Below, one piece after another: positions 1 through 64,000 of a stretch of 64,000 bases of DNA. Made by a program: the position numbers and the translations under genes. This DNA is from Blastocladiella emersonii ATCC 22665. Lineage: Eukaryota; Fungi; Blastocladiomycota. The stretch covers positions 1,178,001 to 1,242,000 of the forward strand of contig JANHCV010000003.1 in NCBI GenBank assembly GCA_025594325.1, written 5' to 3'. Under the pieces are notes generated by a model that worked only from the letters and a program-made list of their open reading frames with translations, searched no databases and was not told the origin of the DNA. The first letter of the stretch is position 1, and every line of letters begins with the position of its first letter.

Positions 1-930
1 CGAGCACGTCGCCGTTCGTCCGCTTGAGCCACGGCGACACGGCGGCGAACCGCGCGGGGAGCACCGGTTTCGACTCCCCGACCGCTGCCAGTGGCGGCTT
101 GGCGAGCGAGGGACCGAACGGCACCGTCGCCGTGTGCACGAGCTCGAGGATGACCTCGGTAGACTCCTTCCACAGCTCAGGCTGCGCGAGATGCCGGCTG
201 AGCGCAGCGAGGACCGCGTCCTCGAACCAGACGGCGGCCGCGGGCCCGGCGCCACGGACGACGGCGCGCATCATGTGCGGGAGCTGCGGTTTGAGTTTGA
301 TGTACCGGATCTGCGCGTGCAGCGTATTGATGAGGTACTGCGCGGCGCGGTCGAGAAGCGCCTCGGGCGACCTGCAGTTAAGCTGTCACGCAATCGAGTC
401 AAGGCACGCCGTCGTGCACACGTGGAGCGCGCGGTGCGCCGCGGCAGAGTAGGCGAGGATCGTCGCGAGGTGGTCGCGCAGGAGCGGCGTCAGCTGCGGC
501 GGCGGGGACGCCACGACGAGCCCGTCGAGGACCCGGACGACGGTCAGCGGGTCGTCCGAGGTCTCGAGCAGCCCGAAATACTCGTCGAACACGGCCGCGT
601 CGTACGCGACGGCGAGGCACTGGTTGAGGACGAGCAGCAGCGAGTAGTGTCGCTTCCGCGGCGGTGTCGACGCGGCAGGTCCGCTCACGGCCATGTCGTC
701 GTCAACGACTGGCGTGTCCTGCATCACTGCGACGACAGCCCGCAGCACGGCCTGCTCGACCGCCGATCCACCCGCCGCAGGCCACGGGCGGATCGACTTT
801 TCGACTGCGTCTGCGACTGCGATCTGGTGGAATGCAAGACAGTTCCACTGGCGCAGCCCCGCCTCGACCTCGGACCACAGCGGCGTCTCGGGGTCGAGCA
901 GGCGCAGCGTGTGCCACGATTTCAGCGTCT
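1..930 (-). CDS. Uncharacterised spliced protein, partial (runs off window start; further 5' exons possibly up to ~2040)
   Basis: Continuous Leu/Ala-rich frame LLAATTDKTLKSWHTLRLLDPETPLWSEVEAG...RALH joined by a short GT-AG intron (~383-421) to LNCRSPEALLDRAAQYLINTLHAQIRYIKLKPQL...; no family recognised. Confidence 0.5.
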
Positions 931-2445
931 TGTCCGTGGTTGCGGCGAGGAGACTGTGGCGTCGTTGGAAGCAGCAGCAGAGTCGTTGATGGTACTGGAT
1001 ACACTGCCCAGGAAGCTGCTGCTGGTCTGGCCCATGATGGTTGACTACCGGGAGGAAACCATCGCTGCCTCAAAATGAAGGCTGAGGACTCGCCGTTATC
1101 GGCTAGCGTCTAATCGGAACTCAGCTCGGGCGAAAGAATGGCTCGAATCCGTCGAGGCGCTGAGGCTGTTGGAAGGGAGCAGCAAGTGAGAGAGGTTACA
1201 CGAGTGGTCCTCGCGAAAGCCGACGCGACGCGACACGTCTCGCGCCCGGGCGGAGACAGAAACGTGATTTCGAGACGCGTCCATTCATGACGTCACGGAC
1301 GGCGCGCCTGTCGCTCGTCGCTCGCCGCACGATCGTGTACACCACATGAACGGCCGGTCCCCGGCCCTCGCCCAGATCGATGACGACGCACTCATCAACG
1401 GGTAGACCCAGAGTCTTCCGCACCGTGTTCGCCGTGGGTCGCCTCGTCTGTTGCACGTCTGCGACACCGCGGTTCGCAGCTTCGCTCTTCAGCGAAGCGA
1501 TCGACGTACGACGAGAGAGCCGCTTGTCTGCGAGACATGTCCGTTTTGTACAGCGTGGACTAGATAGGCGGGACGGGACGGGAAAGAGCGATACGTGGGC
1601 TCGCCGAGCTCAGCGGCGGCTGGAGCGCGCGTAACGGAGCTCATGACTACTCCGCTCCACACCTCAGAAAACGAGGCCTGAGTGACGATGGGCAAGTCGT
1701 CCACCAATGTCGCCTCGGTGCGAACCGAACAGGCGCCGGCTTCGTGAGCGCGACGGTCGGTACCACGACGAGGGCACACCGCGCTGTTGCTTGCGATGGA
1801 TGCGGGGGAGAGCACAGTTCCAGGCTCGCACGCACGCACGCACGAGAAGTGGATCGGGCAGGCCAAAGTAGCAAAACAGCTCCGCGAACAGAGTATGCGC
1901 GATGAAAATGTCCCAGCTTTGTCTAATAGTACTCCCAAGACGTGGCTAACAAGCCTTGGAAGCGTGGATGTTAAGGGTTCCTATGATCGTTTCGACCAGC
2001 GCCGCCTCCTCATGGTCCACGAGCACAACACGGCGCGCCATCCCGCGTCGCCCAACCAGAGGCGGGGTTCAGCAGGGACGCAGCCGCGCTTGGGAGCACT
2101 CGCTTTCATCGGGGCATCGCTGGCCGGTTGCCATGCTGAACCATGGCACGGGTGAGGACGCGCATCCACTCTTAACCGGCACGGTCCGGCACCGCCCGGG
2201 CGGGGGTGCGCGCGGCGGCGCGGCACGGGCGGTAGGGCGGTGGGTGAGTGCGGTTTCAGTCGCGTGGCGTCACCTGCTCCGTCGCGAGGGCGGTTCTCTC
2301 ACGTGCGCCAAGGTTTGCCGACACGCGTCATCCGCCACGCCGCGCCGCGGCGCCGTTCGTTTCCGCTTCCTCCGCCTCTGCCTCTGCCCGAGTCGAACCC
2401 GGCGCTAGAGCGGACACGCAGCAACAACCGCCCCTCCACACTGCC

Positions 2446-3561
2446 ATGCAATCACTTTTCGGCCTCGGGTCGACGGCCGATGTCGACATCCGGTTCGACG
2501 GCGAGGAGCAGCGCACGTGGGTCGACGTCAAGTCGGGCCGCGACCAGCGCGACAAGTTCCCGCTGTATGCCGACGGCGAGTCGGTCACGGGCAAGGTAGC
2601 GCCTGGCTCGATGGACTTGATCTAGCGGGAGGCTGACGTGTGCAACCGCGTCCGTGCAGGTGACGATTCGCGTCAAGGAGGGCAAGCGCCTCGAGCACAA
2701 TGGCATCCGGATCCAGATTCTCGGCCAGATTGGTACGTGTGCCGGTCGCTACGCGGCTGATTCGATGCTAACCCGCACCCGGGGAGTGTGTAGAGATGTT
2801 CCCAGACAAGACGCCGCAGGAGTTCATCTCCATGGGGCAGGAGCTCATGGCGCCGGGCGAGCTGCGCGGGCTGCAGACGTTCGACTTCGAGTTCAAGAAC
2901 GTGGAGAAGCAGTACGAGTCGTACCTCGGGCTCAACGTCAAGCTGCGGTACTTTGTTCGCGTGACGGTGACGCGGCGGCTGTCGGACCTGGTGCGCGAAA
3001 AGGACCTGTGGGTGTACAGCTACAAGGCGATCCCGGACGAGAACCTGCCCATCAAGATGGAGGTGGGCATCGAGGAGTGCCTGCACATCGAATTCGAGTA
3101 CAACAAGTCCAGGTACCACCTCAGCGACGTGATCGTGGGCAAGATCTACTTTCTGCTCGTGCGGATAAAGATCAAGTACATGGAGCTGTCGATCCTGCGC
3201 CGCGAGTCGACGGCGTCGCGTACGTTTGCGTTCCTGGACCGTGCACCGACCGGCTTACTCACCATCGACCCACGCATTCACTTGTGTAGAGGCCCAGAAC
3301 CAGCAGCTCGGGACCGAGTCCGAGACGCTGGCCAAGTTCGAGATCATGGACGGGGCGCCCGTCAAGGGCGAGACGATCCCGATCCGCATGTTCCTCAGCG
3401 GGTACGAGCTTACGCCGTCGTTTCGCGACGTGAACAAGAAGTTCTCGGTGCGCTACTTCCTCAACCTGGTCCTGGTCGACGAGGAGAACCGGCGGTACTT
3501 CAAGCAGCAGGAAATCACCATGTACCGCGCGCTGCCCGGGCCCAACGGCGAGGCCGTGTAG
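2446..3561 (+). CDS. VPS26: Retromer subunit VPS26 (4 exons)
   Basis: ATG 2446; exons ~2446-2595, 2660-2732, 2794-~3218, ~3289-3561 with GT-AG introns; motifs LYADGESVTGKV, IKMEVGIEECLHIEFEYNKSRYHL, KFEIMDGAPVKGETIPIRMFL, NLVLVDEENRRYFKQQEI. Confidence 0.96.
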
Positions 3562-3840
3562 CAGCTGTCCGTCTCGGCTCGATTTTGTGTGTCGGTGGGC
3601 ATGCCGAATAATTTGGATTCCCTCTTGTTCTATTCGCGCACCCCCGGAAGTATCCGACGCGACCGCGGTGGCTATGGCTGTGGCGCCCGTCAGACCTGTC
3701 GCGGGCGCCTGACGGGCGAGCGAGGCAGCTCGCAGGTTGCAGGCAACGCAAATCTTTGGCTGCTCCATCACGAACGGCCATCACCCGGGCGCGATCCACG
3801 ACCCACTGCAACGCATCGACTCCACGCAACTCCCTGCAAC

Positions 3841-4710
3841 ATGCTGCGCTCGTTCCTGTCGGGCGTGACCCGCGGCATCCACACGTCGGCCCGGAGCCTG
3901 CAGGCGTCGCCCGTGAGCGCGACCGCCAGTGCCGGTGCCGCCGCCGTGGCGCACACGGGCGCGACCAAGCGCGCCGGCGTCGTGGCCGTCAAGAAGGGCA
4001 TGACGGCGATCTGGGACCAGTGGGGCGTGCGCATCCCCGTGACGCTGCTGCAGCTCGACAGCGTGTACGTGACGCAGACCAAGACGCCCGACACGGACGG
4101 GTACTACGGCGTGCAGGTGGGCGCCGTCGAGGCCAAGGTGCACCGCGCGGGCAAGTCGGTGGCCGCGCACTGCGCCAAGGCGGGCGTGCCGGCGCTGCGC
4201 GAGTTTGCCGAGTTCAAGGTGACGCCCGACGCGCTGCTGCCCGCGGGCACCGCCATCACGGCGGCGCACTACGAGGTCGGCCAGTTCATTGACGTGCAGG
4301 CGCCGACCGTCGGCAAGGGGTTCGCCGGCGTCATCAAGCGGTGGGGCATGAAGGGCCAGCCCGCGACGCACGGCGTGTCGGTGACGCACCGCCACGGCGG
4401 GTCCACGGGCCAGTGCCAGGACCCGGGCCGCGTGTTCAAGGGCAAGAAGATGGCGGGCCGGCTCGGCGGCAAGACGTGCACGGTGCTGGGCCTGCAGATT
4501 GTCAAGATCGACCACGACGCCAACGTGCTGTACGTCAAGGGCGGCGTGCCCGGCCACGACGACCAGTTCATCCGCGTGCGCGACGCCGTCAAGAAGTGGG
4601 GCAAGGTCGCCGGCCCCGTGCCGACCGCCGCCCCCGACGCCGCCAAGGCCGGCCAGGAGTGGCTCGCCAAGGAGGGCTCGGACCCATACCTCCGCTACGA
4701 GTCGGCCTAA
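3841..4710 (+). CDS. MRPL3: Mitochondrial ribosomal protein uL3m
   Basis: Intronless ORF; Arg/Ser-rich targeting peptide then uL3 motifs KKGMTAIWD, GKGFAGVIKRWG, GSTGQCQDPGRVFKGKKMAGRLG. Confidence 0.95.
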   Translation: MLRSFLSGVTRGIHTSARSLQASPVSATASAGAAAVAHTGATKRAGVVAVKKGMTAIWDQWGVRIPVTLLQLDSVYVTQTKTPDTDGYYGVQVGAVEAKVHRAGKSVAAHCAKAGVPALREFAEFKVTPDALLPAGTAITAAHYEVGQFIDVQAPTVGKGFAGVIKRWGMKGQPATHGVSVTHRHGGSTGQCQDPGRVFKGKKMAGRLGGKTCTVLGLQIVKIDHDANVLYVKGGVPGHDDQFIRVRDAVKKWGKVAGPVPTAAPDAAKAGQEWLAKEGSDPYLRYESA

Positions 4711-5101
4711 GCTGTTCCTGTTCCCTACCTGTCTTCCCACCACCACCACCATCACGTTGCCTATATAGTTTGTCTGTCCCTTTTGTTTCTATCCGCGCAA
4801 GGTCGCGGGGGTAGGGCGATGGCCGTGGCAGGCTGGCGACCCGCTGATCGGCGACCACGCGCATCTGCCCGCCGCGTCGCTGCCCCCTCGGCGGCTAAAG
4901 CGTTCTCCCCTGCGCACAAGCCATGGCCGTCAACACGGACAAGCTCTGCCCATGCACCGCGCCGGCGCCCTCGCCCGCCCTCTCTCTCTGCCCGACTCGA
5001 TGCAACCAGCGGCCACGAACCGCTCATCGCCCCCATGGAGCACATGAACGCCGCGTCGCCATCGTACCTCCTATAACGAACACCATCATCGACACCCAAC
5101 C

Positions 5102-5866
5102 ATGGCCGGGCCCAACCCGCTGCACACGCTCGCGCTGCTCGAGGGCGACTCGCCGTACCTGCTGCTGGGCGTGCGCGAGTCGGCGTCGCCCGCCGACATC
5201 AAGCGCGTGTTCCGCGAGCTCGCCATGGACCTGCACCCGGACCGCAACATGCAGCACCCGGACCTGCCCGCCATCCGCGCCCGCTTCGACAAGATCAAGC
5301 TCGCCTACGACGTGCTGAGCGACCGCCAGCTGCGCCAGGCGTACGACGCCCAGGCCCTCATGGCGCGCTCGTCGTTCCGCGCCGCCGCCGCCGCGGGCGC
5401 CGCACCCGTGGCCCAGCGCGCGTACGGCGGCGGATCCGCCGCGCCCAAGTCGTACACGCACTTCAACCCCGACACCATGTACGGCGACTTCTCGTACTAC
5501 CAGTACCGACCCGCCGCGACGCCGGCGTCGCGGTTCCGCAACAGCTGGATCGCGGCGGCCGTCGTCGGGTTCGCTGCCGTCGGCGCGTGCGTCCAGTACT
5601 GGCGGTACCAGAACGGGTCGGCGCTGATCCGCGCCGCGCTCGCCCGCGAGAACGCCACCAACATGGAGGTCATGGCGGGCGTCCGCGAGCGCGCCATTGG
5701 GCGGTCGCCTGAGGCGTTCCACGAGCAGCTCGAGCAGCATATCATGGCCAACCGCGCGGCGCGCATGGGACGCGCGAGGCGGCCGATGCCGGCGCCTGCA
5801 TACGCGCGCGTCGCGGAGGGGGAGGGTACCGCCGCGGAGGCGAGCGCGAGTCCGGCCGCATCCTGA
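5102..5866 (+). CDS. DnaJ-domain (type III) protein with one TM helix
   Basis: N-terminal J domain SPYLLLGV...LHPDRN...YDVLSD...YD with HPD motif; hydrophobic WIAAAVVGFAAVGACVQYW. Confidence 0.88.
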   Translation: MAGPNPLHTLALLEGDSPYLLLGVRESASPADIKRVFRELAMDLHPDRNMQHPDLPAIRARFDKIKLAYDVLSDRQLRQAYDAQALMARSSFRAAAAAGAAPVAQRAYGGGSAAPKSYTHFNPDTMYGDFSYYQYRPAATPASRFRNSWIAAAVVGFAAVGACVQYWRYQNGSALIRAALARENATNMEVMAGVRERAIGRSPEAFHEQLEQHIMANRAARMGRARRPMPAPAYARVAEGEGTAAEASASPAAS

Positions 5867-5952
5867 TCCTTCGAGTCGAACAGAAACGGGAACAACATTG
5901 CCATGTCGCGCAAGCAGTCAGCTAATACATTTGATGTGTACACACGACCACC

Positions 5953-8900
5953 TCACCCCGCCCACCCGGTCCCGTCCACGACGGCCTCGCCGCGGTAGCT
6001 GACCTGGACGCAGAAACACTCTTCGCCGTGCCCCTCCTCGTCGTTGATGAACACGTACACGTCGACGCGCCTTGCCGCCGCGTCCATGGCCGCGAAATGG
6101 AGGTGTAGGTACACGCCACCGCTGGGCTCGAGCTCGACCACGTCCTCGCGCACCGCGACGAGCGTCGGGTGCGACGTGGCGACGCGGAACGTCTTGGCGA
6201 CGCCATACGGGTTGGTGAACGAGATGCGCTTCGCCACGGCCTTGCGCACGGGCACCGTCAGCTGGAACGTCTTGGTCACCTGCGGCGGGTGCGTGCGGCA
6301 CTGCACGAGCCACGTCCACTGCCGCGCGCGCGTCGCCGGGTCGACCAGCGCGACCACGACCTGGTCGTCGCCCACGCCGCGCGGCGTGAACGTCACGTCA
6401 ACCTGCGTCACTCCCGCACTCCCAGTGCCGCCGCCCGCGACGCGGAATGCGCCCGACGGGACCTGCAGGAGGCCCGGGTCCGAGCTGTAGCACACGACGG
6501 GTGCCGCGGGCGCCGTGCCGGAGTCGGTCCCGCGCACCGCGAGCGTCGAGTGCGTCGTCTGCCCGAGGTACCCGGCGAGGTCGACGCGCTGCGCCGCGTC
6601 GACGACGATCCGCCACACGCGGACCAGGACGTGCGCGAACGCGTCGGCGTACCCGAACACGACGACCTGGCGCGCCGCGGGCTCGCGCGCCGCACGCAGC
6701 TTGACGTGCACCGCGGACCCGGCGTCGTCGACGGCGCAGTACACGTCGTGGTCGAAGCACCGCGCCATGACGATCTTGGCGGCGGCGCTGGGCGATGGGG
6801 ACGCGGCGGCCGTGACGAGGCCGCCGAGCCCACGGCGCTGTGAGCCGCTCGCGTCGACCGTCTGCTGGTGCAGCGGCAGCACGTGGCGAAAGTACTCGTT
6901 CCCGGGGACGACGAAGGCGAGGTGCGCGTGGACCGGGTGCGGGTGCACCGTGAGCGCGCACTCGAGCCGCGCCACGGCGTTGCCCGAGTGCACGTCGAGC
7001 AGGGACACGGTGAACTTGACGAGGCCGGGGACGTCGCGGCCCTGCTGCACCGAGCTCGACGCGCTCGTGAACAGCAGCGGGATGGCCACGGACTCGAGCG
7101 GGTGCATGAGCACCTCGACCGCGTTGTTGCGCCGGTGCGCGACGGGTTTCGCTGCGTTGAGGCCAAAGTGCGCGAGCGCGCGGTCCTCGACGAGCACGCT
7201 ACATGGCCGCAGCCTTCGTCAGTCTTCCCAATGGACGAGCAAGTGAAGCTCACGTACCGCACGTTCGGGTCATCGACCGCGACGACATACAGCGCCTGCG
7301 CGTTCTTCGGGTTCGAGCAGAACCACTCAAAGAAGTGGCTACACCCCGCGACAACGTGGCCCGCGTACTGCGTCGCCATGCCAGCCTTGATCACCCGCGC
7401 AATCTCGCCGTACTTGCGCCGCTCGCGCGACGCCGCGATCTCGTCGACGAGCACACGGTACCGCTCGCGCCGCTCGCCGAGCGGGAGCCCCGCGGCCTCG
7501 ACGTCGACCCGCTGCGTCATCTTGGCGACGAGCGCGACGCGGCGCCGCGCCGAAAGCGCCTGGCGGAAGTCGCCCGCGCGCGCGACCCCGTTGGCGTGCC
7601 GCGCCGTGTACAGGTCGGACCACGACACGTCGCCCGTCGCCGTCGCCGCGCCCACGTTCTCGAGCGCCAGGTACAGTGTGCCGAGGACGTCGGCCAGGGT
7701 CGCGCCGCTGCTGGATCCGCCGGCCGCCGAAACCGCAGTGATGGGCACTGCGAGCACCTGCGCGGCGCGCGCGCGGCCCTGGCGCAGCAGGCCGGCGAGC
7801 GGGACGAGGCCGCGGCCCAGGAGCAGCGTCGACGCGCCGTCCCATACCGTGACGGCCGCCGTGGCCGAGTGGAGGTAGTCGATGAAGGTCGCCGGCGGCG
7901 GCTGCGAGTCGGACTCGACGGGATCCGTCGGGTCCCGCGCCACAGGCACGTCGTCGGCGAGGTCGTGCGTGAACTGCTCGAGGTGCCCGTCGTACGGCGC
8001 GCCCGAGCGGCGGAGGAGTGTCGGCGCAGGCTGGTTGCCCGCTGCTCGCGGGTCAGCAGCGAGGCCGTCGTCGTCGTCGACGCCGGGAACGAGGTCGAGG
8101 ACCGGCGTCACGACGGGCGGGAACGTAAAGAACTGGAGCTCGATGCGGACCTGGGTCGGCGCCTCAGTCCCACTGCTGGCCGCTGCAGCTGGCGCAAAGG
8201 CCATGAACAGCAGGGAGACGCGGTGCACCGTGAGCGTGTCGCGGGCCTCGACGGCGAGGCTGGGCGACGCGGGGAGCTCGGTCGGCTGCAGCGCGCCGGG
8301 GAGCGGGAACTTGGCGTGCAGGAGCCGCGCGAGCTGCCTCCGCGACAGGCCGAGGAGCGACGCGGGTTCGGGCTCCGGGTACAGCGTCAGGGTCGCTGGG
8401 TCGGGCACGACGGCGGGCGGGACGGGCGCGTCTGGGATGGATTGGACGCTGTCGAGCGATGACAGCCGCGGGGCGGGGCCATCGGCCGGTGGTTGAGGCG
8501 GCAGCGGCGGTGGTGCGAGCGACTGCTTCGAGGCTGATGGTGTCGTCTCCTTGGATGCCGACTGCGCTGGTGGAAGCTCGCGGTCCGTGGCCGGTGGCAT
8601 CTCGCGCGACGTGGGCTCGGGGTCGCTGGCCTCCGTCGCGACCGCGGGCTCCGACTCGTGCGTGGCGACCGTCGAGTTGCTCGCGGGCAGCGGGATCTCG
8701 TGCGGGATCACGGGCCGCGGTTTCCGTGGACTCGGCGGAACTACATGTCTGATCGTTAGTAGGCTGAGCCCGTAGCGCAGGGCGAGCAGAACGTACGGCC
8801 GTAGACCTCGATCGTGAGGTGTAGCTTCCACTGGATCGCCGGGTCGACGTACGCGCGTCGGTCCGGGAGAAACGGCATCGAGTGCAGTTCAAGCGCGTAG

Positions 8901-10267
8901 CTCTCCGAGTAGTGCGGGAGCGTGTGGGTCGGGACCAAAGCCCAGGCGGCCGTGATCCACGTCTGCTCAATCTGGTACTCGAGCCACACGAGGAGCACGA
9001 GCGAGGGGTCGACGAAGCAGTCGGTGAGGTACACGTCGTCAAACGACCACGCGGACGTCGACTCGTCGGCGGGGAACACGCGCGTGATCTTGCTCACGAG
9101 CTTCTGCCCGTTGTGCAGCGCGAAGCACAGGCGCTTCTCCTGTACGGCGCCGGCGCCGGCGCCGGCGCCGTCCTGGTCGCTCACCGACTTGATGAGCTGC
9201 CGCTCGACAATGCTGATGGCGGGCGACACGGACAGGTGCATGGCGCCGACAGTCACCTGGTCGAGCACGGGGAACATGGGGTTGACGTCGGCGATGAACG
9301 TGTTGGCGTGGAAGAAGTGCGACAGGTCCGCGATCCCCTCCGTCTCGGCGGTCGCGTCGTACGTGAGCGCTGCGCCCGGGATCGGCGTCATGGACGCGTT
9401 CGGGACGTCGACGGGCCCGCCGACGACGAGAAGCGCGCGCGGCGTGCCGCGGTAGATGCCGATGCTCCGGTCCGTGGCCCCGCTGCTGCGGTGGACGTGC
9501 AGCGGGCTCCAGCCGAGCGACACGGTGCGGTTGTGGCCCGTGAGGTACAGCTCCGCGAGCAGAATGCTGTGGCGAACGAACGGCGAAGCGAGCGAGAAGA
9601 GGGGCTACATTGGCCGGAAGTTAGACTCTGCTGGAAGGTTGGCGAGTGTGAGCGTACCTGCGACGGCAGCTCGAGTGAGAGCATTGATGATTGCGTTGAG
9701 AGCACCGGTAGCCTTCCGTTGACGCGCTGGAAGAGAAACTCACGTCAGGTAGTGGATCAGCTCACCGACGAGCTGCAAAAGGCGTACCAGGATCACCTGC
9801 GACTCGTCGTGCAGAGTCGCGTCAACGACGACGGCAATGGACGAAGAATGCGACTCGCCGTATGGCCGGCCCGACAGACAGTCGAACCAGGTCAACGTGA
9901 CGCCGAGCAGCGCGACGCCATGAGTATTCCGACACCACACGAGGACCTCGTCGCGCTCCTCGGGATCGACCGGCTGCTCCTCTTCCTCGTCTTCATGTCG
10001 CCCTGGACCAGCCTCGGTGCCCTCGGTCGTCTCGGTCGCCGTTTCCGCGGCGCCGGCGCCCTGCGCAACGACCTCCCACGTGGTCGACGAGATGGGCAGC
10101 CCGCGGATCGAGCGCAGTGACCACCGGAGAAGCGCATCGCGGGCGCCCGACGAGTCGTCGAGCGTGGACGGGTACGGCAGCGGGTTGCGCGCCTTGACCT
10201 CGTTGGCGAAGCGGTGGCACGCGTGCCGAGAGCCGAGCGGTTTCGGTACAGTCGATGTGGACAGCAT
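5953..10267 (-). CDS. NPHP4: Nephrocystin-4 (ciliary transition zone), multi-exon
   Basis: Segments match NPHP4 as remembered: TWFDCLSGRPYG, IYRGTPRALL, EKRLCFALHNG, LQFFTFPPVVT, FFEWFCSNP, KRISFTNPYGVAKTF, VYVFINDEEGHGEECFCVQVSY; canonical introns near 7198-7257, ~8750-8805, ~9610-9660, ~9730-9790. Start codon uncertain. Confidence 0.87.
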
Positions 10268-10278
10268 GCATGCGATAC

Positions 10279-10291
10279 GTTGCTTGGAGAC
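10279..10291. promoter_or_regulatory. Candidate RFX X-box upstream of NPHP4
   Basis: GTTGCTTGGAGAC fits the X-box pattern GTTRCY-N1-2-GGNRAC; only 12 bp from the presumed ATG. Confidence 0.25.
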
Positions 10292-10802
10292 CCAGTTGGG
10301 GAGAGAAGGAGGGGTCGCCACGCCCTCCGGTGAGAACGACGCGTCGATCGCCCCGCGTGGCGCTGCTCACGTGAAGCGAATCGCGCCCTTCCACTCCACC
10401 TCCCTGATGCGTTTCGAGATGGCATGTGCAAGAACCCAGACTCTTTCGATCGAGGAGCGCCCGTGCTCGCTACTTGCCGTTCAAGACTGCGGCAGCAGCA
10501 ATGACGGACGCGGTCGCGGCAAGGGTGGTCGCGGACGCGTCGATCATCACACGTGACTCGCCCGACGCGTTTTGCCGGGTTTATGAGATCAATTCTCGGT
10601 GTTATTCTCGAGGCTGGCATTGACGAAAGACGACGGTCGAGTATATCAAGGTGTAAGGTGTAAGGTGTGTGCGTGTGGTGAATCTACGGCGCGAGCGCGA
10701 ACGAGGGCGACCACCCGCCTTGGTGTACAGGATGATGCGAGTGTGATCGGGAGGAGGGGATCAAAAAAAAAGGGAGAAAACCGTCGTCAAACCGCGAACG
10801 CC

Positions 10803-12344
10803 TTAGATACCGACCATGGCCATAGTGCACGCGACAACAGCGCCGACGAGGACGGCGGCCGAGACGGCCGCCGACTGGCCCGCGGCGCCGGTCTTGTCAG
10901 CGGCGGCGGCGGCCGTGGTGCTGGCGTTGCCGGCGGCCTGCATCTTCTTGATACCGTCGGGGGTCCAGTTGGCGTTGCCCGTGATGTTGCGCAGGTCGGC
11001 GATGGTCGGGAGCTTCTTGCCCTCGGCCTTGAGGCGCTGCAGGTAGGTGAGGACGCCCTTGAAGATGCGGTTGATGGCCTCGATCTGGTCCTTGGACCAC
11101 ATGTTGCCCATGGACGCCCAGAAGGCGTCGGGGATGGTCTCGAATGGCGGGATCCACGAGTCGATGTCGCCGACCGTCGCATCCTTGCCCGTCGACGCCG
11201 CGTCGGTGGCCGTCGGCGTGGCGGTGGCCGAGGTCGAGGTCGTGGTCGTGGTGCCCGTAGCCGAGGTAGTGGTCGAGGCGGCCGTCGAGGTGGCCGACGA
11301 GGCCGTAGTCGACTTGCCGGCGCCCGTGTCGACGTCGGCGCCGCCGCCGTTGCCGTTCCACTTGCCGTCAGGCGCCGGAACGTCGTCGTACACGTAGCAG
11401 TCGGGACCCGACGAGTAGGCGAACAGCGTGGCGACGGTCTTACCGTTGAACACGTCGTTCATGTTGACGTTGCTGACCTTGCTGTTCTTGTTCTGCCACA
11501 TGGCGAGGTACTTGTCGAGACCGGCGTGCCACCTGTACGTCGCGAAGTCGGGGGAGGTTAGTACATGGTCGGTCGAGTCGGTTCCAAAGCGCGTTTTCGC
11601 GCTCCGAATGCGCAGAAAACGACAAAATCATCGACGACGTCCGGATAAAAGTACAAGTCCGATGGACTCTGCGTGGTGAAATACTGGGGCGAGTCGGGGA
11701 AGGACGAGTGGACGCGGTTGTGGCAGACACCCTCGATGGCCGTCGAGAACGACGTGTACTCCTGGTTGCTGTTGATCATGGACGCGAGCACGGTCGGCGC
11801 ACAGCCACCCCAGTTGCCCTCGGGACCCATGCGCTTGAGGCAGGCGCCGTTGATGCGCACGTCAGCGTAAGGGGCACCGACGCAGGCGCCGTTCGAGCCC
11901 ATGAGGTCCGAACCCCACACGGCCGACGAGGCCGGGTTGGCCGAGTCGCGCGAGATGTCGTGGTACGGCAGACCCGTCAGGCCGCCGCCAGCGGCGTTGA
12001 GCAGCAGCGACTCGAAGCGCCACATGAAACTCCGATGCCTACGCGAGGACGCGACGATGGGATCAGAGCGCCGATCACTCGAGTCTCGACCGTGTGTAGA
12101 CGACGTACCAGAGGGCAAAGTTCGGGTTACCGTGAGCAACGGGGATGCTGTCGGCGTGGTGCTGGCGCAGGCGCTCAATCTCGCCGTTCTGGTACAGCTT
12201 GAGCATGCCGCGGGTGAGGGCGGCGCGCTCCGACGAGCTGAGGCGGCGGAGCTCCTTGCGGACGCGGCACTGGGCGTTGGCCGGGTCGGCGGCGAGCACG
12301 AGCGCGAGCAGGGCCGCGACGAGGATGAGGAGGGGGGACTGCAT
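10803..12344 (-). CDS. Secreted, GPI/TM-anchored tyrosinase (di-copper centre) 1; 3 exons
   Basis: Signal peptide MQSPLLILVAALLALVLAA; CuA H..H..FALWHRSF across intron 12039-12108; CuB HNRVH...SPSDLYFYPWHAGLD across intron 11533-11642 (non-canonical donor, see findings); Ser/Thr stalk and hydrophobic C-terminus. Confidence 0.85.
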
Positions 12345-12967
12345 GGTGGTGTTGTAGGTGGAAGACGAGCTGCTCTCTCTCTAGGACTCGTCGTCGTCGA
12401 TGGGTTGGTTGGATGGTGATGGATGGGTGGCGGACTGCAGGAACGGGTCTAGCTGCAGGCAGAGGGGAGAGAGAGGAGGATCGAGCTCGGGTCGAGAGGG
12501 GGGAGCGGGATTTATATACAGGCGCAGGGCGGCGTTCTAGTTCTAGCGACGGCCATGCAGCGCTCCGGGGCGCCCGCGCCTTTTAAAAGCGGGCCGGCGA
12601 GGGCGGCCAGCCGCTCGCGCGTCGCAGGGACGCTCACGGTGCATGGCGCGCGCGAGCCGCAGCAGCGCCAATCACCTGACGTGCATGAACATGGGGGTCG
12701 GTGACCAAGTATGACTCAACGCGCCGGCTGCGGCGCGGCGCGGCCCTGACACGCCCTGACTGACCGCGACGCCCACGCCGCACCGGATTCGTCCCTGATG
12801 GTCGCTCATGATGGCTTCATTCACGCTGGCTGATGAGCACCACGCCGGCCGGTGAGCAAAACACCTCAGCAACCCGGTAATAAGGAAGGGAGGGAGGGAA
12901 TCTATTTGACTTGTATGATCGTGAGGGTGATGAGCGCTTTTCGCGCACTCGCGCCGCGCACGCGCAC

Positions 12968-15900
12968 TTATGCGCCGCTGCCGCCAGCGCCCACGTAGGC
13001 CGCCAGAACCGACGACGCGACAACGTGGCCGAGCTCGCGCAGGGCCGTTTCCTGCACGGCGGCGATGAGGTCGGCGAGCGCGGGTGGTGGTGGCGGTGGC
13101 GGACCTGCAGGAGCGGCATGACTCGCAGGGACAGGGACCGCTGCGCCGCCACTCGCCGTCGTGGCCACCGACTTGGTCTCGCTGGCCACCGACGTTGGTG
13201 CCGACGTCGACTCCTTGGAATCCTCGACGCGGCTGGACGACGACGGCGACGACGCGAACGAAAAGGCCGAGAAGGCGCGCTTGAACAGGCCGCCGCCGCG
13301 CCGTGGGGCCGGGGCGGGCGAAGGCGCAGCGGACACGGATGGTCGCGGTCTTGGCGTTGGCGGGGCCGGAGCAGGTGCCGCCGCCGCCGCAGCCGTGGAC
13401 GAGGCCGTGTTCACGCTCCCCCCGCTCGCTCCCCACATGCCGAACCCGCGGCCGAGGAGAGCCGAAGCGGTCGCGGTCGCGCTCGCCGATGTCGCCGCCC
13501 CCGCCGCTGCTGCTGCTGGCGTCGCACGCTTGGCAGCGGCGAGGATCGACGGCGGGACGACGAGTGGGTCGAGATCAACGAACGCCATCTCGAGCGGACC
13601 GCCGAGGTGACGGACGAGGTCGGCTGCGGTGACGACCTTGACGCCGTGGCGGTTGCTGCCGGCGAGCCCGGGGACGACCTGCATCTCGCGGATCGCGTTG
13701 AGCGGGATCGGGTTGGCGGGGCGGAGCGGTTCGCGCGCCGGGCGCACGAGGAACGAGCGCGACGTCAGGATCACCATGACGGGGTCCTCGACGTCCTTGG
13801 TAGTGGCGGAGGGCGGGAACACGGGCGTGACGGGCGACGGCAGCGAGAACGGGAGCGCCTCCTTGGCAGCCCACGCGCCGACAACGGCCTCGTCGGGGTC
13901 GAGCAGCTCGCGGGCGGCGAAGTGGACGGCGTCGGGGAGCCACGACCGGTTGCCGAGGAGCACGTCCATGATGGCCTGGTCGTACGTGTCGCGGACGTTG
14001 TTCATGTACAGTCGCTCGACCGACTTGCGGAGGTCCTGGGCCGCGCCCTGCACGTTGCGTTTCCCGGTGCGCGTGAAATCGGCTTTCAGCGCATCGGTGC
14101 CCGTGTAGCACCGCGACACGCTGTCGCCGAGACTCGCCCACGCGAGCGCGTGACGGCGCTCAAAGTCGGCGTCGAGCTCGATGCCCATGCGCTTGAGCTG
14201 CGTCTCGAGCAGGCACCGCGCCACGTACGTCTGCACGACGTTGGTGCGGTCGAGGCAGTCGAGGCAGTTGGTGCGCAGCACGCCCGTCTGGCGGAGCAGG
14301 GGGACGGGTTCGCGGCCCGCGGCCGCCGCGTCGCCCGGCCGCTCGTGCGTCCAATAGTACCCCGCGGCGTCGAGGTCGTGCGCGAGCAGCTCGATGAGCT
14401 TGGCGACGTTCTCGAACCGCAGGCCCGCGCACTCGCGGTGGAAGTCGAACTCGGTGTACTGGACGCGGTCGAGCCCGAGCCCCGCGAGCGTGTCGCGGTA
14501 CGCGTCCGACAGCGCGCCCTCGCGCCCCGCGGACTCGAGCAGGTTGACGATGCGCACGGCGCCGTACTGGGTGAGCTGGCGCGCGAAGTGCTCGCGCATC
14601 GCGGTACGCTGCGCGTCGGCCGACGGGCTGAGCACGATGTCGGGCTTCGGCGACAGGCCCGACTGCGTCCACACGAGCGGCACCGAGCCGCGGAATTGCA
14701 CGAAGGAGGAGGTTTGAATGGATTCATCGTTCTACTCGCGCACGCGCAGGCGATGGGTGAGCGTTCGCGGGTCGTACACGGGAAGCAGTTGAGCGTACCG
14801 TGGAAATGACGATTTGTTCTATCTCGACAGAGTTGGCGGCGTGGCCGGCATGGTCGAGGCCGCGGTGGAGGTAGCGGCGGCCGCCGCGGCGGCACGAGCG
14901 GCGCGCGATGAGCAGCATGCGGTGCGGCGAGGGGAGCTCGGCCGACAGGTAGCTGACGTGGCCCTGGATGATGGGCGTCACGCGCGGGCGCAACTCGGCG
15001 GGCACCTTGCGGATCAGGAAGTGGTTCCATGCGTAGTCGGTGTTGAGCTGTGCGTGCGAGTCGCGCGTCAGTTGGCCCAAGAAGCGAGTCGAGAGCGACA
15101 AGGCGTACCGTCTGCCAGTCCCACTTGCCCATGGCCGTGGCCTGGATCGGGCGCGTCAGGTCGCGGTCCGAGTGGTAAAAGTAACCGCTCGACAGCAGGG
15201 TTTCGATGTCGTGGATGGTGCGGTCGGGGTTGGAGCCGGGCTACACGGTCGCGGGTGATGTAGCAATGAGCACGGTGTGAAACCAATGCGGGACCATGAA
15301 GAAGCGTACGCTGGCCGAGCCGGGCGGAACGACGGCGCTGATGGACGACTTGAGGGTGATGCCGACGACTTTCATGCCGTAGAGCCCCGTAGCAGCGGCG
15401 CTCGAGAAGGTGGCCGCCCACGTCTTGGACGACGACGACGACGACGACGCGGTCGCGGTCGATGATGGACTCGACGACGCGGCGGCCGCCGCCGCAGCCA
15501 TGGCGCTCAGCCCATGCGCGCCCGACCCTGCATCCTCCCCATCCTCGTCGTCCTCCTCGTCGAGCTCGTACGACCCGATTCGGTGCAGGGCGACCTTGGT
15601 GATGCGAAAGATGGAGTCGCCGTAGGACACGGCCTCGTGCTCGCGCACGACGACGAGGCAGTGGACCGTGGCGGAGATCTGGATCACGCCGAGCAGGGCG
15701 AGGAACGGGACCGCCTGCGCGTCGCGCGACAGCGAAGGGTGGCCCGCGAGCCGGCACTTGCCGTCCGCGGACGCAAACGTCGCGCGGAAGTCGTCGCGGA
15801 ATTTGAGCGTGCACGACGCGGCGAGCGGGGGTGGCGGCGCGGCGGCCGGCGCGGGTTCCGCGGCGGCGCCAGGCGTGGAGGATGAGGATGATGAGGATGG

Positions 15901-16005
15901 AGCGCGGAGCGATGGTTTGATGTCGGCGTCGTCGTCGAGGTCGGGAATCTCGGTGAGGATGACCCCGCTGCGCGCGACGGCGAGGTAGGCGCCGAGGTGG
16001 GCCAT
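12968..16005 (-). CDS. SAC-domain phosphoinositide phosphatase (SAC2/INPP5F-like), multi-exon
   Basis: RRSCRRGGRRYLHRG, QFRGSVPLVWTQ, catalytic RTNCLDCLDRTNVVQ (CX5R), YTGTDALKADFTRTGKR; canonical introns; ATG 16005. Confidence 0.9.
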
Positions 16006-16405
16006 GGTAGCGGGCGGGTGATGGGGGCGGCCCTCGGTATGGTACACGGGCAGATCGCAGAGCGAGTGCGGGCAGTGCGGATTCTCTATGAGGTGTGCAT
16101 GGGTCTACGGCGGCCGGTGATGGTCGCGGCCACGGCCAAAGCCCGCGATGGGCGTGTGGCGCGCGAGGCGCTCCAGTGGCGGCGCGCCCAGCCCCACGTG
16201 GCTCGGGTTTGATTCCACTGCACACGTGCACTGTGCCGCCGCGGCGCAGCGCGTCGTCGCTCGCGCACACGGCACCGCTGGAGCCAAGCAGCCCGGGTCC
16301 ACTCGCGTCTCGCTGGAATCACCAGTGACCAGTGGAACGACTCGCCATGGCACCGCTCGCTGCTGCCCGCTCTCCTCCCGCAATGGAGCCAATGAACCAC
16401 ACACT

Positions 16406-16977
16406 ATGGACTCGCAAGACGACCTCATGATCACGGCCGCGGCCCTGCGGAGTGCGTTGTCGCTCGCACACACGCACGCGCGGCTGACACATAGCCCTGA
16501 CCCGCACACCACGCAGAGAAGAACGAGGCGCAGCTCAAGGCGTCGATCCGCGCGCGCGACCGCGACCTCGCTAAACTGTGCGAGCGCATCGACCAGTCGG
16601 CCCACAATGCGGTCCAGCAGCTCGGGCAGCGGCACGGGTATGTTCGCGCGATGCACTGCCCCATGCGGTCGGTGGTAGTCTCGGCACCTTCGGCTCGCGT
16701 TGCGCTCACCAGGTGCCTCGTTTGACACGCCAGACCGACCGACGCACGCATCGCCGACCTCGAGGCGCGCGTGGTGCAGCTCAAGGCCGAGCAGAACCGC
16801 GCCGCCGACCAGTTCGAGGTGCGTGTGCACGCGCGCGCTCGCGCCTGCGACGGCGTCACGGCTGACCCACGACCAACCAACGTGTAGGCGGCCGCGCGCC
16901 AGTGCATGGAGGAGAACACGGCCATCATCGCCGCCATGGACGCGCTCGACCGCGAGCTGCTGTCGCGCCTCGGATAA
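16406..16977 (+). CDS. Small coiled-coil protein (~110 aa, 4 exons), unknown function
   Basis: Exons join in frame through three GT-AG introns: MDSQDDLMITAAALR..KNEAQLKASIRARDRDL...ARIADLEARVVQLKAEQ...DRELLSRLG-stop. Confidence 0.6.
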
Positions 16978-17459
16978 CGCGCTGTCGCGTGTGGATGGAG
17001 AGCGAGGGCTGAACACGAACGCTGTTCTCGGACCCCCACTCGTCATTTCGCTCGTGAGTGGCGGCAGTCTCGGCCCGCCCGCCCGCCTGACCTTGTTGTT
17101 GTTGTTGGGGACGCCCAAAGCGGAAGCGAAAGCGCGGCGTCGCGTTCTCGACGCGTCGCCTCGCGCGGCACGTGGGCCGAAAGGTGGCTTGGTCCAATCG
17201 CGCGGCGCGTCGTGGTCGCCACGCGAGCGCTCCGGCAGCGACCGGATCAGGAACCCACTTCGCCCGCCTCCCTTCCTGAGAAGCCTAATCGATGGCCGTG
17301 GAAGACAACGTGCATCGCTGCGGGCGAGCGAACGAGCGAAGAACCCTCAGGGCGTCGGGCGGCGGCGAGAGTATAAAACCCGGCCGGTCCCCCGCGACCT
17401 CGTCCTCGCTCTTCACCATCGAAGCTTGATCTCTCTCTTTTGCTCGACGTATCAACACC

Positions 17460-18107
17460 ATGCTCGCTACCGGCCAGACCACTGCCCCCGCTGCCCCCGG
17501 CGCCTACGTCACCTACGAGGACGGCTACCGCCTCGAGGGCCTGACCGTCACCGTCGGTACGCGACCACCGACCACCCCGGTCGCTGCCCGACATTTTCTC
17601 ACCTCTTAAATCCCTCATCTGCCTCTAGTCGAGTCCCGCAAGGTCGCCGACAGCGACGCCATGCCGTTCAACAGCGCTGACCCCTACGTTGTGGTCACCG
17701 TGGGCTCCGTGAAGAAAACTACCAAGATTCACAAAGGCGAGGGCAACTCGGTGACGTTCAACGAGAAGTTCGAGATCGACGTGCCCGCCGGTGCCACGCA
17801 CCTGGTCGTGCAGATGTTCGACAAGGACACGTTCACGTCCGACGACCTGCTGGGCGAGGTCAAGATCGACCTCAAGGACGTGGCCCGCGCCAACGTCGAC
17901 AAGTTCTTCCCGCTGGCCGCCGGCGGCAAGTCGGCCGGCGAGCTCCGCCTCGCGGTCCACCCGCGCGGCTCCATCACGGGCAAGATCCACGACGCCCTCC
18001 ACGGCCACGGCGCCTCGAACCCCATCTCCAAGCTCAAGGAGAAGCTCCACCGCAAGAAGAAGCACGACGGCGACTCGTCGTCGTCGTCCGACTCGGACTC
18101 GGACTAA
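17460..18107 (+). CDS. Small C2-domain protein (2 exons)
   Basis: TATAAAA near 17372; ATG 17460; intron GTACGC..TAG; ADPYVVVTVG, VTFNEKFEI, LVVQMFDKDTFTSDDLLGEVKIDL; basic then acidic/Ser tail. Confidence 0.88.
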
Positions 18108-18325
18108 GGCCGTTGTTCGTCGTCGCCGATCTGTGGGCTGTCGCGGCTCAGTTGAGCATCGTCATCGTGTAAAGCTACAATGTACATTTCACCCCCTGAT
18201 CCACCTCCACTGCGACGATGATGATGAAGGAGTGCGATGTATTGCAGAGTGATAGCGCCGTGCGTGTGCGATGATGGTTGAGGGATGCGAGGGATGCGTG
18301 GGATGGATGAGGAGAGCGAGAGAGG

Positions 18326-19951
18326 TTACACGAGCGCGGCGAGGACCGAGACGACCATGGCCACGGCCACCACGACCACGGCGCCTTCACCGCGGAACGA
18401 CGGCCCCGCGCTCGACTGCAGCTGCAGCGCCGCGTCCTGGACCGCCGGGATCGCCGAGTCCGAGTAGTCGTCCTCGGGCGGCGCCGTGCAGTTGCCGTGC
18501 GCGTCGAGGAACAGCGAGTTGACCGTCGGCAGCGCCGCCGGGTCGACCTGGCCCTTGGCGATCTGCGTGTTGAGGTCCGTGATCATCGTGTTGATCTCCT
18601 TCTCGATGGCTACACGGATCAAGCGAGGGTGAGGGTGAGGGATAGGCGGGGCGGAAGGACGCGAGGGCAAGCAGCGTACCGCGCCAGTTGTCAATCGACA
18701 TGTTGGGCATGACCTTGTAAACGGCCTCGTCGGGCGCCTGGTACATGAGCGGGAAGAAGCCTGCGGGCGCCGCGGCCGCGGTCCCGTTTTTGTACGTGTA
18801 CGAGGTAGTGGTAGTGGTGGTCGTTGTCGACGTCGTAGTCCCGTTCCCCGCCGCCGAGGCCACGGTGGTCGTTGTCACGGTCTCGTTGACGCCGCGCTTC
18901 TTGAGCGACTGCTGCTGCGTCGGGACCACGTACTGGTAGCACAGGCGGGTGCGGTACCGGAGCATGTCGCGGTACGTCCACCGCTCCGGGTACACGACAA
19001 CGCGCGCGGCCGGGTCGATGCCCCGCGGGTTGCCCCACCCGCGCAGGTCGTCGACGTTCTGCGGCCGCAGCGACTGGTAGATGGCCCACAGCGCGTCAAT
19101 GTACGCGTGGTTCACCCAAAACTACGAGCACGAGGTGATCAGTACATCGCGGACCATGACCATCTCCCACAGAAAAACGTACGGCCGGATCCGACGGCGA
19201 GATACGCGTGTCACCCATATGCCCGCCGACGAGGATGTGGAACTGGTTGTGCGGCGACACCTCGACGATGCGGGCAAAGTCGCCAAAGTTGGTGAACCGC
19301 GCCATGGCGCGCGCGAGCACCTGCGACGGGGGCAGCCAGCTGAACCCTGTCGGCAGCCGCTGCGGGTCGCGCATCACCAGGTTGCCGCCGTCGTCGCGCA
19401 ACCCAGCAAACACGCCGCGCAGCGGGCCGCTCGCCATGGGCGACAGCTTGGTCGGGCCGAACACGTCCGAGTTCTGGATCCCCGAGCCCTCGCGGAGCTC
19501 GTCTACACGCCGCAAGGTGTAAGACGTTTTGCGGAAGAAGCGAGGGTCACGGCCGGCGTACCCCAGTACGGCGCGCCGGTCAGCGTCGGCGCGACCTTGA
19601 GCAGCTCGTCTTCAAAGTCGGCCATGAGCGCGCGGTGCATCGGGAAAAAGTGCGGCGTGCCGTGGTACGCCATGCCGGTACGGTGCCGGCGCGTCAGCCG
19701 GTCGAGCGCGCCGTTGCGCTTCATGCTACGCACGGGCACCATCAGCGGCAGGGTCGACGCAGACGAGTCACGGCGATCACGTACGCCCAGAACCCATCGT
19801 TGAGCGCCTTCCACTCGGCACTCGACAGCGACGACAGCGGCTTGCGCGTGCGGACCGTGCGGCACTGCGCGTCGACGTGGCCGGCGAGGGACGCGAGCAG
19901 GACGGCCGCGAGGGCGAGGCAGGCCACGGGCGAGAGACGCGTGCGGGCCAT
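18326..19951 (-). CDS. Secreted, GPI/TM-anchored tyrosinase 2; 5 exons
   Basis: Signal peptide; CuA RH...YHGTPHFFPMHRAL; PYWD; CuB PHNQFHILVGGHM..ISPSDPAFWVNHAYIDALW; canonical GTACG..AG introns; hydrophobic C-terminus. Confidence 0.9.
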
Positions 19952-20512
19952 GGTGGTGCGTGGAGTCGATGAAGAGGAGGTATGGAGTAGGGTGGGTGTA
20001 GCGAGGTATAGAGGGCGATAGTCTAGAGATGGTGTGGTTGGGATGCGGAGGAGCGATGGACGGTGCGCGGTCGGCCAGCGCTAAGAGGGACGCAATGCGC
20101 GAGAGTCCAAGTGCTTGATTCGTAACAAGAGTTCGTGTGTGTAACAAGGAGAGAGAGCGCGTTGACTCGCGCGAAGTGGCCCGCCGGCATGCCGCCGCCG
20201 CAGCGCGCCTTGTTCGGTTGACAGGCCAAGGCGCGCGTCACTCTGGGTCATGCCGACGGCCGAGTGCTCGTGTTCCTGCTCGAAAGAAACAAGCACGCGG
20301 TCCGCGGGATCGCCGGTCAGCGGACGCCGGGAGACGCGAGGCGCGACGCGTCTCCCTTCTTGCCTGCCACGCCCATCAAGGGGGTGGCTCAACGTGAAAC
20401 GTCTCGCGGCCCCAGCCACCCGCACGCGCACACACACGTTCGGGTGACGGCACAGCGCGTATGCGATCGGCCGCCGCGATTATTACCATGGCCACCAGCA
20501 ACCACGACGACC

Positions 20513-22235
20513 ATGTCCATCCTCAGCCATGATATGCAACCGCGCGATCCGTACGACGGACCCTCGGCCGCGTCCCACGGCGGTGGCGGCGCGCGGCGCC
20601 GCGTCAACGAGTCGCTCGAGAACGACCCGTTCAAGTTCCGGTACAAGCCGGCGCTGACCAAGTCGTCCGCCGACGTGTCCGTGCTTCCGGCCGCCGGGCT
20701 GCCCACGTTCCGCCAGGGCCAGCTCGCCGGCCAGAACTTTGACGGGACCGCACGGACGGCGCCGCCCTCGGCGTCCGCGCAGCCGCGGTCGGTCACAGCG
20801 GGCCGGCGGTACGAGCCGGCGGGCAGCGAGACCTTCTTTCTCGGCAACGTCAACAACATCGAGCGGCCGCGCCCGCTCGGCGCGTTCGGGTCCATGAGCG
20901 ACACGCGGCCGCGGGACCCGCGCATGCGCGAAGAGATGGGTACGCTCGCCCCCCTCACCCCACTCACTCATCCGTCAACTGACATGGACCGAGAAGCGTA
21001 GTCCAGTACGAGCGCGTGCAGCGCGAGGAGCTCGAACGGCGCCGTCTCGCGGAGCGACAGGACGCGGCCGCGATGCAGTACTTCCCGTTCGGCCAGGACC
21101 ACCGGTCGCGGCAGGGCGGCCGCATCGTACACGCCACGGACGACCGCAGCGGCGGCGGGGCCAACATGGACGGCGCCGAGCCGCGACGACAGTCCAAGTC
21201 CAAGGAGGACCTCGCGGCCGGGATCCGCGCGCAGCTCCAGGAGCGCGAGAGTCTCCGGCAGGCGGCGCGCGCCGAGGCACAGCGGCCCGTCGACGGGTTC
21301 TTCCCGACGTCGCACCGCCCGAATGCGAGGATCCAGCACTTTACCGACGCGCAGTGGGACGGGCCGCCGCCGGACCTGGTACGCTTGCTCGGCCCTTGAG
21401 CGTGGCCGTCAGACTCACCCTCGCGTTCCGATTGTAGAAGTTCGGCACCTCGGGCGGCGGCGCGCCCGTCTCCGACCCGGCGGGCTCGATCAAGACCGCG
21501 CTCCCGCTATCGCTCGAGCCGCGGCTGCCGCACGCACACGAGGACCCTGCCGCGGCGGGCCGCCAGATGCGGTACCGGGCGGCGCTCGACCAGCAGCGGC
21601 AGATGTCGGCGTCCCTGGCCGCGAATCGGACCGTGGCCGCGCAGCACCCCGCCGCGTCGCTCCCGCTCGGCGAGCACTACGTCATGGACGCGGACGCGCG
21701 GTTCCCGCTGCGCCACAGCGACGCCGTCAACCCGTATACGGAGGGGAGCATCACGTCGCAGCGCGTTCCGCGGGCGCGGCGGCCGAGCGCGGGTTTTGGG
21801 GAGTCCGACGGGGGAAGGCCGTTTGGGTTCGAGCTCAGCGTGGCACACGCTCCGCTCCCGGCACCCGCCGAGCCCGCGTGCTTCTTTCTCGGCCGGCCGA
21901 ACGAGCGGCGCCCGCGCAGGCAGTCGGTCGCGCCGCCTGTCGCGGTGCCGAACGGGCAAGGTTCGTATTCTGTGCGTGCGCGCTACGGTGTCCGATTGCT
22001 GACGACCTTTCGCTCGATAGTCTTCGTCGGCCCCGCGGCAACGGGCGGCGAGCACGGCCGCGAGCTCGCGCGCAACCCGCACCACTACTCGACGGACGTG
22101 ACGCGGCTGCAGGACGTGTACATTCGCGAGACGCAGCAGCACCCTCCGCCGCCGCCGAAACCGCAGCAACAGCAGCAGCAGCAGCAGGCACGTCAGGGTG
22201 CGGCGGCGGCGGCGAGACCGGGACCGGCGCCATGA
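20513..22235 (+). CDS. Uncharacterised coiled-coil/low-complexity protein, possibly CSPP1/CCDC66-like (4 exons)
   Basis: Exons join through canonical introns; YFPFGQ..GG and KFGTSGGGAPVSDPAGSIKT resemble the FG.GGGAP motifs of CSPP1-type centrosomal proteins (weak). Confidence 0.55.
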
Positions 22236-22276
22236 AGTGCGTGCGATGAACGGGTTTGTTTGTATTGATACACACG

Positions 22277-23753
22277 CTAGCGCGGCCGCATAGCGCTATT
22301 GAATACAGGGTACTGCCTCGATGGTGGTGGTTGCGACTGGGTCTGCGAGTAGGATGCGCCATGGCCTTGGCCGCTGGCGACCGACGAGAGAAACGACCCG
22401 CGCTGCCCGCCGCCGCCGCCCCCGCGGTACCCGGACCGCGACGACATGGACGTGGGCGGTCTTGGCGCAGTCTGTGGCGCCCACGGACCGATGCTCGCGG
22501 CCCGCTGGATCCCGCGCTGCTGCTGGGTCTGGTAGTTGATGGGCGACGCCGCCGACTGCTGCGGGGACGGCGGCCACGGCGCGGCGGGCGCGTGGTGGTA
22601 CCCGAGACTCGTGCTTGCGCCGTGTCGCGGGGCGAACCCGAGCGTCGAGCTCCGGCGCGACAGCGGGATGGTGGTGCGGAGGTGCGGGCTCGACAAGTCG
22701 GGATGGGCATGGTGGTGCATCATGGCGCCGCTCAGGCTGCTCGGCGGGCGGACACCGACGAGCGACATGGGCGAGCCCTGGCCGGGCGTTGGCGGCGGGG
22801 GCGGCGGCTGTCGCTGTTGCTGTTGCGGTGGCACCGGGAGCGAGGCGGGCGGGACCGACGAGCCGCGCGGCGGGTGGAACTGGAACTGGCGCGGTTGCGG
22901 GCGGGCCTGCGACTGTTGCTGCGCCGATGGTGGTGAGTGCTGATGTACTGCTGGCGGCGGCGGTGGTGGTACATGGTCTTGCTGCTGTTGTTGCTGCTGC
23001 CGAAGCTCCTGGACCTCCTGTCGAAGCCGCCGGATCTCCTCGACGTGTGCGGCGTCGCGACTACACAGCGAGAAGTCAGCACGCAGACGACGGCGCTCGA
23101 CAGCGGCGCAGTCGTACGCTCGCAGATCCTTGAGCGCGCGGAGCTCCTCGGTGGCGCGCTCGATGGCCTGGCGCTGCTGCGTCACCTTGCCCTTGAGGAA
23201 GCGGATCAGGTCGCCGGCGTTGCGCAGCCGAAAGTCGATGCCGCTCTGCAGCGCGGCCATCAGCTGGCCCACGACGCCAAAGTATGGCTCGAGATCGGGC
23301 GGACACTAGGGCACGCGCGCGCGTGGCGGTGAGCGGGGATCGGACGCGTCACGGTGAGCGAAGGACGTACGATGCCGTTGGCCCCGGTGACGGGCCGGAA
23401 CTCGGTCTGCGCCGCGCACACGGGACACTCGATGAGCTGCGCCGAGACGCGCGTCGCGGACGCCGCGCACCCGCGGCACAGGACGTGGCCGCACTCGGTG
23501 GCGTTGAAGAGCGAGGTATTCGGGGACGGCGCAGACGCCGACGACGAGGCGCTGGCCGAACCGGCCTGCTCTTGAGCGAGCAGCGTCCTCGCGTCGTTGT
23601 AGCAGCTGGGAGACAGGGCGGCCGCGGGTCAGTGACTGCCGCGGCGGATACCGCGAGAAGAAGAAGGTGTGCGGACCGGTTGCAGTGCAGCCATTCATCA
23701 TCGGGGCCTCGCTCGTGGCCGGACGCGGCCGAGGTGGCGGCGGTTGGATTCAT
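22277..23753 (-). CDS. RNF212: RNF212/Zip3-family RING E3 ligase (meiotic crossover factor), 4 exons
   Basis: Spliced N-terminus WLHCNRC...TECGHVLCRGC...CPVC, then YF motif, coiled coil and Q/P/S-rich tail, typical of RNF212/Zip3. Confidence 0.72.
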
Positions 23754-24061
23754 GGCAGTGCGAGCTCGGCAGCGGTGTGCCTGCGTCGGATTCGTTGCAT
23801 TGCATGAGCTTCGTGTACATCGGGAGAGAAGACGGCGTGGACCGTCGCAGCCGCCGTGTCTCGGCCTAGTCTGTGGCCGCGACCACGGACGCGTTGCGCC
23901 TGGCCAAGCCGCCCATGTGATGCGAACAAGGGCCGCGCGATGACTCCCTGAACGTCTCGCGCCCGCCGGCTCGCCCCTCTCGAGCGCGCGAGCTGCCCAG
24001 CGACCGCGGCCGCGTCTGCCGTGACGGATCGAAGACGTGTCCGCCAGCATCACCCCCTGCA

Positions 24062-27045
24062 ATGTTACGACGCAATGCACCCTCGACGCGCGGCGGGTTC
24101 CGCCCGCCCGTGCGCAACAGCGCCCCGCCGGCGGCCGCTGCTGCTCCGGCGCCGAGTGCCGCGCCGGTCGCTGCGGCCAAGGCCGCGACGCCGATTCCGA
24201 CCCCGCCGTCGTCTCTGACTCCCGCGAAGCGCGGCCGGGCGCGCACTGTCGTCGACGACGAGGACGAGAGCGACGGCGGGAGCTCGACGGCACCGTCCCA
24301 GCCCTCGCAACCGGCTGCCCCTGCTGCACCGCCAAAACCGATGGCACCGACCCCTCGTCCGCGTAAGGCGCTGGAACCGCCAGTGAAGAAGCAGCGCGTG
24401 GTAGCCGAGCCGCCGGCCCGCGCTGCCGCGCCCGCGGCGATCATCTTCACCGCGCTATGGTGAGAGCTTTGCCGTCACAGCGTGCAAGTCTGATCGCTAA
24501 CAGTCGTGATCCAGGCGCAAGCGCACCAACAAGAAGCACAAGAGCTGGGACGGCGACGGCACCATTGCCGCGTCCGAGACGAGCACCATCCTCCGCGACG
24601 GAGCTGGGCGAGAGTGCGCTGCTTCACCCCCACACGCTGCCACAATCGCTCACTCGTGTTCCCGCTCGTAGCATCGCCAAGGGCCGCAAGATGGTCCTCG
24701 AGCCAGGCAAGGAGTTTACCATGGGCACGTACGAGGTGGGGGTCGGTGACGTGGTCGTAAACCAGCCCGCGGCCCCCGCGCCAGTCCCCGCCGTCGCCCG
24801 CACGACGCGCGCGTCGGCTGCTGCCGCCGCGAGCCCAACCCCGAGCCCGCCCGTGCAGCGCTCGACGACGCCCGTCGCCTCGATCTCGCGCGTGCGCCGC
24901 ACCAATCTGCGCCCGCTGCACAACCCCGACGCCGCCATCGCCTTTGTCCTGCCGCGCCCACCGCCCGAGCACGTTGCTGCGAGCAACGCCGAAGGTGTCG
25001 TCGACGTGGTCGTCGACCCCGTGCTCTCGTCCAAGCTGCGCCCGCACCAGCGCGAGGGCGTCCAGTTCCTGTACGAGTGCGTGCAGGGGTACCGCGAGGG
25101 CGGGCATCACGGCGCTATCCTTGCTGACGAGATGGGGCTCGGCAAGACGCTCCAGGCTATCACGCTCATTTGGACTCTGCTCAGTACGGCTTCTCGCTGC
25201 TCGCTCGACCTGTGGCACGACAACTCATGGCGGTACTACGTAGACCAGAGCCCGTACGGCCGCGAGCGCGCCATGAGCCAAGCGCTCGTCGTGTGCCCCG
25301 CGAGTCTCGTCGCCAACTGGGCCCGCGAGTTTCGCACCTGGCTCGGCGATGGTACGCCTCGTCTCGCCGGCGCTCCACGCGCACTGCGACCTGACTGACC
25401 TCGCCGCTTCCTCTCGTAGAACGCGTCCGCACCTTCCCCGTCGTGGCCGGCACCAAGGTCGAGGAGTTCATCCGCGGGAACGTGTACCGCGTCATGATCA
25501 TCGGCTACGAACGCCTGCGCATCCTGCAGGACGTGGTCTCGCAGTGCCGGTTCGGCATCGTCATCTGCGACGAGGGCCACCGCATCAAGAACCCCGCCAT
25601 CAAGACGGCCGCGGTACGCATGCTAGCGCGACCACGCTGCGATCCTCCGCTCTGATCCTCGTCCCTCTGTCGCGTGTAGGCGCTCGAGAGTCTCGGCACG
25701 CGCCGCCGCGTCATCCTGTCGGGCACGCCGATCCAGAACGACCTGTCCGAGTTCTACGCCATGGCCGACTTTGTCAACCCGGGCATTCTCGGTACGGAGC
25801 CCGCCGTGCCGTCGCGCCGCACGGACCCGCTCAACTCACTCACTTGCGCGCGACGGTGTAGACACGCGCGCGGCGTTCAAGCACCGTTTCGAGACCCCGA
25901 TCGTCATGGGCCGTCAGCCCGACGCGTCGCCGTACGAGCGCAAGCTGGCGCGGGAGCGCACGCAGGAGCTCGCGGGGGTCACGGACCGGTTCGTGCTGCG
26001 GCGCACCGCCGAGGTGAACCGGCCGTACCTGCCGCCCAAGTGCGAGACGGTGCTGTTCTGCCGGCCCAACGGGCCGCAGCTCGCCGCGTACCAGTCGGCG
26101 CTCGCGCAGCTGCACGCGGAGCGCGACGATGGCGGCGGCGGCATCGACACGTCGATCTTGCAGTGGATCACGCGGCTCAAGAAGCAGTGCAACGCGGCCG
26201 ACGGCGTCAAGGCCGAGGTCGTCGGCGCGTTCCTCGACGTGGTGCTCGGCGAGACGGACGAGAAGGTGGTGCTCGTGTCCAGCTCGACGGCGTCGCTCGA
26301 CATCTTCCAGGGCCTGTGCGACGCGCGCGGCGTGCCCACGTTCCGGCTCGACGGGACCACGGCCGTCGAGAAGCGCCAGGACCTCGTCAATGCATTCAAC
26401 TCGCCCACGCACAAGACCCGCGTGTTTCTCCTCAGCGCACGCGCTGGCGGCGTCGGGCTCAACCTCGTCGGTGCCTCGCGGCTCGTCCTCACGGACATCG
26501 ACTGGAACCCGGCCGTCGACAGCCAGGCGCAGGCGCGCATCTGGGTACGCTCTGCTCTCACTGACCGTTGCCCATGGCGGAACGCTGACGGCCACGAAAC
26601 CCTCGTGTAGCGCGACGGCCAGACGCGGCCCGTCTTCGTGTACCGGCTGCTCGTGGCGGGCAGCATCGAGGAGAAGATGCTGCAGCGGCAGCTGACCAAG
26701 GAGAAGCTGCGCGACCACGTCCTCGAGGACTACGACGCGGGCCCGGTTGACGAGTCGGCCAACGTCGACGACTTTTCGACCGCCGAGCTCGCCGAGCTGT
26801 TTGACAAGGAGGCCACCACGGCCGCGTGCGCGTTCCACGACGCGCTCGACTGCGACTGCGCCGAGGACGGCGTGCAGGTCGGCGACGGCGGGTGGCGGCA
26901 CATTCGGGTCACGACGGTGCCGGTCGTGCAGGACGACGAAGACGAGGACGTGCGAATGCTGTTCCTCGATGAAGCGACGAGGTCGGTCGTGACGCGGACC
27001 CGCCGGTGCGTCTCGTACGTGTTCACGCGGGACGCCAAGGTGTGA
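24062..27045 (+). CDS. RAD54B: RAD54B/Rdh54-type SNF2 translocase, multi-exon
   Basis: N-terminal [20 protein letters not shown] (RAD54B-type); [76 protein letters not shown]. Confidence 0.92.
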
Positions 27046-27107
27046 TGGAGAAACAGAAGAGACATGCTTTTGGGTGCAATGACACTGTATTGATTCGGAC
27101 TGTTTGT

Positions 27108-27123
27108 GGTTTTAAGAAAAACC
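27108..27123 (-). promoter_or_regulatory. Histone 3' stem-loop of H2B
   Basis: Minus strand GGTTTT-TCTT-AAAACC followed by ACAAA, 85 nt after the stop; fits GGYYYU-UYUN-ARRRCC. Confidence 0.85.
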
Positions 27124-27208
27124 GTGATAGAGAGAGAGGGTTTTGATGGAGTACGGAGTTAGGGGAGGGTAGGTTGGAGCAGAACTGCGAGGGCCGAGGA
27201 GCGGCGGC

Positions 27209-27604
27209 TTACTGCTTGGTGGTCGAGGTGTACTTGGTCACGGCCTTGGTGCCCTCGGACACGGCGTGCTTGGCGAGCTCACCGGGGAGGAGCAGGCGGA
27301 CGGCGGTCTGGATCTCTCGGGACGAGATGGTCGACTTCTTGTTGTAGGCCGACAGCTTCGAGGCCTCCTCGGCGATGCGCTCGAAGATGTCCTGGACAAA
27401 CGAGTTCATGATGGACATGGCCTTGTTCGAGATACCGGTCTCGGGGTGCACCTGCTTGAGCACCTTGTAGATGTACGTGTTGAACGTCTCCTTGCGGGCG
27501 GCCTTGCGCTTGCCGGTCTTCTTCTCGCCAGTGGCGGCGGCCTTGACGGGGGCCTTGCCCGCGGGCTTCTTGGTGGCGACGGCGTCAGCGGACTTGGGGG
27601 CCAT
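27209..27604 (-). CDS. H2B: Histone H2B (intronless)
   Basis: MAPK...[23 protein letters not shown]...[41 protein letters not shown]. Confidence 0.99.
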
Positions 27605-27780
27605 GGTGAGGAAGTTGATGCGTGGTGGTGGTGGTGGTGCGCTACGTTGCAAGGAGAGCGTATGGGAGAGCAGACGAAGAAGGGTGCGGGCGGGCACCAG
27701 GGGTTTTTGATGCGCGTGTGGCTGTGGCTGCCGATGCAAGCGCGAGACTCGCTGTGCGTCAGTCCGCGGTCGGCCGAGAG

Positions 27781-27884
27781 ACCCACGTGGCCACGTGGCA
27801 GCGAAAATCGCTCCAGCTGCAGCCACGAGGCAGCGAGGTCAGCCACGTGCGGGGCTGAATTCTGTTCACCCACGTGGCCACGTG
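27781..27884. promoter_or_regulatory. CACGTG cluster in the divergent H2B/H2A promoter
   Basis: Five CACGTG (27784, 27792, 27844, 27871, 27879); 17-mer ACCCACGTGGCCACGTG repeated at 27781 and 27868. Confidence 0.6.
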
Positions 27885-28122
27885 CACGCATTTTCTCTTT
27901 CTCGCAGCTCCCACGGCTGCATGCGGCTTGCTCGCTCGCTCGACAGTGCACACGGCACCTTCAAGTAGACGCCGGTCCCCCGCGCCGCTCTCTCTCTCTC
28001 TGTCTTCGTCGTCGTTCACGTCTACTGCTACGAAACGCATCATCATCACCACGCTGAGCTAGCCACCGTCGCTCGCTCACCGTCTTCAATAACCGCACAT
28101 CTCCAACAACAACACCAACAAC

Positions 28123-28521
28123 ATGGCCGGCAAGGGTGGCAAGAAGTCCGTCGAGGCGGTCAAGGGCGGCAAGTCGCGCTCGTCCAAGGCCGGGCTCCAG
28201 TTCCCCGTCGGTCGTCTGCACCGCCTGCTGCGCAAGAGCCACTACGCGGCCCGCATCGGCGCCGGCGCGCCCGTGTACCTCGCCGCCGTGCTCGAGTACC
28301 TGGCCGCCGAGATTCTCGAGCTCGCTGGCAACGCTGCCCGCGACAACAAGAAGTCCCGCATTATCCCGCGCCATCTGCAGCTCGCCATCCGTAACGACGA
28401 GGAACTGAACAAGTTGCTCGCCAGTGTTACGATCGCGCAGGGCGGTGTGATCCCTAGCATTGCACCTCAGTTGCTGCCGGCCAAGGGCGGAAAGAAGAAC
28501 GCCGATTCTGATGCCGAGTAA
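28123..28521 (+). CDS. H2A: Histone H2A, copy 1 (intronless)
   Basis: [14 protein letters not shown]...[44 protein letters not shown]. Confidence 0.99.
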
Positions 28522-28653
28522 GTCGGCGGCGGCGGCGGGGTCGGCGGGTATCATCGTGGTCGGCGGCGACCAAGTCGGCGGCCGCGGTCCCTGACCCCCG
28601 ACCCCCACCTCACCCACCCACATCTCTCTCCCACTCCTCTCTCATTCTCTCCC

Positions 28654-28669
28654 GGCTTTTCTAAAAGCC
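28654..28669 (+). promoter_or_regulatory. Histone 3' stem-loop of H2A copy 1
   Basis: GGCTTT-TCTA-AAAGCC followed by ACCAA, 132 nt after the stop. Confidence 0.87.
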
Positions 28670-28849
28670 ACCAATACAGAGCAGCTATTCAAATAATTAT
28701 TTTGTGGGGTGACTCGATCAGGGGTGGAGTGAAGCGGAGTCGGTGGTCGGCCGACGCGTGTGGCGCAACGGTCGCGTCCAACTTTATGAGTCTCCCCTCT
28801 CTCGCTTAGGCTCATCGCTGTCGCCTGGTCTGGAGTAGAGTGTGTCGCT

Positions 28850-29257
28850 TGCTCCAAGTCTTTGAGCGAATGCGATGAGCGCGACCGAGGCCCAATGCGG
28901 AAAAGGTCTGTTGCTCGTGTCCGCCGCGGCCATGGATGACCACCAGGGCCGATCCTTCCTCCTCTGGTGCATGCTTGTCCGTCCTCGCCCGTCTTCAGGA
29001 GCTTGGCTGCGGCTCTCCTGGGGTTCTTCTTAGCGGGAGCTTCAGGGTCGGTTGTTTCAAGTCTTTTGAGAGGGTACAGATAGCGCGGCCAAGCTAGAGT
29101 GAGGAGAGGGTCGCTTGCGCGTGTCCGCCGCGGCCATGGCCATCACAGTTGATCTCTCTCGCTCCCCTTGCGCGCGCGTGCCGGTCCTCACCCGTCTTCA
29201 GGAGCTTGGCTGCGGCTCTCTTAGGGCTCGTCGTAGCGGGAGCTCAGGGCCGGTCGG
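28850..29257. repeat. Two diverged tandem copies of a ~204-bp unit (mirrored at ~38918-39325)
   Basis: Shared blocks CAAGTCTTT(T)GAG (~28855/~29058), CGTGTCCGCCGCGGCCATGG (28916/29120), CCCGTCTTCAGGAGCTTGGCTGCGGCTCTC (28988/29191), TAGCGGGAGCT(T)CAGGG. Confidence 0.8.
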
Positions 29258-30544
29258 CGCACTGTCCACTCAGATCAGCGACCATCAGGTTCGGAGCGAT
29301 CTAGTCCTCCGCGTCTTCATCGCTTCGAGTCTCGTTTGATGGGGTAGCCGCTTGAGATAGGGTCAGCACGTACCCTTGAGCCCCTGAGCGCCGAATGAGC
29401 CGACCGCGAGTGGTCAGGAACTTGGCAGTGAAGGAACGGGGCTCGCACACGACTCTCTCGCTGTCGCGGACCCATGGTCCGCCGCGGCCGCCGTGACGAC
29501 TTGGGGCGCCGACCCCGCTCGTCTCGCCCTACTCTCTGGACAAACTCTGACCTGTAGGCGGCCTGATCCGCTTCCATCCCCACGAATGAGGATCGTCGGG
29601 CGAGTGGCGCAGCGCGTCCGAGTCGCAAGTCGGAGGCGCATCGAGTGGCGCGACGCGACCCCGAAGCGGCTCGCTCTCTTCAAGCACCGAGATCACAATG
29701 TAAACTCATGCATACGCGCCCGCTACTTGCTGCATTATGATCCATGGCAACCTGGGAGCGCCTGAGCGGCGGTGATCGAGCGCTCCCGTTGGGGGAAATC
29801 GCTGGGCCTGCGCGGGGCAAGCTAGACCCGCTTCGCTTCCTCAACGCCGTCGAGCTCTGGTCCAAAGGACGTCGCCGATTGGCCTGTGAAACTTCGGTGA
29901 CGGCACCGGAGCCAAAATCACTTCTTGACGTGCTTTCACTACACGGAGATCGATGACAGCGCCTACACAAAACAGTGCAGCCACTATGAGCGCAAGTAGC
30001 TGAAACTCTTCGTTTCTGATCTGAGAGAAGCTTCTCGCCGTCGGGTAGTTCGACGCACGCACGGACGGGTTGCTTGCGCGGGTTGGTTGCGGGACGCACC
30101 GTCTTGGTGCTCGCGCGCAGCTGCTGCGGACGCGGTCGCAGTCGCATCGTTCCCAAATCGCACCGCATGCTCTACTCGCATAGCTTTGTTCACGCTGTTG
30201 CTCGCCGTGACCCAAATCGGCGCTGCGCGTGCTCACTGACTCGCAGGTGCTGATCAAGGGCGCCGAGACGCAGCTGTCTTTGCCGCTGAACCTGACGTGT
30301 CGTTGGGTTGCGCGCGTGGCGGAGCGCAACCACGGCGAGGGCACGGCGCACGGTGAGGCTCAAACAGGTTGGTAGCAGGAGACACCAACATGATGCGCCG
30401 TTGAATGGTTGCAAGGCGGCGGCGTCGTTGCGCACGGGGTTCACAAGAAAGCGAGGCGATCTGCCGCGCATCCATCGCGCATCCATGTCGTTCCCGCGGG
30501 CCACATGGCGCGGACGGCCGATGCGAGCGTGACCATCTGCTTAG

Positions 30545-31549
30545 GCGTGTCCCCGCCGACGAGATGTATGCCGCGCTCGTTGCCGCGATATCACGCGACC
30601 ACGTCAGCCACGTCGGCCCTCAGCGCGGTCGCAGCTGCTGCGACCACATCGGCTAACGGGAAGGCGGCCTCGTCCTCGTCGCCAACATCCCCGGCCGCGC
30701 CACCACCAGTGGCACCGGTGCCGTCGCCGATCCAGGGCAACGTGCTGTTCGGGTTCGACATGGACAAGCGCGTCGACCGCAAGTTCGTGCTGTCGATCGC
30801 CATGAAATGCGCCGACGTCAACAACCCGTCCAAGCCGCTCCGCCACTGCACGCAGTGGACCGCCTTCATCATGGAGGAGTTTTTCCGGCAAGGCGACGAG
30901 GAGCGGCGGCGAGGCATGGACATCTCGACGCTCATGGACCGGTACAACACGGATATCCCGAAGTGTCAAGTGGTACGCTTGTCTCGGGCATCGTGCGAGT
31001 GGGGCGGACGTGAACTGACTGTGCGTGTGCTCGAATCGTCTCCGTAGGGCTTCATCGACTTTGTCGTGGCGCCGCTCTTCGACGTGTGGGGAAGGTTCAT
31101 GAAGGACGACATCAAGCCGCTCGTGACCAACATTGCCAACAACAAGGGTACGTCGACTCGCGCATCGCGGTTTCCGTCCGCTGTCACTGACCTCGCCGAA
31201 TCTTGTAGTGTACTGGAAGGCGAAGATGCAAGAAGCGCAGGCCGCCGCGGCCGCTGCCGCAGCAGCAGCGACGCCCGCCGCCGCGCCACCGGTGCCCAAG
31301 GTCGAGACGCTGCCGCCATCTGCGCCGTCCGACTCCAGGCCACCACTGAACAAGGGCGAGAGTTCCAGGTCGCTCGCCAACGGGAACGGCTCGCCGGCGG
31401 CACCGCACGGCGCGGCATCGCACGCGGCGTCCAACACGGCGTCGGCGGCGATCCTCGTGTCCAAGGCCGAGCTGGGCTCCCCATCACACGACGTGGTCGT
31501 ACCCCTCAAGACGGCCACGCTAGCGCGGCAAGACGGCCCGGGCGTGTAG
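30545..31549 (+). pseudogene. Class I cyclic-nucleotide phosphodiesterase remnant (metal-binding core missing)
   Basis: C-terminal PDE motifs MKCADVNNP, EEFFRQGDEE, CQVGFIDFVV intact with canonical introns. Upstream piece DEMYAALVAAIS lies in another frame; no HD..H, SVLEN or TD motifs found. Confidence 0.65.
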
Positions 31550-31774
31550 CTGTGACTACTGTGCTAGACCATCTGCTCATTTGAATTGCTTATTGATTCC
31601 GTTGTATTTCGAGCGAGCGTGGTTGCTGAGGAAGGGGGGTCAGGCTAAGGTGGAGTGAAAGACGCGTTGCGCCACAGCGTGCTTCGTGCGGCGTGGCTTG
31701 AGCGATCCCTTCGGCCTTCGCAGACCGCAAGCTGCTCTGCTCACTGCACGATCTCCCACGCACCACGTAAACCA

Positions 31775-34700
31775 ATGAATCAATATGCAACTGGCGGCAT
31801 GCGACGGCGGCTGTACGACCCGCTCGTCAGCGACGCGCCGTCGCCGGGCGCAGTGAGCGACACGCCTTTGATTGACGGCGGCGGCCGCACGACACCGCTA
31901 TCGCCGCTTCCTCGACATGCTCCTCGGCTCTCACGGTTCATCAAGAGTGAGAGTTCCGGCGAACGTATGGCTTCGCCACCTGTGCAGCGCGCGATTCCCA
32001 TACCTGCTCCGCGGACTGCGCCAGCTCGAGTTCCCGTCATGGACGGCGGCGAGGGCAGCGCGTATACGTGGCGGATCAGTCCCGACCCACCACCTCCGCC
32101 TCCGTCGATCGATCATGAACTTGCTCCCAACGAGGCGGTTCTCAGCCACGACGACATGCGCATGTCGTGGCAGCGGCCGCCGCCGTTCCGCGCGCGGGCC
32201 GCGAGTGTGGACTCGCATACCGGTGGGTCCTGGGTCCTGAGAATGCTCGCACGGTTCAATATCCAGTCGTCCACTTGGTTGCCGCTCATCGTCGGGAGCA
32301 TCATTGCTCTGATCGGCGTCGGTACGCGACACGGCTGCGATGCGGGACCGCGTACCATTGCTAACCTGTGCAACGCCTCCAGGTGCCGCTCTTGGACTGC
32401 TTCTCTGGTTCAACGGCGTCGAGACGCGTACCTTCCAGCGTGACTTTCACACCCAATGCCAGCTGAGCGTCCGGTCGCTGGAAACGGTGATGCAGGTCCG
32501 GCTCAAGCAGTACGCTGAGAATGTGGCCGCCTTCACGTACTCGAGTCGCGAGGTTACCAACGGTACGCCCTTTTCTCATTCTCTCGAAGCATGCTCTCAC
32601 TGCCGGGATACTGCACTTCCAGACACCTTTATCAACTTCGTCAAGCGCTCGTCGTTCAATCCAGCGATCGTGTACTCGGTCTCGGTCATGCCCGTCATCA
32701 CGCCGAGCCAAATCCCGCTCTACAACTCGCTGTACACCAAAAACTTCTTCAACAATGACTCGTCCGTTGTGGCCGACGACCAAGTCGCGACTCCGCTCCC
32801 GATAATGTGCGTGTCCCGCTGGCTGTCCGATTCCGCGCCAACTCATTGCCACGCAACTGTAGCTTTCCAGAGGCGCGCTTCTCGTCGTCCATCGTCGGCA
32901 TGAACATTCTCTCATCGCCGCCACGTCGCAGGGCTGTCCTCGAGACGAACCGTACGCGGATGTGGGCAATCACGCCGCCGGTGCTTCTCGTGGACATCAA
33001 CCAGATTGGCATGATCTCGTTCTTGGTTGTCCGCGAGCGACCCGTAGCGACGACTCTCACGCCCTTCACGAAGTGGTTCGCCGCGGTCACTTTGCTTCTC
33101 AAGGACCTCTTCACCGAAGCCTTGGACCACACGCGCGGCGTGCCGACGCGTACCGAGGCCGCGCTTCGCATCGTCTACCCGCAGAGCCAGGAAAAGGTCT
33201 TCACATACGGACCGACCGACCCGGCCGACCTCGTGGTCCGTGACCGCTACGTGCTTCCGTTCCACGCGGTCAACGAGTCACCGTGGACGACCGAGTGCAT
33301 CCCGTCGCGGCCGTACCGTGCCCGCTTCCGCACCATCTGGCCGTGGGTCCTCCTCGGCGTGGTGCTCGCGTCGTTTGCGCTCATGGCCGAACTCGCGCGT
33401 CGCGGCCTCAAGCGTGTCATCGTGTCGCAGCAAACGCTGCACCAGCTTCGCGTGCAGGAACGGCTTTTGGGGACGTTGCAGGAGTATTCCAAGGCCATTA
33501 CACAGGCGATTCCCGATGCCATGGTCCTGCTCGACTCAGACGGCCGGATCATCGGCGTCAACGACGCGACCATGGAGATCACGGGCTACTGCATGGCCGA
33601 GCTGAACCAGATGCACGTCTCGGCGCTGCTCGTCGTGAGCGATGACGGCGGCCAGCTTCCTCCCTTTCACCTCTCTCCCGCGTCCTCTCAATCAACTTCT
33701 TCGGGCTCGGGCTCGGGCTCGCGCTCGACTTCGAGTACCGTCGCTTCCGTCACGAGCTCTTCGGCCACCAGTACGTCGCACAGCAGCAGAACCCTCGCAC
33801 CGCCTCGATCGCTTCCGCTTGAGCCAGGTACGCGCGAGGGCACGGTACGACGCAGCGACGGCTCGACGCTTCCCGTCCAGCTCTCGATCAGCATCGTCGA
33901 GGCGAGCGAGATTGTCGACCAGCAGCAGCGCGACTCGGCACGGCCATGGACCGTTTCGCCCGTGGTCACGGTACACGGACCCGCTGCTGCCCACGAGGTC
34001 ATGTCGCGGCACACGGTCGCCAACGAGTTTGCGCAGATCGTCCTCTTCCACGATATTTCGGACCAGGTCGAGCACGTCCGCGTCGCGGCCGCGCTTGGCC
34101 GACGCGCGACCGAGGCGGCCCAAGCGCGCGACCGGCTGCTTGGCTTCATTCTGGGCAGCGTCGCCAACCTCGCGAGCGACATGGTCACGGACCTGTCGAA
34201 CGCCGAAGAGCTTCTCGAGGAGCGAGGTCACGTCGGCGAGCTGGCGGACGCGAGCGAGGCGGCGCGGCACATGAAGGCCATGCTCGACGACGTGGCCGGG
34301 TTCGCAGGCATCGCTATTCCGCCCGCTGCTGACGCACTCGCTTCGCCTAGAGTCGGCGGTCCCGCTCAACCACTCGAGTTGGTGCTCCGCCGCATCATCG
34401 ATTCCGCTCTGGAACAGCGCCGGCCGACGGTTCAGGCCAAGCAGCTCGCGATCCTTAACGACATGCAGCTCGAGGGTCTCGACGCGCAGCAGTCCGTGGC
34501 TGCCGCGCGGTTCCTCGACTCGGACGCGGGCACCGGGCTCCGCGCCGTGATCGCCAAGACGGTGGCCGTCGGCGTCGGTGCGTCGCTTCCGCTCGCGCGC
34601 TGGCTCGTGCTCGTGATGGTCGTGCCTGTCGAGGATCCTATGGGCCCACCGATCAATCGGCCAGCGACCCCGCGCGACTCGAGTCTCGCAGCGCGTCACC

Positions 34701-35053
34701 CGCGTTCGTCTCGGAGCGACTCGTCCATGACGCGCCTCGAGGTCAGCCTTTCGGTGACGATCAGCCGCGTCGCGCCCGGGTGCATCACGATCCGGCCGCC
34801 GTCCAATGGCGGCGACGCGTCCGCCGCCACGAACGGTGCCGGCTCGGAGCAGTACCAGGACCTCGACCTGTCGCTCGGCTCGCGCGGCGCGCGGTTCGGC
34901 AACGTTGCTCTCACGTTCGCGGCGCTCACGCAGATGTCGGCGCGCATGGGCGGGTCGGTCGAGCAGCGCATGCCGCGCGTGAATGCCAGCGATGGCACCG
35001 AGCTCAAGCTCGTGGTCCGCGTTCCTATCGTTGTGCGCGCGGAGCGGCAGTGA
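31775..35053 (+). CDS. TM-CHASE-TM-PAS sensor with degenerate histidine-kinase-like C-terminus (4 exons)
   Basis: Two TM helices flank a CHASE-like region (SSREVTNDTFINFV; VGMNILSSPPRRRAV..AITPPVLLV); PAS AIPDAMVLLDSDGRIIGVN..ITGY..HDISD; HisKA/HATPase-like segments without the conserved His/Asn/Gly residues. Confidence 0.8.
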
Positions 35054-35548
35054 ATTATTCTGTGAGATACAAGAGAGTTATCGTCCTTGTTCCCGGTCCG
35101 TCTGACGCGCTGCGCCACCACGTGCACTTGAGGCGCGCGATGCGACCCGTACGGAGCCACTGATTCGCTTGTTTGCTACGATCAGTGCTGTCGCAGAACA
35201 GCATAGCGATGTCGTCAGAAGCTGCATCACGACGTCGTGTAAGAGTTGTCGATTTAATCATGATGGTTTGATTCACGCGTGCGCCACGACTTGCGGTTGA
35301 GGCGCACGTTCTGACCCAAGCGTGGCCGCCGAGCAGTCCTTCGGCACAATCAGTGCTGATGAAGCCGGCCTCGACACGTCCCATCCAAGCAGTTCAGGCT
35401 TGGAGAGCGGTTCCAACGAGGATCGACTCAGCGCGCACCTCGAGGCCTCGCGAACCATGGATTTCGACAAAAACTTCATACATTGCGATTCTACTACTTC
35501 ACTCTGTTGTACATGGCTCCCACGAACGCCGCAGACGAGCGGGCGCGC

Positions 35549-38431
35549 TTACAGGCCGATGCCGCGCAGGAACGCCTCCGAGTTGGGCTCGCGGCCAAGG
35601 AACTTGCGCAGCGAGACAAACTCGTCGCGTGAGCCGCCGGGCGCGAGGACCTCGCGCACGTACTCGGCGGCGGTGCCCGAGTTGAAGATGCCCTCGGCCT
35701 CGAAGCGCGAGTACATGTCAGCCGCGTACACGAGCGACCACAGGTAGCCGTAGTAGCCTAGTCATACGAGGAGACGAGAGGTCAGTCTGGCGGTCGCAGA
35801 GCAGCGAGAACAACGGAACGTACCCGAGTCGTAGCCGCCGGTGATGTGCGAGAAGGTGCACTGGCCGCAGGTGCCCGCGGGCGGCGCGATGAGCGACACC
35901 TCGCGCGACATCTTGTCGTACAGCTCGGTGGTGTTGGGCGCCTTGGTACCGGGCGCGATCGTGTGCACGGCCATGTCGAACAGGCCGTAGCGCAGCTGGC
36001 GCAGGTTGAACATGGCGGCGCCAACGTTCTTGGTCGCGATCAGGCGGTCGAGGATCTCGGTCGGCACCTTGGCGCCCGTCTCGTAGTGGCTCGACAGCTG
36101 CACGAGCGCCTCCTTCTCCCAGATCCAGTTCTCGAGGAGCTGCGAGCTACACGTGATGTGAAGGTAGCGGGGTGGCGAGGTGGCGGGGTGGTGGGGTGGC
36201 GAGGTACGCGCGATCGCGACGCGTCAGAGTCAGTTTTCTCAACCCCCACTGCACCGATTTCGCCCAAACTCGAAAAACGAGGAACGTACGGAGCCTCGGA
36301 GAAGTCTCGGGCCGTGGCGGTGCCCGAAAACATGCCGTACTTGATGCGGGAGCCGAGAATGTGGTGGAAGATGTGCCCGGCCTCGTGCGCGAGCGTCACC
36401 ATCTCGTCGTGCGTCAGGAGCGACGGCGCGTCCTTGGAGGGCTTCGTGAAGTTACACTTCATTGCCACGAGGGGCGTCTGGTAGGTGCCGTCCGAGAGCA
36501 GGCAGCCGGGGCGGAGACCGAAAACGGCGGCGTGACCGAAGGCTCCCTCGCGGGGATGCATGTCTAGGTAGAAGGCGCCGCGGTAGGTCGAGGTATGGTC
36601 GAACACGCGCCAGGCCGTGACGTCCGGGTGCCAGAGGGCGGCCTCCTTGGTCACCTCCTCGATGCGGATGTTGAACAGCTGCTCGTACAGCTTGAGAAGG
36701 GCGGCGAGGAACGTGTTGTACGAGAAGTACGGCTTGAGCTCGTCCTGGTCAAAGTTGAACTCGCGCTCGACGAGCAGGTTGCTGTAGTACGACGTGTCCC
36801 ACGAGTGGAGCGCGTCCTCGGCGGGGAGGCCGGCGGCGGCGCGCTCGGCGTTCTTGAGGTCGAGCAGCTTCTGGTACTCGACGCGGCCGTGCGGCAGCAG
36901 CTTGTCGCGCAGGTCCTCGAGGAACCCGAGCACCGTCTCGGGGTTCTTGGCCATGTTGAGCTCGAGGCGGAAGTGCGCGTGGTTCTTGAACCCGAGGATC
37001 GCCGCCGCCGACGCGCGCAGCTCGACCATCTCCTCGAGGATCGCCTGGTTCTCGGGGCACACCGACATGCGCGCCACGTCGACCTTGCGCCGCGTCTCGG
37101 CGTTGGTGCACTTGCGCAGCAGCGGCAGCGTGTCGGGGTACGACATGGTGACCTTGAGCGAGCCCTTGGCGTCGCCCTCCTCGACGAGCGCGAGGCTCGA
37201 GATGTAGCTCTCGGGCATGCCGGCGAGCTCGTCGCGCGTCACGGCGACGAACGTCTTGTCCTCGGCCTTGTTGCGGGCGAAATCGCGGGCGAGGTCGGCA
37301 ATGCGCTTGCGGATGGCCGTGAGCTCCTCGCGCTTGGCGTCGGGCAGGCCGAGCCCCTGGCGCTCGTACCCCTGCATAATCTTCTCGACGAGGCGGCGGT
37401 CCTCGTCGTCGAGCTGCGACTGGTCGCCGAGCTTCTCGACGGCGGCCTTGGCGGCGCGGTACAGGTCGACGCGGGCGCCGGCGTCGATGGCGAACTCGGA
37501 CAGCGCGCGGGCGGCCTCGTTGCTGGCCTCGCGCGTCGGCTTGTCGGGCGACACCTGCTGCAGGAAGTAGAGCGCCGACGACTCGCCCTTGGTGCGGTTC
37601 TCGAGGCGCGCCATGCGCTGGAACACGGACTCGAAGATGCACTCGGCGGGGTCGAGCGACGCGATCTCGTTGTACACGCGCGTCATGAGGCGGATCACCT
37701 TGTCCGTGTCGGCCTTGATCTGCGCCGGTGTGCGCAGGATCACGTAGTCGTCGAGGTGGTTGGTCCACACGGTCGTCGACTCGGTCTCGGCGGCAACGGC
37801 GGCGGGCTTGGCGCGCTTCTGCAGCTCGGCCTCGAGTGCCTGCGTCTCGATCCACTTGGACTGGATCGACGCGAGCCCGTCCTCGAGCGACTTGACCTTG
37901 GCCTTGAGCGGCGACAGGAGCGGCGTCGCGTCCGTCTTGCCGCTGCGCAGCTTCTCGAGCACGCGGCGGATCGGGACCTGGTCCTGCTTGGCGCTGAGCG
38001 GCATGGCGTCCTCGATGGCGGCCGTGAGCGAGCCGGCGAGCGACGACCCGAGGCGCGCAATGAAGCTGGGCGCCCACTTGTGCACGAACGGCGAAGTAAA
38101 CCGTCTGTGAACACGTCGAGCCCGCTCAGCGAGAAACTCGGAAACAATGAGTTTCACCACCTGCGCTCGTGCGGCGTGACGGTCTCGGTGAAGGTGCAGT
38201 GGCTCGTTTAGGCACTGCTCTTGATCTCCTTGTTGCAGGAGGTGTGGGCTCTCGCACCAGCGGCTCCGGTGCCGTCACCGAAGTTTCACAGGCCAATCGG
38301 CGACGTCCTTTGGACCAGAGCTCGACGGCGTTGAGGAAGCGAAGCGGGTCTAGCTTGCCCCGCGCAGGCCCAGCGATTTCCCCCAACGGGAGCGCTCGAT
38401 CACCGCCGCTCAGGCGCTCCCAGGTTGCCAT
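35549..38431 (-). CDS. M3 thimet-oligopeptidase/neurolysin (Prd1-like) metallopeptidase, multi-exon; putative first exon inside the right repeat arm
   Basis: FYLDMHPREG..GHAAVF, HEAGH zinc motif, FSEAPSQLLENW, GYYGYLWS, FLGREPN. Putative exon 38431-38258 splices in frame (GTGCGA..CTAAAC..CGCAG, 38257-38161); alternative start ATG 38004. Confidence 0.92.
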
Positions 38432-39505
38432 GGATCATAATGCAGCAAGTAGCGGGCGCGTATGCATGAGTTTACATTGTGATCTCGGTGCTTGAAGAGA
38501 GCGAGCCGCTTCGGGGTCGCGTCGCGCCACTCGATGCGCCTCCGACTTGCGACTCGGACGCGCTGCGCCACTCGCCCGACGATCCTCATTCGTGGGGATG
38601 GAAGCGGATCAGGCCGCCTACAGGTCAGAGTTTGTCCAGAGAGTAGGGCGAGACGAGCGGGGTCGGCGCCCCAAGTCGTCACGGCGGCCGCGGCGGACCA
38701 TGGGTCCGCGACAGCGAGAGAGTCGTGTGCGAGCCCCGTTCCTTCACTGCCAAGTTCCTGACCACTCGCGGTCGGCTCATTCGGCGCTCAGGGGCTCAAG
38801 GGTACGTGCTGACCCTATCTCAAGCGGCTACCCCATCAAACGAGACTCGAAGCGATGAAGACGCGGAGGACTAGATCGCTCCGAACCTGATGGTCGCTGA
38901 TCTGAGTGGACAGTGCGCCGACCGGCCCTGAGCTCCCGCTACGACGAGCCCTAAGAGAGCCGCAGCCAAGCTCCTGAAGACGGGTGAGGACCGGCACGCG
39001 CGCGCAAGGGGAGCGAGAGAGATCAACTGTGATGGCCATGGCCGCGGCGGACACGCGCAAGCGACCCTCTCCTCACTCTAGCTTGGCCGCGCTATCTGTA
39101 CCCTCTCAAAAGACTTGAAACAACCGACCCTGAAGCTCCCGCTAAGAAGAACCCCAGGAGAGCCGCAGCCAAGCTCCTGAAGACGGGCGAGGACGGACAA
39201 GCATGCACCAGAGGAGGAAGGATCGGCCCTGGTGGTCATCCATGGCCGCGGCGGACACGAGCAACAGACCTTTTCCGCATTGGGCCTCGGTCGCGCTCAT
39301 CGCATTCGCTCAAAGACTTGGAGCAAGCGACACACTCTACTCCAGACCAGGCGACAGCGATGAGCCTAAGCGAGAGAGGGGAGACTCATAAAGTTGGACG
39401 CGACCGTTGCGCCACACGCGTCGGCCGACCACCGACTCCGCTTCACTCCACCCCTGATCGAGTCACCCCACAAAATAATTATTTGAATAGCTGCTCTGTA
39501 TTGGT

Positions 39506-39521
39506 GGCTTTTAGAAAAGCC
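39506..39521 (-). promoter_or_regulatory. Histone 3' stem-loop of H2A copy 2
   Basis: Mirror of 28654-28669. Confidence 0.87.
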
Positions 39522-39653
39522 GGGAGAGAATGAGAGAGGAGTGGGAGAGAGATGTGGGTGGGTGAGGTGGGGGTCGGGGGTCAGGGACCGCGGCCGCCGA
39601 CTTGGTCGCCGCCGACCACGATGATACCCGCCGACCCCGCCGCCGCCGCCGAC

Positions 39654-40052
39654 TTACTCGGCATCAGAATCGGCGTTCTTCTTTCCGCCCTTGGCCGGCA
39701 GCAACTGAGGTGCAATGCTAGGGATCACACCGCCCTGCGCGATCGTAACACTGGCGAGCAACTTGTTCAGTTCCTCGTCGTTACGGATGGCGAGCTGCAG
39801 ATGGCGCGGGATAATGCGGGACTTCTTGTTGTCGCGGGCAGCGTTGCCAGCGAGCTCGAGAATCTCGGCGGCCAGGTACTCGAGCACGGCGGCGAGGTAC
39901 ACGGGCGCGCCGGCGCCGATGCGGGCCGCGTAGTGGCTCTTGCGCAGCAGGCGGTGCAGACGACCGACGGGGAACTGGAGCCCGGCCTTGGACGAGCGCG
40001 ACTTGCCGCCCTTGACCGCCTCGACGGACTTCTTGCCACCCTTGCCGGCCAT
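39654..40052 (-). CDS. H2A: Histone H2A, copy 2 (identical protein to copy 1)
   Basis: Same 132-aa translation; lies inside the right repeat arm; no H2B partner. Confidence 0.97.
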
Positions 40053-41287
40053 GTTGTTGGTGTTGTTGTTGGAGATGTGCGGTTATTGAAGACGGTGAGC
40101 GAGCGACGGTGGCTAGCTCAGCGTGGTGATGATGATGCGTTTCGTAGCAGTAGACGTGAACGACGACGAAGACAGAGAGAGAGAGAGCGGCGCGGGGGAC
40201 CGGCGTCTACTTGAAGGTGCCGTGTGCCAGGCCGTGTGCTCTGGCGAGCGAGCGAGCAAGCCGCATGCGGGAGCAGAAAATTGAGCGCACAAACCTGGTC
40301 AACTTTTCACCCGCCATCCTGTGTGTACGCTTGAAGTTCGCGCTTTACACTCGCTATTCGGCGCTCATTTCTGCTCACGGGAAGCTGAGATCGGAGTTGG
40401 TATTGGCGCCTGTGAACCAGCAGTCGCGTTCGTCAGACTTGGGTGAGCCATGGCCATGTCCATCGTCACACCCGTGGCCAATTATTAGCCACTGCCCGCT
40501 ACTCGAGGCGGCGTTGGGTTCAATATGGACTCCTTCGAATATCGATCTTGAGCGAGAGTTGAAATCGCAACGCGTTGTGTAAGGCTACGGCTCAATCGCG
40601 GTGGCCATGGTCGCGGCCATGGGCCGTGGTCACGGCCATCACGATCAGGCGTTTTCCTGCACTCACCGATTTCATAATGACGGTAGTTGCCGCCGGCGAC
40701 ACCCCTTTACCATCCATTCACGTTTTCTGGGAAGGTATTCGTGTGTCAAGCAGCCCGGTATCAGTCGGATTGGACGCTTCTTTGTCCGCGGCCACGGTCA
40801 TCACAACCCCGTTGCGCATCACTCCCTTGGCGTGTGGTTCACAACGTGGAGCCGGCGGGTGGTCTTCTTGTTGTTGCTGACGACGCCGCTCTGTCTCACA
40901 AGCTTGTCGCGAAGTTGGTGGTCGGCGAGGCGAGCCTGGCATCAATCAAGCCGGTCGGACGCCGACATCGCCGCGGCCATCAGTTCCGGTTGCTCGTTCA
41001 CCCTTGCGCACCGCGCGGCTCGCGCTATGACGTGCAAGTCGATCCCGAGAACGAGTTTTCCAACAAAAAGCCTTCACGCGCGACCACAAACAGACCTTCA
41101 CGCGGAACGACGAGCACGAGGAGACGGCAGGTTGATCAGGGAGTGTAGTTTATATAAAGATGGATATCATCCCGACAAGCAAGCAGCGCGGACCGGATCA
41201 GGACCCGCGCACGACCGACCATCGACACGCCACGCCATCAGAGAGAGAGAGGGGAACAGGAGGGGACCGGGACCGGGGAGGAGACGC

Positions 41288-42716
41288 TTAGGCCTGGGGG
41301 CAGTCGCGGGCAATGTGGCCCTCGCCGTTGCAGTTGCGGCAGATCATGGCCTTCTTGGGGGCCGAGCAGTCGCGGGAGATGTGGTCCGAGCCGCCGCAGT
41401 TGTAGCACTTCTGGCCCTCGGTGCAGTCGCGCGAGACGTGGCCGACCTGGCCGCACGAGTAGCACTTGGGACCGGCGCCGCGGAACGAGTTGCCACCAGC
41501 CGAGGGGCAGTCGCGCGAGATGTGGCCCGACTGGCCGCACTTGTAGCACGAGCGCGAGTCGGCGCCGTTGCCGCCGGCCATGGAGCAGTCGCGCGAGATG
41601 TGGCCGGGCTGGCCGCACTTGTAGCAGGCGCGGGCACCGTAGTCGTTGCCGCCGCCGGCCTGGGGGCAGTCGCGCGAGATGTGGCCGGGCTGGCCGCACT
41701 TGTAGCACGAGCGGCCCGAGTTGTTGGACGGGGCGGGGCCCTGGGGGCAGTCGCGGGAGATGTGGCCCTCCTCGTTGCACGTGTTGCACGTCTTGGCCTT
41801 CTTGGGCTCGGGGCACTCGCGCGAGGTGTGGCCGGTGCCGGAGCAGTTGTAGCACTTGACGCCCTGGTCGCAGTCGCGAGCCTGGTGCTCAGCTGGAGGG
41901 GAGGGGAGAGGGGGAGCGGGGTTAGCACGAGGGTCGATCGAAGGGGACGGGTCAGAGGGGAGGTCAGAGGGGAGGTCAGAGGGGAGGGGATGGTAGGGGA
42001 GAGACCACGGGTCGTGCCGACTCGACACACCAACGACACACCAACGACACACTCGACAAACTTGACTCGACGAACATCCACCACCGACACAGCTCGACAC
42101 GTCCCGAGACCACCGACCCAGCTCGAGCATCACCAACGCCAGCTGCATCAGCATCCACACACCACTACACCGTCAAACACGCAATCGCCAAATCAACACC
42201 AGCTCCAGCACACTCGCAGCCACCATCAACACCGAGGCGTGCGGCAGTCGAGGGGGATCGGCGAGCGCGCGACCGAGTCCACGCATGGGAACTCCGGTCG
42301 CGCGCCGCCGCCGACTCCAAGACACACACGCAGCACTCGCCACACATAACCACGCGCAACCACCACACCACTCAGCCGCCCCGCGACGCATGCGCGGGAC
42401 GGCACCCATGGGAAAGGACGGGGGAAGGGGGGGATCGAGAGGGAAAGCGCAGGACGAGGCCGAAGCGCAGAGTGGGGATCCATCCGTACCAGGGCGATCA
42501 CGGCGACGCGGTCCGCGCAGCAGCAGCAGCAGCGGCAGCAGCTTGATCCCGACGACCGAGTACTTGCGGAAAGTGTTGATTCATGGTTGTTGACCGACGA
42601 CGACGCGCGCGAGGACGAGGAGGGCGAGGGAGGGCGGGCGGGCGAGCGCTCCTCACGCATCACGCACCAGAGCCGCAGTTGAAGCAGCCACGGGGCTTGT
42701 AACCGCCGAACGACAT
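41288..42716 (-). CDS. CNBP/Gis2/Byr3-type multi-CCHC zinc-knuckle RNA-binding protein (2 main exons)
   Basis: Exon 1 42716-42668 MSFGGYKPRGCFNCGS joins exon 2 at 41892 (AEHQARDC); repeated CX2CX4HX4C knuckles; 775-bp intron. Confidence 0.93.
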
Positions 42717-44153
42717 GTTGAAGAAAAGGTGGGGGTAGGGGGGTAGGGTGAGGTCGACGAGATGTGACTTGTGGGAGCGAGAGCGAGGCGCGGAGCTGGG
42801 CCGCGCTTTTCTCGCGCCGGCCGGCGGCCCCCGCGCCCGCCTGCCCGCGCGCGCCCCAGCAGGGGAACGTGGCGCGCGAAAAGCGTGCGCAGCGCAGAGT
42901 GCGTCGCGGTCCCGTGCCCGAGTTGCCATGCCGCCATGTGACCGCTGGCTGCCGCGGCCTGACCCCCGCTTCCCACGCCGCGTCGCTCTCTCCCCTTTCA
43001 TCTCACCTCACACTCGCGGCGCTCACCGCAAAATCGACGGCAGCGATGACGACGGCGTCACGGCGGTGTGTGGACCGTGATCACGGTCGAGCCCGTCGCG
43101 GCGCTCTGCATCCATCGTCATCGATACCACTCATCCACGCTGCGAATGGAGTGCGACCGTGCGCACCGCGACGAGAAGGACGAGGTCGAAGGGATCCGCT
43201 GAAGGAGAGGGGCGCGGGGCGGCCGCGGTATTTGAGAGTCTCGCAGCCGAGCCCGCGCCACGGCCGATGCGTTGCGCGCAACGCCGCATGCAGCACGCAA
43301 TCGGCAGCGCGCATCGTTGCGACTTGGCCACCATCGCCTCCCACCCTGCAGCGTCCAGATCTCGCCCTCCTCGTGAGGTGGAACCGCGCGACACGCCACA
43401 TGGGAGTGCGAAGCGAGAGAGGCACCGTGGCCGCGCGCTGAGCGACCCTGCGAGACCCGGCTCCCTCGCTGACCTCGACGTCGCCACCATGACCGCGCAC
43501 ATGGAAGCACATGGAAGCAAACCAGTCGCTGAACTATCTGCGCACGCACAAACGTGGTCGGCGATGACGCCTCGAACGCCGCCATCGTCGACGACGGCTG
43601 AGAGGGGCACCCGCTTTCGACCCCCAACGTCCATCGCCGCCGCCGCCGACCCACGCTCGCGTGCAGCGCGCGGAGGGAGTCAAGCTCGATGACGCGACGG
43701 CGCGCGACTTGAGGGTCTCGAGGGTGCGGGGGTGGACTTGAAACAACCGCCTGACGTCGGCGTAGCGCACCCCCCTCGCGTGCGCGCGACCCGCCACGCA
43801 CCACGATTGGTCGGGTCGGTCATTCATGACCCCGCAGCCGCCGGCGAAACCGCCGGTCCCGTCTGTTGTTCGCTGTGCTCGCCACGGGCGCGCGGGATCG
43901 CGTGAGAACGCGTCGCACCTTTGCATGACTTGCGGGGTCATGCGCACGCACGTCCGCGGCCGCAGAAACCTCACGCGCGCGCGAACCACCGACCTCGGCC
44001 CGGTGCTCGACGAGTCATGATTCTGTCGCGCTTGCTTGTGCTGCTGGTGCCGCGGGGCCCGGTCCGCGACTATAAAGACCGCGTGCCCCCCGTCTCCCTC
44101 GACTGGATCTACATCAGTCCTAGACTAGAAGACCACCACCTCTACGCATCGCC

Positions 44154-45509
44154 ATGACCAAGATCCACACGAACCGCAAGCTGCTCGTCCTCCTGGTCGC
44201 CGTGCTGCTCGGCCTGGTCACGGTCGAGGCCGCGCCCGCCGCCACCAAGGCGCAGATCGCCGCGCGCTCGCCCTTCGAGCTGCCCAAGCAGTACAAGGCG
44301 ACGCTGCCCTTCTCGTTCGGCAAGGAGGCCATCCCCGTCACCGCCTCGGCCTCGGGCACGCGCGCCGTCGTCTACTCGCAGACCGTCGACTTCAACACGG
44401 TCGACCCGACCCGCCAGAACGTGCTGTGGTCGCGCCTCAACTTCGACGCCGCCAAGACGGTCCTGCGCAAGAACCCCAACGCGCCCAAGGGTTTCGGCGA
44501 AAACCTGCCCGGCGACCTGCTCCGCATCACCTCGCTCGCCGACAACGCCGTCCAGTACCACAACGCCGACACGCTGGCGCAGTGGAACTTCCGCTCCGCC
44601 TTCTTCAACGGCGCCAAGGTCAAGGTCGAGCTGCTCGCCGACCCGGCGCTCCCCTCCGCGACCAAGCCCGCCGTCATCGTCGCATCGGTCGTCGTCAACA
44701 CGGAGCGCGGCGGCACCGCCGAGCCCGTGGTCCTCCCGCCCCCGACCTCGCAGTGCAACGCCGTCGACACCCGCAAGGCCTCGTCGGACAACAAGCAAGG
44801 GCGCATTTTCCCCGTGGGTTGCACCGGTTGGGTCATTGACGACAAGAACGGGTGCCAGCTGACGGCGGGGCACTGCTTCGACGGCGTCGACGCGACCGAG
44901 CTGGTCCTCCAGTCCAACGTGCCGCTCACCAACGTGATCACCGTGTCGGGCACCAAGGTCGGCGTGCCGCGGCACCCGGCGCCGCAGTTCCAGTACGCCG
45001 TCGACACGGCCTCGGTCCAGTTCAAGCTGCAGGACCTGCTGTCCGTCGACAACGCCATCGACGCCGAGGACTGGGCCTACTTTGGCACCCACCCGAACCC
45101 CAACACGGGCCTGACCTTCAAGGCCGCCAACAACAACAAGACGTACAAGCTCGCCAAGGTCGACGCGTCGGGCAAGATCGCCGCGGGCCAGGGCGTCACC
45201 GCCGGTGCGACGGTGTCGATCACGGGCTACGGCATCGTCCGCGACGCCAACCGCAAGCAGTTCCACCTCGCCCAGCAGTCGGCCACTGGGAAACTCGTCT
45301 CTTTCGAGGATATCTACCACTTCAACCACCGTGCTGATACAGAGGGTGGCAATTCGGGCTCGGCTGGCCTCGTCGGGGACGTCGCCATCGGCATCCACAC
45401 CAACGGGGGGTGCTCGACGTCTGACCGGACCTCGGCCAACTTCGGCTCGACCGTGGCGATGCGCGGGCTGCGCCAGGCCCTCGCCAACCCCAAGGGCGTG
45501 TGCGCGTAG
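44154..45509 (+). CDS. Secreted trypsin-like (S1) serine protease of bacterial type, intronless
   Basis: TATAAA near 44072; signal peptide; catalytic LTAGHC, EDWA, DTEGGNSGS; long N-terminal pro-region. Confidence 0.88.
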   Translation: MTKIHTNRKLLVLLVAVLLGLVTVEAAPAATKAQIAARSPFELPKQYKATLPFSFGKEAIPVTASASGTRAVVYSQTVDFNTVDPTRQNVLWSRLNFDAAKTVLRKNPNAPKGFGENLPGDLLRITSLADNAVQYHNADTLAQWNFRSAFFNGAKVKVELLADPALPSATKPAVIVASVVVNTERGGTAEPVVLPPPTSQCNAVDTRKASSDNKQGRIFPVGCTGWVIDDKNGCQLTAGHCFDGVDATELVLQSNVPLTNVITVSGTKVGVPRHPAPQFQYAVDTASVQFKLQDLLSVDNAIDAEDWAYFGTHPNPNTGLTFKAANNNKTYKLAKVDASGKIAAGQGVTAGATVSITGYGIVRDANRKQFHLAQQSATGKLVSFEDIYHFNHRADTEGGNSGSAGLVGDVAIGIHTNGGCSTSDRTSANFGSTVAMRGLRQALANPKGVCA

Positions 45510-45834
45510 TGCATGTAGTTGTTTTCTCCATTCTGTATATATAAATTTCATTGCTTGACATCTCGGGTTGGTCAGGAGAGAGCGAGCGCTGAGGCTGAAC
45601 CTGAGCTGGCATGGCCCCAACATCGCTTTCGCTCGCTTCTACAAGACTCAGTCCCTTCCTCCCATCGCCGCCCTCTCCATGGAGCCTGAATCATTCGACC
45701 TGAGAGAGACCTAGCTCAAGCTTTGGTCCGACGACGACCGCGTTGGCCTCCGGAACAGGAGCCACGCCTCGGCGCGACACGCTCGCGAGGCACAAGTGAG
45801 AAGCAGAAATAAAGGTTTTGTACAGGTGCCCATC

Positions 45835-46440
45835 TCAGAAATCATCCTCATCGTCCTCGGGGTTGTGCTTGACGCCGGCGTCGACAAACTTGAGCCTCCG
45901 CTTGCCCGACGGCGTGACGGCGACCACCTTTTTCCGCTTGGTGTCGCGGTACATCTTCTTATCCTTCTGCGCGTCGGCGATCGCGGCGAGGACCTCGGCC
46001 TTGGCCTTGGTCTCCTTGGCCTTGTACGCGTGCAGCTTGGACCGCTTGGTCAGCGTGCGCGCGTCGGCGAGCGAGTTGAGGGCGAAATACGACTCGTTCT
46101 GCTCGCGGCGCAACCGCTGCTCCTCCTCGGTGTCGCGCGTGTAGGTGCCGAGCAGGCCCTCGTCGCCCACGGCCACCCACTCCTTGGTCCGCGAGTCGAG
46201 GAACCCGCGCGCCTTGCTCGCGCCGCCCGCGAGACCCTGCGCGGCGCGGTCCTGCCGGTGGTGCGTCCGGATCCGCTCCTTGACCTTGCCGATCCCGCGG
46301 CGGACGACCGGGATCTTCATCGACGGGCGGTCTGGGCCCACGGCGCGTGTCGCGGCGGCGGCGGACGAGCGCGGCGCGGAGGAGCCGCTCGATTTCTTCA
46401 GCGACGCGGCGAGCTGCTGCTTCAGCAGGCGGTCGGACAT
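45835..46440 (-). CDS. Small basic, probably nucleolar protein, unknown function
   Basis: Intronless Lys/Arg-rich ORF from ATG 46440 with strong GC3 bias and acidic tail PEDDEDDF; no family recognised. Confidence 0.65.
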   Translation of the reverse strand: MSDRLLKQQLAASLKKSSGSSAPRSSAAAATRAVGPDRPSMKIPVVRRGIGKVKERIRTHHRQDRAAQGLAGGASKARGFLDSRTKEWVAVGDEGLLGTYTRDTEEEQRLRREQNESYFALNSLADARTLTKRSKLHAYKAKETKAKAEVLAAIADAQKDKKMYRDTKRKKVVAVTPSGKRRLKFVDAGVKHNPEDDEDDF

Positions 46441-46955
46441 GGTGTTGATGCGTTGCAAGCTACGTGGTGGCGGCGTCTAGGGTACTGGGCTCGCGATGGC
46501 CAGCGCCGTGAGGCGGCCACGAGGAACACGCTTGGCCGTGGCGTTGCGACCGCGGTCAGCCCGCCGCATGTGACCCGTCGCTGGGCAAATCGACCTTCGC
46601 GCTGCGCCACAGCGGCCGGTGCTGCCTCCGCCAGTCCACACAATCTCGCCCGCAGCAGCCATGGAAGCCGATGCAACGTGCCACGAAGCCCGCGGGCTCT
46701 CGCCGGCGTCTCGCGCCGCCGCCAAAGAGCGACCCCGGTCCCCCTGACTCGCTGCGGACGCGTCAAAGGCGCCGCCTCCGCACCATCATCATGACGGCCA
46801 TCGACACTGGACCGCCGGAAATTGATCCACGAGCGGCCCAAATGATGCGTACAGTGTCTGTCTCCAACTCGGCTCGGATACTACGCCTTCTGGACCGACG
46901 ATTGATCCGCCACCGCACTTCCTACAAGCGACCATGACCCACATCCGCCGCGACC

Positions 46956-49900
46956 ATGTCTGATCCGGCCACACCAACCGCGACAACCACGGCGCCCGCC
47001 GCCGACTCGACCGCGGCGCCCTCGCCGACGTCGAGTCCCGGCGGCGCGCCCAACGACCCGCTCCTGTCGACGATCCTGCTGCTCGCCGCGAGCGTGATCC
47101 TCCTGTTCGTCATCATCGCCATCTACTTCATCGTGCGCTCCGGCGCCGCCGCACGCACGCGCGGCCGCGCTCGACCGCACCCGCTCCCAACCCCCACCGG
47201 CCCGCACTCGGCCGCAGGTAGCTCGCGCCGGTCGCTCCAGCACTCTACGTCGCGGCACTCGGTGCAGCAGCCGCAGGCGCTGCCCACGAGCAAGGAGCAC
47301 GACCGCGGCGACGACCCGATCGGGTCCTCCGCGCTGCTCGCCGCGTGGTCGACGGACTTTGGGGAGAGTAACGGCAGCAGCAATGGCGGCGGCGCCAACC
47401 TCTCGCGCTCGTCGCGCACCTACGCTGGGTCGCCCGGGCGCAAGGTCCCGATCCTCGAGAGCAAGGAGGACCGCCTCATCCAGGATATCCGCAAGGACGG
47501 GATCTCGGCCGCGTCGCTCCCGCGGCTGCCGTCGGGCGCGCACGCCGTCAGCGTCAGCGACCCGGTCAGTGTTCCCCATCAAGGTGACGGCGGCAACGGT
47601 GGTACCGCGGACGGCGTTGACGACGACGAGGCCGACCCGAACGGGAACACGCTCGGCGAGCAGCCGCTCCGCACCGCCCTGGTGCTCACGATCCCGCGGT
47701 CGCCGACGTTCGAGGCCAAGGGCGTGAACGGTGAGACCGTCGACCTGCAGCACGACGGCGACGACGACAACGCGCCGCACGACGAGATCACAGTCGTCAT
47801 CGGCAACCTGTTCCCGAGCACCGCCTCCCTATCGCCCGCGCCGCGCCGCGCGTCCGCGATCGCCAGCGCGAACCTGCTGCCCTCGAACGGCAGCCTGTCG
47901 GGCAGCCGCCGCGGCGGGTTCGACGCCAGCTCGCCCGACCACGCGCACATGCGCAACATCCCGGGCACCACCACCACCACGTCGCCGTCAGCTGCGCCCG
48001 TGACGTCGGCCTCGGCCGCGATGCAGGGCTGGCAGGACTCGCTACGCGGCGTGCGCACCGACTCATGGGCGGCCCCGTCGCCGTCGCCGCAGCAGCGCAA
48101 CTTTGGCAACTCGCCGTCGGTCCCGCGCCGCCTCCCGCACAGCGCGAGCGCGAGCGCCGCCATGGTCGGCGACCATCTCGCCGCCCCGCCGCGCTCGGGT
48201 CCCGCTGACCGCCGCGGGAACAACGGAATGCAGCGCTCGCCGTCGACGGGCTCCACGATCCTCGAGAGCAGCCACGGGTCGCTCCGCCCGCTCGTCCCGC
48301 TCAACAAGTCGGCGCCTTCGCCGACCAAGTCGCTGTCGCGCGCCGCAACGAGCGGGTCGATGCCGCGCACCGACTCGGGTCCGCGCCCGCGCACCACCTC
48401 CAACCCCGCCGCCGAGCGCGGCGCTCGCCAGCGGACGAGCAGCAACCCGCCCGTGATCGCCGAACCTCCTCCCCCCAGCGGCGGCGACGCGTCGATCCGC
48501 CGCCCGCCGCGCGACGTGGTGTCGCTCGTGCGGCAGAGCTCGCAGACGGTGATCCGGCAGACGGCGGCCGCCGCGAGCGCCGTCGCCGAGAGCCAGTCCG
48601 GGCTCATGTCGCGCACCGGGTCCGCGCTCCTGGTGCCGTCCGCGTCCGCGTCGCTCGGGGTCGGCGGCGCCGGTGGGACGAACGGGACCGGGTCGCGGTC
48701 CACGTACCTCGAGGTGGGCGGCGGCAGCGACGCGCAGCGGCTCGGGATCGGGCGGTCGGCGCCGATGCTCGCGCCGCTCGCGGTCCTGGGTGTCGGGTTC
48801 GAGAACGCCGGGTCGTCGCTATCCGTCGCCGTACCCCACACCACCACCATCTCGGCCGCGGGCAGCATGTCGCCCCTCCCCGGCGCCGGGTCCGAGCTCT
48901 CCTTCGCGGTACCCACCACCAACACCGCCGACCAGGTCCAGCGGTGGCTCGACGCGCGCCTGCCGCCGGCCTCGCTGCCGTCCCCGCCCGCGCCGCCGGC
49001 GTGGGACTCGCCGCACGCGCTGATCGTCGACTACGCGCGCTCGCTCGGCGAGGACGGGTGCCGGTCCGTCCATCTCGCACGGTACAACGAGGCGCGCGTG
49101 CTCGTGCACTGGTACACGCCGCCGGGTGTCGCGGATGTGGCGACGACGGCCGCGGCTGAGCATGGCGGGGCCGAGGCGGCAGCGGCGGCGGCGAACGCAA
49201 ACGCGAATGTCCAGCTGTGGCCGCGTATGCAGCGGTTGCTCAACCGGCGGTTGTCGGCGAGCGAGCCGGTGCCCGTCAAGGTCAGCGACGCGCGGCGCGA
49301 GTCGGATGTGGGGGAGGTGGAAGGCGTCGAGGCGTGGACGGCCGAGGAGGTGCTCACGATCTGGGCCGAGGAGGTGTACATGATGCGGTACGTCGCCTCA
49401 GAGCACTCTCACGAGCTTGATACTAACCCGCGCAACGGCGTGTAGTGCACTGCAATCCAACCACGAGAACATCCTGCCCCTGACAACCGCCGTAGCCTGG
49501 GCGTCGAGCGACCCGCACTCATCAAGCGTCCTCGCGTGGTCGGTGATGGCGAGCGGGAAACCGCTGGTCGAGATCATCTTCAACCTGACCATCGACTGGT
49601 ATGACGACGACGCGGCGCGCGTGCTCGCCGACACGGCGTCAGCCCTCGCCTTTGCCGCGCACCACGGGCTCGCGCACGGCGCCCTGACCCTGCTCGACAT
49701 CTGGCTCCTGCACGTCCCGCAGCAGGACCCGACCGCGTTCCCGTTCCGCACGCTTGTCGGCGGGTTCGGGCTCGGCGCCTTCGCCGGCGCGCCTGAGCGT
49801 CGCGCGGCGCTCCTCGCGGCGGCTCCGGTACCTGACGCGCTCCGCGCCGCGGTCGTCGCGCGGTACCTCGACCCGCTCCGCTTGCTCGACGGCGGCGAGT

Positions 49901-50286
49901 CCGACCCCGCCGCCTCCGAGACCCCAACCGCGCTCCGCAGCGACTGGCCGCGCGTCACCTCCGCGACCCGCGCGCGCGCCGACGTGTACGCGATGGGGAT
50001 CCTGGCGTACGAGTGCGTGGAGCGGATCCCGGCGTTCCTGGAGCTCGGCGCGGACCCGGCCGCGGTGCGGCGCGCGGTCGCGGCGGGCACGCGGCCGTCG
50101 CTCGACCTGCGCAAGTCCATGGCCAACGCGGCGGTCCGCGGGCTCGACGAGCGCACGCCCGCCAAGCGGCGGATCCGCGCGAAGCTCGTCGAGCTCCTCA
50201 CGCGGTGCTGGGCCGCCGACCCCGCGCGCCGGCCCGGGATGGACGAGGTCGCGGGCGAGATGGCGGCGCTGGTGCCCCGCCGGTAG
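46956..50286 (+). CDS. Single-pass membrane protein with long disordered region and C-terminal pseudokinase domain (2 exons)
   Basis: TM LLSTILLLAASVILLFVIIAIYFIV; intron GTACGT..TGTAG near 49389-49446; kinase-fold remnants EEVYMM, HENILPL, ADVYAMGILAYE, LLTRCWAADPARRPGM. Confidence 0.8.
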
Positions 50287-50512
50287 AGGGGGCGGGTTGA
50301 TGTTGTTTTTCGAATTTAATAGAGTATCTGCATAGCCATGCCGTCGAGAAGCGGATGTGATGACGCGAAGGCACGCGCGGTCGGCCGCGGGCATCTCCCC
50401 TCCTCCCCTCATCGCACCGCTGCCCGCCAGCGCTCCATGTAACATACCCGGCGCAACGAGCGACCCGCTGCAACCGCAACCGCGACCGAACCCGCAAAAC
50501 CATCCATCCGCC

Positions 50513-51559
50513 ATGGCCTCGCTCAGCTACGACCAGCTCATGCCGCGGGTCACGCAGGAGCTGCACGCCATCCAGCGCAACGTCGACACGGTCCAGTCGC
50601 GCCTGCGCCTGCTCGGCACACCGCGCGACACGGCCCCGCTGCGGACCAAGCTGTACGAGTTTCGCTGGACGTGGGTGAGGGTTCGCGGCTGACACACGCG
50701 ACCGCGACCGCGACTCCCCGTAGCCACAAGCTGCAGGAGGACACCATGGCGCAGCTCCAGAAGACGGCCGAGGACATTGACCGCCTTAACACGGCGGCCG
50801 AGGCGACGAGCGCGCCGCAGGTACGGTTCGCACACCCGGACAGCGTCGCCCGAACGGGAAGCTTACCCGCCCCACCCATCGCTCCCTCAGAACAAGGTTG
50901 CCGCGCAGCGCATCGCGACCGAGTTCTCGGCGCTCATGATCAAGTTCCAGGCCGCGCAAAAGGAGTACGCGCAGCGTAGCCAGGCCGACATTGCCAGCGC
51001 GCGCCAGGCGCTACAGGACGAGGAGGACCGGTACGTTCACGCTCTCTCCCTCTCTCCTTGCAACCGCACCCGGCCTCACACTTTCCCGGCCCGTGTAGCA
51101 TGGAACGCGACGACGTTCCGCTCCTCGGCGGCCCCTCGAGCCAGGGCGCCGCGGCGCAGGCGCAGCTGCAGCAGGTGCACGACGTCGAGGTCGCCTACAA
51201 CGAGACGCTCATCGCCGAGCGCGAGGCCGAGATCCGCGAGATCGAGCAAGGCGTGCACATGGTCAACGACATTTTCCGCAAAATCGGCTCGCTCGTCAAG
51301 GACCAGGGGCACTTGTTTGGTACCCATCGTCGTCCGCGTTGCGGTCTGGAGGTCCTGACGACGCGTCGCGTTTCGTTTCGCGTGTGTAGACAACATCGAG
51401 GCGAACCTCGGCTCGGCGCAGATCAACGTCGAGAACGCCAACCACGAGCTGTCGACTGCCAACAAGCGGTCGCGGTCGTGCCGCGAGTGCAAGTGCTGGG
51501 TCCTCGTCGTCCTCATTGGCCTCGTCGCGCTGTTCGGCCTCATCATCGTCCTCACTTGA
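50513..51559 (+). CDS. Endosomal/vacuolar Qa-SNARE syntaxin (Pep12/Vam3/STX7-like), 5 exons
   Basis: Habc helices; SNARE motif IAEREAEIREIEQGVHMVNDIFRKIGSLVKDQGHLFDNIEANL; C-terminal TM. Confidence 0.9.
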
Positions 51560-51625
51560 CGGAGCTACCTCATCCTTAATGCCACTCGCCCCCGCTTTCC
51601 TGTACATATATATCATCTCCATCCG

Positions 51626-54017
51626 TCACGATCCCGCGGGCGCAACCCGCCGCCGCTTCCTCGCAACCCCATTGCCCATCCCCGCGGTCCGCCCGTCGAC
51701 AGCCGCCCGCAACGCGCGCTGCATGGCCTCGACGCGCGGCCGCAGCGCGTCGTCGTCGCCCGCCGCCACCGTCGCGTCGCGAATGTACTCGTCCAGCTCG
51801 CGCTCGAGCGCCATCGTATCCGACGCTCCCGCCAGGCCCGCGAGCGCGTGGTGGAACAGCGCCTCGGCCGTCGCCACGAGCCCCGCGGGACGTAAATCGT
51901 CGGACGCGCCGAGCGCGCGCGTGCGTTGGGCCCATGCCGCGCGGAACCATGGGATCGGGTCTTCGGACGCGGCGGTGGTGGTGGGTGGAGCGGAGGGTGG
52001 TGGGTGGGCCCAGGTCGGGAGCGCGGGCGGAGTTGTCGTTGACGTTGGTGGTGGCGGCAGCGCAGGTTCCTGGCGGCGCGACGCGAGAATAGACCCGATC
52101 AGCGCGAAAATGTCCGGGTCCAGGTACGCCGGGTCCGCGGCGACGGCGCGCTTGCACGCGCGCAGCGCCGACTCCGGGGCGCCGTGGTAATGGTACGCGT
52201 GCGCGAGGCAGCCCCACATCCGGGCGTCGGTCGGGCTACTCGCGGTGGTTCGGTTAGCGATGGTACGGCGTGGGGTAAGGGAAGGAGCAGCGTACCGAAT
52301 GGCGCACGCCTGCTCCCAGTGGTGCAGCGAGTACGCGTGTAGGCCGAGCAGCTGGTACATGTTGCCGAGCCCGTACAGCGCGCGGCAGTCGCGCGGGTTG
52401 AGGTCTACACGCTCACCGGCGAGTCAGCTACCGCCAAGAATCCGCCCTCAACGAAGACGTACCGAGCGCGCGCTGGAACGCCTCGGCCGCAGCCTCGGTC
52501 TGCTTGAGCTCGATACACTCGTGTCCGAGCAGAACCCACGCCGTCGGGTCGTCGCGCTGGAGCGCGATCGCGCGGCGGAAGGACTCGGCGGCCTTGGCGT
52601 GCTCGGCGCGCAGCGAGTGCAGGTTGCCGACCGCGATCCACGGCTCAGGCCGTTGGCGGTCGACGGCGAGCGCGTTGTGCGCCACGAACCCGAGCCGCGT
52701 CTCCTTGCCGAGCGCGAACAGCGCGTTGGCGTACGAGACCAGGCCGTCGAGGCAGTACGGGTCCGCCGCGTTGATGGATTCCCACCGCTCGGCGCACTCG
52801 GCGTAGACTAGAGGAGCGGGTCGCGGAAGGTGAGCGGGAGCGATTTGAAGGCGAGCAAGTGGGACGGGCGTACGGCGCTGCTCGGACAGGCAGAGGGCGA
52901 CGAGCCGCGGGACCATGCCGGTTGCGCTCGAGAAGGTCGACCGGAGCGACTTGAGCGCGGGCTGCACCTCCTCGATGTCAAACGCTCGGTGAAGGACGCA
53001 GTGCGCGGCAAAGAACTGCTTCATGAACGACTCGGGCAGCCGTTGCCTTGTTGACGCAAACTGAACGCGGGAGTGGTGAGAATGCGTCGACTCAGCCGAA
53101 ATTCCGCCAAAGGCGTACCAGGTTCTCCGAGACCATGAGGTTGGCCAGCTCCTCCCACGCCGACCAGTTGTATGGGTACAGGGCGATGCTCGCGGCGAGC
53201 GACTCGACGGCCTCGGGCGAGTTGCCGAGCCGCGCATGCACCAGGCCGTGTCTAGACGACGCATACACACGTCAGATCGAGGGGTCCCGTAAAGCAGCAA
53301 GTCTGAGAGGGGTAGCATCAAAGCGTACAGGAAGTGAAGCCACGCGTCGCCTTTCCCCGCCGACACGTCGAGATACGGCTGGACGAGCTCGAGCACCTCG
53401 ACCAGCTGCTCGTTCGTCGCGTGCCGCACATCGGCCGGCGACAGCGGATCGCCGAGCCGCTCCATCTTGGCGCGCTCGCCCGCCATGAACTTGGCGTAGC
53501 CGCGCAGGAACAGGGCCTTGGGCGCAGCGACGTTCGAGAGCGCGTGCGCGCACCGATCGTACTCGGCCATGTCGAAGAAGGTCCGCGCGAGCAGATACTT
53601 GTCGTGGTCGGCCGGCGACGCCCATGCGTCACCCTCGGCCGCCGCGACGGCAGGACGAACAACCGTCGCGGGCGGCTCGGGGTAGTGCCGGCGACCGGCC
53701 CCCACAGCGGGCGTCGCGAAAAAAGACCCGAGCGGCGTGTACAGCGAGGCGGCCAGGGCGCCTGGCCGCGCGGCGGGCGTGGCGAGATCACGGCTCGCGG
53801 CTTGGAAGCCGCCGGACGCGGCCGAGGAGGCAGACAAGTCCTCGGACAATGAATTCAGCTGCTCGGCGGCCCACCGTGCAGCAGCCCGCAGCCCGCGCTC
53901 GGAACAGTCGGCGACAGCCTGGCGGAGATGGTGTCGAATGTCGACGGGTCCCGAAGCAGTCGGGCGAGATTCATGGTGCCATTGCTGTCGCGAGCGTTGC
54001 ATGGTGTGGCCGAGCAT
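51626..54017 (-). CDS. CDC23: APC/C subunit Cdc23/APC8, multi-exon
   Basis: LRQAVADCSERGLRAAARWAAEQL, DKYLLARTFFDMAEYDRCAHAL, FLRGYAKFMAGE, TPRs with AWVLLGHECIELKQTEAA..FQRA, YGLGNMYQLL. Start at 54017 or 54002. Confidence 0.93.
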
Positions 54018-54198
54018 TCCGGCGGTGCAGGAGAGGCGGGAAGCGGTCTTCCGAGCGCGCGGGTGAGAAGGGCGCGACGCGCTCCGCAACGGCTCACGTG
54101 GGCCGCGTGGCCCCACTGGACACGCGTCAACACGCCCGCGACTCCGCTCGAGTTCGCACCGCCGCCTCGTCCAAGCGGGTTGCGCTATAAGTTTGTCC

Positions 54199-54798
54199 AT
54201 GCAACGCTCCTCCAAGATGACCAAGACACCAGCCTCCCACAATGCCTCGCCGCCACCAACCTCCGCATCTCCGCCACCCGTCGCCGTCGCCGGCCCCTCG
54301 GTCCCCGCACCCCGGTTCCCCGTGACGGCGCTCGACGTGCAGCGCAAGCAGCTCGAGAAGCTCATGAAGCGGCCCGACCAGCGCATCGTGCTCGACAAGA
54401 AGGTGTCGACGCTCAAGGACGAGCTCACGCCGGTCCAGGACTTTGTCTCCAACGTGCAGGGCTCGAGCGCGGGCGCCGGCAGCGGCGACTTCCACGTGTA
54501 CCGCATGCACCGCCGCCGCGAACTGCTGCGCCAGAAGGTCATGGACGAGGAGCTCGCCGTCGACAAGGCCGAGGCCGAGCACCGCGCCAAGGTCGAGGCG
54601 GCGCGCAAGGCCGAGGAGGAGAAGACGGCTAAGCGCCGCGCCAAGCGCCTCAAGCGCAAGGCCAGCAGCAGCAGCCAGAAGAAGACGGTCGTCAAGGGCA
54701 AGGTCGACTCGGCGGCGGCCGACGACGGTGACGCGAGTGGTGACGATGACGAGGCGTCCGCCGTCGCCGAGCCGCCCGCCAAGAAGGCCTGCGCCTGA
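54199..54798 (+). CDS. PRKRIP1: PRKR-interacting protein 1 (DUF1168) spliceosome-associated protein
   Basis: Signature VSNVQGSSAGAGSGDFHVYRMHRRRE and KTAKRRAKRLKRK. Confidence 0.92.
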   Translation: MQRSSKMTKTPASHNASPPPTSASPPPVAVAGPSVPAPRFPVTALDVQRKQLEKLMKRPDQRIVLDKKVSTLKDELTPVQDFVSNVQGSSAGAGSGDFHVYRMHRRRELLRQKVMDEELAVDKAEAEHRAKVEAARKAEEEKTAKRRAKRLKRKASSSSQKKTVVKGKVDSAAADDGDASGDDDEASAVAEPPAKKACA

Positions 54799-55349
54799 TC
54801 CTCTTCTTCCTCTCTTTCTCGCCCTCGCACCCGCCTCCCTCTCCACCCTCGACCCGACGTGCAGCCTGTCGTCCTCCCCGTTGTCGTCGTTGCGCACGCA
54901 ATACACAACACCCCCTCCCTCTGCTACTTCTGCCCCCTCATCCACCACCCCTCATCGATCCCCGGGCCGGCGCCGGCTCGCGTACCAGTTGCGCGGGCCA
55001 TCTAGCTGGTTCACTACGGGGCCATCGCGGGGGGAAGAGCAAAACTCTTAGTTTCGCTAACCCCAGTGTTCGCCATCACTTGTGTTGGATAGTAGCTCTG
55101 AGACATCATCCCCTTTCCTCGTCTTGCTACCTCGTTATGTCTGTCGCCCCACGAAAATCGCCGGGGTCGGTCTATACGCCTCCGTGGCCGCCCTGGTAAT
55201 CACGTAGCGGGCACAGCATTGCCCGACTCCCAGCGATCGCGTGGACGTCAGCGAGCGCCCGTGCCCTCTTTATGGCCGTGGTGCTCGCGCTTTGCCCCGA
55301 TCCTTGTCTACATCTCGACTAGCTCTGCTGCTTATGATTCCAGATCGAA

Positions 55350-55431
55350 GCGTGGTGATGAAATGCCTTTTAAATTTTAACTAGAGTCAAGCAATGATGC
55401 CTAGTGATTATATGGCGCAAGTCTGATACGC
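55350..55431 (+). ncRNA. snR66: Box C/D snoRNA, snR66-like (predicted guide for the LSU rRNA position equivalent to yeast Um2417)
   Basis: Terminal stem GCGT/ACGC; C GTGATGA 55355-61; guide AACTAGAGTCAAGC 55379-92 complementary to LSU GCUUGACUCUAGUU; D' ATGA 55394-97; C' GTGATTA 55404-10; D CTGA 55423-26. Confidence 0.82.
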
Positions 55432-55520
55432 CCGTGCGCTCCTCTTGGAGCATGTTTTGCTACTTTGGCCTTTGTCTCTTTCCGCCGAGCCCTTCTCTGA
55501 CGTTCGAGCGCATCCTCCAC

Positions 55521-56930
55521 CAGGGGGCTAAGTGGGGGTGAGCAGGCTAGCCAAACCGTTGTCCCCGACCTCTGCTGCAGGTTACACGTGAGCCGGCCGG
55601 TCCACCTCGTCGGGGAGCCAATCGTTTCGTGTCAACTCACCGCCCGCGATTTATCAAAGTGTCTCACACCTATATTGCGTTAATCATGGTGGTCCGATCC
55701 GCTTGCGGTTGGGCCTCAGGTTGGCCATACTCGCGCTCACATAAAGTAGCAACTCAGATCCGAGTTTCGTGGGCCGTGCAGCGCGTGAGAGTGGATGAAA
55801 GTCGCGAACGAGGCAGCGGGCCGTGATGCGACTCGCCTCGGAAGAGCGCGCACGCGGTGGGCCTGGAGCCGTGCGGATCGCGACGCACGCGGCGCGAGAG
55901 AATCGATAGCGTTGGTGGGTAGCGTGTCCGAAGGGTGACAGCACGCAAAGGGGGCATGAAGGGCGAGCAGCGACTTGGACTTGCTGCACAAGTCGTCGCG
56001 GCGGCGATCCGGACAAGTAACGTTGCGAGTTGAGATCGGCAGGGAACGAACCGAAGAGAAATGCAAGCGGCTGCCGCGAGATGGAGCGAGGGTGAGGTGT
56101 GGAGCGTCGCGAGCAAGGGACGGACGAGGCGGTCGAGCATGGCCACGGCCGTCGCAAGCAAATGCCGCGCAGCAACGTCCAACGACCACCGCGAAGAGGT
56201 TCGCAAGCGCTCTAGGGCGCAAGCTGGCGCGGCGGGAGCGGATCCGGGGAGGGAGAGACGCGAGGGGAGCGAAGAGACGAGGGTGGCGGTCAGGTCGGTG
56301 CATGCGCGTGGGCTGGACGACGCGGCGCACGACGGGCTCACAAGTTCAAGAGCCCCAAGTGCCGGCTGACCATGCAAGTAGCGGCTGCACGCCCAGGCGT
56401 TCGATCGAACGGCGAACGGCGAGCTGAGCGGCGAGCGGATCAGGGGCGAAGGCCAAGGAGCGGGGCAGAGTCGGCGAGGGCAGAAGGGAGGGCGGGGCAG
56501 GTCTGTAGCGAGGACGGGCACCAGCAGGGCCGCGAGCCCCGCCTGCACGTCGGTAGGTGCGAGTGGGGAGGGCGACGAGTTCAAGATCGAGCGGAGAAGG
56601 CTGCGCGAGACCGGGGGCGGCGAGGTCGGCGGACAGCTGGTGGCCGCGCGGCGTCTGGTCGGCGGGGCCGAGCCGTAGCGGGACGTGAGTTCCACGAGAT
56701 GATCAACGTGTTCGGGCGAACGTATTTCAGAGAGAAAGAGTGCGAGCGATCGACAACTGAAGGGTGGGGGCGCTGGGGGACACGTGGGTGAGGTGAAAGG
56801 CCCGTGCCGCCACGAGGCAGAGTGACCCGAGCTGCTGGAGCACAGCGAGCGGGTCGGCTCACGTGTGACCTGCAGCAGAGGTCGGGGACAGCGGTTTGGC
56901 TAGCCTGCTCACCCCCACTTAGCCCCCCTG
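55521..56930. mobile_element. Non-autonomous class II (TIR) element, 1410 bp
   Basis: TIRs 55521-55595 and 56855-56930 (2 C/T differences, 1 G indel; termini CAG...CTG); direct repeat CCTCCAC at 55514-55520 and 56931-56937; no transposase recognised inside. Confidence 0.88.
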
Positions 56931-57684
56931 CCTCCACATGACTCGAGGTGTTCGAAGTGCTATGGCAGGCCGCTCGGTCTTCTCGCGCTCGCGGCGGTGC
57001 CAGGACAGGACCATGACGACCTCCTTCCGTCGTGGTTGCTGTACTGGTACGATCAGATGCGTGTCGCGTGTCGCTTGAAAGATCAGGTCGACCATAACTG
57101 CAGTGACGTCCCGCAGCACTCATTCGCAGACGTGAATCGCTGACCGTCAGTACTTGAGCGCAGTTGCGTCCCATTCGACAGCAATCCAGGCATGGTTCCC
57201 GATTGCTGCCGTGGAAGAAGTGTACCTTTATTCGGGCTCATCATCGCCACCTACAGTCGGTCGCGCGTGACCGTGTGAGAGATGGGTTTGTGCAAGGGGT
57301 CTTGGTCGCGCAAAGTCGACGGCCGTGAGTTTCCGGCCCTTGCAAAATATTTGGAGGTCGTGGTCTGATGGTGGAGGCGTGTTGGCCTTGAGAAAGGCGC
57401 GTTCAGCGACGAGCGGGGCGAGCAGTGCGTCGAACCGGTTATGTCTCACGCGACGATCAAACACGTGAGCGATGCGAGACACAAGCGCGAGACGCGCGCC
57501 ATGCCTCTTCGCGCCGCTCGCTTTCTTGCGACAATTTTGCTCGCAGTCAACCTCAGTCATGTACTGCAAAAATTGTCTATTCCAATGTCGCACAACCTCG
57601 CGCACTCGCGCAACCCGTCAATCACACACACACACGTCGTCATCGTTCGCGGCCCACAATTCGCCGCGCGTCTACACATCCATC

Positions 57685-60278
57685 TCATTCCTCCCCATCC
57701 TCATCGTACTTGGTCGACAGCGCCCACCCGGTAAACGCGTCCTGTGCGCCATTCTTGGCCGCGTACCGGAGATACTCGATGGCCTGGGCGCGCGTCCGGA
57801 CCGCGTTCCTGCGGCGGGTCCCCTTGACGGCCGCGACAGGCGCGACGCGATGCGCGCGGCGCGCGAGCCGTGTGCCGACCTCGACGCACGACTGCACGTC
57901 GCCGAGGTTGGCGGCGAGCGTGACGAGGGCCTTCGCGAGGCGCGAGTTGCCGCGCGTGCCCCACCCGTACCGCAGCGAGACGGCCAGCTCGTACAGGATC
58001 ATGGCGACGCCCATGCGCGCGGGACTCGACTCGATGTCCGAGGCGCGCCGCGGGAGGGGCGAGTCGCGGAACGTCGCCATGTACTCTTGCGCCGCGGTGC
58101 GCTTCGGCTTGAAGGTCGGGGGCGCGAACTCGTTGGCGTCGAGCCCGTTCGCGTCACCGTTGCCGTTAGCGGCAGCCGGTGGCGGGGCAAAGTGCTCGCT
58201 GACGGGCGACGCGGCGTTGGCGGCGGCGAGCTCGGCGGCGGCGAGCTGGTTGGTGAGGACGTGCTTGACGGCGTACTCGAGGGCGAGGAGGAGGAACCGG
58301 AAGCTGGACGCGAGCTCGGGCTGGACGCCCCACCCGTGGCGCAGGTAGAGCGCGATGAGGAAGTAGGGCGTGGGGACGGGGCACTCGGCGGCGTCGGCGA
58401 CCTCGACGGCGTGCGTGAGGCAGTGGTACGACTGCTCGAGGTCGTTGTTCTCGTGGTACAGCACCGCGAGCTGGATGTACTTGGCGTAGCTGTGGTCGCG
58501 CACCAGGTGGCACACCTGGCAGGTGTCCCAGTGCGTCGCGCCCGGCGCGTCGTGCTCGCTCGCGCGGTCCGAGCCCGCAGCACCGCCGCTCGGCAGCACC
58601 ATGACGCTCCGGTTCGCCGACGGGTACCGCGGCTCGATCCCGCCGTCGCGCTGCAGCCCGAACCGCGACAGCGAGCCGGTCGGCGACGGCCGCCCGCTGC
58701 CGACGTTCCCGGCCTCGGCCGCGAGCGCGAGCGGCGCGGGCCGGTTGCCGTTGCCGTTCCCAAACGACGACGGCAGGTTGGTCTCGAACGAGTCGCTCGC
58801 GGCGAGCGTCGGCGAGGGCGCCGCCGCAGCCGACATGGACTTTGGCCGCTGCTTGACCATGGAGTCGGGCGGCGACGAGCCGAGCGTGGCGACCGAGAGC
58901 GCCGGGGACAGCGTGAGCCCCGCGGGGTCGAAGGTGCGCGCGCGCGGCTTACCACCCGAAACACTGCTGTTGGCCGAGTTGGCCGGGTTGAAGTTCTGCT
59001 CCATGATGACGGCGACGGTCGAGATGCGGGAGAGCGAGGGCAGCGGGTGGCCGGACGCGCCGAACCGCGTCGAGAAGATGGCGGCGCTCTGGGCGTCGTG
59101 CGACGTGGTGCGGTTGAGCGACAGCACGCTGAACGAGTCGAAGATGCCCGAGATGCGGTTCCCGCCGACGTGCTGGTTCTGCTGCTGCTGCTGGGCGGGG
59201 AGCGGCGTCGGCTGGTCGTCGGGGATCTCGACGTCTCCACCGTTCGGCCGCACACCGCCGCGCGGCAGCGTCGCGTCGCCGCCGAGCGTGACCGAGGGCG
59301 TGTTGACGATCTGCTGGACGCGCTTCTGCATCTCGTCCTCGTCGAGGTGGTCCGGGTAGGGTTCGGGCGGGCACGCGGACTCGACTGAGAGGCCGAAGCT
59401 CATGGCGCGCTTCTTCGGGTTGACGGCAGGGCACCCCGCGTTAATGACCTCGAGCACGTCGAGCAGCGTGTGCACGGGGCACGTCTCGTCCTTGCGCAGC
59501 GACAGGAGGAACTGGTGGTCGTTGGACAGCGCGATCACCTGCGACAGCGCCTTGGTCGCGTCCTGCGCGCTGGTCGCGGTGGTCGTGGTCGTGGTCGCGC
59601 CGTTGAGCGGGACCGCCTGGAGGAGGGCGAGAGTGTCAGTCAGATCCTCGAGCCTGCTAGTGCGACCACGGGAGTGCGTACCTCACTGTCCGAACCGGAG
59701 AGCGCCATGGTGAGTGGCACACCGTTAGCCCCGCCACCATTGTTGTTGCTGACGGTGCTGTGCGACCCGCTGAGCGAGAGCTGGTGGCGCAGCGGGTGCG
59801 CCTGGCGGGTCTTGGCGAGCGGGTTGGGCGCCGAGTTGGGCGAGAGGATAGCGGCCGAGGCGACCGCGTCGAGGTTGCCCTGAGCAGCCGAAGCACCGGC
59901 GGCGGACCCGTCGAGCTCGGCCTGGATAGCGAGGCGGAACTCGATGATCTCGCGGGCCTTGCGGTCGAGCGACCGGCGCACGGCCTTGCGGTGCAGCATG
60001 TAGCGCAGCGGCGACATGCGGCGCAGGTTGGTCAGCTCGATGTGCACGTCCATGATGAGCAGGTGCGCGCGCTCGTCGATGCCGCCGCGCCGCGCCAGCA
60101 GCGTCTGCGAGTGCGCGGGTGGGGCGGAGCCGGACCGCGACGAGTACTTTGGGTCCAGCACGTCAACCAGCTCCTTGGCCGCGGCCAGCAGGTTGGCACA
60201 CTGCGCGCGCTCGCGGCGCGGCGGCACCGCGCGGTTGGCCTGCTGCAGCGTCTCGCGCAGCGAATGGGTGGCGAGCAT
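57685..60278 (-). CDS. Sel1-like-repeat protein (DSF2/Nif1-like) with long Ser-rich region (2 exons)
   Basis: LYLRHGWGVQPE and LYELAVSLRYGWGTRGNSRLA..AANLGDVQS repeats; intron GTACGC..CCAG near 59617-59681. Confidence 0.78.
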
Positions 60279-60877
60279 GGTGTTGTTGGTGTCGAGGCAG
60301 TCGCGGAGGAGCTACGCGAGCGGGGACCGACGGTGAGCTCGATGCCCTGCTGCTGCGGCTATGCAGACGCCCTCCGTGCACCGCAAAGGGTGGAGGTGCG
60401 GGAGGGCGACCGCCCACCTCCGCTTCCAGAAGAAGGTCAGGACATACTTGTGCAAGCAAGGAAGACGGGGCCCAGACGGGGAGTGCGCACGACCGCGGAA
60501 GAGGGGCGAGCTGATGGCGCGACCGATTCGGCCTCTCTCGGGGGGTGAGCAGCGGTTGATGCGTGGCAGGCCGATGAGCGTGCTCCGTCGCGACGGCGTG
60601 ATGTATGCTTCGTCTGTACAGCAAGTGCGCGGTGGAGAGGGCGAAGGGGGAGAGAGAGGAAGGGACGAAGGGGCGCGGCGCCGGGTGGCTGGCCGCCGTC
60701 CGCCTCCGCCTCCGCCACCAGCGCCACACCCACCGCATCGGCAGCAACGGATCGCCTGCTGACCGTGGTGGGCCCACGTTGCGCGACGCTCATGTGAGCT
60801 GAGAGGACCAGTCGACGACGAGACGGACAGACAAAGTGTATAGAAAGACTACGGGTGTATGATACAAGGCGCGCTGC

Positions 60878-62122
60878 TCAGTACAGGACCTGCTCGCGGA
60901 AGTACTTTTGCAGCTTGTTGGTGCGGGTGCCGAGGCCCATCTCGTGGTAGAGGCGGCGGCGCTCAAAGTCGCGGGCCGAGCGGTGCTCCTGGCGGCGCAC
61001 CTGCATCTCGTAGATGCCGAGCGCCTTGTACCGGTCCGTGAGCTGCACGATCGCCTTCTCCTCGTCGGCCGACGGCGCGCGGATCGTCTGGCGGTAGAAG
61101 CGGCGGTAGTCGCGGTGGCCGAGCGCCTTGCCCGACGGCAGCACCAGCTCGTTGGACTCGGCGTCGATCGTGATCCCGCTCGCCGCAGCCGCGGCCGCCG
61201 CCGACTCGTCGACATCGTCGCCCTCGACGCCCTCCCACGTCGACGAGAAGTCGTAGTAGTCGGCGAGCTCGAGGTCGGCGCCGTCCTCGTACGCGACCTT
61301 GCAGTGGCCCTTGTCGCACATGTGCTTGCGGACGGCGGCCAGGTCCTTGAACAGGCCCTTGGTCTTGAGGTCCGTGTGGCCCTCGCGGTACGGCGAGTAG
61401 CACCACAGGCACGCGTTGCCGACCGACACCTTCTCGCCGAGGTACGCGAGCAGGCCGGGCAGGTCGACCAGGTAGTCAATGTCGGGGATGAAGAACGAGT
61501 GCGCCGTGGCCATGTGGTCGAGCGCGTCCTCCATGGTCGGCAGCTTGAGGTTGCAGAACAGGCAGTCGTTGAGGTCGAGCTTGACCGCGTTCTTGATCTT
61601 CTTGTCGGCGAGCTCCTCGAGCGTCGCGAACGCCGGCTCGGCGCCCGCCTCATCGCCGGTGGCGGCAGCAGCAGCGTCGGTCGAGGTGACGGGCGTGGCC
61701 GAGGTCGCGGGACTCGCGCCCGACGTTGGGGCGGCAGCGGCGCCCGCCTTCTTGGGCTGGCGCGTCAGCAGGGCCGTCGGGTACTCCTTGACGTCAATGT
61801 CGGCGGCGAGGGCCTTGTCCTTGTGCTTCTTGGACGCAATGTGGTTCTTGTAGCCGTTCTCGTTGGCATACGTCTTGTTGCACAGGTTGCACGTGTACCC
61901 GAGCGCCGCGTTCTCGGCCTCGGACCGGTCAGCGGCCTGGCGCGACAGCACGCGCTGGGCAAACTCCTCGGCCGACACGGGCGCCAGCTCGGCCACCTTG
62001 CGCTTGAGGTTGTACCGGTGCCAGTCGGTGCGGTAGTGCGTGCGCTGCTGCTCGGCCGTCGCGAACGCAACGTGGCACGACAGGCACGTGAAGGCGTAGC
62101 CAGCGGGGGCGGCGGCGCTCAT
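60878..62122 (-). CDS. REI1: Pre-60S maturation factor Rei1/Reh1 (ZNF622)
   Basis: FTCLSC..QRTHYRTDWHRYNLKRKV, CNLCNKTY, CLFC..HMATAHSFFIPD..LVDLPGLL.YLGEKV, AVRKHMCDKGHCKV, LPSGKALGHRDY.RFYRQ. Confidence 0.95.
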   Translation of the reverse strand: MSAAAPAGYAFTCLSCHVAFATAEQQRTHYRTDWHRYNLKRKVAELAPVSAEEFAQRVLSRQAADRSEAENAALGYTCNLCNKTYANENGYKNHIASKKHKDKALAADIDVKEYPTALLTRQPKKAGAAAAPTSGASPATSATPVTSTDAAAAATGDEAGAEPAFATLEELADKKIKNAVKLDLNDCLFCNLKLPTMEDALDHMATAHSFFIPDIDYLVDLPGLLAYLGEKVSVGNACLWCYSPYREGHTDLKTKGLFKDLAAVRKHMCDKGHCKVAYEDGADLELADYYDFSSTWEGVEGDDVDESAAAAAAASGITIDAESNELVLPSGKALGHRDYRRFYRQTIRAPSADEEKAIVQLTDRYKALGIYEMQVRRQEHRSARDFERRRLYHEMGLGTRTNKLQKYFREQVLY

Positions 62123-63141
62123 CTTGGTTTCGGGAATCGTGGTGATGGTCGTCGGGGTGTCGGGGTCCAGCTCGCGATAGAGAGGGGACCGTCAAATGTT
62201 CTGCTGCGTGAGGAGCGGGTTGCAGGAGGAGGGCGCTTCTTGTACACGCTGAGCGGCTCAGTGACGCGGTTAACCTTGGTCGGCGGGCGTCAGTCAGCAA
62301 CCACGGAGCGCCCACAGCGACGGCGGCGGCGCTGACTCAACCGGCACGGTGCCACCCGCGTCACGCCGCATCACCTGCCCCGTCGCCACCCCGGCGCGAT
62401 CACGCGTTCGTGGCGCGACGCGTCTCGCACCTCGCCCCGCGCGGGCACCCGCACCGCACGCAACCACGCGAAATGCGCGGTGGGAACCCGCCCGCTTGCT
62501 GGGGGACACGCCGCTTTCCTTGCGCAGCCCGCTTGTCCCTCGCCGCGTGGCCCTCGGCCGCCGCCAGCAGGAAGGTGGGTGGCTTTGCTCGGATCGAGGC
62601 AGACAGCGCAGATAAGGTCTTTTACTAGCATGCCATGGATGTATCAAAATCGTCCCAGGATGGTTTCCTTGACCACGAGGGCGGCTCCGCAGCGTGCGGA
62701 GGTGAGGAAGGGACGAGGGCGCCGCACGCAGCGAGGTCCGGCCAGCGGGACTCGCGCCCCGCTTTCTTGTTCCCCGCGTCAGCGATCAGCATGTCACGGC
62801 CGCGGTCTTGGCGATCGCACGGTTCCCTCGCTCGGGCCGTGTCGTGTCACAATGGCGTGTCCTCACGCGCGCGCGTCGCGCCGTCCACGGCCGTCCGCGC
62901 CGAGTATAAAGCTCTCGCCGCGCCCTCATCCTCCTCCCGCTTCTCTTCCCCCATCAAGACCTCGCACGGCGAAGAGCTATACACGCGCTACATACACACA
63001 CCGACGACTAGCTGGGCTGGCCCGCGTCGTTCTCCTGCACTAGACCACACTCTGCACACGCACCAACTTGCTCGCATTGCGCTCGCGCGTCGCCCCGCAC
63101 CTCGCACATCCACCACCACCTACACCACCACCATCCTCACC

Positions 63142-64000
63142 ATGCTGTCCTCGACCCGCTCGTCCAAGGCTGCCGCGCTGGTCGCGGCCGCCCTCGTCGC
63201 CATGGTCGCGCTCGCGCCCATCGCGGCCGACGCACACTTCACGCTCAACAGCCCCGGCCCGTCGCGCGAGTCGCTCCAGTACCCGGGCAGCAACGAGTAC
63301 GTTTATTTTCTCCCCTCGCGCGCTCGCCGACCTCGACGACCAGATCACTAACACTCCGCGACCCCCACCAGGCGCTTCTTCCCGTACGCCGGCGGTAACA
63401 CGCTGCGCTCGATCCCGGACTGCCTTTCGATGCGCGCGAACCCGAACCCGCCGACGGTGACGGCCGGCACGGCGCAGGTCGTCGGGTTCGAGATCGGCAA
63501 CGGCGCGCACCACGTCGGGCCGTGCACGGCCGAGCTCATCGACCCGGCCACGGGCGCGTCCACGCCGCTCGGGTCCGAGGCCAACTGCGTGTCGCTGCGC
63601 CAGGCCATGACGGTCCAGCTCCCGCCCACCACCACGTGCGTCGACTGCGTCATCAAGGTCAGCGTCAAGGCCACGCACCTCAGCGAGGCGAACCCCGAGT
63701 TCTACTCGAGCTGCCTTGACGTCAAGGTCACGGGCGGCGCCGGCGCGGCTCCGGCCGCCCCGTCGCGCAACGTCCTCGACACGCCCGCGCCCGTCCCCGA
63801 GAACCCCGTGCCCGCGCCATCTGCCCCGGTCCCCGAGAACCCCGCCCCCACACCGCCAGCCCCAGTCCCCGCGGTCCCGACCCCCGACGTTCCTGCGCCC
63901 GCCGATGCCGCGTCCACGACGACGGCACCGCTGCCCGCGTCCGTCCGTGGCGGCCGCAAGAACCCCGTCGGCAAGTGGCGCAACCGCCACGCGCGTCGCC
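63142..64000 (+). CDS. Secreted N-terminal-His (His-brace) LPMO-like copper protein, partial (continues past window end)
   Basis: TATAAA near 62905; signal peptide ending ADA then HFTLNSP; GAHHVGPC; ATHL...EFYSSCLD; Pro/Ala linker; one GTACGT..CAG intron. Confidence 0.7.

Follow-up and report, generated by a model that had tools for sequence, protein, structure and literature searches.

To our knowledge, histone stem-loops and SLBP were long believed to be missing from fungi. According to bioRxiv 10.64898/2026.10.14.759114, Lopez and Samuelsson (2008) described histone stem-loops together with an SLBP homologue in Dictyostelium and Chlamydomonas; fungi are reported in that study to have neither the stem-loop nor SLBP. 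The citing preprint, by Zhao, Bond and Ni Leathlobhair (October 2026), describes SLBP orthologues as well as stem-loops from Blastocladiomycota, and the early-diverging fungi in which it finds both are Cryptomycota, Blastocladiomycota, and Chytridiomycota. The hairpin in Blastocladiomycota is therefore already known at the level of the phylum. According to the same preprint, Allomyces H2A and Catenaria H4 transcripts contain the stem-loop and then poly(A), LSM10 and LSM11 never co-occur in one fungal genome, and U7 factors are sparse in fungi. A G-C pair at stem position 2 and a U at loop position 3 are given there as determinants of SLBP binding, and stem-loop-like hairpins are reported also from fungi without SLBP (10.64898/2026.10.14.759114).

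Histone genes and 3' stem-loops of Blastocladiella emersonii

The window, that is, the whole 64-kb stretch of DNA analyzed here, comes from Blastocladiella emersonii ATCC 22665 (assembly GCA_025594325.1), and both of its strands were scanned with Rfam. It contains an intronless H2B gene of 131 aa on the minus strand (27209..27604; ORF, Pfam PF00125 Histone) and an intronless H2A gene of 132 aa on the plus strand (28123..28521; ORF, PF00125 and PF16211 Histone_H2A_C), which diverge from a promoter region common to both, with paired CACGTG boxes (27605..28122). The H2A protein ends in SDAE, and the SQEY motif is absent. A second H2A gene, identical to the first and identified by ORF and Pfam, is located on the minus strand (39654..40052) without an H2B partner. 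It belongs to an inverted repeat, the left arm of which (27948..29913, 1966 nt) includes the first H2A gene with its stem-loop as well as the 175 nt that precede the ATG; the right arm (38262..40227) is 100% complementary and lies 8348 nt from the left arm. No H3 or H4 genes were found within the 64-kb window.

Hairpins had been proposed in an earlier note on this DNA, and they are present exactly where it placed them, at 27108-27123 on the minus strand, 28654-28669 on the plus strand, and, as the mirror copy, 39506-39521 on the minus strand. The H2B element (27103..27128, minus strand) reads AUCAC, GGUUUU-UCUU-AAAACC, ACAAA and scores 27.8 bits with Rfam Histone3 (RF00032), and the H2A element (28649..28674, plus strand) reads CUCCC, GGCUUU-UCUA-AAAGCC, ACCAA and scores 30.7 bits. 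The stems begin 85 nt past the stop codon of H2B and 132 nt past that of H2A, behind uninterrupted ORFs, which agrees with the distances and the intronless genes described previously. The two sequences are also independent, as had been claimed, with a true compensatory change at stem position 3, which is C-G in H2A and U-A in H2B. The element behind the second H2A gene (39501..39526, minus strand; sequence match and Rfam Histone3) is identical to that behind the first and lies within the 100%-identical 1966-nt repeat, and it therefore counts as a copy and not as a third independent case. Judged from its sequence, the second H2A gene with its hairpin is a recent identical duplicate.

For both H2A and H2B, the hairpin is the minimum-energy structure, alone as well as in a 121-nt context, with an MFE of -5.0 kcal/mol (z -5.0) for H2B and -6.7 kcal/mol (z -3.3) for H2A. 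The motif GGYTTYTNTNRAARCCAC occurs 3 times in the window versus 0.00 expected (100 shuffles). A permissive scan with Rfam Histone3 yields just three matches in the 64 kb (E values of 8e-5, 8e-5, and 1e-3), all of them on the sense strand downstream of histone genes. The bit scores are below the gathering cutoff of 34 bits, which is why a default Rfam scan of the window is empty. These scores and the shortness of the element are what an origin of the hairpins by chance in AT-richer 3' UTRs would have in its favor. The probability of such an origin is negligible, and it is refuted by the shuffle statistics, by the confinement of the three matches in 64 kb to the sense strand behind histone genes, and by the conservation in relatives and the covariation described below.

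Conservation and covariation in Blastocladiomycota

The element exists and folds, it lies downstream of both genes on their sense strand, and it is conserved with covariation across Blastocladiomycota. In four further blastoclad genomes, namely, Catenaria, Paraphysoderma (two loci), Sorochytrium, and GCA_003429145.1, both H2A and H2B are followed by Rfam Histone3 matches of 21.9 to 34.4 bits, and one Paraphysoderma H2A orthologue, at 34.4 bits, lies above the gathering cutoff. The distance from stop codon to stem in these relatives ranges from 45 to 192 nt. In an alignment of 12 hairpins from five genomes and two gene families (H2A and H2B), all 72 stem cells are paired (100%), and pairing drops to 17 to 58% in a control with slid partner columns. 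Two of the six pairs, at stem positions 3 and 6, are changed on both sides, each occurring as C-G, U-A, and U-G. The covariation score is 0.290, compared with a shuffled mean of 0.172, and was reached by 1 of 500 shuffles. Positions C-1, G1, G2, U4, U5, loop U1 and U3, the following A, A, C, and C, and A+1 are invariant in all 12 hairpins, so that the second stem pair G-C and loop U1/U3 are constant throughout the blastoclad elements. Mean identity across the 12 hairpins is 0.82 in the core versus 0.30 to 0.35 in the flanks. The 3' flank begins with A in 12 and with AC in 11 of the 12 hairpins; the 5' flank is C/U-rich in B. emersonii and Catenaria, and Paraphysoderma and Sorochytrium retain AAAC or CAAC. 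A lineage model of the hairpin matches these elements alone, at 39 to 49 bits.

With the lineage model, no hairpin match was obtained at the H2A-H2B pairs of Ustilaginaceae (smut fungi), in line with the previous statement that Dikarya lack the element, or at those of Mortierellaceae. The element is also absent from H2A.X-type genes (SQEY, intron-bearing) at three blastoclad loci. A chytrid SQEY-type H2A carries the hairpin GGCGUU-UUUU-AACGCC 65 nt past its stop codon, and because of this gene a general rule that variant H2A genes are without the hairpin was dropped and is not claimed here.

Conservation in relatives, covariation, and empty controls together argue that the B. emersonii hairpins are genuine histone stem-loops and most probably serve as sites for SLBP. 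The perfect pairing, the covariation, and the invariant determinants in blastoclads lend support to the proposal of the earlier note that a metazoan-type SLBP element may have been kept in an early fungal lineage. Alternatively, the hairpin could be a relic that was inherited but is no longer bound by SLBP and has at most a general role in 3' UTR stability or termination. The loss of the A-rich 5' flank, the long and variable stop distances (45 to 192 nt), and the stem-loop-like hairpins of fungi without SLBP (10.64898/2026.10.14.759114) would be consistent with a relic. However, this explanation appears highly improbable, since none of the SLBP-relevant positions varies among the five genomes or in either gene family, whereas identity in the flanks has fallen to 30 to 35%, compensatory changes preserve the stem, and SLBP is reported for the phylum (10.64898/2026.10.14.759114). 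The combination of invariant SLBP positions, compensatory stem changes, and diverged flanks indicates continuing selection, presumably on a specific protein-RNA contact.

Formation of the mRNA 3' end

The PAS-like motif AAUACA occurs 4 nt past the H2A stem and 17 nt past the H2B stem, and AAAUAAU occurs 22 nt past the H2A stem. Only such scattered PAS-like hexamers follow the hairpins, among which neither a conserved downstream element nor a uniform poly(A) signal was found, and no purine-rich downstream element is common to the 12 hairpins in the 110 nt past the stem. A convergent SNF2-family helicase gene on the plus strand (ORF, Pfam) has its stop codon at 27043..27045, and 57 nt separate this codon from the 3'-flanking sequence of the H2B hairpin. 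U7 snRNA has no Rfam match in the 64-kb window, which says little about the whole genome. A six-frame motif look revealed no SLBP in the window; two SRRSW matches were spurious, being located in GC-rich junk frames, and do not represent SLBP. The literature on B. emersonii histone ESTs and cDNAs yielded nothing useful on polyadenylation.

For B. emersonii, we infer that an SLBP is encoded and that it binds the hairpin, and we infer also the mode of mRNA 3' end formation. The hairpin would stay within the mature H2A and H2B mRNAs, which would be cut a short way downstream and then adenylated. With Allomyces and Catenaria as the model, such a stem-loop plus poly(A) state would be likelier than a U7-dependent cut 5 nt past the stem. 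We hold with good confidence the reading as a whole, in which the H2A and H2B hairpins are genuine animal/protist-type histone 3' stem-loops, the 3' end is likelier stem-loop plus poly(A), and the second H2A gene is a recent duplicate.

A complete animal-type pathway, in which a U7-snRNP-like complex would cut approximately 5 nt past the stem and the hairpin would form the 3' terminus of non-polyadenylated H2A and H2B mRNAs, agrees with the 3' flank, which is conserved as in animals (A in 12 of 12 and AC in 11 of 12), and with the gap of just 57 nt between the H2B element and the helicase stop codon, which favors an H2B mRNA end close to the hairpin. It is nevertheless unlikely, given that LSM10 and LSM11 are never found together in a fungal genome, that poly(A) occurs past the stem-loop in two blastoclads (10.64898/2026.10.14.759114), and that no conserved purine tract resembling a histone downstream element follows the hairpins; the unmatched U7 in the window has little weight for the genome. 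Rather less probable again is the fuller proposal that B. emersonii would combine SLBP with U7/LSM11-like cleavage, producing non-polyadenylated, replication-coupled H2A and H2B mRNAs that end in the hairpin, with poly(A) used by variants (SQEY-type H2A.X). If true, B. emersonii would be the first fungal example of the complete system, as opposed to the "intermediate" stem-loop-plus-poly(A) state. The life cycle of B. emersonii is naturally synchronous, and the fungus would thereby be a convenient organism for studies of the coupling between hairpin and replication and of 3' end formation.

Comparison with known systems

The B. emersonii elements share with the animal Histone3 element a 6-bp stem with GG/CC at its base, a 4-nt loop with U1 and U3, an upper stem with a pyrimidine 5' strand and a purine 3' strand, an AC-rich 3' flank (ACCAA and ACAAA, in agreement with ACC(C)A of the animal element), and a sense-strand location within the 3' UTRs of canonical histone genes that have no introns. 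Unlike the animal element, they have CUCCC or AUCAC in place of CCAAA as the 5' flank, stand 85 to 132 nt past the stop codon instead of 25 to 60 nt (a distance called critical in animals), have no recognizable downstream element, and score below the Rfam cutoff. Dictyostelium and Chlamydomonas, which like B. emersonii are not animals, also carry a stem-loop close to the 3' end of their histone mRNAs (Lopez and Samuelsson 2008, as cited in 10.64898/2026.10.14.759114).

The preprint 10.64898/2026.10.14.759114 covers the same phylum and the same element and draws the same inference, namely, that an ancestral SLBP/stem-loop system was kept and was lost in Dikarya. The B. emersonii hairpins are followed by PAS-like motifs, as are those of its "SLBP-SL-PAS" class. 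The presence of the hairpin and SLBP in zoosporic fungi shows that animal-type histone mRNA control predates the animal-fungus split and was lost later in fungi. Since the October 2026 preprint made this point for the phylum, the B. emersonii locus mainly confirms it. The main text of the preprint does not name B. emersonii, and the present analysis adds to it a pair-by-pair covariation count for H2A and H2B and three blastoclad H2A.X-type genes without the element.

Histone genes and 3' hairpins of Blastocladiella emersonii

The window sequence matches contig JANHCV010000003.1 of assembly GCA_025594325.1 and has a G+C content of 67%; the JANHCV accession is that of the B. emersonii ATCC 22665 genome (PMC9730499). 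A divergent pair of intronless histone genes occupies 27209-28521, comprising H2B (27209-27604, - strand; 131 amino acids, with a Pfam Histone match) and H2A (28123-28521, + strand; 132 amino acids, with Pfam Histone and Histone_H2A_C matches). The H2A protein has SDAE at its C terminus, with no SQ(E/D)-hydrophobic motif. Neither H3 nor H4 is encoded in the 64-kb window. In the H2B-H2A intergenic promoter, CCCACGTGGCCACGTG is present twice at 27781-27884, as paired CACGTG boxes. A second H2A (39654-40052, - strand), an exact copy of the first, lies inside an inverted repeat of 1966 nt whose arms (27948-29913 and 38262-40227) are 100% complementary, each bearing H2A and its hairpin and together flanking a segment of 8348 nt. 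Identity between the arms starts 175 nt 5' of the ATG of H2A, and the second H2A thus has neither an H2B partner nor most of the shared promoter. The repeat may have arisen by gene conversion or through a duplication that happened very recently, or it may stem from the assembly.

Both canonical genes, H2A and H2B, bear a conserved, covarying histone-type hairpin in their 3' untranslated regions (UTRs). The H2B element is AUCAC-GGUUUU-UCUU-AAAACC-ACAAA (stem-loop at 27108-27123, - strand) and the H2A element is CUCCC-GGCUUU-UCUA-AAAGCC-ACCAA (28654-28669, + strand; mirror copy at 39506-39521), beginning 85 and 132 nt past the respective stop codons. Rereading of the window reproduced exactly the hairpin sequences, coordinates, and 85- to 132-nt spacing from the stops of intronless genes given in an earlier note, which had claimed metazoan-type histone stem-loops on H2B and both H2A genes. 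All three hairpins are present, but only two are independent cases, since the second H2A is an inverted-repeat copy. The claim itself is borne out by the Rfam Histone3 model (RF00032), folding, and shuffle statistics. The Rfam default scan of the window reported nothing, and the Histone3 scores of the H2A (30.7 bits) and H2B (27.8 bits) elements are below the gathering score of 34. In a permissive Histone3 scan of both strands of the 64 kb, the histone-gene hairpins were the only matches (E values of 8e-5 and 1e-3). The hairpin is the minimum-energy fold of both elements, alone and in a 121-nt context, with energies taken alone of -5.0 (H2B) and -6.7 (H2A) kcal/mol, and 0 of 200 shuffles were as stable. 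A consensus pattern derived from the elements matched the window three times, versus 0.00 expected in shuffles.

Conservation and covariation in Blastocladiomycota

The nearest H2A proteins all belong to Blastocladiomycota (Catenaria, Paraphysoderma, Sorochytrium, Allomyces, and B. britannica). Every divergent H2A-H2B pair fetched, namely, one locus each from Catenaria (L005), Sorochytrium (L008), and assembly GCA_003429145.1 (L010) and two from Paraphysoderma (L006 and L007), has a Histone3-type match on the sense strand behind both genes (21.9 to 34.4 bits). The H2A and H2B genes of L010 (contig QQTW01008621.1) are near-identical to those of Sorochytrium milnesiophthora. The Catenaria H2B model (L005, 1099-1629, - strand; 176 amino acids) includes the hairpin (1189-1204); the true stop thus probably lies short of the end of this public model.

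In an alignment of 12 blastoclad elements, stem positions G1, G2, U4, and U5, loop U1 and U3, both A's, and the closing CC are unchanged, as are the bases that adjoin the stem, C on its 5' side and A on its 3' side. Pairing holds in 72 of 72 stem cells, with C-G, U-A, and U-G all found at each of stem positions 3 and 6, and drops to 17 to 58% when the 3' partner columns are slid by 1 to 3. The core averages 0.82 pairwise identity and the flanks 0.30 to 0.35. Such a pattern marks an RNA structure under selection that makes sequence-specific contacts. Both determinants named for the stem-loop binding protein (SLBP), G-C at stem position 2 and U at loop position 3 (bioRxiv 10.64898/2026.10.14.759114), are invariant in the alignment. 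A covariance model built from these elements recovers only them, at 39 to 49 bits, the next best score in 106 kb being 10.9 bits. At Ustilaginaceae (Dikarya) and Mortierellaceae H2A-H2B pairs, Histone3 gave no match at E up to 5, and the blastoclad model gave nothing above 11.2 bits.

Blastoclads also have separate, intron-bearing H2A.X-type genes with SQEY ends (P0036, P0034, and P0027). A hairpin search of three of these, in B. britannica (L004), Allomyces (L009), and Sorochytrium (L011), returned no match; within Sorochytrium, therefore, the canonical pair bears the hairpin and the SQEY-type gene lacks it. A general rule that SQEY-type H2A genes lack it was dropped, since the SQEY-type H2A of the chytrid Phlyctochytrium arcticum has one, GGCGUU-UUUU-AACGCC, 65 nt past the stop (L016, 2620-2635, + strand). 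In this hairpin, stem position 4 is G-C and the flank is AAUG; it was missed by Rfam and scores 11.9 bits with the blastoclad model.

Probable SLBP binding and proposed 3' end formation

The putative binder of the hairpin is a fungal SLBP orthologue, as suggested by the SLBP orthologues reported from Blastocladiomycota (bioRxiv 10.64898/2026.10.14.759114). The favoured reading is that the hairpin would be kept in the mRNA, with the end formed slightly downstream and then adenylated. It draws on poly(A) tails that follow the stem-loop of Allomyces H2A and that of Catenaria H4, on the sparseness of U7-associated factors among fungi (bioRxiv 10.64898/2026.10.14.759114), on AAUACA at 4 nt (H2A) and 17 nt (H2B) and AAAUAAU at 22 nt (H2A) past the B. 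emersonii stems, and on the lack of any visible shared purine-rich downstream element after the hairpins. Cutting of the pre-mRNA immediately after the hairpin, leaving the mRNA end there, appears rather unlikely; the conserved flank 3' of the stem and the mere 57 nt between the H2B element and the stop codon of a convergent SNF2-family gene speak for it. The heptamer AAUACAG occurs at 28673-28679 (+ strand) and 27086-27092 (- strand), and is not kept in relatives; it could be a variant poly(A) signal or have arisen by chance.

Relation to previous work and to the animal element

The B. emersonii stem-loop finding is correct and well supported, yet explained already. A preprint of 16 October 2026 describes stem-loops together with SLBP orthologues from Cryptomycota, Blastocladiomycota, and Chytridiomycota and loss in Dikarya (bioRxiv 10.64898/2026.10.14.759114); its main text makes no mention of B. 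emersonii, and no other paper tying SLBP to chytrids or early fungi was found among the papers searched. The present analysis adds negative controls, a covariation count made pair by pair, and a contrast in blastoclads between SQEY-type H2A and the canonical genes.

Unlike the animal element, the B. emersonii hairpins fall under the Rfam Histone3 cut-off, and the distance from stop codon to element in blastoclads (45 to 192 nt) is longer and more variable. Directly 5' of each B. emersonii hairpin lies an unstructured C/U-rich tract, CUCUCUCCCACUCCUCUCUCAUUCUCUCCC (28600-28653, + strand) and CCCUCUCUCUCUAUCAC (27124-27150, - strand). The 5' flank of the animal element is A-rich, whereas that of B. 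emersonii and Catenaria is C/U-rich; Paraphysoderma and Sorochytrium share the A-rich flank with the animal element.
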